Assembly: GCF_000196555.1 (NCBI RefSeq) | Contig: NC_015067.1 | Coordinates: 810,001 to 842,000 of the forward strand | Direction: 5' to 3' | Source of the DNA: Bifidobacterium longum subsp. longum JCM 1217 | Lineage (GTDB): Bacteria; Actinomycetota; Actinomycetes; Actinomycetales; Bifidobacteriaceae | DNA length: 32,000 bases | Part shown: one piece after another, positions 1-32,000 of the stretch | Layout: every line of letters begins with the position of its first letter | Numbering within the stretch: position 1 is the stretch's first letter | Notes under the pieces: generated by a model | What the model saw: only the letters and a program-made list of their open reading frames with translations | What the model was told of the DNA's origin: nothing | Database searches by the model: none | Made by a program: the position numbers and the translations under genes

Positions 1-120
1 GTGGAGCGGCATGCTGAGGCAGTAAGGGGTCCTGTGTTCTGGTGGACCCCCCTCAGTCCGCCGGAGGCGACTGAGGGGGAGTATGACGCAGGGGTAGGGG
101 TCTCATGACCATATACGAAT

Positions 121-150
121 GGGGGCTGATTCCAATCGGAATCAGCCCCC
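121..150 (-). terminator. GC-rich hairpin downstream of ackA (putative terminator)
   Basis: GGGGGCTGATTCC-N4-GGAATCAGCCCCC forms a perfect 13-bp stem about 45 nt past the ackA stop. There is no clear U-tract. Confidence 0.45.
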
Positions 151-195
151 ATAGTGTTGCAACTAGAGATTGGTGAGATGCCTAACGGCGGTTAC

Positions 196-1425
196 TTACT
201 TGGCGAAGGTGTTGCCGTAGGTGTCGGTGCCGGCTTCGGCGATTGCGGCGGACTTGCGGGCGATGGCCAGCTCTTCGTTCGTCGGAATCACGGCGATGAT
301 CACGGAGGAGTCCGGAGTGGAGATGATGCGCGGTTCCTTGGAGCGGGTGGCGTTCTTCTCCTCGTCCAGCTTGACGCCGAACGGAGCGAGCTTGTCGCAC
401 ACCATCTTGCGGACCACGTCGTCGTTCTCGCCCACGCCAGCGGTGAAGGTGATCACGTCGCAGCCACCCATCTGGTAGGTGTAGTTGCCGATGTAGCTGA
501 CGATGCGGTGCACGTAGACATCCAGAGCCAGCTTGGCGTCCTCATTGCCCTCGGACACCAGACGGTGAACCTCACGCAAATCGCCATAGCCGGTCATGCC
601 CATCATGCCGGAACGCTTGTTGAACAGGGCGTCAAGCTCGTCCACGTTCATGTGGGCGTTGCGGATCAGGTGGAAGACCACAGCCGGGTCGATGTCACCG
701 GTACGGCCGCCCATCATCAGGCCCTCAAGCGGGGTCAGACCCATGGAGGTCTCAACCGGCTTGCCGGAGACTTCAGCGGAAGCGGAAGCGCCGTTGCCGA
801 TGTGCAAAACGATCTGCTTCAGGCCTTCAGCCGGCTTGCCGATGACGTCCGGCACCACGGAGGAGATGTACTCGTGGGAGGTGCCGTGGGCGCCGTAGCG
901 GCGGATGTGGTACTGATCGGCGATTTCCTTGTTCAGCGCGTAGGTGCTGGCGGCCTTCGGCAGCTGGAAGAAGAAGGAGGAATCGAAGACGAAGATCTGC
1001 GGAACGTCCGGCAGCAGGGAGCGCATGACTTCGGCGCCCTTGGCCTCCGGTCCGTTGTGCAGCGGGGCGAGCACAGCCAGATCCTTGACCTGGTTGATGG
1101 TCTTGTTGGTCACGAGGGCCGGCTTCGGGAAGATGGAGCCACCCTGCACCACACGGTGGCCGACGGCGACAATGCCAGCCTCAGACAGGTTCGGGCCGTA
1201 CTCCTCGAAGAAGCCGAGCACGCGCTTCAGACCCTGCTCGTGGTCGTGAATCGGCTCTTCAAGCTCGTGCTTTTCGCCGTTGTACTCGTGCTTGTAGTGG
1301 CCGTCGACCGGCTCACCGATCTTCTCGACGAGGCCGGAAGCGAGGCCTTCGCCGGATTCGAGATCAACCAGCTGGTACTTGATCGAGCTGGAGCCGGAAT
1401 TGATGACAAGGACGGTTTTCGCCAT
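196..1425 (-). CDS. ackA: acetate kinase
   Basis: The ORF is 409 aa from ATG 1425, with GGAGGA about 9 nt upstream. The N-terminus MAKTVLVINSGSSSIKYQL and the internal HIGNGASA and GGRTGDIDP motifs are typical of acetate kinase. The track ORF start at 1467 is an upstream extension. Confidence 0.95.
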   Translation of the reverse strand: MAKTVLVINSGSSSIKYQLVDLESGEGLASGLVEKIGEPVDGHYKHEYNGEKHELEEPIHDHEQGLKRVLGFFEEYGPNLSEAGIVAVGHRVVQGGSIFPKPALVTNKTINQVKDLAVLAPLHNGPEAKGAEVMRSLLPDVPQIFVFDSSFFFQLPKAASTYALNKEIADQYHIRRYGAHGTSHEYISSVVPDVIGKPAEGLKQIVLHIGNGASASAEVSGKPVETSMGLTPLEGLMMGGRTGDIDPAVVFHLIRNAHMNVDELDALFNKRSGMMGMTGYGDLREVHRLVSEGNEDAKLALDVYVHRIVSYIGNYTYQMGGCDVITFTAGVGENDDVVRKMVCDKLAPFGVKLDEEKNATRSKEPRIISTPDSSVIIAVIPTNEELAIARKSAAIAEAGTDTYGNTFAK

Positions 1426-1517
1426 TATGGGCATCCTCCATTGTGATTGAATGTTCCCGTGAGACACGGGTTACCGTTGATTAGATTACTCGTTGCTTGC
1501 TACAAAAAAGGCATTAC

Positions 1518-1543
1518 GGTGGCTCCCGCTGGCGGGAGCCACC
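1518..1543 (-). terminator. pta-ackA intercistronic hairpin followed by a T6 run (attenuator/terminator-like)
   Basis: On the minus strand the sequence is GGTGGCTCCC-GCCAGC-GGGAGCCACC, then GTAATGCCTTTTTTG. It lies 17 nt after the pta stop. Confidence 0.45.
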
Positions 1544-1559
1544 GGGAGCCAAGCCGGGC

Positions 1560-3230
1560 TCACTGCGCTTCGATGGCGGTGAGGGCGATGGTGTTGATGA
1601 TGTCCCGCACCAGAGCACCACGGGACAGGTCGTTTACCGGCTTGTTGAGACCCTGCAGCACCGGGCCGATGGCCAAGGCGCCGGAGGAGCGCTGCACAGC
1701 TTTGTAGCCGATGTTGCCGGCGCACAGGTCCGGGAAGACGAACACGTTGACGTGTCCAGCCACATCGTTGCCCTTGGCCTTGGTGGCGGCTACGGTGGGG
1801 GACCAAGCGGCGTCGAACTGGATGGAACCGACCACCGGCAGATCCGGAGCCTTCTCCTTGAGCAGCTTGGTGGCTTCCTCGACCATGTCCACGTCCGGTC
1901 CCTTGCCGGAACCGAGGGTGGAGTAGGAGAGCATACCGACCTTCGGGTCGATGCCGAAGGCACGTGCGGTCTCGGCGGACTGCAGCGCGATTTCGGAAAG
2001 CTGCTCGGCGTCCGGGTTGAGGTTGATGGCGCAGTCGGAGAACACGGCCACATGGTCCTTGAAGCACATGAGGAATGCGCCGGAGACCAGCTTCTGGCCG
2101 GGCTTGGTCTTGATGACCTGCAGGGCCGGGCGCACGGTGTTGGCGGTGGAGTTCACGGAGCCGGAGACCAGGCCGTCGGCGTAGCCGAGCACCACGAGCA
2201 TGGTGCCGAAGTAGCTGGCGTCGGTCAGCTGCTTGCGGGCCTGCTCCTCGGTCATGCCCTTCTTGGCACGCAACTCGCACAGCTTGGCGACCATGGGCTT
2301 CAGCACGTTCTCGTCGTCCATAGCCTGGAAGCGGGCGCGATCCAAGTAGTTCAGGCCCAGTTCCTTGCCGCGAGCCAGAATGGCGTCCTTGTTGCCCACG
2401 ATGATGAGGTTCACGATCTCGCGCTCAAGCAGGTAGTCGGCCGCCTTGATGATGCGGTCCTCCTCGCCTTCGGGCAGCACGATGGTCTTCTTGTTGCTCT
2501 TGGCCTTGCCGAGCAGGCCGAACTGGAAGGCGTACGGGGTGATGGGCGCGGTGACGTCCACATCGAGCGCGGCGAGCACTTCATCGGTGGGAGCGTTCTT
2601 ACGGAAGGCCTCCAGCGCCAGATCCTTGGTGGATTCATCGGTGAACGGCACCTGCGGAAGAGTCCAGACCGGCAGGCCGTACTTGGCGAGGGTCTCCTTA
2701 ACGGAGAAAGCGTGGCGCGGCTCGCATCCGGTCACGAAGATGCCGAGCACCTTGTTGCCAGCGGCCTCCATGCCCTCGATGGACAGCTTGACGGTCTCGT
2801 CGAGCTCGTGCGGCCAACGGTTGATGGTGCACACGGCTAGGAACACGCCGGCCTTCAGATCAGCGGCGACATTCGCGTCGAATTCATAGCTGGTCGGATC
2901 GTTGACGTGGGACTTGTCGGTGCCCACGATCAGGGCGGCGTCCGCGCGGGAAACGTCCATGGCATCGTTGAACGCGCCGACGATATCGCCACGGGCGGTG
3001 TTCTTATCTTCGCGCACCTTGTGCACATCGAGGCCGGTGGACAGGGCCACGCCGAGTCCGGCATTGGAGGCGGCGAGTAGGATCGGGGTGAATTCGTCAT
3101 GGTTGGACACAGCAGGGCGGAACACCATGGTCTTGTACTTGGAAGTCAATGCGTTGAGCATGCCGTAAGCGACGACGTTGCGGCCATTGGCGCCTTCAGG
3201 GCTGGCGATATATACACGGGTGACGGTCAC
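1560..3230 (-). CDS. pta: phosphate acetyltransferase (long form with N-terminal regulatory domain)
   Basis: The ORF is 556 aa from GTG 3228-3230, preceded by AAAGGAG (plus-strand ctccttt at 3242-3248). The C-terminal PTA_PTB-type sequence includes SGSVNSTANTVRPALQ and FVFPDLCAGNIGYK. It sits directly upstream of ackA. The track start at 3272 is probably an extension. Confidence 0.92.
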   Translation of the reverse strand: MTVTRVYIASPEGANGRNVVAYGMLNALTSKYKTMVFRPAVSNHDEFTPILLAASNAGLGVALSTGLDVHKVREDKNTARGDIVGAFNDAMDVSRADAALIVGTDKSHVNDPTSYEFDANVAADLKAGVFLAVCTINRWPHELDETVKLSIEGMEAAGNKVLGIFVTGCEPRHAFSVKETLAKYGLPVWTLPQVPFTDESTKDLALEAFRKNAPTDEVLAALDVDVTAPITPYAFQFGLLGKAKSNKKTIVLPEGEEDRIIKAADYLLEREIVNLIIVGNKDAILARGKELGLNYLDRARFQAMDDENVLKPMVAKLCELRAKKGMTEEQARKQLTDASYFGTMLVVLGYADGLVSGSVNSTANTVRPALQVIKTKPGQKLVSGAFLMCFKDHVAVFSDCAINLNPDAEQLSEIALQSAETARAFGIDPKVGMLSYSTLGSGKGPDVDMVEEATKLLKEKAPDLPVVGSIQFDAAWSPTVAATKAKGNDVAGHVNVFVFPDLCAGNIGYKAVQRSSGALAIGPVLQGLNKPVNDLSRGALVRDIINTIALTAIEAQ

Positions 3231-3395
3231 GATGTTTTTGTCTCCTTTGATGATCAACACGATAGGGACCACACCTCATTGTAGTGGCGATTACTGTTAT
3301 CGCTCACGCCGGTGTCGCGCCAATCGGAAGCGTCCCCTTTGCGACGCTTTCCGGGGAATGTTGCGCAAAACCCCAAAAGTCGGCCGATAGGCCAG

Positions 3396-3430
3396 AAAAC
3401 GAAAAAGGCCGGTGCGTGAAGCACCGGCCT
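3396..3430 (-). terminator. intrinsic terminator after the tRNA-Ala pair
   Basis: On the minus strand the sequence is AGGCCGGTGC-TTCAC-GCACCGGCCT followed by TTTTTCGTTTTC. It lies 6 nt past the tRNA 3' end. Confidence 0.75.
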
Positions 3431-3436
3431 CGATTG

Positions 3437-3509
3437 TGGAGCTAGGGGGATTCGAACCCCCGACCCTCTCCATGCCATGGAGATGCGCTACCAGCTGCGC
3501 TATAGCCCC
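3437..3509 (-). tRNA. tRNA-Ala (anticodon GGC)
   Basis: A 73-nt cloverleaf was folded by hand: GGGGCTA acceptor with the G3:U70 Ala identity pair, anticodon loop ATGGCAT, and T-arm GGGGG-TTCGAAT-CCCCC. CCA is not encoded. Confidence 0.93.
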
Positions 3510-3598
3510 GAGTGAAGCTATCCGATTCATGGGAGTCGCAAGACCCGCCATGAACCAGCGGAGAAACCACCATATCGCCTGACTTGATGGCTTCGTCG

Positions 3599-3671
3599 TG
3601 GAGCTAGGGGGATTCGAACCCCCGACCCTCTCCATGCCATGGAGATGCGCTACCAGCTGCGCTATAGCCCC
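3599..3671 (-). tRNA. tRNA-Ala (anticodon GGC), second identical copy
   Basis: The sequence is identical to 3437..3509 and lies 162 bp upstream in the same orientation. Confidence 0.93.
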
Positions 3672-3744
3672 GTTTTCAGTTGTTGGCCCGTTGTTTGGAC
3701 CTCGTATACATTACGACGAGATGTCGATTCTGGCAAAAGCCGGC

Positions 3745-3780
3745 GTGTCGCCAAATGGCAAAAGTGGGATTTGGCGACAC
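3745..3780 (-). terminator. hairpin downstream of the histidine-phosphatase gene (bidirectional-looking terminator)
   Basis: GTGTCGCCAAAT-N12-ATTTGGCGACAC forms a 12-bp perfect stem. It is flanked by TTTTTGG on the plus strand and by GCCGGCTTTTGCC on the minus strand. Confidence 0.55.
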
Positions 3781-3889
3781 TTTTTGGCTTGTTTCCGCCA
3801 TTATTCAGGCATTGGGTTATTCAATTACTGCTTGAACGGTTTTTCGAATACACTGAACCTGTTGGCTCAGCAGGGGAGCCGTGACACGA

Positions 3890-4588
3890 TCAGCGTTCGC
3901 GTTCCCACTCGTCGGTGTCGGCGATGGCCGGACCGTGATTGTAGTCCAGCAGACGCCAGCGCACAGTGCCATCGGGATTGTCCATCGGCACCAAGCGCAC
4001 CCAGTGCGCATTACGCAATGAAACCACCGTGGAAAAGGTCGGATCGATTGCAGAAATGCCCAACAGGGTCTGCAATGTCTGCGCAATCCATGCGCCGTGC
4101 GAGAACACGAACAGGTCCGTGTCGTCTCCGGCACGCGTGGACCAGTCCTCAAGAGCCTCCACGCCGCGCTTGCCCACAGCTTCCTTGGGCTCGGCTCCAT
4201 ACTTCAGCTCGCCGCCCCGAGACTCCATCCAGGAACGGAAGTCCTCGGGGTAGCGTTCGGCCAGTTCGGCCACGGCATGGCCATCCCAATCACCGAAGCT
4301 GCGTTCACGGACGCGACGATCATCGACGGGCTCGATTCCACCCAATACGTCGGCGAAAGCTTGCGCGGTGGCGTGCGCACGCTTCAAATCGGAGCAGACA
4401 ATGAACCGGTGGTTGATTTCCGGCCGACGATCGACGTACAGGCTTTTCAAGGCCGCGGCGGTCTGCTTGACCTGCCATTCACCCACGGCGTCCAGCGGAA
4501 TGTCGACCTGGCCTTGGAGCTTGTGAGCGGCGTTGTAGGAGGTACGTCCATGACGGATAAGGAAAACGGAACGAACATGATTGGTCAT
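3890..4588 (-). CDS. histidine phosphatase family protein (phosphoglycerate-mutase-like; position matches actinobacterial GpgP-type genes downstream of rsfS)
   Basis: This 232-aa ORF carries the catalytic RHG motif near the N-terminus (VFLIRHGRTSYN) and a later SHGAWI motif. The rsfS-then-phosphatase synteny is conserved. Confidence 0.85.
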   Translation of the reverse strand: MTNHVRSVFLIRHGRTSYNAAHKLQGQVDIPLDAVGEWQVKQTAAALKSLYVDRRPEINHRFIVCSDLKRAHATAQAFADVLGGIEPVDDRRVRERSFGDWDGHAVAELAERYPEDFRSWMESRGGELKYGAEPKEAVGKRGVEALEDWSTRAGDDTDLFVFSHGAWIAQTLQTLLGISAIDPTFSTVVSLRNAHWVRLVPMDNPDGTVRWRLLDYNHGPAIADTDEWERER

Positions 4589-4620
4589 AGTGACGATCCT
4601 TTCGGTTCCAGTGAGGAAAC

Positions 4621-4675
4621 AGGAAAAAGGGAGGGCTGCCTGGTGCCGTCAATGACGTTCGGCAACAGGCAGCCC
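4621..4675 (-). terminator. intrinsic terminator downstream of rsfS
   Basis: On the minus strand the sequence is GGGCTGCCTG-N23-CAGGCAGCCC followed by TCCCTTTTTCC. Confidence 0.65.
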
Positions 4676-4680
4676 GACAC

Positions 4681-4723
4681 GCGAATATCAGCGAATATCA
4701 GCGAATATCAGCAAGTATCAGCG
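4681..4723. repeat. 10-bp tandem repeat (GCGAATATCA x3, GCAAGTATCA x1, partial fifth unit)
   Basis: The repeat was read directly from the sequence. It lies between the rsfS stop (4740) and its terminator hairpin. Confidence 0.95.
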
Positions 4724-4739
4724 TTACGCGATTCGCACG

Positions 4740-5153
4740 TTACGCGGTGGTGACGGCAGCATCTTCCGCATGCTCCGCCGTTTCCGGGTGTGCGAGTTCA
4801 AGATCGATGGCCGGGCAGTCGCGCCAGAGTCGTTCGAGCCCGTAGAATTCGCGCGATTCCTCGTGCATGACATGAACCACGAAATCACCGTAGTCAAGCA
4901 GCACCCACTGGCCCTCGGTCAGGCCCTCGCGAGAGCGCGGCTGACGGCCGGAGCACTTAAGGAACAGGTCCTTTTCGATTTCCTCGGCCACGGCCAGTAC
5001 CTGACGCTCGTTGGAGGCGCCGGCGATCATCATGATGTCGGTGATGCCGAGCAGGTCGGCTACGTCGAAGGCCACGATGTCGGTGGCCTTGATACGGTCT
5101 GCGGCCTCGGCGGCCACGCGGACGGCGTTGATGGAATCCTGAAGTGCGGGCAT
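4740..5153 (-). CDS. rsfS: ribosome silencing factor RsfS (iojap family)
   Basis: This 137-aa ORF contains the typical RsfS core DIVAFDV...ITDIMMIAGASNERQVLAVAEEIE...DYGDFVVHVM. Confidence 0.9.
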   Translation of the reverse strand: MPALQDSINAVRVAAEAADRIKATDIVAFDVADLLGITDIMMIAGASNERQVLAVAEEIEKDLFLKCSGRQPRSREGLTEGQWVLLDYGDFVVHVMHEESREFYGLERLWRDCPAIDLELAHPETAEHAEDAAVTTA

Positions 5154-5156
5154 GGT

Positions 5157-6539
5157 TCAGCGCTCCCAGGCGGGCTTCCAGCCCTCGACGTTGTGCTGCG
5201 TGTTCTCGGAGTAGACCATCGTGTCGCTCGGCACGGCGTGGCGCACCACGGAGCCGGCGCCGGTGGTCACGTTGTCGCCGACCTCGACCGGGGCCACGAA
5301 CAGGTTGCCGGCGCCCACATGGCAGCCGGAGCCGATGGTGGTGCGATTCTTGTGCACACCGTCATAGTTGGCGGTGATGGTGCCGCCGCCGATGTTGGTG
5401 TGGTCGCCGAGCTGGGCGTCGCCCACGTAGCTCAGGTGCGGCACCTTGGTGCCGTTGCCGATGTGCGCCTTCTTCATTTCGACGAACGCGCCGGCCTTGG
5501 CATCCTTGCCGAACTCGTTGCCCGGGCGCAGGTAGGTCCACGGGCCGATGTTCGTGCGTGCGCCGATGTGCGATTCCTGCACGCGGGAACGCTCGACCAC
5601 GGCACCTTCGTCCACGGTTGCGTCAATGAGGGTGGTGTACGGGCCGACGATGGCGTCCTCGCCGACCACCGTGTGGCCTTGCAGGAAGGAACCGGGCAGG
5701 ATGGTGGCGTCGCGGCCGATCTGGACATCGTCCTCGATCCAAGTGGTTTCCGGGTCAAGAATGGTCACGCCATCGCGCATCCAGCGCTCGCAGACGCGGC
5801 GGTTGTAGGTCTTGGACAGCGCGGCCAGCTGCACGCGGTCGTTCACGCCTTCGACGGTGAGCGGATCCGGAGCAGCGAACGCGCCGACTTTGCCAGCGGC
5901 CTTGGCGGTTTCCAGCGCGTCGGTCAGATAGAACTCACCCTGCGCGTTGTTCGACTTCAGTCCGGCGATTGCCTCGGTAAGCACGGAAGCCTCGAACACG
6001 TAGACTGAGGTGTTCACTTCCTGCACGGCGAGTTCGCTGCGGTTGGCGTCTTTCTGCTCGACGATGCGCAGCACGTTGCCTTCGCGATCGCGGATGATGC
6101 GGCCGTAGCCGGTCGGGTCATCGAGGATGGTGGTGAGCACGGTGGCGCCGTTGCCGGAGGCGGTGTGGAATTCGACCAGACGGTGCAGCGTCTCGCTGTC
6201 GAGCAGCGGCATGTCGGAGGCGGCGATCAGCACCGGGCCATCGACCTTGCCAGCCTCGGTGAGCTGCGCCATTGCGCACTGCACGGCGCGGCCGGTACCG
6301 GGAATGTCGTCCTGGTTCACGATGGTGACCTGCTCGTCATAGGAGCGGGCGGCTTCGGCGACGCGCTCGGCCTGGAAGTGCACGACCACGGCCAGCGTGT
6401 CGGGATTCAGGGCGGCCACCGAATCCATGACCCTGTTCAGGAAGGTCTTGCCTGCAAAAGTATGCAGCACCTTCGGCTTGTTGGAACGCATGCGGGTACC
6501 CTCGCCGGCTGCGAGGACGATGGCTGCGGATAATGCCAT
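5157..6539 (-). CDS. glmU: bifunctional UDP-N-acetylglucosamine pyrophosphorylase / glucosamine-1-phosphate N-acetyltransferase
   Basis: The ORF is 460 aa from ATG 6539. It has the N-terminal LAAGEGTRM nucleotidyltransferase motif and a C-terminal left-handed beta-helix of hexapeptide repeats (IGxxxxIGP... pattern). Confidence 0.93.
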   Translation of the reverse strand: MALSAAIVLAAGEGTRMRSNKPKVLHTFAGKTFLNRVMDSVAALNPDTLAVVVHFQAERVAEAARSYDEQVTIVNQDDIPGTGRAVQCAMAQLTEAGKVDGPVLIAASDMPLLDSETLHRLVEFHTASGNGATVLTTILDDPTGYGRIIRDREGNVLRIVEQKDANRSELAVQEVNTSVYVFEASVLTEAIAGLKSNNAQGEFYLTDALETAKAAGKVGAFAAPDPLTVEGVNDRVQLAALSKTYNRRVCERWMRDGVTILDPETTWIEDDVQIGRDATILPGSFLQGHTVVGEDAIVGPYTTLIDATVDEGAVVERSRVQESHIGARTNIGPWTYLRPGNEFGKDAKAGAFVEMKKAHIGNGTKVPHLSYVGDAQLGDHTNIGGGTITANYDGVHKNRTTIGSGCHVGAGNLFVAPVEVGDNVTTGAGSVVRHAVPSDTMVYSENTQHNVEGWKPAWER

Positions 6540-6600
6540 AACTGACGTATTCCCTTCGATCGGAATGTCTATTGAGGGTGGAAACACCTCAAAACAATAG

Positions 6601-6627
6601 ACGGCCGCCCGGATGTCGAGCGGCCGT
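6601..6627 (-). terminator. hairpin after tRNA-Gln
   Basis: On the minus strand the sequence is ACGGCCGC-N11-GCGGCCGT followed by CTATTGTTTTGAGG. Confidence 0.5.
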
Positions 6628-6633
6628 CAGCCG

Positions 6634-6704
6634 TTCCCCCACCTGGACTCGAACCAAGACAAAGGGTTCCAAAGACCCGTGTGCTGCCATTACACCATGG
6701 GGGA
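6634..6704 (-). tRNA. tRNA-Gln (anticodon TTG)
   Basis: A 71-nt cloverleaf was folded by hand: acceptor TCCCCCA/TGGGGGA, anticodon loop CTTTGGA, and T-loop TTCGAGT. There is one C-U mismatch at 27:43. Confidence 0.85.
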
Positions 6705-6820
6705 GTCGTGGGCTTTCGGCCCACAAGTGTTCATTTATACCATATTGTCGGTATTTACCGAAAGACTACGCCATGTCGCGTCTCGCATCGTGTGCTTTCC
6801 TTGAACAAACACGCACGTGA

Positions 6821-7843
6821 TCAGGCGAACAGGAAGCCTTGACCGTGGTGCTCGGGGTAGGTGTCGAACAGTTCGGCGACCGAGCCGTCCTCGAATACGG
6901 CGCGGATGGCGCTGGCCAGCAGCGGGGCGATCGACAGGACGGTCAAGCCATCCCAGCGCTTTTCCTCGGGAATCGGCACGGTGTCGGTCAGCACGACCTC
7001 GCGCGCACCGCAGTTCTTGAGTCGCTCGATGGCCGGGCCGGAGAGCACGCCATGCGTGGCGACCACGGTCACCGACTTGGCTCCCGCGTCCTGCAGCACG
7101 TGGCATGCGCCCGCGATGGTACCGGCGGTGTCGATCAGGTCATCGACAAGCACGCAGTCCTTGCCGGCGACGTCGCCGACCACACGGTTGGCGACCGCCT
7201 GGTTCGGGCGGGTGATGTCGCGCGTCTTGTGCACGAAAGCGAGCGGACCGCCGCCGAGACGCTGCGCCCACTGCTCGGCCACGCGAATGCGGCCGGCGTC
7301 GGGGGAGACGACGGCGACGTTGTCGAGATGGCCTTGGAAACGATCACGGATGTAGTCGACCAGCACTGGCATGGCCACCAGATGATCGACCGGGCCGTCG
7401 AAGAAGCCTTGGGACTGCGCGGCATGCAGATCGACCGACATGATGCGGTCGGCACCGGCGGTCTTCAGCAGGTCGAACACCAGACGGCAGGAGATGGGCT
7501 CGCGGCCGCGGTGCTTCTTGTCCTGACGGGAGTAGCCGAGCAACGGGCAGACCGCAGTAATGGAACGGGCCGAGGCGCGCTTCAATGCGTCGATCATGAT
7601 GAGCTGCTCCATGATCGCCTTGTTGATGGGTTTGTAGTGGCTTTGCAGCACGAACACATCGGCGCCACGCACCGATTCGGTGTAGCGCACGTACATCTCG
7701 CCGTTGGCGAAATCGTATGCGGTGGTTTCAAGGACGTCGATGCCGAGCTGCTCGGCGACATCCTCAGCCAACTTCGGATGAATCCTTCCCGTAACGAGAA
7801 TAAGATTCTTATCGGGCTTTCCTTCAAGGATTGCGCTCACCAT
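6821..7843 (-). CDS. prs: ribose-phosphate pyrophosphokinase
   Basis: The ORF is 340 aa from ATG 7843, with GGGAG just upstream. It has the PRPP-binding loop VLVDDLIDTAGT and the motif YSRQDKK. Confidence 0.93.
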   Translation of the reverse strand: MVSAILEGKPDKNLILVTGRIHPKLAEDVAEQLGIDVLETTAYDFANGEMYVRYTESVRGADVFVLQSHYKPINKAIMEQLIMIDALKRASARSITAVCPLLGYSRQDKKHRGREPISCRLVFDLLKTAGADRIMSVDLHAAQSQGFFDGPVDHLVAMPVLVDYIRDRFQGHLDNVAVVSPDAGRIRVAEQWAQRLGGGPLAFVHKTRDITRPNQAVANRVVGDVAGKDCVLVDDLIDTAGTIAGACHVLQDAGAKSVTVVATHGVLSGPAIERLKNCGAREVVLTDTVPIPEEKRWDGLTVLSIAPLLASAIRAVFEDGSVAELFDTYPEHHGQGFLFA

Positions 7844-7928
7844 GTCTCCCAACGTGTGGTCTCGTTGATGCAGTCTTCAGCATAGCCGTTCTTCACGACC
7901 GGTTGGACAACTCAGCGTTGCCTGCCGT

Positions 7929-9857
7929 TCACCTGCCGCTTGCGATCCATTGTTCGATGGCCTGTTTGACCGCCTTTGCATAGATATCGCTATCCATGCT
8001 CGGGTGGATGCCGTCGGAGCCGAGCACCTGCGCGTTCGCGTTGGCTGTGGCATCCCAATCCACCAGCACCACATTGTCCGGATGTGCGGCCGCATAGTCG
8101 GCAAGCACCTGGTTGGTAGGTGGAATCCACGTACGGTCTCCGTGGGCATTGACCAGTACCAGCACGCGGTCGGGGCCGATCATATTACGAATCTGGTCCA
8201 ACTGATCGGGGGTGATTGCCGAATTGGTGCCAAGGCCGATCAGCACCCACTGCCGCAGACTGCCGGCGGACAGATCATTGCCGATGAGTTCGGGGGCGAC
8301 CATGATGGAGCGGGAAACGCTCGCGTCGGTCTGAATGCCGGGGAAGACTTCCGAAAGGCCCTGTGATGAGGCCAGCATCACCGAATCGCCTATGGCGGTA
8401 ATCTGATCGCCGGTGGGCATCTCATGCTTGGGCTTGGGCGGTGCCGGCACGGCATGTCGCAGCAGCACGTGTTCGGTTTTCTGTATGCGTTCCAGTTGTG
8501 CGGCCTGTTGCTCCAGCTGGATCTGCATGGCGGTTTTCGCAGGTGCATGAGCAATGCCCTGCACGCAGCCGGCCAACGACAGCACCAGGATAACGTCAAC
8601 GGCAATAACCCGGGCCACATGATTCTTCTTGTTCGTGCGAAGGGGCACCACGACGGATACCGCCGAGTGCGTTGCCGCCGGTTTCTCCACCATCAGCCAG
8701 GAAATCATCACCGCAATGGCGGTGAGCAACGCGGTCATGATGAGAGGCCAAGGCCCTACTGCCTTGAAGATCTTCGGGGCAAGGGCGCTGGAAAGAATCC
8801 ACAACGGCCAGTGCCACAGGTAGATGCCGTACGAATACTTGCCGAGGGAGGCCAATGGCTTGAACACCATGAGGCTTTGCATCCAGGAATCGTCGGAGAT
8901 GGTACCGGCAATCAGCAGCACGGACAACAAGCTGGACAATATGATGCCACCGCGGAAGGCGAATGCATCCTGTTTGCCGATAACCGCCATGGTGACCAAG
9001 GCAATCAGGCTGAGGAACGCCAATACCGGTGCCGCCGCATTCCAGATGCGATGCTCCACGGGAATCTGAGGTAACGGAGCCCGATGTGCGGCTGCCGAAG
9101 CGCTCGAGCTAATGGTGCGGGGCATCGGCACAGCCCTCTGGCGAGCGTGGCCCAACTGAGGAGCGGTGACCCACCAGGCGAGAGCCACACCCAGCATCAG
9201 GCCCATGCTGTGGGTATCGGTGCCGAAGTAGACGCGGGTGGGGTCGCCTTTGGGCACATACATCACCCACATGGCGATACTGCTGAACGCCGCGAGTCCC
9301 AGTGGGATGAGTGAAGACAGTTTCGTCTGGCGGAGCTTCCACATCAGCCAGACGATGAACGGCACGATGACGTAGAACTGCATGAGCACGCCAATGAACC
9401 ACAGATGGCGAAACACCTGCGGGTTCATTTGGTCGAAATAGCTTTGGCCTCCGGCAATGGCGTACCAGTTGTAGCAGCCCAGCAGCACGGTGATGACTTG
9501 GTCGCGGATGGAAACTAGAATGTCGTGATCGAACAGCCAGCCGACGGAGACGATGACCGGAATCAGCAGAAACAGCGCCGGATAGAGACGTACTGCACGC
9601 TTGGGAATATATCGCACGAGATTCAGCGATCCGGTTTTCGCCAGAGAACGAATCAAACTGACGGCAATCAGGAATCCAGAGACGGTGAAGAACACGTCGA
9701 CTCCGTAGAATCCGCCTGGCAGCCGTTGCTGCATGCAGTGGTACAGCACAATGGCTATCAGCGCTAGTCCTTTAATACCGTCTAAACCCACGAACCGCTT
9801 CACGGATAATCCTTCTCTTTCCGTAGTGCTGATGGCATTCCCCGTTCTCTCCAACAA
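7929..9857 (-). CDS. membrane acyltransferase (acyltransferase-3 family) fused to a C-terminal SGNH/GDSL-like domain (OatA-like architecture)
   Basis: This is a 642-aa ORF. The N-terminal ~400 aa contain about 10 hydrophobic helices, beginning with LDGIKGLALIAIVLYH. The C-terminal soluble domain has an ITAIGDSVM (GDS) block. Confidence 0.8.
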   Translation of the reverse strand: MLERTGNAISTTEREGLSVKRFVGLDGIKGLALIAIVLYHCMQQRLPGGFYGVDVFFTVSGFLIAVSLIRSLAKTGSLNLVRYIPKRAVRLYPALFLLIPVIVSVGWLFDHDILVSIRDQVITVLLGCYNWYAIAGGQSYFDQMNPQVFRHLWFIGVLMQFYVIVPFIVWLMWKLRQTKLSSLIPLGLAAFSSIAMWVMYVPKGDPTRVYFGTDTHSMGLMLGVALAWWVTAPQLGHARQRAVPMPRTISSSASAAAHRAPLPQIPVEHRIWNAAAPVLAFLSLIALVTMAVIGKQDAFAFRGGIILSSLLSVLLIAGTISDDSWMQSLMVFKPLASLGKYSYGIYLWHWPLWILSSALAPKIFKAVGPWPLIMTALLTAIAVMISWLMVEKPAATHSAVSVVVPLRTNKKNHVARVIAVDVILVLSLAGCVQGIAHAPAKTAMQIQLEQQAAQLERIQKTEHVLLRHAVPAPPKPKHEMPTGDQITAIGDSVMLASSQGLSEVFPGIQTDASVSRSIMVAPELIGNDLSAGSLRQWVLIGLGTNSAITPDQLDQIRNMIGPDRVLVLVNAHGDRTWIPPTNQVLADYAAAHPDNVVLVDWDATANANAQVLGSDGIHPSMDSDIYAKAVKQAIEQWIASGR

Positions 9858-9906
9858 ACGGAAAACAAGCCCAGCATGGCCGAGGGGAGAGACAATGCGA
9901 CAGCAG

Positions 9907-9952
9907 CGAATCGTCAGGCCGCATGCTGCATGATTACCGGCTTGACGATTCG
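9907..9952 (-). other. long imperfect hairpin between the UPF0371 gene and the acyltransferase gene
   Basis: CGAATCGTCAGGCCG-N16-CGGCTTGACGATTCG has a 10-bp perfect outer stem. There is no U-tract. Confidence 0.4.
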
Positions 9953-9978
9953 CGGCATACCGCGCTTATCGGTGGCGC

Positions 9979-11472
9979 TTACCGGTGATACAGACTCACC
10001 CGTTCGTACTTCGGTTCGCAGCACACGTTGATGCCGAGTTTGCGATACAGCGCCTCGTCCGTGGATGAGATGATAACGGAGAAGAAGGCGTCGCAGCCCC
10101 GCAACTGTTTGAGCCCGTCGATGACGCGAGCGGCCACAGGACTGGTGGCGCTGGTGATTGACAATGCAATCAGCGTCTCATCCGAGTGCAAGCGTCGGTT
10201 CACGCTGTTGAGATGTTCGGTTTTCAGCCGACAGATGGGTTCGATGGCGGCATCGTCGATTACCGGAATGGTTTCGTCAACACCGGTGACGGCCTTGAGC
10301 GCGTGCATCAGCAGCGCGCTGGCCGCGCCCAACAGGTCGCCGGTTTTGCCGGTGACCACATGGCCATCGGGCAGCACCATGGCGCCAGCCGGGGCACCGG
10401 TGGCGGCCTCCTTCTCAAGAGCCACGGCGCGGGCGGGAGAAAGATCGGGGGTCACGCCGGCCCGGTTCATGATGGAGCGCAGCCGCTCCACCTGTTCCTC
10501 GCCAGTGCCGGTGCGCTTCAAGTGCACGGCGGCGGCGAAGTAGCGGCGCACGATTTCCAGACGCGCGGCATCGCGGCAGGCATCGTCGTCCACAATGGCG
10601 TATCCGGCCATGTTGACGCCCATATCGGTGGGGCTCTGATAGGGGCTTTCGCCCATGATGCGCTCCATCATGGCCTTGAGCACGGGGAATGCTTCGACGT
10701 CGCGGTTGTAGTTGACGGTGGTCTCGCCGTACGCCTCCAGATGGAAGGGGTCGATGATATTGGCATCGTCGAGGTCGACGGTGGCAGCCTCGTACGCGAT
10801 GTTCACGGGATGGTTCAGCGGAAGATTCCAGATGGGGAACGTCTCGTATTTGGCATAGCCGGCGTCGATGCCGCGCTGGTGCTCGTGGTACAGCTGAGAC
10901 AGGCACGTGGCGAGTTTGCCGGAGCCCGGGCCGGGCGCGGTGACCACGACGAGCGGTCGGCTGGTCTCGATGTACTCGTTCCTGCCGTAGCCGTCATCGG
11001 ACACGATGCGTTCGATGTCGTGCGGGTATCCGGCGATCGGGTAGTGCAGGCGGCAGGTGACGCCGAGTTGCTCGAGGCGGTGGCGGTAGGCGTCGGCGGC
11101 GGGCTGATTGGCGTATTGGGTGAGCACTACGGAGCCGACGAGGAAGCCGCGGGAACGGAACACGTCGATGAGTCGCAGCACGTCCTCGTCGTAGGGGATA
11201 CCGAGGTCGCCGCGGGTCTTGCCTTTTTCGATATGGTTGGCGTTGATGGCGATGACGATTTCCACATCGTCCACCAGACTTTCCAACATGCGGAACTTGG
11301 TGTCCGGCTCAAAGCCGGGCAGCACGCGCGAGGCGTGGTAGTCGTCGAAGAGCTTGCCTCCGAATTCCAGATAGAGTTTGCCGCCGAATTGCGCGATGCG
11401 CTTTCTGATGTTGGCGGCTTGCAGCTCGATGTATTTTTCGTTGTCGAATCCCTGGCGCATAGAGGTCGGCAT
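9979..11472 (-). CDS. UPF0371 / DUF1846 family protein (function unknown)
   Basis: The N-terminal signature GFDNEKYIELQAANIRKRI...GGKLYLEFGGKLFDDYHASRVLPGF matches the family as I recall it. The start is uncertain: ATG 11472 or ATG 11460. The track start at 11574 is probably an extension. Confidence 0.75.
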   Translation of the reverse strand: MPTSMRQGFDNEKYIELQAANIRKRIAQFGGKLYLEFGGKLFDDYHASRVLPGFEPDTKFRMLESLVDDVEIVIAINANHIEKGKTRGDLGIPYDEDVLRLIDVFRSRGFLVGSVVLTQYANQPAADAYRHRLEQLGVTCRLHYPIAGYPHDIERIVSDDGYGRNEYIETSRPLVVVTAPGPGSGKLATCLSQLYHEHQRGIDAGYAKYETFPIWNLPLNHPVNIAYEAATVDLDDANIIDPFHLEAYGETTVNYNRDVEAFPVLKAMMERIMGESPYQSPTDMGVNMAGYAIVDDDACRDAARLEIVRRYFAAAVHLKRTGTGEEQVERLRSIMNRAGVTPDLSPARAVALEKEAATGAPAGAMVLPDGHVVTGKTGDLLGAASALLMHALKAVTGVDETIPVIDDAAIEPICRLKTEHLNSVNRRLHSDETLIALSITSATSPVAARVIDGLKQLRGCDAFFSVIISSTDEALYRKLGINVCCEPKYERVSLYHR

Positions 11473-11706
11473 CCCTTTCCGAACGACGTCGTAAACGGAA
11501 AAATTATACCGGACGTCGTCGGCAACAAAAAATGGGATTCCCCGATGGGGAATCCCATTCGTCATAGAGAGCAATTACTCCCGAGGAATGTTGAACAGGG
11601 GTTTGCATGGCTCCCAAAAACGCGCTGGTTGAAACGTTGCCGACGACGCGTGCGCTCGAAGAGTATGCACGGGTGGCTTTGCGGTGATTTCCCAGACCGT
11701 TCGTTG

Positions 11707-12090
11707 CTAGGCGAGATATTTCTTTTTCCAGGCCTTCTTTCGGGCGTAAGCGTTTTCTGTCATGTCGGAGTAGTCGTAATCAACTTTGAACTTGCCGTTG
11801 GAATGGAGAATAAGCGTCATCGATCCCCATCTCTTTTCGGGCTTAAGCGCGGCCCTTTCAGGTTCAATGAACTTGTTGATAGCCATAAAGTTTTTCATCA
11901 AGGATGCCCTCGAAACGCCTTTTTGGTCAAAGCATTTAACGAAGTCGTCTTTTCCGCTGCCAGCAACGTAATACTCAATAGAGAACGCACCCTCGGCGTA
12001 CTCGGCGTAAAACACGACCTTGCTCCAGTCTTCGGGGAGGGTTTCCTCAAGAATTGAAGCTATCCCTTGTAGCATCTTCTTTTCACTCAT
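11707..12090 (-). CDS. DUF600 / YezG-EsaG-like immunity (antitoxin) protein
   Basis: This 127-aa ORF carries family hallmarks recognised by eye: LPEDWSKVVFYAEY...FSIEYYV near the N-terminus, GKFKVDYDY, and a C-terminal WKKKYL. Its start overlaps the upstream toxin stop (TAATG), and AAGGA lies 8 nt upstream. Confidence 0.7.
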   Translation of the reverse strand: MSEKKMLQGIASILEETLPEDWSKVVFYAEYAEGAFSIEYYVAGSGKDDFVKCFDQKGVSRASLMKNFMAINKFIEPERAALKPEKRWGSMTLILHSNGKFKVDYDYSDMTENAYARKKAWKKKYLA

Positions 12091-13367
12091 TACATTTCCT
12101 TTGCAGTGTTAAGAAGAAACGTAACCGTCTCTTCGCCGTCAATAATGTCCGTGATAGCAAACGAGCTAGGCCTGAATGACCCGCCCTCATAAAGTGGCTC
12201 AACCTTGAAAAACACTTCAGCGCCATCAGCCAAAGCATCGGCGCATTTTTGCTCGATTGCTGCATAGGCTTTTTGGTTAACCTCGCCGCCCATGGCGACA
12301 ATATTCTCAAGGCCATTTGATCCATTGAATCGGTCGGCAATCAGATGGCCTCTTTGATCAAAAAGCTCTTCAAACCCTTTTCCGATTGACTGGATAGTGT
12401 CCTTGATGGTCAAACGACCTTCGTGGGTCTTTAGTTGTAAGAAGCCTTCGGCCGATTCGACCCTACCCATTGCATCGGTAACGTATTTATACCCATTGAT
12501 CTCATAGCTCATGTTCGGAACGAGGTCGTCGCCAACGCGGTAAAGTTGCCCGAGATCGTCGGTTGCACACTTCACGCCGTCGATCGCAAACTCGTTATTG
12601 GGAAGCAGTCGGTCGCCTTCGTAAATTGCCTTTCCGGCATCATCCAGAATTCGTGAGCTTGCGCCCGATTCTGCTGCCTTTGAGGCAAGAAAGTTATTTA
12701 GACCTCGTCCGGCAAGAAGCGTTGCTGCCGTAACAGTTCCCGCAACGACTTCTCCGACGATATCCTCCTGAGATATCTCACCGTCTTCAGCGCCGGCTTC
12801 CAAGCTCTTTCCCATTTCGTCAAGAACGAGTACAGACCCAGCAGCGAGTGCTGCAGGGGCAGAAGCGGTGACGGCTACGGCACCAAGCGCAACTTCAGTG
12901 GCGATTTCGCCTCCAGTTTCGACATAGTCTCCGATTTCCCGTATCTGCTCATCGGCTTCCATGAAGTCGCCCCAGGCGTTGGCTGCATCGTCAACAGCGT
13001 GTGTTTGCGCGGTTTTCACCGCTGCTTCTTCGTCTTCGGCCAGTAGTTCAATATTCGATTCAACACCGACATATGCGTTTTCTCCAACGTCGGCAACTCC
13101 AAGTACGAACCTGCCGCCAAGATAAGCTCCGTTCCTTGCGCCATCGCGGACAGTTTCGCCTGCAGCGTTGAGTGTTGGCTCGCATGCTTTCCAGGCGTCA
13201 TCTGCGGCTTCTTGAACTGTTGAAATGCTCGCGGTTAGGACATCGCCGGAAGAAATATCCCGCCATGCGGCATCTGCACAATCAGCAACGGTGCGTTGCG
13301 CCTCCTCAAAGGCCAATCTCGTTTCGGTCGTATCCGGCATTAATTGCTCTATATTTTCAAACGCCAT
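12090..13367 (-). CDS. polymorphic-toxin-like protein with a C-terminal Endonuclease_NS_2 (YeeF/EsaD-type) nuclease domain; the N-terminal ~280 aa are unassigned
   Basis: This is a 425-aa ORF. Residues ~285-420 read EINGYKYVTDAMGRV...DQRGHLIADRFNGSNGLENIV...N...VEPLYEGGSFRP...IIDGEE...F.N, matching the D-x-GHLI / N / RP layout of PF13930-type toxins. It is followed by the DUF600-type gene. No signal peptide is present. Confidence 0.7.
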   Translation of the reverse strand: MAFENIEQLMPDTTETRLAFEEAQRTVADCADAAWRDISSGDVLTASISTVQEAADDAWKACEPTLNAAGETVRDGARNGAYLGGRFVLGVADVGENAYVGVESNIELLAEDEEAAVKTAQTHAVDDAANAWGDFMEADEQIREIGDYVETGGEIATEVALGAVAVTASAPAALAAGSVLVLDEMGKSLEAGAEDGEISQEDIVGEVVAGTVTAATLLAGRGLNNFLASKAAESGASSRILDDAGKAIYEGDRLLPNNEFAIDGVKCATDDLGQLYRVGDDLVPNMSYEINGYKYVTDAMGRVESAEGFLQLKTHEGRLTIKDTIQSIGKGFEELFDQRGHLIADRFNGSNGLENIVAMGGEVNQKAYAAIEQKCADALADGAEVFFKVEPLYEGGSFRPSSFAITDIIDGEETVTFLLNTAKEM

Positions 13368-14102
13368 TTAGATCACCGGCCTTGTTTGAGATAAGACCGC
13401 TGATACTTCGGCGAGTGCTGAGGCCTTTTCCGTTGTCTCGATGCCGGTACCCCTCTTTCTCAGCTCGTTGAGATGAGCGTTAAGCATCGACTGAATGAAC
13501 AGGTATTGGATTGGTCCCCAGCTTTCGGGTGAGGAGTCATCTTCGAATTTCCAGCTTGAAAGCAGATGGGAGCAAAGCCTCTCTTTGAGGCTGTCGGCAG
13601 ATAAATCCCTGGCGTCGTCGAGGATGCGTCCAATATTGAAATACCTATAAGCACACCATTCAAACAGTGGCTTCCTCGAGGACAGAGGAGTCCTTGCCAT
13701 CTCAATCAAGCGTGCCTTCATGGAGTCAGGTATGTCCATCTTGTGCACACAGTCGCAGAAGTTGTATTCCCTTGGCTCATCGAGCTTGAACGGATTAAGC
13801 ACACAAGAGTTGAGATAGCGAAGCTCTTCAGAAGAAGCCTTGTCCTTCGCGCTGTGCTTGCTCTGTGTCGGCGAGTACTCTAGGCCGCGTTCATGCGGTT
13901 CGATGTGACAGAGGACAGGTTCGATCCATTCGTTCTGATATATTGCTGCAACGCCTCGCTGAAGCTTTGCAAGCTCTTGGATTTGGCTCTCGTTAAGATT
14001 TGCCGCCTTGCCGATAAGCATCCTGTCGCCTTCGTCAGGCAGTTTCCAGGATAAGTCGATGCGATGATTCTGCCTCAAGCCCAGCGGGTTGTTAAGGCGC
14101 GG
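13368..14102 (-). pseudogene. 5'-truncated gene tail, possibly the C-terminus of an FtsK/HerA-superfamily P-loop NTPase; truncated at an IS66-type terminal repeat
   Basis: The frame is open from 14102 but has no proper start (TTG at 14078, ATG at residue 20). The segment LIGKAANLNESQIQELAKLQRGVAAIYQNEWIEPVL resembles the post-Walker-B end of HerA/FtsK-like ATPases; this is a weak call made by eye. Its stop TAA abuts the toxin ATG. Confidence 0.35.
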
Positions 14103-14118
14103 TCATTTTGGCGCTTAC
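14098..14118 (-). repeat. solo IS66-type terminal inverted repeat (tip GTAAGCG at 14118, reading leftwards)
   Basis: CGCGGTCATTTTGGCGCTTAC is the reverse complement of 15500..15520 with one mismatch. IS66-family ends characteristically start with GTAAGCG. Confidence 0.7.
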
Positions 14119-14171
14119 ATCTCACTTTTGCAGACGTAGAATACGAGTATTGGAATCAAAGGAGGGTTCTC

Positions 14172-15496
14172 ATGCCAAATATCGGTAAGGACGACCATCC
14201 GAAGCTGTGGTCGCTTATTTTCGTGCTTATCATCGCGCTGACCTTCTGTTGCTTCGTCATGGGCCAAGGACTCAACAGTGGAACCAGCGTCTTCCTGGCA
14301 GGCCAAGGTTACGGTGCGAGCCTTGCCGGCGTACTTGCCTCGTCTTCTCCATTGCCGCCGCGTTAGCACGACTGTTCGTCGGCCCTGTTATCGACAACGG
14401 CAAGTGCTCACTCGTTATCATCGCCGGCATCGCTATCCTCATAGCAGGAACAGCACTGTCCGCTGTCGTTCAAGGCATCCCCCTCTTCACAATCAGCCGT
14501 TTGCTGCAAGGCGTGGGCTTTGGCGCAGCAACAACAGCAGCCTCGACCGCCGCAGCAAGCGTCTTACCGCAAGAACGGCTCGGCGAAGGCATTGGATACC
14601 ACGGCCTCGGACAGGCTATCGCCATGAGCATCGGCCCAGCCTTCGCACTTTACCTAGTAGGAACCGATCCCTCAACGAACCTCTATGTCGGCCTTGCCCT
14701 GGTTGGGTTTGCAGGGCTTGTAATCGCCCTCAACGCACGCTATGAAAGTAAATGGCAAACTCTGCCAAGCTCCAGCGCATACCGAATCAAAATGGAAACC
14801 CGGCTCGAACTCGACTCAAAAGACGGGCAGGCACCCAGCCCCACCACAGTAACTACATCCGAAACAATTAACAGTGAAAAGTATCCTGAAGGCGACCAGG
14901 TGTCCAAGAGAACCCTGCGTGACTCATTCAACATCTTCGAGCCGCGCGCATTGCCTGGCGCCATCCCACAGATGATCATGTGCCCCACTTTTGGCTTTGG
15001 CGTCTTCTTTGCTGGTCTGTACGGTACTACTCTCGGCTATACCCACGCCGGTCTCTTCTACACCATCAGCGCGGTAAGCATGATTATCATTCGCATGATT
15101 TCAAAGCATTTCATGGACACCGTACCTGCAATCAAAACAATGACCGGAGCCGTCGCGTGCGGCATCCTCTGCTGCCTTATGCTACTTGCCGCACCGTACG
15201 GGGAACCTGTCTTCCTGGCGTCCGGAATCTTCTATGGTCTCGCCACTGGCATAAGCCTGCCACTTAATCAAAGCGTAGCGGTAAAGAACACCCCGCCAGA
15301 GCGCTGGGGCGCCGCAAACGCCCTGTTCCTGCTCGCCAATGACATCGGCATTGGCTTCGCAAGCGTAATCTGGGGCGTTATCAATGACTCATTCGGGTTC
15401 CAGACAAGCATCGTCTGCGTCATTGTCTGCCTTATCGCAAGCTACGCATCCGCCTGGATCGTCTACCCCGCCCGCGACAAGCGGTGGAGGCATTAG
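14172..15496 (+). pseudogene. MFS transporter gene with a -1 frameshift near 14340-14343
   Basis: ATG 14172 is preceded by AAAGGAGGG. Frame 0 encodes MPNIGKDDHPKLWSLIFVLIIALTF...GASLAGVLAS. The reading continues in the next frame as VFSIAAALARLFVGPVIDNGK... through 12-TM-like sequence to TAG 15496. One G appears to be missing at TCG-GTC. Confidence 0.8.
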
Positions 15497-15499
15497 AGC

Positions 15500-16820
15500 G
15501 TAAGCGTCAAAATGACCGCGTAGCAGGAAACGTCCAGGACCATTCCGGCATACGGATGGAAAAGTCCTGGACGTTTCCATCTTTGCGTTGCGGTATGCCT
15601 TAGGCCGCTATGTCGCTACAGGCCCTCCTCGGCGTTGTTCGCCATCTCGTCGTCGAACGCATCGGGGTCGATGTTAATTATGAAGTCGTCAGGCATCTCT
15701 TTGGCCTTCTCGGCAGCGGCTGGGTCGAGCTTGCAGGACTCAGGCACCCTATCCGACCACGGCAGGAACGAGTCCACAACCTCATCGGTGAGCTCGCCGG
15801 CGTTGGGCATCTCGGTCAGCAGCCACTCGACGTAAAGCCTGGGATTGAGCCCGTTGGCCTTGGCCGTGGTGGTGACGCTGTATATCGCCGCAGACGCCCG
15901 CGCGCCGCGCGGCGCATCGCTGAAGAGCCAGTTCTTGCGCCCTACGACGAAGATTCGCTGGGCCTGCTCGGCGACGTTGTTCGAGAGCTCCAGGTGCCCC
16001 GTCTTCGAGCACGTTCATGACGTAGGGCCAGAACTCCACAGCGTACTGCAGCGCACGGTGCGGCGCCAGCTTCGGCGAGGCTAGGGGAAGCTGGGCCCGC
16101 GCCCATCCCCCGAAGTCCTCCATGAGCGGGCGGAGCTCCGCGTCGCGGGCGGCCTTCCTGCCGCCCGGCTCCATGTCGTCGAACTTGGAGTCGACCTTGA
16201 ACATGGCGTCGATCCTGCGCCTTGCCTCGAGCGCAACGCTGGCCGCAGACGCCGCCTTGGCGTCGCCGCCGGCGATCTTCACGATTTGGGCGAAGTAGCG
16301 GCGCACGTGGACGAGGCACGCCGTGTTGGCGATGTTGGGGTTGCCGAGATTGAAGTAGGGTTTGTAGCCGTTGGCGGTAAGCGTGCCGGACCAGCCCGCA
16401 AGAAACTCCTGGGCAACGCCCTTCCTGCGGGTCTCGTGGTATTCGAATACATACACGGGCACGTTGCAGCGCGCCGAGCAGAACAGCCACATCCTCGATT
16501 TCTTCTTCGCCTCGCGGTTCGGCTCTTTCAGGACCTGAACCGTGGTCTCATCGGCATGAATCCTGACATGCGACAGCAGCTCGACCTTCATTCTCTCATG
16601 GACCTTCGCCAGCCAGCGCGCGTGCACGTTCATCATCCAGTTCGCCATTCCTGGCGCGATATCGTCGCGCCGCACGCCTTGAGGTCTGTCTCTATGCGGT
16701 AGAGCGGCAGCGACATGACGTACTTGCCGTTGACGATCCAGGCAAGCAGCGACGGCGTCGCAAACGAGCCTGGTATCGGCGGCTCAGGCTGCGGTGCTCG
16801 CACGATGACGCCCTTGCGTT
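15500..16820 (-). mobile_element. IS66-family insertion sequence remnant (one end plus a damaged tnpC; the tnpA/tnpB side is missing)
   Basis: The terminal repeat GTAAGCGTCAAAATGACCGCG lies at 15500-15520. A subterminal 15-bp perfect inverted repeat lies at 15526-15540 / 15564-15578. The transposase reading frames run on the minus strand, and homology stops abruptly at ~16820. Confidence 0.85.
15616..16820 (-). pseudogene. IS66 family transposase (TnpC), N-terminally truncated with two frameshifts
   Basis: Three frames together read ...KGVIVRAPQPEPPIPGSFATPSLLAWIVNGKYVMSLPLYRIE...ISRQ / GMANWMMNVHARWL...ADETTVQVL...MWLF...LEDG / HLELSNNVAEQAQRIFVVGRKNWLFSD...YVEWLLTEMPNAGEL.... The frameshifts are at ~16650 (GG run) and ~15998 (GGGG run). 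Confidence 0.85.
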
Positions 16821-17151
16821 CCTATTGAGTTTCACTTGAGTTTCAGGGGCGTTTTTGGGGTGGTGGGACAAACTACTGGGACAGTTCACTCTCCGAAAAA
16901 TCCTTTACTCTTCGTCCGCTGCGTGTCGCCATGTCCGTGGTGTACGCGCTTTTAGAGTAAAAATGACTGAAACTGCAGGTCAAAAGGCATAAAGAGACCC
17001 CCTGAAAACGTTGTTTCCAGAGGGTCTCAATAGTTTTTACTCACCCAAAATCACAGGTGGCTTTACGCTTTTTCGTACGTGGCGGCACACTGCGACACTC
17101 TACGGACGGAATTTCGATTGCGCAAAATCCGCTCCAGTTTACTCCCACTCG
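16821..17151 (+). repeat. unit A of a diverged ~330-bp direct repeat, ending in a guaA-3'-end-like core (TTTACTCCCACTCG)
   Basis: By eye it aligns along its whole length with 18269..18621. Shared blocks include CCyrTTGAGTT..TTGAGTTTCA.GGG, GGGACAAA, AAATCCTT(T)ACTC, GAGTAAA..GCAGGT.AAA, a hairpin, GTTTTTACTCAC, TCGTACG and GCGG.ACAC..CG.CACTC. Confidence 0.75.
16994..17028 (-). terminator. terminator-like hairpin inside repeat unit A
   Basis: On the minus strand the sequence is GAGACCCTCTG-N13-CAGGGGGTCTC followed by TTTATGCCTTTTG. Its position is equivalent to the guaA-proximal hairpin in unit B. Confidence 0.5.
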
Positions 17152-17344
17152 CCAAAGTAAAACTGGTTCTAAACAATACTGTTTAGGGGATTTGACTCTT
17201 AGTTGCTCAATTTGATACCAATTATCCAACTTATACGGCGTTGTCGGACTCCTGTTATCAAAAGATTATCAAGCCCAATGTTATCAGCAGAAAAGCAATG
17301 GTTTGGATCATCTGTATTATACCACAAGCAGAGTGCTATTTCAA

Positions 17345-17740
17345 TCAAATAAGGGACTGCTTCAACTGTAGAATCCGTTTTTCAATCTCTCGAATGATCT
17401 CGACAAAGACTTGATCTTCGCTTCCGGTCGGATCTTCTAATCCCCAGTTATCGTCAAATGCTCTACCAATGAAAGGACAGCCCACATTGCACCCCATGGA
17501 GATTGCAATATCAGGGGCAGGAATATCCGAGATCAGTTTGGAATACTGGGTTTTCTCCATGTCAATCCCGTACAGTTCTTTCATAATGCGGACAGCATCC
17601 TGATTGATTTGCGGTTTTGTTTCCGTTCCTGCGGAATAGCTTTCAAACACATCGGAAGCCAAGTGCTTTCCCAAGGCCTCGGCAATCTGACTGCGGCAGG
17701 AATTATGGACGCAGATAAATGCCACCTTTTTCTTACTCAT
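17345..17740 (-). CDS. arsC: arsenate reductase, thioredoxin-coupled LMW-PTPase type
   Basis: This 131-aa ORF has the CVHNSCRS (CX5R) P-loop at residues 10-17 and the Cys pair in GCNVGCP (pI258-type C82/C89 arrangement). The region has low-GC, Firmicute-like composition. Confidence 0.9.
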   Translation of the reverse strand: MSKKKVAFICVHNSCRSQIAEALGKHLASDVFESYSAGTETKPQINQDAVRIMKELYGIDMEKTQYSKLISDIPAPDIAISMGCNVGCPFIGRAFDDNWGLEDPTGSEDQVFVEIIREIEKRILQLKQSLI

Positions 17741-17760
17741 ATTTGAACCAGTCTTTCGTT

Positions 17761-18268
17761 TTATTTGCGTTTTTTTACAAGGAACAGCATCACGGGAACT
17801 TCTGTCAGCACACCCACAGTCGTTGCCAGTGCCGCAGGGGAAGTCGTTCCAAACAAGGCGATTGCAACAGCAACAGCCAGTTCAAAGAAGTTGGAAGCAC
17901 AAATCATTCCGGCGGGAGCAGCAATCTTGTAGGGCAGCTTCAAAACCCGGCAAGCGATATACGCAATCGCAAAAATCAGGAAGGTCTGTAAAATCAGCGG
18001 TACCGCAATCAAAACAATGTGCAGAGGTTTTTCCAGAATGGTATTGCCTTGGAACGAGAAAATCATCACCAGCGTCAGCAATAAGCCAATGGTAGTTACA
18101 CTGTCAAACATATGGATGAAAGTCTCCTCAAAGTACACTGCCCCTTCCGCTTGATGACAGCCGAACGGGTCAGCATACCGCCAGCCAGAGGAAACACCAC
18201 AAACAGTACCACAGAGAGAATCAGGGTATCCCACGGAACGGGAACATTGGAACGCCCAGCAAAAAATG
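17761..18268 (-). pseudogene. acr3: ACR3-family arsenite efflux permease, C-terminal half only, with a frameshift in a G4 run (~18141-18144)
   Basis: One frame reads [42 protein letters not shown]. The next frame reads [24 protein letters not shown]...[17 protein letters not shown]...[11 protein letters not shown]. About the first half of the gene is absent, and homology ends at the edge of repeat unit B. Confidence 0.85.
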
Positions 18269-18609
18269 CCCGTTGAGTTCGATTTGAGTTTCACGGGCCC
18301 CGAAACGGCCCCGTTTCGCCCTCGGGGACAAAAACCGCGCGTCAACTCACTTGGGATAAATCCTTACTCCCATTCCCTCGAATACCTCCCCGTGCCTTGT
18401 TGTCTTGAAACACGGGGAGTAAATGGCGAAATCGCAGGTGAAAGGGAGTAAAACGGCAAAGAAAAAGCCTCCGTTCCAACGAGGGAACGGAGGCTAGGAA
18501 ATCGTTTTTACTCACTGCCGTCGCTGGCGGTTTTGCCATGACTCTCGTACGAAACGAAACTCAGCGGTACACCACGGCACTCAAAAGAGCAGGTCAAAGC
18601 CCTATCGGC

Positions 18610-18621
<12 letters not shown>
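18269..18621 (+). repeat. unit B of the ~330-bp direct repeat, ending in the genuine guaA stop region (TTACTCCCATTCG)
   Basis: See unit A. This unit also contains an internal perfect copy of the 12-nt guaA end (TTACTCCCATTC) at 18364-18375, matching 18610-18621. Confidence 0.75.
18466..18495 (-). terminator. intrinsic terminator ~115 nt downstream of guaA
   Basis: On the minus strand the sequence is AGCCTCCGTTCC-CTCGTT-GGAACGGAGGCT followed by TTTTTCTTTGCC. Confidence 0.75.
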
Positions 18622-20172
<1,551 letters not shown>

Positions 20173-20617
20173 TGATATTCCCCTAACGTTCATTGGAATT
20201 TTACGTGGGCTGAACACCCCTGATTATCACTGGTCAAGGCGACAAGGCCGACACGCAGAGACTATGTGCGCAAATCGAACAAACTACATGCCTGTAGACG
20301 GACAACACGCCGATTTCGAACATGGGAAATCGAACGTGCGCTGTTCTAGCCAAATGCTGGATTTCCGCATGCTTCCGCCGTTTTGAAAAAGTATGTTGAA
20401 AAAACTAATGTTGACAAACGGTCAGTCGAACCGCACAAATACTGAAATATCCGCAACAATTTCGAACACACCCGCAAGAAATCGTTCAAAAGTCGCGTTG
20501 TCCTCGTACCATGACGATTGATTGGGAACGGAAAACCTTGGCACCGCAAGGGTCAGGGACCGTGACCGAACAGAAATAATCAATCGCACGATCACGTGCA
20601 GGAGTACAGGAGTACAC

Positions 20618-23095
20618 ATGACGAGTCCTGTTATTGGCACCCCTTGGAAGAAGCTCAACGCTCCGGTTTCCGAGGAAGCCCTCGAAGGCGTTGACAAGTA
20701 CTGGCGCGTTGCCAACTACCTTTCCATCGGCCAGATTTATCTGCGTTCCAACCCGCTGATGAAGGAGCCCTTCACCCGCGAAGATGTGAAGCACCGTCTG
20801 GTGGGCCACTGGGGCACTACCCCTGGCCTGAACTTCCTCATCGGCCACATCAACCGTTTCATTGCTGACCACGGCCAGAACACCGTGATCATCATGGGCC
20901 CGGGCCACGGTGGCCCGGCCGGTACCTCCCAGTCCTACCTGGACGGCACCTACACCGAGACCTTCCCGAAGATCACCAAGGACGAAGCTGGTCTGCAGAA
21001 GTTCTTCCGTCAGTTCTCTTACCCGGGCGGCATTCCGTCCCACTTCGCTCCGGAGACCCCGGGCTCCATCCACGAGGGTGGTGAGCTGGGTTACGCTCTG
21101 TCCCACGCTTACGGCGCCATCATGGACAACCCGAGCCTGTTTGTCCCGGCCATCGTCGGCGACGGCGAGGCTGAGACCGGCCCGCTGGCTACCGGCTGGC
21201 AGTCCAACAAGCTCGTGAACCCGCGCACCGACGGTATCGTGCTGCCGATCCTGCACCTCAACGGCTACAAGATCGCCAACCCGACCATCCTGTCCCGCAT
21301 CTCCGACGAAGAGCTCCACGAGTTCTTCCACGGCATGGGTTACGAGCCCTACGAGTTCGTCGCTGGCTTCGATGATGAGGACCACATGTCCATCCACCGT
21401 CGCTTCGCCGAGCTGTGGGAGACCATCTGGGACGAGATCTGCGACATCAAGGCCACCGCTCAGACCGACAACGTGCACCGTCCGTTCTACCCGATGCTGA
21501 TCTTCCGCACCCCGAAGGGCTGGACCTGCCCGAAGTACATCGACGGCAAGAAGACCGAGGGCTCCTGGCGTTCCCACCAGGTGCCGCTGGCTTCCGCCCG
21601 CGACACCGAGGCCCACTTCGAGGTTCTCAAGAACTGGCTCGAGTCCTACAAGCCGGAAGAGCTGTTCGACGCCAACGGTGCTGTCAAGGACGACGTCCTT
21701 GCCTTCATGCCGAAGGGCGAGCTGCGTATCGGTGCCAACCCGAACGCCAACGGTGGTGTGATCCGCAACGACCTGAAGCTGCCGAACCTCGAGGACTACG
21801 AGGTCAAGGAAGTGGCTGAGTACGGCCACGGCTGGGGCCAGCTCGAGGCCACCCGTACCCTGGGTGCCTACACTCGCGACATCATCAAGAACAACCCGCG
21901 CGACTTCCGCATCTTCGGACCGGATGAGACCGCTTCCAACCGTCTGCAGGCTTCCTACGAAGTCACCAACAAGCAGTGGGATGCCGGCTACATCTCCGAC
22001 GAGGTCGACGAGCACATGCACGTCTCCGGCCAGGTCGTTGAGCAGCTGTCCGAGCACCAGATGGAAGGCTTCCTCGAGGCCTACCTGCTGACCGGTCGTC
22101 ACGGCATCTGGAGCTCCTACGAGTCCTTCGTCCACGTGATCGACTCCATGCTGAACCAGCACGCCAAGTGGCTTGAGGCTACCGTCCGCGAGATTCCGTG
22201 GCGCAAGCCGATCGCCTCCATGAACCTGCTGGTCTCCTCCCATGTTTGGCGTCAGGACCACAACGGCTTCTCCCACCAGGATCCGGGTGTCACCTCCGTC
22301 CTGCTGAACAAGTGCTTCCACAACGACCACGTCATCGGCATCTACTTCGCCACCGATGCGAACATGCTGCTGGCCATCGCCGAGAAGTGCTACAAGTCCA
22401 CCAACAAGATCAACGCCATCATCGCTGGTAAGCAGCCTGCTGCCACCTGGCTGACCCTGGACGAGGCTCGTGCCGAGCTCGAGAAGGGTGCCGCCGCTTG
22501 GGATTGGGCTTCCACCGCCAAGAACAACGATGAGGCCGAGGTCGTGCTTGCCGCCGCCGGCGATGTCCCGACTCAGGAGATCATGGCTGCTTCCGACAAG
22601 CTGAAGGAACTGGGCGTCAAGTTCAAGGTTGTGAACGTTGCCGACCTGCTCTCCCTGCAGTCCGCCAAGGAGAACGACGAGGCTCTGACCGACGAGGAGT
22701 TCGCCGACATCTTCACCGCCGACAAGCCGGTGCTGTTCGCGTACCACTCCTACGCTCACGACGTGCGTGGCCTGATCTACGACCGTCCGAACCACGACAA
22801 CTTCAACGTCCACGGCTACGAGGAGGAGGGCTCCACCACCACCCCGTACGACATGGTTCGTGTCAACCGCATCGACCGCTACGAGCTGACCGCTGAGGCT
22901 CTGCGCATGATCGACGCCGACAAGTACGCCGACAAGATCGACGAGCTCGAGAAGTTCCGTGATGAGGCCTTCCAGTTCGCCGTCGACAACGGCTACGACC
23001 ACCCGGACTACACCGACTGGGTGTACTCCGGCGTGAACACCGACAAGAAGGGTGCCGTCACCGCTACCGCCGCTACCGCTGGCGACAACGAGTGA
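20618..23095 (+). CDS. xfp: xylulose-5-phosphate / fructose-6-phosphate phosphoketolase
   Basis: The ORF is 825 aa from ATG 20618, with GGAG repeats upstream. The sequence [13 protein letters not shown]...[15 protein letters not shown]...[10 protein letters not shown]...[15 protein letters not shown] is the classic bifidobacterial Xfp sequence. Confidence 0.96.
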
Positions 23096-23130
23096 TAACA
23101 CCTCCACGGTGTTGTTAGTTCGCTAACACC

Positions 23131-23160
23131 AAAGGGCTCGGGATTCGTCCCGAGCCCTTT
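23131..23160. terminator. bidirectional terminator between the convergent xfp and HAD hydrolase genes
   Basis: AAAGGGCTCGGGA-TTCG-TCCCGAGCCCTTT forms a 13-bp perfect stem with T/A-rich flanks on both strands. Confidence 0.75.
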
Positions 23161-23216
23161 GCTTATTCATAAGCCCTGTCACGGCGGGGCAGAACAAAGC
23201 GAACTGTTGTGATGTT

Positions 23217-24047
23217 TTAATCGCGTAGCACCCTGAAATGCAGCAGGGCATTGCGCACACCGTCGTGGTCCACATCGTCAGTGATGTAGTCGGCGGCGGC
23301 CTTGGGCTCGGCGGTCGCATTGCCCATCGCGACCCCGATGCCGGCGTAGGCGAGCATATCCGTGTCATTGCCGCCATCGCCGAAGGCCATGGTCTGCTCG
23401 CGCGTGATGCCGTAATGCGCCATGAACCGCTGGATGCCGCGCGGCTTGCCGCCATCGGCCGGAATCAGATCCGTGAAATCCGGATGCCAACGCACCCCGC
23501 GCACATTGCTGCACAGTCCCACCAGTTCGGCCTCCAGCTCGGGCCCGACAAAGGGACTGATCTGGAAAGTCTCATGATCCAGCGCGCGGGTGCGCGGGTC
23601 CTCGAAATACCGGGTCGGTGCGGTTTTGCCCAGTTTGCTCCACGTGGCGCGAAGCAGATCATTGGACTGGTTGAAGTACACGTAATCCTTCTCGCCGAAA
23701 TTGCACACCACATCGGGGTGACGGTCCAGCCAGTCGAGAATCACCTCAATATCAGCAGTATCCAAGGCCTGCGAGGCAAAGAAGCCGGTGTCATCAAAAC
23801 AATACTGCCCATTGAACGCCACCACGCCATCGAACGTCACCGGCATGGTATCCAGCACCACGTGCATCTGTGAAGGCGCGCGGCCCGTGCAAATCAGCAC
23901 CTTGACGCCTGCGGCCTGCAGCCGGTGAATCGCCTCGATTGTGGAATCCGGCACCGTATGGGTCGTGAAACTGGTGAGCGTGCCATCGATATCGAAGAAT
24001 ACGGCTCGGATATCGGCATTGGCAGTATCGGTAGTCATAGCTTCCAT
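23217..24047 (-). CDS. Cof-type HAD-IIB family hydrolase
   Basis: It has the DIDGTL motif (AVFFDIDGTLTSF), CTGR, and the C-terminal GDGGNDTDML. The start is probably ATG 24047 (AGAGGGG upstream). ATG 24038 or GTG 24089 are also possible. Confidence 0.85.
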   Translation of the reverse strand: MEAMTTDTANADIRAVFFDIDGTLTSFTTHTVPDSTIEAIHRLQAAGVKVLICTGRAPSQMHVVLDTMPVTFDGVVAFNGQYCFDDTGFFASQALDTADIEVILDWLDRHPDVVCNFGEKDYVYFNQSNDLLRATWSKLGKTAPTRYFEDPRTRALDHETFQISPFVGPELEAELVGLCSNVRGVRWHPDFTDLIPADGGKPRGIQRFMAHYGITREQTMAFGDGGNDTDMLAYAGIGVAMGNATAEPKAAADYITDDVDHDGVRNALLHFRVLRD

Positions 24048-24239
24048 TGTCAAAGCCCCTCTCGACGTGCTTTCCGGCGTGTTCGGCACGCCTATAGCGG
24101 GTTATCAAACGCACGAATCCCGGACATTGCATGCGCGCCATAAAAGACACCTATATGGCAATCGGCCATTTTCCGTCACTTTCGCGGTTCAAGCGCGTTA
24201 TGGTGTTACCCGACATCAATTTTGGAGAGAGGAAATCCA

Positions 24240-25220
24240 ATGACAGCAGCAACCCAGCCGGCAACCCCGGCCGCTCCTAACAATAACGAGCCGGTGCGTG
24301 TGAACCACACCGCCCGCAACGTCATCATCACCATCGTGGTCGTGGCGATTATCGCCGTAGCCGCGTTCTTCGGCTACCGCGCGTTTGCCGGTGCCAACGA
24401 GTCGTCCGCCAAGGGCAGCAAGGGCAACCCGGTCAAGATCGGCGTGGTCGGCGCTACCAACCCCGAATGGGTCAAGTTCAAGCAGGACGCCGAGAAGGCC
24501 GGCATCTACGTCGACATCGTCGACTTCCAGGACTACACCTCCGAAAACCCGGCCCTTGACTCCGGCGAGCTGGACCTCAACGAATTCCAGCACCTGCTCT
24601 ACTTGGCCAACTACAACGTGAGCAACAAGAAGGACCTGCAGCCCATCGGCGGCACCGCCATCTACCCGCTCGGCGTGTACTCCACCAAGGTCAAGGACAT
24701 CAAGGACCTGAAGCAGGGCGACACCGTCACCATTCCGAACGACGAAACCAACCAGGCCCGCGCTATCGGCGTGCTCAAGGCCGCCGGTCTCGTGACGCTC
24801 AAGGGCGACTGGACCGCCTTCTCCACCCCGGCCTACATCGACGAAGCCAAGAGCAAGGTCAAGGTCACCCCGCTCAAGGCCGAACAGGTGGCCACCACCC
24901 TGAAGGACCCGACCATCGCCGCTGGTGTGATCAACAACGACTACGTGGCCGATGCCGGTCTCGACCCGAAGGACGCCATCTACCAGGATGACGCCGAATC
25001 CGAAGAGGCTCGCCCCTACATCAACGTGTGGGTGGCCCGCAAGGCGGACGTGAACAACGAGACCTACAAGAAGCTCGTTTCCATCTACCAGCGGAAGGAT
25101 GTGCTCGACGCCCTGCAGGAGAACTCCGGCGGTACCGCGGTGTTCGCCGACAAGTTCAGCGCCAGCGAGCTGCAAGGCTTCCTGTCCGACATTGAGAAGG
25201 ATGCCAAGGCCCAGCAGTGA
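24240..25220 (+). CDS. metQ: MetQ/NlpA-family methionine ABC transporter substrate-binding protein (membrane-anchored, with no lipobox)
   Basis: ATG 24240 lies 8 nt after GGAGAGAGGAAA. An N-terminal TM helix (VIITIVVVAIIAVAAFFGY) is followed by the NlpA-like domain (KIGVVG...LDLNEFQH...). It is followed by metN and metI. Confidence 0.85.
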   Translation: MTAATQPATPAAPNNNEPVRVNHTARNVIITIVVVAIIAVAAFFGYRAFAGANESSAKGSKGNPVKIGVVGATNPEWVKFKQDAEKAGIYVDIVDFQDYTSENPALDSGELDLNEFQHLLYLANYNVSNKKDLQPIGGTAIYPLGVYSTKVKDIKDLKQGDTVTIPNDETNQARAIGVLKAAGLVTLKGDWTAFSTPAYIDEAKSKVKVTPLKAEQVATTLKDPTIAAGVINNDYVADAGLDPKDAIYQDDAESEEARPYINVWVARKADVNNETYKKLVSIYQRKDVLDALQENSGGTAVFADKFSASELQGFLSDIEKDAKAQQ

Positions 25221-25270
25221 GCCGCGGCTGATACGAGCGCACGACTAGCCTGTCCATAGCCATTACCACC

Positions 25271-25315
25271 AAGCGGAGCGAGTACCCGAGCCAACAATCG
25301 GGATTCGCTCCGCTT
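25271..25315 (+). other. intercistronic stem-loop between metQ and metN
   Basis: AAGCGGAGCGA-N23-TCGCTCCGCTT forms an 11-bp stem with an inner CCCGA/TCGGG pairing. There is no U-tract. Confidence 0.5.
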
Positions 25316-25353
25316 CCGTGACCGGACACCAACAACCAGCATCAGGGAGCACT

Positions 25354-26559
25354 ATGAGCGACCCCATCATCACCTTCGACCATGTCGTGAAGGAATTCAA
25401 AACACGCGGACGCGGCGCGAACATCGCACGAGCCGTGGATGACGTCAGCCTGACCATCGATCGCGGTGACATCTTCGGCATCATCGGCTATTCCGGTGCA
25501 GGCAAATCCACACTGGTCCGGCTTATCAACGCGCTCGAACGACCCACCTCCGGCACTGTGACCGTGCTTGGTACTGATATCACCTCTCTGAGTGAGACCA
25601 AGCTGCGGCCCATCCGCCAGAAAATCGGCATGATTTTCCAGCAGTTCAACCTGTTCTCCACCAAAACCGTGGCCCAGAACATCGCCTACCCACTGCAACT
25701 CGATCACTGGCGCAAGGACTATCAGGATCGTCGTGTCAACGAACTCCTTGAATTCGTGGGCCTCAGTGAGCACGCAAACAAATACCCTTCGCAGCTGTCC
25801 GGCGGCCAGAAGCAGCGCGTCGGCATCGCCCGCGCACTGGCCACTAATCCGGAGATTCTGCTCGCCGACGAAGCCACCAGCGCGCTCGACCCGGAAACCA
25901 CCACCGAAGTGCTGGCCTTGCTCAAGCGTGTGAACGAGGAATTCGGCATCACCATTGTGCTTATCACCCATCAGATGAACGTGGTCCAGCAGATTGCCGG
26001 CCGCGTGGCCGTAATGAGCGCCGGACGCGTGGTCAAATCCGGCGACGTATACGATGTGTTCGCTGCACCCCAGCAGCCGGTGACCAAGCGATTCATTGCC
26101 ACCGCATTGTCTGGCCTGCCCGAGGAAGACCGGGTCGAGCGATTGCATCACGAATGGTCGGGCCGCATTGTCACCGTGCTTATCCGCCAAAAGGACGTTT
26201 CCGGCACCCAAGGCCATGAACTCAAGGCATCCGGACAGAATATCTCCGAACTCATCGCCAAATACGGCGTCGAATCCAGCCTGCTCTACGGCGGCATCGA
26301 CACGGTCAAGGGGACCGCCATCGGTGCCATCACCTACGAATTCAACGGGCCCGGCTGGCATGTGGACGAATTCCTGCGCGAGCTCGCCGCCAATAGCGAC
26401 GTCATCGACTTCGGCACCGCCGCAAAGCCTGTGGCCTACGCCGACGCAGTCGCCGGACATGCCTCCTACGCCGAAGACCGCGCCCATGACCCACTGGCGG
26501 CCGATACTGCCACCGCGCCCGCCGCGTCCGCCGCCGCACATGAAGGAGCCAACGCATGA
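25354..26559 (+). CDS. metN: methionine ABC transporter ATP-binding protein
   Basis: ATG 25354. It has Walker A GYSGAGKST, the signature LSGGQKQRV, Walker B ILLADEATSALD, a C-terminal NIL-like domain, and an Ala/Asp-rich tail. Its stop overlaps the metI start (ATGA). Confidence 0.9.
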   Translation: MSDPIITFDHVVKEFKTRGRGANIARAVDDVSLTIDRGDIFGIIGYSGAGKSTLVRLINALERPTSGTVTVLGTDITSLSETKLRPIRQKIGMIFQQFNLFSTKTVAQNIAYPLQLDHWRKDYQDRRVNELLEFVGLSEHANKYPSQLSGGQKQRVGIARALATNPEILLADEATSALDPETTTEVLALLKRVNEEFGITIVLITHQMNVVQQIAGRVAVMSAGRVVKSGDVYDVFAAPQQPVTKRFIATALSGLPEEDRVERLHHEWSGRIVTVLIRQKDVSGTQGHELKASGQNISELIAKYGVESSLLYGGIDTVKGTAIGAITYEFNGPGWHVDEFLRELAANSDVIDFGTAAKPVAYADAVAGHASYAEDRAHDPLAADTATAPAASAAAHEGANA

Positions 26560-27242
26560 TCATCCTCGCCAACCCGCGTAGCGACTGGAACGTGCTGCGT
26601 CCACTACTGTTCGAATCCATTGGCCAGACCCTGACCATGGTGCTCGTCACCCTCGTCATCGGCGGATTCCTCGGCCTGATCCTCGGCGTGGTGCTCTATG
26701 GCACCCGCCCCGGCAACCTGTTCGAGAACGCGGTCGTCTACCGCATCCTTGACATCATCGTCAACATCGTGCGCCCGATTCCGTTCATCATCTTCCTGGC
26801 AGCCATGCAGCCGCTCACCATCGTCGTGGTCGGCACGTCCATCGGCACCGTGGCCGCCATCTTCCCGATGGTGGTGATGTGCACCTTCGCCACCTCGCGT
26901 CTGGTCGAACAGAATCTCGTGCCGGTCGACCCGGGAGTAATCGAGGCCGCGCGTTCGATGGGTGCCGGCAAGCTCACCATCATCCGCACCGTGCTCATCC
27001 CCGAAGCCCTGGCACCGCTGATCCTGGCCTACGCCTTCCTGTTCATTGGCGTGCTCGACATGTCTGCCATGGCCGGCTACATCGGCGGTGGCGGTCTCGG
27101 TAACTTCGCCATCGCCTACGGCTACCAGAAGTTCGACCAGACCGTCACCTGGACGGCCGTGATCATCATGATCGTACTGGTCCAGGTGGTGCAGGGCATC
27201 GCCAACGCCATCGCCAAACGACTGCTCAAACGCCAGCAATAA
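26556..27242 (+). CDS. metI: methionine ABC transporter permease
   Basis: This 228-aa ORF has 5 TM-like helices and an EAA-type loop (IEAARSMGAGKLTIIRTVLIPEA). Confidence 0.9.
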   Translation: MIILANPRSDWNVLRPLLFESIGQTLTMVLVTLVIGGFLGLILGVVLYGTRPGNLFENAVVYRILDIIVNIVRPIPFIIFLAAMQPLTIVVVGTSIGTVAAIFPMVVMCTFATSRLVEQNLVPVDPGVIEAARSMGAGKLTIIRTVLIPEALAPLILAYAFLFIGVLDMSAMAGYIGGGGLGNFAIAYGYQKFDQTVTWTAVIIMIVLVQVVQGIANAIAKRLLKRQQ

Positions 27243-27266
27243 CAAGGCATACTGACCCCATAGATC

Positions 27267-27297
27267 GCGGCCCTCGCCAATATGGAGCGAGGGCCGC
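27267..27297 (+). terminator. hairpin after metI
   Basis: GCGGCCCTCGC-N9-GCGAGGGCCGC is followed by AATATATTCTTCG. Confidence 0.55.
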
Positions 27298-27330
27298 AAT
27301 ATATTCTTCGCGCTACTAGAATCGGGAACC

Positions 27331-28482
27331 ATGAGTGAACATATCGACATCGACCACGAACTCATCACTATCCGCCACTACCTGCACGCCCATCCGGAGC
27401 GTAGTTTCCGTGAATTCGGCACCAGCATCTATCTGACCGACCAGCTCAAGGCGCACGGCATCGAGATCCTGCACAACCCGCTGGAGACTGGTGTTGTGGG
27501 GCTCATTCAGGGCGAGGCCGGTCCCGGGCCGCGTATCGGGCTGCGCGCTGACATCGACGGCCTGCCCATCGTGGAAGACTCCGGACTGGAGTTCAGCTCC
27601 GTCAATGAAGGCGTGATGCACGGCTGCGGCCACGACCTGCACATGACCGGTCTGCTCGGTGCCGCCTTCTGGCTCGCCGAGCACCGTGACAAGTTCGCCG
27701 GCTCGATCAAGATTCTGTTCCAGCCGAGTGAGGAGACCGGCCAAGGCGCTCGCGCCATGATCGACGCCGGACTCGTGGATGACGTCGAAGCCATTATCGG
27801 CACGCACAACAACCCCAACTATGCGCCCGGCCAGCTGGCCATCGGCGTTGAGCCGATGATGGCCGGCTGCGTGAAATTCCGCGTGACCCTCCACGCCCAA
27901 GGCACCCACGCCGGTTACCCGTACAAGGGCACCGGGCCCATCGAAGCGCTCGCCAGTATTATTCTGAGCCTGCAGACCATCGTGAGCCGCAACGTCACGC
28001 CCTTCCACCCGCTGGTGCTGTCCGTTACCGAAGTGCACGGCGGCCATGTGTGGAACGTGGTGCCCGCCGAAGCCGGATTCCAAGGGACTGTGCGCTATTT
28101 CCACAAGTCGGATGGCAATCTGGTCGGCCGCCGATTCAAGGAAGTGGTGGAACACACCGCCGAGGCATACGGCATCAGCGCCGACGTGGTCTGGGATGAC
28201 TTTCAAGACCCGCTGGTCTCCGATCCAGGTCTCGCCAAGGCCGTGGCGGCGGATGTCAACGACTACGCGCAGCTCGAACCGATACGTCAGTCGATGGCGG
28301 GGGAGGACTTCTGCGAATTCGCCAAGGTGACGTTGCCGGTGTTCGCGTTCGTCGGGTCAAACGGCCAGGAAGGTTGCGCCGACTGGCATAGCCCGCATTT
28401 CGTGGGTCTCGACGAATCCATTCCCACCTTCGTCAACTTCTACGTCAACACCGCTCTGCGCGTGCTCAACGAGCTGAAGTAA
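27331..28482 (+). CDS. M20-family amidohydrolase (N-acyl-L-amino acid amidohydrolase / hippuricase-like)
   Basis: This 383-aa ORF carries the motif pattern of the M20D subfamily: RHYLHAHPERSF, LRADIDGLP, MHGCGHDLH, FQPSEE. Confidence 0.85.
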   Translation: MSEHIDIDHELITIRHYLHAHPERSFREFGTSIYLTDQLKAHGIEILHNPLETGVVGLIQGEAGPGPRIGLRADIDGLPIVEDSGLEFSSVNEGVMHGCGHDLHMTGLLGAAFWLAEHRDKFAGSIKILFQPSEETGQGARAMIDAGLVDDVEAIIGTHNNPNYAPGQLAIGVEPMMAGCVKFRVTLHAQGTHAGYPYKGTGPIEALASIILSLQTIVSRNVTPFHPLVLSVTEVHGGHVWNVVPAEAGFQGTVRYFHKSDGNLVGRRFKEVVEHTAEAYGISADVVWDDFQDPLVSDPGLAKAVAADVNDYAQLEPIRQSMAGEDFCEFAKVTLPVFAFVGSNGQEGCADWHSPHFVGLDESIPTFVNFYVNTALRVLNELK

Positions 28483-28637
28483 ATCCTTTTCTGGCTCGCC
28501 TCCGGAGGCTGAGGCGTTAGGCAGACAGCCCAGTGGGCTGTCTGTAGCCGAAGGTGAGGCGACAGCCGAACCAGATATGCGCGGGCCTCGCCCGTCCATA
28601 AGTGCAGGACGAGCTATCAGCGAAGCTGACTGAGGGG

Positions 28638-28780
28638 AGTGGCATTCGTTCATTAGGTCGATTCATCGTCCATTAGGTCGGTGAACGGCGATACTGGTTG
28701 TTGGAATCGCGCCATTGCAACGACTGATATCGCATTGCAGTGACCTAATGAACGCAAAAACGACCTAATGAATGACGCCA
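28638..28780. repeat. ~140-bp imperfect palindrome carrying four CATTAGGTCG boxes (two direct, two inverted)
   Basis: The boxes are at 28651-28660, 28671-28680, 28741-28750 (one mismatch) and 28761-28770. The arms align around a centre at 28710/28711. The element ends 50 bp upstream of the nadE ATG. Confidence 0.85.
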
Positions 28781-28830
28781 AGCCGGAAGAACAGGCAATC
28801 CGACGTCATACGCGGCTACACTAAGAATCT

Positions 28831-30528
28831 ATGACACAGCTTCGCTTCGCACTCGCCCAGATCGACACCTGCGTCGGCGCGCTTGACGCCAACGCCGCCA
28901 AGGTGCTCGACTACTCCCGTAAAGCCGCCGCAGGAAACGCCCAAGTGGTTGTTTTCCCGGAAATGACCCTCACCGGATACCCCATCGAGGATCTGGCCCT
29001 GCGCCGCACCTTCCGCCAAGCCGCATGGGACAAGGCCAACGAACTCGCCACCCAGCTCAACGACGACGGCCTCGGCGATCTGTTCGTGGTGGTCGGCACC
29101 GTGGGCACCGACCGCAAGACCTCCAAGCCGCGCAACCGACTGGTGGTCTTGCACCAAGGCGTGGTCTGGGCTGGCTACGACAAGCACTTCCTGCCCAACT
29201 ACGGCGTGTTCGACGAATTCCGCATCTTCTCCGCCGGCGACCGCTCCGTGACCCTCGACGTGGACGGCGCCACCATTGGCGTGGCCATCTGCGAGGACAT
29301 CTGGCAGGACGGCGGACCGGTGGCCGACCTGGCCACCAAGAACATCGACCTGCTGCTCACCATCAACGGCTCGCCGTATGAGGAAGGCAAGACCAACACC
29401 CGTTTCGAGCTCGCCCAGCGTCGTGCCGCCGAGGTTAACGCCCCGGTCATCTACCTGAATCAGGTCGGCGGTCAAGACGACCTCGTCTTCGACGGCGGCA
29501 GCTTCGTGGTCGACGCCGACGGCACGCTTATCGAACGCAGCCCGATGTTCATGGAAAACCTGACGTTCTGGGACTTCGATTCCGCCGCCGAACATCAGGC
29601 CAAGGCCGAGATCGTTCCGGAACTCGGCCCGGACGAAGAGGTATACACCGCCTGCGTGCTCGGCCTCAAGGACTACATGGCCAAGAACCACTTCACCGGC
29701 GTGACGCTGGGCCTCTCAGGAGGCATCGACTCCGCACTGGTAGCCGCCATGGCGGCCGACGCATGCGGCGGCGAGAACGTCTGGGGCATCTCCATGCCCT
29801 CCATGTACTCCTCCGACGGTTCCAAAGACGACGCCGCCGATTTGGCCTCCAACATTGGCGCCCATTACGAGGTCCAGCCCATTGAGCCATTGTTCAACGC
29901 CTACCAACAGCAACTTGACCTTGATGGCGTCTCCGCCGAGAACCTGCAGGCCCGCATCCGCGGTGTGATCGTGATGGCCAGCTCCAATTCGCGCGGTCTG
30001 CTCGCCGTGGCCACCGGCAACAAGTCAGAGCTCGCCTGCGGCTACTCGACCATCTACGGCGATGCGGTAGGCGGCTACGCACCCATCAAGGACCTGCTCA
30101 AGACCCGTGTCTGGGAGATCAGCCGTTGGCGTAACAAGGCCGCGGCCGCAGGCGTCGGCATCGGCGGTCTCAAGATCGCGGGCAACGAGGACGGCAACAC
30201 CGGCATCCCGTTGAAGGACGGCGTGATGATTCCGGTCTCCTCCATCGAGAAGGCACCCTCGGCCGAGTTGCGCCCCGGGCAGAAGGACTCCGACTCCCTG
30301 CCCGAATACGCGCTGCTCGACAAGGTGCTCGCCGCATACATCGAGCACGCGCACGGCCGCGCCGACCTGTTAGCCGACGGCTTCGACCAGGTCACCGTAG
30401 ACACCGTGATGCGATTGGTGGACCGCGCCGAATGGAAGCGCCGCCAATACCCGCTGGGACCGAAGGTCACGGCCCTCGCGTTCGGCCGCGACCGCCGACT
30501 GCCCGTCACCAACGCATTCAGGGAATAA
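28831..30528 (+). CDS. nadE: glutamine-dependent NAD+ synthetase
   Basis: This 565-aa ORF has an N-terminal CN-hydrolase domain (VVVFPEMTLTGYP, ICEDIW) and a C-terminal NAD synthetase domain (GLSGGIDSALVA). Confidence 0.93.
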   Translation: MTQLRFALAQIDTCVGALDANAAKVLDYSRKAAAGNAQVVVFPEMTLTGYPIEDLALRRTFRQAAWDKANELATQLNDDGLGDLFVVVGTVGTDRKTSKPRNRLVVLHQGVVWAGYDKHFLPNYGVFDEFRIFSAGDRSVTLDVDGATIGVAICEDIWQDGGPVADLATKNIDLLLTINGSPYEEGKTNTRFELAQRRAAEVNAPVIYLNQVGGQDDLVFDGGSFVVDADGTLIERSPMFMENLTFWDFDSAAEHQAKAEIVPELGPDEEVYTACVLGLKDYMAKNHFTGVTLGLSGGIDSALVAAMAADACGGENVWGISMPSMYSSDGSKDDAADLASNIGAHYEVQPIEPLFNAYQQQLDLDGVSAENLQARIRGVIVMASSNSRGLLAVATGNKSELACGYSTIYGDAVGGYAPIKDLLKTRVWEISRWRNKAAAAGVGIGGLKIAGNEDGNTGIPLKDGVMIPVSSIEKAPSAELRPGQKDSDSLPEYALLDKVLAAYIEHAHGRADLLADGFDQVTVDTVMRLVDRAEWKRRQYPLGPKVTALAFGRDRRLPVTNAFRE

Positions 30529-30535
30529 ACATATA

Positions 30536-30557
30536 TTGCTCCCGCCAGCGGGAGCAA
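30536..30557 (+). terminator. hairpin immediately after nadE
   Basis: TTGCTCCC-GCCAGC-GGGAGCAA lies 8 nt after the stop. There is no U-tract. It shares an 18-nt core with the pta-ackA hairpin. Confidence 0.4.
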
Positions 30558-30580
30558 GTAATACCGTTGAGGAGGTACCA

Positions 30581-30805
30581 ATGACAGACGATAACAAGAA
30601 GCAGTGGTATTTCAACACCGTCAAGAAGCAGGCCGAGTTGGGCATGGTCTCACCGATCGAACAGCGCATGGGTCCGTACAAGACCAAGGAAGACGCCGAA
30701 CATGCGTGGGACATCGTGGTGGACCGCAATGCCAGATGGGAGGAGGAGAACCGGCGCTGGAAGAACTACGGCGTGAAACCCGCACAGGCTCGCCCCGAGG
30801 ATTGA
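30581..30805 (+). CDS. small conserved hypothetical protein (74 aa)
   Basis: ATG 30581 lies 6 nt after GAGGAGG. The product MTDDNKKQWYFNTVKKQAELG...GPYKTKEDAEHAW is charged and has no TM segment. I cannot place the family. Confidence 0.6.
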   Translation: MTDDNKKQWYFNTVKKQAELGMVSPIEQRMGPYKTKEDAEHAWDIVVDRNARWEEENRRWKNYGVKPAQARPED

Positions 30806-30851
30806 CGGTCGAAAACTGACGGATACGGTTCTGCTGTCAATCTCAAGACCG

Positions 30852-30885
30852 AACCGCTCATACGAACATCACAGTATGAGCGGTT
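30852..30885 (+). terminator. hairpin downstream of the small ORF
   Basis: AACCGCTCATAC-N10-GTATGAGCGGTT forms a 12-bp perfect stem followed by TCCCATATC. Confidence 0.5.
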
Positions 30886-30959
30886 TCCCATATCTGGAGA
30901 CGTGCAATAGTCCCATCAATATCTAGAAGCCATTGGAATGGTAGCGTTCACAGAAACAA

Positions 30960-30975
30960 TGTGAGATAGCTCACT
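30960..30975. promoter_or_regulatory. CRP/GlxR-like palindrome upstream of pflB
   Basis: TGTGAGATAGCTCACT matches the TGTGA-N6-TCACA consensus at 9 of 10 positions. It lies ~95 bp upstream of the pflB ATG. Confidence 0.3.
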
Positions 30976-31070
30976 CCCAATTTCAGCTTTTCTCAAGCAA
31001 GTGCCAACTACACTGTTGAACCAAGGGTTCCGTGAAGATGCGAAACCTACAACCCCATTTAAGGAGTGAC

Positions 31071-32000
31071 ATGACCGCAGTGGAAAATGCAGCTGTCTCC
31101 CAGGAGGAGCTCGACGCCAAGGCGTGGGCCGGCTTCACCGAGGGCAACTGGCAGAAGGATATTGACGTCCGCGACTTCATCCAGAAGAACTACACCCCGT
31201 ACGAGGGCGACGAGACATTCCTGGCTCCTGCCACCGAGAAGACCAAGCACCTGTGGAAGTACCTCGACGACAACTACCTGGCCGTGGAGCGCAAGCAGCG
31301 CGTCTACGACGTGGACACCCATACCCCGGCCGACGTCGACGCCTTCCCGGCCGGCTACATCGACTCCCCGGAAGTCGATAACGTGGTCGTTGGCCTCCAG
31401 ACCGACGTTCCCTGCAAGCGCGCGATGATGCCGAACGGTGGCTGGCGCATGGTCGAGCAGGCCATCAAGGAAGCCGGCAAGGAACCGGATCCGGAGATCA
31501 AGAAGATCTTCACCAAGTACCGCAAGACCCACAACGACGGCGTCTTCGGCGTGTACACCAAGCAGATCAAGGTCGCCCGCCACAACAAGATCCTCACCGG
31601 TCTGCCGGACGCCTACGGCCGTGGCCGCATCATCGGCGACTACCGCCGCGTCGCCCTGTACGGCGTGAACAAGCTCATCGCCTTCAAGAAGCGCGACAAG
31701 GACTCCGTGCCGTACCGCAACGACTTCACCGAGCCGGAGATCGAGCACTGGATCCGCTTCCGTGAGGAGCACGACGAGCAGATCAAGGCTCTGAAGAAGC
31801 TCATCAACCTCGGCAACGAGTACGGCCTCGACCTGTCCCGCCCGGCCCAGACCGCGCAGGAAGCCGTGCAGTGGACCTACATGGGCTACCTGGCCTCCAT
31901 CAAGTCCCAGGACGGCGCCGCCATGTCCTTCGGCCGCAACTCCGCCTTCCTCGACTGCTACATCGAGCGCGACCTCCAGGCCGGCAAGATCACCGAGACC
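31071..32000 (+). CDS. pflB: formate C-acetyltransferase (pyruvate formate-lyase), 5' part; continues beyond the window
   Basis: ATG 31071 lies 5 nt after AAGGAG. The frame is open for 310 codons to the window end, so it is absent from the closed-ORF track. My own translation reads MTAVENAAVSQEELDAKAWAGFTEGNWQKDIDVRDFIQKNYTPYEGDE..., a typical PFL N-terminus. Confidence 0.9.
   Translation, partial: MTAVENAAVSQEELDAKAWAGFTEGNWQKDIDVRDFIQKNYTPYEGDETFLAPATEKTKHLWKYLDDNYLAVERKQRVYDVDTHTPADVDAFPAGYIDSPEVDNVVVGLQTDVPCKRAMMPNGGWRMVEQAIKEAGKEPDPEIKKIFTKYRKTHNDGVFGVYTKQIKVARHNKILTGLPDAYGRGRIIGDYRRVALYGVNKLIAFKKRDKDSVPYRNDFTEPEIEHWIRFREEHDEQIKALKKLINLGNEYGLDLSRPAQTAQEAVQWTYMGYLASIKSQDGAAMSFGRNSAFLDCYIERDLQAGKITET

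Follow-up and report, generated by a model that had tools for sequence, protein, structure and literature searches.

The locus

The window, a stretch of 32,000 nucleotides from the chromosome of Bifidobacterium longum subsp. longum JCM 1217 (NC_015067.1, positions 810,001 to 842,000), carries a gene for a predicted DNase toxin and, immediately 3′ of it, a gene for a small protein that would restrain that toxin (Table 1). Residues 284-408 of the toxin match PF13930 (Endonuclea_NS_2) with an E value of 2.1e-24 and 86.7 bits, the cutoff being 27, and S. aureus EsaD/EssD was recovered both by sequence (structure 8guo, E 8e-8) and by fold comparison (8gun, E 2e-5). The beta-beta-alpha-metal motif is present, with a conserved His equivalent to H528 of EsaD and a downstream Asn; the catalytic RGH histidine is H341, and the toxin stretch DQRGH341LIADRFNGSNGLEN355 aligns with DDGGHLIARMFGGSKDIDN of EssD. 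Membership of Endonuclease_NS_2 / Tox-NucA makes it a predicted EsaD-like DNase, in agreement with an earlier note on this DNA, which had called it EsaD/YeeF-type.

That note had also seen a DUF600/YezG immunity frame, and the 127-aa product does match PF04634 (YezG-like; E 5.5e-17, 62.7 bits, cutoff 21.7) and TIGR01741 (E 7e-10). Directly downstream of a Tox-NucA toxin, it is a putative YezG-like/DUF600/Imm36 immunity protein. The coordinates proposed for both frames are exact, two of the HMM searches that the note had suggested (PF13930 and PF04634) scored above cutoff, and the toxin stop and immunity start do share one base in TAATG.

Table 1. Features of the locus, in window coordinates
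Feature	Position	Strand	Remarks
Terminator-like hairpin, 14-bp stem then T-run	11530..11560	-	~150 nt 3′ of immunity stop; pattern match only
Putative immunity gene, 127 aa, YezG-like (DUF600 / Imm36)	11707..12090	-	PF04634, TIGR01741
Toxin ORF, 425 aa	12090..13367	-	EsaD-like Endonuclease_NS_2 domain at C-terminus
Toxin C-terminal DNase domain (predicted), aa 284-425	12090..12518	-	Endonuclease_NS_2/EsaD-like; RGH H341, then N355, N364
Toxin linker / pre-toxin segment, aa 227-283	12519..12689	-	variable; C-terminal modules switch here (alignment A1)
Toxin N-terminal constant domain, aa 1-226	12690..13367	-	all-helical; no named family
DUF87/HerA-FtsK-like ATPase remnant, 236-aa ORF	13368..14078	-	last ~235 of ~1,016 residues
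Replacement segment	14043..16835	.	occupies site of dynamin gene and 5′ 2.3 kb of ATPase gene
MFS transporter	about 14171-15496	+	in replacement segment; frameshifted at ~14339 in the window
IS66 transposase fragment	15782-16675	-	in replacement segment
Remnant of region just upstream of ancestral dynamin gene	16836..17111	-	nucleotide match to L021

Where does the pair sit? Not inside a housekeeping block, as had been thought, but within a degenerate island of ~7 kb between guaA and a DUF1846 gene. The lower GC remarked on earlier is real, being 0.47-0.55 over 11501-14000 against 0.60-0.67 in the flanks, and the PRPP synthetase, DUF1846 and GlmU proteins encoded in those flanks have identical counterparts among Bifidobacterium longum entries. 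Several metagenomic contigs with the island had been binned as ‘Collinsella’. A Collinsella host was rejected for them because they are at least 99% identical to the window and the longer ones (L035, L040, L041 and the Bifidobacterium-labelled L038) run into B. longum housekeeping flanks. Caution is in order, as short B. longum island contigs widely sit in ‘Collinsella’ MAGs.

A stranded operon end

The two genes form the 3′ end of an operon of four, which encodes a GTPase, an ATPase, the DNase effector and its cognate immunity protein, and in every intact relative they make up genes 3 and 4. The ATPase remnant is 48% identical (E 2e-70) to residues 782-1016 of the ATPase of a relative (L001), and its stop codon immediately abuts the toxin ATG; without the P-loop core it cannot be an ATPase. 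Between 11704 and 14042 the window is 82.6% identical in nucleotides to another relative (L021), homology to the intact genes beginning at 14042, and further on 16836-17111 is 84.9% identical to L021 positions 3558-3834, which precede the dynamin start (3928) by 94-370 nt. With junctions at 14042 and 16836, an IS66-associated replacement in this island, downstream of guaA, has taken out the GTPase gene and the first ~780 ATPase codons. In a promoter scan the one site at the deletion junction did not exceed chance expectation. The truncated layout is identical in all B. longum-type contigs, and a near-identical toxin (P0001, differing from the window’s by 2 aa) has the same arrangement in 20 of the 20 contigs read; one relative, 85% identical, has the whole cassette, and so do Collinsella, Thermophilibacter and Aphodovivens. 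The view of the pair as horizontally acquired and without its partner genes in the window stands. The earlier note overlooked that the frame next to the toxin start (13368-14078) derives from the partner ATPase gene, of which it is a fragment.

Variation within B. longum has an unequal effect on the genes that remain. Among 22 B. longum loci the toxin gene is disrupted by three independent mutations, the commonest (9/22 loci) being a frameshift from the loss of 1 nt at codon 365 (near window position 12274), which replaces the last 60 aa; going by a length of 427 aa and 92% identity, this allele apparently matches P0004, the largest protein cluster. The window and roughly half of the loci keep an unbroken toxin frame. 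The immunity gene is undamaged in 21 of the 22 and varies least of all (0 synonymous and 1 non-synonymous changes, 1 indel), with 5 variable sites per kb against 19-24 in its neighbours; variation in the ATPase remnant is near-neutral (4 synonymous, 12 non-synonymous, 1 nonsense). We infer that the window pair, its motor gone, persists as a toxin-antitoxin-like remnant in which the toxin is being lost and the immunity retained.

The N-terminal domain of the toxin

Residues 1-285 have no Pfam match at E<=10 beyond noise, so that the statement in the earlier note that the N-terminus matches nothing holds, as does its denial of a signal peptide. Kyte-Doolittle maxima (19 residues) of 1.92 at 164-182 and 1.36 at 202-220 bear out the two Ala/Gly/Val-rich hydrophobic stretches that it had described; both are moderate, and they could be points of membrane contact. 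Residues W35, W59, Y82, G90, G146, D147, G186 and G196 are invariant in an alignment of 16 sequences (A8). The family is tiny, with only 26 matches among 1.84 billion representative proteins, all of them found in the context of the GTPase/ATPase cassette, and among relatives the domain is joined to at least four different C-terminal nuclease classes, each with its own immunity gene. Nucleotide homology among relatives stops inside, or just ahead of, the linker region. Two of them, L001 and L008, are 97.3% identical across the GTPase, the ATPase and the first ~150 toxin codons, beyond which homology is nil and the immunity family differs. The effector is modular, pairing a constant N-domain (aa 1-226) with a C-terminal nuclease that can be exchanged together with its immunity gene. 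Sharing an N-module, alternating in their C-termini and having cognate adjacent immunity genes, these toxins are, as judged from sequence, candidate members of the polymorphic class. The evidence supports the N-domain being a distinct domain, as yet without a name, that behaves as the constant part of a polymorphic toxin; the earlier note had conjectured that it could be a new trafficking domain. AlphaFold2 models of the toxin from alignments of 13 and 25 sequences are so poor (pLDDT 38 and 52) as to leave the fold of the N-domain unusable, and Foldseek with the toxin model retrieved the EsaD nuclease and non-specific helical bundles, nothing else. The notion that the N-domain is also a piece of longer Firmicute ATPases, a Rosetta-stone fusion, was discarded, its HMM matching actinobacterial-type toxins only and zero ATPases.

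The intact cassette

The gene order is dynamin-like GTPase (~815-845 aa), HerA/FtsK-superfamily DUF87 ATPase (~1,010 aa), DNase and immunity gene. In a sample of 80 metagenome loci holding the ATPase, all 48 upstream genes that were full-length and scanned match Dynamin_N, as do those of three reference loci, and a profile of the GTPases recovers Nostoc BDLP (E 5.7e-13). The ATPases of intact relatives have PF01935 at residues 477-659, with the GSTGCGKS and EEAH motifs of a Walker A/B core, and are conserved throughout except for the last ~165 aa. Their profile matches HerA structures with E values of 1e-10 to 1e-7, several of these PDB entries being, we take it, effector-HerA defence complexes; PADLOC HerA models also match, and there is a weak match to the TrwB coupling protein (E 9.5e-5). 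No TM helix was found in any of 52 GTPases, a marginal hydrophobic segment occurs in one of 74 ATPases, and none of the cassette proteins has a signal peptide.

Downstream, 66 loci have a pair of genes, one of 165-400 aa and one of 115-155 aa. The payloads recognised are Colicin-DNase/WHH (25), Endonuclease_NS_2 (14), LHH (9) and Ntox15 (1), all DNases by family, with no cell-wall, membrane or NAD-targeting toxin among them; the immunity families are DUF6985 (21), SUKH (14), YezG (14) and Tdi1 (1). The cassette is distributed over Firmicutes, Actinobacteria and plasmids of E. coli (an IncI plasmid) and Lactococcus, and is frequent in Collinsella, Streptococcus salivarius and Lachnospiraceae of the human gut; dairy Lactococcus plasmids carry it too. 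Intact copies are found, for instance, on L. cremoris pB26B and E. coli pTW10590_133. Its soluble parts are alike in monoderm bacteria and on the E. coli IncI plasmid. The only phage matches were two ‘Bacteriophage sp.’ fragments without annotation. When the cassette was searched against PADLOC-DB v2.0.0 only generic HerA, mad8 and weak LeoA matches came back; the nuclease and immunity proteins of the plasmid cassettes gave nothing at E<=0.001, the window toxin had no match and the window immunity protein matched only PDC-M71A (E 0.0062). No description of the four-gene cassette was found in a full-text search of the literature or in surveys of polymorphic toxins.

What might the cassette do?

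The explanation that we consider best, with a probability of roughly 0.6, is that the window holds the stranded end of a GTPase/ATPase/DNase/immunity operon which, when intact, is an intracellular conflict system whose effector docks on the ATPase tail. Such a system might serve in anti-phage or anti-plasmid defence, or in abortive infection. The DNase would dock by its N-domain onto the hypervariable C-terminal tail of the ATPase and be held silent by the immunity protein until the two NTPases, having sensed a trigger, would release the nuclease or feed DNA to it, perhaps as HerA-NurA and HerA-effector defence complexes do. Defence genes (McrBC, GmrSD, AbiA, Abi_2, AbiE, CBASS, BREX) are near the cassette in 7 of 7 distinct annotated contexts, a raw proportion; the S. 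salivarius locus is free of defence neighbours. HTH-WYL regulators account for 9 of 141 flank ORFs from 68 unique loci, and the six that could be placed by coordinates all precede the GTPase gene and share its strand. Similarity of ATPase tails tracks that of toxin N-termini with a rho of 0.78 (partial 0.73, with the ATPase core controlled), though this covariation may be plain linkage as the two segments adjoin each other on the DNA; the adjoining of ATPase stop and toxin start was also counted in favour of docking. Defence effectors do not usually come with an immunity protein of their own. SUKH, Imm36/YezG and Tdi1 proteins are classically partners of exported polymorphic toxins, and their presence counts against a defence reading.

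As in the anti-phage systems Sir2-HerA and DUF4297-HerA and in archaeal HerA-NurA, the gene for a HerA-clade hexameric ATPase is beside that for a nuclease or other effector. However, the cassette ATPase has double the length and includes a conserved N-terminal region of ~450 aa without matches as well as a variable tail of ~165 aa, and its effector is downstream, polymorphic and immunity-paired, with a dynamin-like GTPase as obligatory partner. A dynamin-superfamily GTPase and a defence-like context are shared with Eleos (LeoA/LeoBC), BDLP and DynA, and the Lactococcus and E. coli plasmid cassettes have two tandem dynamin genes with weak LeoA/LeoBC matches, whereas a HerA ATPase, a nuclease and an immunity gene, all three obligatory here, are missing from Eleos. 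In the Collinsella GTPase the LeoA match (E 1e-5) is limited to the P-loop region. Identity with Eleos was rejected, the PADLOC matches being partial and weak (E 1e-5 to 3e-14 over 50-260 residues). The constant N-module, the exchange of C-terminal toxins at a sharp recombination breakpoint and the matching of immunity families are as in polymorphic toxins (PMC3482391), from which the cassette differs in having neither secretion signal nor membrane component and in that its recognised payloads are all DNases. Imm36/DUF600 is paired with Tox-NucA, and SUKH with HNH/WHH/LHH, in the survey by Zhang et al. 2012 (PMC3482391), from which a dynamin-linked trafficking mode is absent, the word ‘dynamin’ occurring 0 times.

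Is the toxin an orphan LXG-type T7SS nuclease effector with an EsaG-like immunity protein, leaving the cell through an ESX/T7SS whose genes lie elsewhere in the genome of this bifidobacterium? With S. aureus EsaD(EssD)/EsaG and B. subtilis YeeF/YezG the pair does share the nuclease fold, the RGH motif, the immunity family and an immunity gene immediately 3′, and its N-terminus is helical and roughly of LXG-domain length. However, that N-domain is neither LXG nor WXG-like: LXG (PF04740) and WXG100 have no match in toxin residues 1-285 at E<=10 or among 25 family members at E<=0.1, and a PDB search with the family profile (E<=10) retrieved neither Esx nor LXG chains. Genes for EssC/EccC, EsxA or Lap-type partners are not linked to the toxin, and small WXG100- or Lap-like genes are not adjacent; all intact relatives have Dynamin_N and DUF87 genes upstream, operon-linked and translationally abutting, and the 26 representatives of the N-domain family are always in this context. 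The cassette ATPase is a soluble, TM-less, single-domain HerA/DUF87 protein with a dynamin-like partner, in contrast to EssC of T7SSb, which is a membrane protein with three FtsK domains, and EsxA and Lap genes, present in T7SSb loci, are missing. A T7SS effector is not supported by these sequences, such export from elsewhere in the genome is very improbable, and the label ‘Firmicute T7SS-effector type’ in the earlier note has to be given up, though its observation that the window has no secretion genes was sound, none of the scanned ORFs matching a T7SS family. It had left the delivery route open: linked machinery can now be named, its remnant adjoining the toxin, but whether there is delivery at all is doubtful.

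Might the dynamin/ATPase cassette instead be a non-T7SS system for toxin export or cell-to-cell delivery? The FtsK/HerA-like ATPase would then pass the toxin, recognised by its N-domain, to the membrane, and membrane remodelling or fusion by the GTPase (vesicles, nanotubes) would release the toxin against competitors, the orphan toxin and immunity of the window being kept against neighbours that still fire the system. We think this rather unlikely. LeoA dynamins of ETEC are reportedly tied to toxin release via vesicles, and the two hydrophobic stretches of the N-domain, the weak TrwB match of the ATPase and the conservation of immunity above all other genes in B. longum while the toxin decays fit as well. 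The build is that of a classical polymorphic toxin, with constant N-terminus, swapped toxins and matched SUKH, YezG/Imm36 and Tdi1 families, which are known from T6SS, T7SS and CDI effectors, and FtsK/HerA ATPases power T7SS and T4SS (PMC3482391). Against export stand a cassette devoid of membrane protein, TM segment and signal peptide; the occurrence of the same parts in a diderm, on the E. coli plasmid, where they would be unable to cross two membranes; the restriction of recognised payloads to DNases; and a defence-island and WYL-regulator context that points the opposite way. Intracellular defence is favoured over export, which is possible. An improbable further alternative is that the window pair is now just a selfish addiction module of the toxin-antitoxin kind, or a pseudogene in the making, that does nothing for the organism and to whose present state the ancestral cassette is irrelevant. 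The deletion of the partner genes, the three independent toxin disruptions, the near-neutral ATPase remnant and the chance-level promoter signal agree with this, but the window and about half of the loci have an unbroken toxin frame, and the immunity gene varies markedly less than the genes around it; moreover, it is largely compatible with the preferred reading of a stranded operon end from an intracellular conflict system rather than exclusive of it.

Significance

Whether for defence or toxin delivery, the cassette may represent a previously unrecognised and widespread class of conflict system in which GTPase and ATPase deploy a nuclease through the N-domain as adaptor, a broader proposition to which we give slightly less than even odds. 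The membrane-remodelling GTPase and translocase-type ATPase would jointly deploy a swappable, immunity-restrained nuclease, and the 226-aa N-domain would be a new adaptor plugging effectors into the ATPase tail. The range of such a class would take in Firmicutes and Actinobacteria, with further matches on Treponema and E. coli plasmids and on conjugative ones.

As a decayed remnant the B. longum locus is, alone, of modest interest. It is nevertheless a clean natural case of an effector-immunity pair outlasting the machinery it belonged to: the toxin erodes and the immunity gene stays. The copies on plasmids of dairy Lactococcus and E. coli make the cassette experimentally tractable. It ties dynamin-like GTPases and HerA-like motors, whose bacterial roles are debated, to an easily assayed DNase with an immunity partner, and this tie makes the role of bacterial dynamins in conflict directly testable.

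A toxin–immunity pair of a known kind, and the company it once kept

The toxin and immunity gene are very probably what is left, with the end of an ATPase gene, of a four-gene cassette. As a pair they are of a kind already known, and the earlier note had been right on part of this: both ORFs lie exactly where it put them, with one base common to the toxin TAA and the immunity-gene ATG, and the DUF600/YezG and EsaD-type nuclease calls are borne out by family matches (Table). For the latter, the nearest solved structure by sequence is the S. aureus T7SS nuclease EsaD/EssD (8guo, E 8e-8), and the nuclease domain as modelled matches the same protein in fold (8gun, E 2e-5), H341 of the RGH motif being the predicted catalytic histidine. 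The window has no second copy of either gene.

The lower GC that had been noticed is also real, at 0.47-0.55 around the pair versus 0.60-0.67 in the flanks, where PRPP synthetase, DUF1846 and GlmU are identical to B. longum proteins. The low-GC island extends over ~11.6-18.5 kb, bounded by the DUF1846 gene and guaA, and holds the cassette remnant, an MFS gene, an IS66 fragment, arsC and an apparent ACR3 fragment. ArsP and ArsR genes likewise stand upstream of L012, an intact cassette related to this one. The NCBI annotation of DUF1846 (493 aa) and a Pfam match from aa 42 suggest that its true start is downstream of the TTG in the Table, in which case the hairpin there would be intergenic and would terminate the toxin–immunity transcript.

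Features of the window and of related contigs
Feature	Sequence	Position	Strand	Remarks
Terminator-like hairpin	window	11530-11560	-	14-bp stem and T-run; inside longest DUF1846 ORF reading (TTG start 11574)
Homology block 1	window	11704-14042		82.6% to L021; ATPase 3′ end, toxin, immunity gene
Immunity gene, 127 aa	window	11707-12090	-	YezG-like/DUF600, PF04634, E 5.5e-17
Toxin, 425 aa	window	12090-13367	-	PF13930 Endonuclease_NS_2 at aa 284-408, E 2.1e-24
ATPase remnant ORF, 236 aa	window	13368-14078	-	TAA directly abuts toxin ATG
MFS transporter gene	window	14171-15496	+	1-nt deletion at ~14339 relative to intact 441-aa allele of L016; split into two ORFs
IS66-family transposase fragment	window	15782-16675	-	PF03050; within segment replacing dynamin and ATPase genes
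Homology block 2	window	16836-17111		84.9% to L021; just upstream of dynamin start
ArsC-type low-molecular-weight phosphatase	window	17345-17740	-	PF01451; low-GC island
ACR3 arsenite carrier, C-terminal part	window	17761-18345	-	read by eye
guaA	window	18610-20217	-	island border
guaA	L008	764-2353
guaA 3′ fragment	L001	3155-4138		divergent, 65% identical
Extra small gene	L025	8636-8998		no Pfam family on record
Extra small gene(s)	L127	4853-5894
Extra small gene(s)	L128	5014-5886		no PADLOC match

The intact cassette in relatives

Wherever a relative has sufficient flanking sequence (Collinsella ihuae-like contigs, Candidatus Aphodovivens, Thermophilibacter, and unassigned metagenome contigs with toxins 78% and 85% identical to that of the window), toxin and immunity gene are the third and fourth genes of one operon, preceded by a Dynamin_N GTPase (810-843 aa) and a DUF87 ATPase (1,008-1,019 aa). 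A search of the protein database gave at least 843 relatives of the ATPase, including in Streptococcus salivarius, where the order is Dynamin(824)-ATPase(1124)-LHH nuclease(189)-SUKH(134), in Lachnospiraceae and in Fournierella, where the cassette is set between CBASS, GmrSD, MmeI-type and BREX genes.

When 80 metagenome loci were pulled on the ATPase and their neighbouring ORFs called, 52 had an upstream gene of 780-890 aa; all 48 proteins scanned, mostly these upstream genes together with the reference GTPases of four loci (L001, L021, L023 and L025), matched Dynamin_N. A downstream pair, a gene of 165-400 aa and then one of 115-155 aa, was present in 66 of the 80. Every recognised payload among these is a DNase (Colicin-DNase/WHH 25, Endonuclease_NS_2 14, LHH 9, Ntox15 1; about 17 are unnamed), and the second gene encodes DUF6985 (21), SUKH (14), YezG (14) or Tdi1_C (1), the rest being unnamed.

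On plasmids the cassette reaches six or seven genes, the dynamin gene being present as a tandem pair. One or two further small genes, listed in the plasmid records as ‘hypothetical protein’, separate dynamin from ATPase in some versions, and a ~228-aa gene recurs directly 3′ of the immunity gene in six Firmicute loci (L064, L087, L091, L094, L101 and L102). In Lactococcus cremoris the cassette lies on the conjugative dairy plasmid pB26B, with a WYL regulator before it. The E. coli IncI plasmid pTW10590_133 is another carrier, and among complete genomes of that species only 1 in 5,426 has the cassette; an IS66 element precedes it in the E. coli plasmid copy L128.

While its component classes are known, we could not find a description of the arrangement. 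There is none in PADLOC v2.0.0, the word ‘dynamin’ does not occur in the polymorphic-toxin surveys of 2011 and 2012 (the latter PMC3482391), and a full-text literature search of incomplete coverage, such that an earlier description is possible, yielded none.

A constant N-terminus with exchangeable nucleases

Aligned relatives of the toxin share a conserved domain from aa 1 to ~226, ending in GRGLNN, beyond which divergence is complete. At least four C-terminal classes are fused to it: Endonuclease_NS_2 with YezG immunity, WHH/Colicin-DNase with SUKH/SMI1_KNR4, an HNH-like domain, and an unnamed ‘HHMP...DHR’ domain with an unnamed 129-aa partner. L001 and L008, both Collinsella loci, share 97.3% identity from the GTPase gene through the ATPase gene to about codon 150 of the toxin, and then have zero homology; so sharp a loss inside the toxin is a polymorphic-toxin signature. 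The constant domain is rare (26 matches at E<=1e-3 among 1.84 billion representative proteins) and is predicted to be all-helical, with a model too poor in quality for its fold to be placed. The earlier placing of the pair with Firmicute T7SS effectors finds no echo in it, as LXG or WXG100 signal was absent from the window protein, from 25 relatives and from a profile compared with PDB sequences.

Firmicute versions of the toxin (L056, L059, L061, L062, L065, L067, L070, L073 and L085) are without this domain; what their first 40 aa have in common is a short motif of about the form [FY]K-x-IKP-x(2-4)-MT...FW..LF, to which several add repeated ‘DPDKRI/VE’ units; motif or repeats may be a linear docking signal. 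Rare in metagenomes are P0008 (552 aa), with PF13930 and PF04634 in a single ORF, and P0030 (303 aa), in which part of the N-domain is linked to FMN_bind, both probably products of frameshifting or rearrangement.

Export, or conflict within the cell?

By its profile, which matches Sulfolobus HerA, several bacterial HerA structures and the PADLOC HerA models, the ATPase is assigned to the HerA clade; some of those bacterial structures are, we believe, effector-HerA defence complexes. For the GTPase, profile matches are to Nostoc BDLP and mitofusins and, only weakly, to LeoA and LeoBC of Eleos. Conservation is high along the whole ATPase save for a tail of ~165 residues, and it is the similarity of this tail that tracks that of the first 90 toxin residues (Spearman 0.78, or 0.73 controlling for the ATPase core; 43 non-redundant loci), while the ATPase N-terminus does not (partial 0.15). 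Such covariation would fit a docking interface; as the two segments are contiguous on DNA, linkage alone could also give it.

Is the cassette then a new route of toxin export? Its classical polymorphic-toxin architecture, and immunity families otherwise known from secreted effectors, speak for this main rival, which we nevertheless consider unlikely. Favouring a role in intracellular conflict, either defence or abortive infection, is that the components are soluble (no transmembrane helix in 52 GTPases, one marginal segment among 74 ATPases, no signal peptide in the payloads), that the cassette occurs in monoderms and one diderm, that all recognised payloads are DNases, and that the genomic context is defence-like. 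Defence genes stand beside it in seven of seven distinct annotated contexts, and of 141 ORFs taken from the flanks of 68 unique loci, 9 encode HTH-WYL regulators, the class that includes the defence regulators BrxR and CapW; the six whose position is fixed by coordinates all precede the GTPase gene on its own strand. Integrases, resolvases and relaxases are frequent neighbours too, and DUF6782, a putative metallopeptidase, is the third most frequent flank family (5 of 141 ORFs). In an intracellular conflict system the DNase would be tethered to the HerA-type motor and kept silent by the immunity protein until a trigger. For this together with the anatomy, we put the probability at roughly 0.6.

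Truncation and decay in B. longum

The earlier note overlooked the 236-aa ORF next to the toxin. It has no Pfam match, and is 48% identical (E 2e-70) to residues 782-1016 of the 1,016-aa DUF87/HerA-like ATPase whose gene, on a Collinsella contig, directly precedes that of the toxin homologue. Nucleotide alignment with L021, the contig with the 85%-identical toxin, gives two blocks, from which it follows that ~4.9 kb of ancestral cassette has been replaced by 2.8 kb containing the MFS gene and IS66 fragment; the IS66 element is likely to have been the agent of the deletion. The splitting of the MFS gene marks a pseudogene or else a sequencing error; the gene is split in L015 and L020 too, probably, as fragment lengths differ, at other positions. 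The truncation itself is fixed in a B. longum lineage, an assembly artefact being ruled out by the same layout in 20 of 20 contigs read that carry P0001 (a toxin 2 aa different from that of the window) and in about 20 GTDB contigs.

Some 18 short contigs (3-10 kb; L026-L046, GTDB), filed as different ‘uncultured Collinsella sp.’ MAGs, are at least 99% identical to the window, and longer ones (e.g., L035, L040, L041) reach into B. longum housekeeping flanks; this is probably systematic mis-binning. In Collinsella proper, the intact cassette too follows closely on guaA, with the same orientation, which suggests a guaA-3′ integration hotspot common to Coriobacteriia and Bifidobacterium, with Coriobacteriia-type DNA the likely source.

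Among 22 B. longum-type loci compared with the window, the ATPase remnant varies about neutrally (4 synonymous, 12 non-synonymous and 1 nonsense change, no indels; 24 variable sites/kb). The toxin has 8 synonymous, 13 non-synonymous and 1 nonsense (Q8*) change with 2 frameshift indels (19 sites/kb), and the immunity gene a single non-synonymous change and 1 indel, with none synonymous or nonsense (5 sites/kb). In 9 of the 22, an A-run at codon 365 of the toxin has lost 1 nt, so that the last 60 nuclease residues are replaced; going by length (427 aa) and 92% identity, this allele appears to be P0004, the largest protein cluster with 4,231 members, two clusters of intact type having 1,626 and 1,038. 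The window toxin is the intact allele. Small as the numbers are, the pattern is of an effector decaying since its machinery was lost, with the immunity gene kept.

Follow-up and report, generated by a model that had tools for sequence, protein, structure and literature searches.

Probable attachment-arm remnants of two guaA-targeting integrative mobilizable elements in Bifidobacterium longum

Why does a stretch of about 330 bp occur twice, in diverged form, downstream of guaA in Bifidobacterium longum, when only one of the copies lies beside guaA and each cuts into an unrelated gene? We analysed a 32-kb stretch of the chromosome (the window; features in Table 1) that contains both copies, unit A and unit B. 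A preliminary description had proposed that site-specific integrative elements accumulated in tandem at the 3' end of guaA. We believe it very probable that units A and B are the integrase-side, guaA-proximal arms of two different integrative mobilizable elements (IMEs) of one family, whose tyrosine integrase targets the last ~12 nt of guaA. The direct support is the homology of the units, an empty site, strain polymorphism and intact relatives.

Two diverged repeats and an occupied guaA site

Global alignment of unit A (16821-17152) with unit B (18269-18622) gave 69% identity (215/310 aligned columns) and a score of 87. Shuffled sequences scored 6.1 +/- 3.0 (300 shuffles, z=26.6), and alignments to other parts of the window reached 18 at most. 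Taken separately, the two halves were also significantly similar, at 71% identity for the left ~130 bp (z=9.7) and 69% for the right ~210 bp (z=15.2). The pair is 49% identical in our nine-sequence alignment (A2), where gaps are placed otherwise. Thus, the repeats that had been estimated at roughly two-thirds identity are real and above background, and their coordinates had been given correctly.

Each unit closes with TTACTCCCAYTCG, the reverse complement of the guaA stop region, as the preliminary description had stated. Exact matches to TTACTCCCAYTCG lie at 17139-17151 and at 18610-18622. The latter is the real guaA end, where the final codons (E-W-E-stop) overlap the core, and no guaA-like sequence lies behind the former. 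The guaA product, a 520-aa protein, has exact copies in B. longum complete genomes. We found a third, shorter and partial core (GGGAGTAA; J3), absent from the earlier list, that closes the island beside the native guaA terminator. Core J1 and the 11-12-bp direct repeat GAGTGGGA(A/G)TA(G) on either side of a complete element in L196 belong to one sequence class.

An empty guaA site in related strains had been suggested as a check, and one is present in Bifidobacterium ramosum, where the spacer between guaA and the DUF1846 gene is 76 bp including the terminator. Therefore, 11583-18609 of the window is a 7-kb insert at the guaA 3' end, flanked by direct repeats of the gene end. B. longum strains without exactly the inner element also exist. 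The units are missing from B. ramosum and from four further bifidobacterial loci, and they occur in none of L001-L006, among the matches listed in a GuaA scan of genome contigs (mostly non-bifidobacterial Actinomycetota).

The left edges of the units do truncate unrelated genes, IS66 at unit A and acr3 at unit B (Pfam and TIGR00832 matches). The ACR3 frame, read by eye, reaches the unit B edge after a frameshift (...VPVPWDTL...), and the acr3 remnant matches ACR3 genes by blastn. At unit A, the minus-strand stretch 16633-16821 aligns with positions 2-40 of the IS66 DDE domain. Elsewhere, this IS66 remnant is a hotspot for IS21 insertion (L081-L090, L185-L194). The matches of arsC to NCBIfam arsenate reductase models are all below cut-offs. 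An exact look-up of ArsC returned B. longum contexts only, and no donor element for the ars fragment was found by plasmid blastn, whose only matches, at 65-80%, were arsC and ACR3 genes from Firmicutes, among others. The MFS region of the outer remnant matches part of a guaA island in the Collinsella-like contig L173 at 98% identity.

The two ends of each remnant differ. The guaA-proximal arms retain the core, core-like motifs and tandem arm-type sites, whereas the distal ends, X1 and X2, have a core and lack GAAACTCAA sites. X1 and X2 were seen in B. longum loci only. As X1 has no GAAACTCAA sites, it is not a cognate arm of the guaA-element family. The integrase, Xis-like ORF, HTH repressor and NikA of the relatives described below left no tblastn trace in the window, a mobilization module (oriT, relaxase, accessory protein) is likewise absent from it, and no integrase was present in any of ~20 B. 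longum genome loci. Thus, the window lacks the integrase, excisionase, repressor and mobilization functions of ATE-1-like IMEs, and it holds remnants rather than members of the family.

Table 1. Features of the guaA locus, in window coordinates
Feature	Position	Strand	Basis or remark
Displaced native guaA terminator and spacer, upstream of DUF1846 gene	11527..11574	-	Comparison with B. ramosum
Core J3, TTACTCCC	11575..11582	+	Junction with native DNA
X2, distal end of outer remnant	11583..11706	-	
Outer-remnant cargo overall	11707..15496	.	Pfam
YezG-like immunity protein, outer remnant	11707-12090	-	Pfam
Toxin with DNA/RNA non-specific endonuclease domain, outer remnant	12090-13367	-	Pfam
orf236, outer-remnant cargo	13368-14078	-	
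MFS transporter, outer-remnant cargo	14207-15496	+	Pfam
IS66-family transposase remnant, 5'-truncated, frameshifted	15782..16820	-	Pfam DDE_Tnp_IS66; abuts unit A edge
Unit A	16821..17138	-	Probable first ~330 bp of Olsenella-type guaA-proximal arm, cut just past arm-type sites
Tandem 11-bp repeats TTGAGTTTCAC/TTGAGTTTCAG, unit A	16825..16845	+	Candidate arm-type sites
Terminator hairpin, unit A	16994..17028	-	Position homologous to that in unit B, stem sequence different
Core J2, TTACTCCCACTCG	17139..17151	+	guaA-end look-alike, no guaA behind
X1, low-GC distal end of inner remnant	17152..17344	-	No GAAACTCAA sites
arsC, low-molecular-weight phosphatase-type arsenate reductase, inner-remnant cargo	17345..17740	-	Pfam LMWPc
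acr3 (arsenite efflux) remnant, 5'-truncated, frameshifted	17761..18268	-	TIGR00832 positions 198-325 of 327; abuts unit B edge
Unit B	18269..18609	-	Probable first ~350 bp of Collinsella/Gleimia-type guaA-proximal attachment arm, cut just past arm-type sites
Tandem 11-bp repeats TTGAGTTCGAT/TTGAGTTTCAC (GAAACTCAA on guaA strand), unit B	18273..18293	+	Candidate integrase arm-type sites
Internal core copy TTACTCCCATTCC, unit B	18364..18376	+	1 mismatch to TTACTCCCAYTCG
Two core-like motifs TTTACTCCCC, TTTACTCCCT, unit B	18414..18452	-	Inverted relative to core
Predicted Rho-independent terminator for guaA, element-supplied (unit B)	18466..18495	-	Terminator scan
Core J1, TTACTCCCATTCG	18610..18622	+	guaA/unit B junction
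guaA (GMP synthase), target gene	18610..20172	-	Pfam GATase + GMP_synt_C

Intact relatives and the anatomy of the arms

Intact elements with a tyrosine recombinase beside the same end sequence were found, and they align with the units over their full length. The preliminary description had looked to Clostridia as one source; the intact relatives are instead in Coriobacteriia and Actinomycetales (Collinsella-like contigs, Gleimia europaea, Olsenella and Trueperella pyogenes). Their order is guaA, a 500-620-bp arm, an HTH repressor (minus strand), a Xis-like ORF, a tyrosine integrase, and a NikA-like gene with cargo. The Xis-like ORF (67-71 aa) matches the ICEBs1 Xis model at 7e-13, below its cut-off. 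The integrase has 356-359 aa with Arm-DNA-bind_4, Phage_int_SAM_3 and Phage_integrase domains, and its best PDB match is 3nkh, an integrase (1e-6). The NikA-like gene is present in all, and L199 and L212 carry a PF03432 relaxase. Complete elements are bounded by GAGTGGGA(A/G)TA repeats, and same-species empty-site alleles exist (L196 compared with L197 and L201; also L205). One complete relative is flanked by GAGTGGGAATA(G).

Both units are homologous to the arms of integrase-bearing members. Unit A is 94.8% identical, core to edge, to the arm in Olsenella sp. oral taxon 809 (L206), which adjoins guaA, HTH repressor, Xis-like ORF and integrase. For unit B the corresponding values are 95.2% in L138, which is only a 1.5-kb metagenome contig, 87.0% in L205 and 85.9% in L199. 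In L199 and L205 the unit B-type arm runs on into the repressor, Xis-like ORF and integrase. The guaA genes of the relatives' hosts are just ~50-75% identical to that of B. longum, whereas the units are far better conserved across classes. An intact family member beside a full-length Bifidobacterium guaA was not found. Pfam searches of the flanks of diverged type-B contigs identified cargo (Abi_2, LytTR, DUF2992, AraC, AAA_14/DUF4143) and no recombinase. A pattern scan of viral contigs gave one match in all, which we took as chance: the contig is unrelated and filled by a 2811-aa ORF, the match falls downstream of that ORF, and similarity is limited to the two pattern blocks.

Comparison with intact arms also changes how the left edge is to be understood. 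The edge is common to both units, as had been noted, but it is not the natural end of the arm, as intact arms extend 170-280 bp past it. Rather, it marks how far out the tandem arm-type sites reach, and both arms are trimmed <=8 nt from the outermost site. Neither core-like sequence nor microhomology nor an IS end, each looked for at the edge, offered a convincing cause for the common cut point.

The tandem repeats are conserved in 9/9 arms, barring single-base variants. Within 21-kb loci, the exact 9-mer GAAACTCAA/TTGAGTTTC is confined to the two arms (proximal and distal) of complete elements, and TTGAGTTTCA occurs in the window only at 16825, 16836 and 18284. We propose that GAAACTCAA may be bound by the N-terminal arm-binding domain of the integrase. 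The internal core copy of unit B has a homologue in L199 and L205. The core-like motif varies along with the core between subfamilies (GGAGTAA vs GGAATAA): type-C arms contain GGAATAA 8 times and GGAGTAA 0 times, and type-B arms contain GGAGTAA 6-8 times and GGAATAA 0 times. Position, conservation and this covariation point to the putative binding roles of GAAACTCAA and GGGAGTAAA. The terminator hairpin is retained in every arm type, with compensatory changes at 6/9 pairs. Rfam gave no match for 11000-21000 at E<=1, and the reading of the unit as an RNA gene was dropped for that reason.

A model for the array and its alternatives

We propose a model in which integration by a family-type integrase, in B. 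longum or in a donor, built the array. The integrase would recombine at the guaA-end core GAGTGGGAGTAA, and the core would rebuild the guaA E-W-E-stop. As integration parts guaA from its own terminator, the arm would bring a new one. The arm would also carry several copies of the core-like motif (GGGAGTAAA) and, ~320 bp from the core, the tandem 11-bp GAAACTCAA repeats. The rest of the arm past these repeats, the repressor, the excisionase-like gene, the integrase and the mobilization genes would have been lost. Arm B would have been fused to the interior of an unrelated ars fragment and arm A to an IS66/MFS/toxin island, with each downstream island ending in its own core copy. The resulting layout would be guaA/core/arm B, acr3', arsC, X1/core/arm A, IS66', MFS, toxin-immunity, X2/core/native terminator. 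Deletions within an older, longer array may have made these chimeric remnants.

Each 'element' would be a chimera because the distal ends lack the arm-type sites of the family. Neither remnant is a simple attL-attR pair of a single element. Thus, the term 'attL/attR-like remnants' in the preliminary description fits the guaA-proximal arms, which belong to the family, but not X1 and X2. Its wider proposal is borne out: the target is the last 11-13 nt of guaA, and the tandem arms, intact relatives and empty site support tandem accretion to a CIME-like state with no integrase left. We regard the remnants as a clear, ordinary case of a known process. The window holds no remnant of integrase, excisionase, repressor or NikA, so that B. 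longum itself is only a candidate site of the integration.

There is a little less than an even chance that the array reached B. longum, and spreads, mainly via guaA-anchored homologous recombination, the remnants having decayed before import. Integrase was found in 0/~20 of the B. longum genome loci. L083 (CP062940.1) and the metagenome contigs L111 and L128 are without exactly 1459 bp (17151-18609), so that guaA joins unit A at J2, and the junction overlaps on the 12-nt core. In all three, the last ~60 nt of guaA are foreign, with 9 synonymous differences, and in L128 guaA is divergent over nt 1201-1400 too. Because the guaA tail differs, allelic replacement through homologous recombination appears to explain the absence of the inner remnant better than excision by an integrase. 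In L146, L147 and L138 an otherwise divergent guaA becomes 98-100% identical to that of B. longum, and unit B comes next. The switch points fall at conserved motifs, nt ~1200 (FPGPGLG) and nt ~870; these contigs are short metagenome assemblies that could be chimeric at conserved k-mers. The mosaic guaA tails appear to show that homologous recombination, besides integrase action, moved guaA/arm blocks between strains. However, recombination accounts for the spread of the array, not its origin. The three core repeats and the 86-95% identity of the arms to intact elements still need site-specific integration somewhere.

We consider it unlikely that the trimmed arms are working docking sites for ATE-1-like elements and that such elements export the guaA tail by Hfr-like transfer and homology-anchored recombination. 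The trimmed arms do look like a minimal complete half-site, from core to arm sites, the array is in nearly all B. longum genomes sampled, and blocks of guaA 3' end plus arm turn up in divergent guaA genes, both in other bifidobacteria and in a single Firmicute-like contig. If this reading were true, a housekeeping gene would be mosaic across phyla. The foreign distal ends make mobilization of the remnants in trans doubtful.

The unit could also be a native region downstream of guaA, a 3' UTR with a terminator or small RNA, that was duplicated locally. The guaA terminator lies inside the unit, and L114 and L175 have a 220-bp version of it with guaA on one side and host two-component-system-like ORFs (assigned by eye from C-terminal sequences) on the other, with no mobile gene in view. 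We have given this idea a very low probability, and it is already refuted by the empty sites and the cross-genus identities. B. ramosum, the four other bifidobacterial loci and the Collinsella-like contigs L197 and L201 have no unit, and the nearest relatives of the units lie in other genera beside an integrase (95% and 86-87% identity, against 69% between A and B). The much stronger conservation of the units than of guaA across classes and the empty Rfam scan also speak against it. The preliminary description had conceded that its reading would fail if relatives carried only a conserved flank without mobile genes; intact relatives carry the integrase. For the 220-bp Collinsella-like copy, a native-flank reading was given up in view of the empty-site alleles and intact elements, and of the distal arm cognate to a type-B element that lies next to this copy (L105 compared with L205).

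A small non-autonomous transposable element (MITE-like or an IS end) preferring guaA-end-like targets is equally improbable: the motif copies form inverted pairs within the unit, its sharp distal edge abuts truncated genes and an IS lies within 8 bp of the unit B edge in L151, but the unit ends have no terminal inverted repeats, the distal edge has no target duplication, full-length relatives continue unbroken into the repressor-xis-int module, and in >200 loci the unit was always at a guaA-type core, with no copies seen at unrelated sites. A dif/Xer-type (IMEX) reading was dropped by eye, as the core is not dif-like and the relatives encode their own integrase.

Significance and relation to named elements

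B. longum is a dominant infant-gut and probiotic species whose guaA end offers an intact target to mobilizable elements of a family circulating in gut, oral and veterinary Actinomycetota (Collinsella-like organisms, Olsenella, Gleimia and Trueperella). Some members carry antibiotic-resistance or phage-defence cargo, and aminoglycoside, ABC-F and erm-type cargo occurs among them. Under our model, such elements, or islands built by them, would have reached B. longum at least twice, and the remnants mark a site to watch for new arrivals. The comparison also yields a sequence-level picture of the arm, with core, core-covarying motifs, candidate arm-type sites and a replacement terminator. We did not find a description of the attachment arms of B. 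longum or of ATE-1-like elements in the literature searched.

The published literature agrees with the earlier suggestion that guaA 3' ends are targets of integrative elements (PMC4844618, PMC4701971, PMC5357655, PMC5704250). Tn5801 uses this target, with 11-bp imperfect direct repeats of the exact guaA end and its integrase adjoining guaA (PMC4844618), and streptococcal ICEs and IMEs also target the guaA 3' end and have the integrase gene beside guaA (PMC4701971, PMC5357655). As far as descriptions allow comparison, the Tn5801 family (Staphylococcus aureus Mu50 and other Firmicutes) shares with the elements discussed here only the target site and the repeat length; Tn5801 and the streptococcal elements differ in their Firmicute hosts and Tn916-type conjugation modules.

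In the accretion model for CIMEs and IMEs, successive integrations occur into an att site that holds the gene end (ICESt1/ICESt3; PMC5704250). Like a CIME, the array consists of remnants without integration and transfer genes, with att-type repeats, in tandem at the 3' end of a housekeeping gene. However, a CIME by definition keeps the attL and attR of one element, whereas here each remnant has only the guaA-proximal arm and a foreign distal end.

Among named elements, ATE-1 of Trueperella (Arcanobacterium) pyogenes comes closest. We compared it by its description in a review, where it is listed as an integrative mobilizable element with a MobV relaxase and tet(W) (PMC5704250). In contrast, the relaxase of the relatives found here is of the PF03432 type (L199, L212) and their cargo is different, and the B. 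longum copies are remnants without any element-core genes. T. pyogenes CP033904.1 (L214) has guaA followed by arm, HTH repressor, Xis-like ORF, integrase and NikA. The integrase there shares 98% identity with that of the Collinsella-like L195 type, and unit A is 65% identical to L195-type arms.

Paired units in an insert downstream of guaA

The window is high-GC overall, but its GC content falls to 43-56% from about 11.5 to 18.5 kb. Its exact GuaA protein is found in many B. longum complete genomes, which identifies the window as Bifidobacterium longum. In B. ramosum, 76 bp with a terminator hairpin separate guaA from the DUF1846 gene; this locus is an empty guaA site in a related species. Just ahead of the window counterpart of this terminator and spacer, the guaA strand reads ...CCTCGGGAGTAA|TTGC, where the guaA end is present for a third time in shorter form. 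Thus, about 7 kb was inserted between guaA and its original terminator, and core copies split this insert in two, an inner segment and an outer one.

Features of the window around guaA (J1 to J3, copies of the guaA-end core)
Feature	Position	Strand	Remarks
xfp	20522-23095	+	
guaA	18610-20172	-	
J1	18610-18622		CGAATGGGAGTAA, then unit B
Unit B	18269-18622		inner segment, with acr3', arsC and X1
X1	17152-17344		low GC
J2	17139-17151		CGAGTGGGAGTAA, then unit A
Unit A	16821-17152		outer segment, with IS66', MFS gene, toxin-immunity pair and X2
IS66 remnant	15782-16820		
MFS region	14099-15594		
Toxin-immunity pair and 236-aa ORF	11707-14078		
X2	11583-11706		
J3	11575-11582		CTCGGGAGTAA, then native DNA
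Whole insert	11583-18609		
Displaced terminator and spacer	11527-11574		
DUF1846 gene	9979-11574	-	
Two tandem tRNA-Ala(GGC) genes, one tRNA-Gln(TTG)	3436-3671 and 6633-6704		seemingly unrelated to the arm remnants

Units A and B were 69% identical over 310 columns of a pairwise alignment (score 87; shuffles 6.1 +/- 3.0, z = 26.6; other window parts 18 or less), and the homology was significant separately in the left and the right half. Both units open with 11-bp TTGAGTTTCA repeats, which have no other copies in the window, and both finish in TTACTCCCAYTCG. The neighbouring IS66 transposase lacks its N-terminal part, and the ACR3 gene remnant, with arsC next to it, covers model positions 198-325 of 327. 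These results bear out the preliminary description, which had proposed two homologous units that finish in guaA-end sequence and truncate the genes beside them.

Relatives of the units and anatomy of the arms

When metagenome contigs were scanned for the unit pattern, most copies recovered were those of B. longum (type A, 55; type B, 54), and diverged type-B copies also came up. Some contigs hold just the core-proximal 220 bp, flanked on one side by response-regulator-like and histidine-kinase-like ORFs (C-terminal sequences judged by eye, not Pfam) and on the other by a Collinsella-type guaA or foreign cargo. On contig L138, a 95%-identical unit B runs beyond the B. longum edge into further TTTACTCCCC-motif-rich sequence. 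In an alignment of nine arms (A2), unit A was 94.8% identical to the Olsenella arm from core to distal edge, and unit B was 95.2, 85.9 and 87.0% identical to the arms of L138, L199 and L205. As the matching arms are 85.9-95.2% identical whereas their host guaA genes are only about 50-75% identical to that of B. longum, the arms spread horizontally and are not inherited flank.

Intact elements surfaced from the contexts of a Collinsella-type GuaA protein (P0028) on several contigs. Downstream of guaA they have a non-coding arm of 500-620 bp, then an oppositely oriented gene for a 137-aa HTH_3/HTH_31 repressor and an ORF of 67-71 aa similar to the ICEBs1 excisionase (7e-13, under the model cut-off). 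Next come a tyrosine integrase of 356-359 aa, whose domains are Arm-DNA-bind_4, Phage_int_SAM_3 and Phage_integrase, and a NikA-like gene followed by cargo. ParA, ParB and a PF03432 relaxase are among the contents of the cargo region in L199 and L212. Contig L196 holds a complete 7.9-kb element between GAGTGGGAATA(G) repeats; the empty-site sequence, seen in the same-species contigs L197 and L201, picks up after the second repeat. The same layout lies at guaA in Gleimia europaea CP126966 (L205, a complete 10-kb element), Olsenella sp. oral taxon 809 (L206) and Trueperella pyogenes CP033904 (L214); the T. pyogenes integrase shares 98% identity with that of the Collinsella-like L195 type. By source name, integrase homologues come from Collinsella, Adlercreutzia, Ellagibacter, Raoultibacter, Olsenella, Gleimia and Trueperella. 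Intact relatives with a recombinase beside the guaA end, predicted earlier, therefore exist, and the units match the arms of such integrase-bearing relatives over their whole length. We conclude that units A and B are attachment-arm remnants and not simply a conserved guaA flank.

The intact members with an integrase 98% identical to one of T. pyogenes (L195, L200, L208-L211) have cargo with Pfam matches typical of resistance genes, namely Aminoglyc_resit and a double ABC_tran protein (ABC-F-like), accompanied by IS1595 and IS30; L200 also has an RrnaAD (erm-type) fragment. Contig L005, binned as Collinsella, encodes a GuaA 94% identical to that of B. longum. At L005 1290-1330, GAATGGGAATAA is followed by AAAAACTCAAGAAATCAC..., which includes a 9-nt match to the arm-type repeat directly at the core, and then by an island whose transposase is IS3-like, with two ORFs and a frameshift (by eye, not Pfam). 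This contig may be mis-binned or may carry another island type.

The core overlaps the E-W-E-stop codons of guaA, so the gene is intact after integration. Every arm type has a hairpin and T-run about 110-150 nt past the guaA stop. The stems vary, but compensatory changes at 6 of 9 pairs preserve their pairing, and we infer that this hairpin would stand in for the displaced guaA terminator. Core-like motif copies occur in the arms in both orientations. Type C arms (L203, with their own core-like copies GGGAATAA) contain GGAATAA eight times and GGAGTAA never, whereas in type-B arms GGAGTAA is present 6-8 times and GGAATAA absent. This covariation with the core suggests that the motif may be read by the same protein surface as the core. 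Tandem GAAACTCAA repeats are kept in all nine arms, single-base variants aside. Across the 21-kb loci of the complete elements, the only other place of their exact 9-mer is the distal arm, where it stands inverted and in tandem. Given that the integrase has an Arm-DNA-bind_4 domain, this distribution makes the repeats candidate arm-type sites.

Composition of the B. longum array

No trace of an integrase, Xis-like ORF, repressor or NikA was found in the 32-kb window. X1 and X2 have the core, lack GAAACTCAA sites and were seen in B. longum loci only. Thus, each remnant is a chimera in which a family arm is fused to internal sequence of another island downstream, with ars genes in one remnant and IS66, an MFS transporter gene and a toxin-immunity pair in the other. 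Deletions within an older tandem array would leave such chimeras. Similar integrase-less tandem modules, set apart by core copies, are present on L202.

The guaA 3' end is a target of Tn5801 and its relatives, which have 11-bp repeats and an integrase gene adjoining guaA (PMC4844618), of streptococcal ICEs and IMEs (PMC4701971, PMC5357655), and of the actinobacterial IME ATE-1, which resides in T. pyogenes and encodes a tyrosine integrase (PMC5704250). Among named elements, ATE-1, compared by its published description, comes closest in host and target; its host carries the integrase family of the intact relatives at guaA. However, a MobV relaxase is listed for ATE-1 (PMC5704250), whereas the intact relatives have a PF03432 relaxase. 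As the window copies lack the integrase and mobilization genes that mark guaA IMEs, they are remnants of members and not members. The integrase-less array matches the accretion route of integration, decay to a CIME and new integration at an att site holding the gene end (PMC5704250). The tandem accretion proposed earlier is supported by the arm homology and the core copies, but with non-cognate distal arms the term CIME fits only loosely. Arrays of this kind arise ordinarily by a process already known; the present one comes from an important gut species and is linked to a broad element family, part of which carries resistance genes.

The Collinsella-like L202 (11654-16800) has three guaA-end cores, at 11654, 14772 and 16740. 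One module holds an SBF/ACR3-like gene, thioredoxin, ArsP and ArsR, another an acetyltransferase and an HTH gene. Its proximal arm is of a different type (GCCCACATAGGCTTTAAC...), and this looks like a second element family on the same core. Part of a guaA island on the Collinsella-like contig L173 (4904-6485) matches the window MFS region at 98% identity. On L173, a stretch of about 90 bp (window 15504-15594, with a 30-nt inverted repeat at 15517-15587) lies on both flanks of the MFS gene; the region is possibly a small mobile cassette. The toxin of the outer remnant is a 425-aa protein with a C-terminal DNA/RNA non-specific endonuclease domain; its gene is preceded by a 236-aa ORF that matches no family, and a YezG-like immunity gene overlaps its end. 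The IS66 remnant has received repeated IS21-family and other IS landings (L081-L090, L185-L194); their positions and orientations differ among B. longum strains, and island length varies by several kb.

Shared cut point and strain polymorphism

Intact arms extend 170-280 bp past the B. longum unit edge, up to the repressor gene. Unit A ends directly after ...GAAACTCAAGTGAAACTCAATAGG and unit B after ...GAAACTCAAATCGAACTCAACGGGC, the same homologous point to within 8 nt. The family arms show six independent internal truncations, at positions 151, 192, 198 and 222 and at the two B. longum cuts (homologous 325/355). Chance is unlikely to have placed two cuts so close together, immediately outside the arm-type sites. 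Selection for a working half-site would permit any more distal endpoint. No core-like sequence, microhomology or IS end was found at the unit edge. On L151, an IS 1-8 bp from the unit B edge, with an 8-bp duplication, hints at a local insertion hotspot. This 2443-bp insertion (L151 9299-11741, one metagenome contig; target duplication AAAAAATG) lies directly at the acr3'/unit B junction (window 18261-18268).

Among B. longum genomes with identical GuaA, CP062940.1 (L083) has guaA joined straight to unit A. The sequence missing from it is exactly 17151-18609 (1459 bp), and the alignments on either side of the junction share 12 nt of core. Metagenome contigs L111 and L128 are in the same state. 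Nine synonymous changes within the final ~60 nt of guaA (window 18610-18670; L083 11500-11563) set haplotypes without the inner segment apart from the window. The remaining ~1500 nt are identical in L083 and have one or two differences in L111; L128 guaA is only 87-90% identical to the window over nt 1201-1400. This polymorphism is most simply explained if the allele was replaced, through homologous recombination, by that of a donor in which the inner segment had never been present; excision by an integrase is a poorer fit. Recombination has made the guaA tail a mosaic that is linked to the adjoining arm type.

On L147, L146 and L138, guaA is 50-89% identical to that of B. longum, becomes abruptly 98-100% identical at conserved motifs (nt ~870 and ~1200) and is followed by unit B; the 5' part in L147 is Firmicute-like. 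Either the guaA 3' end and arm were replaced across species, even across phyla, or these metagenome assemblies are chimeric.
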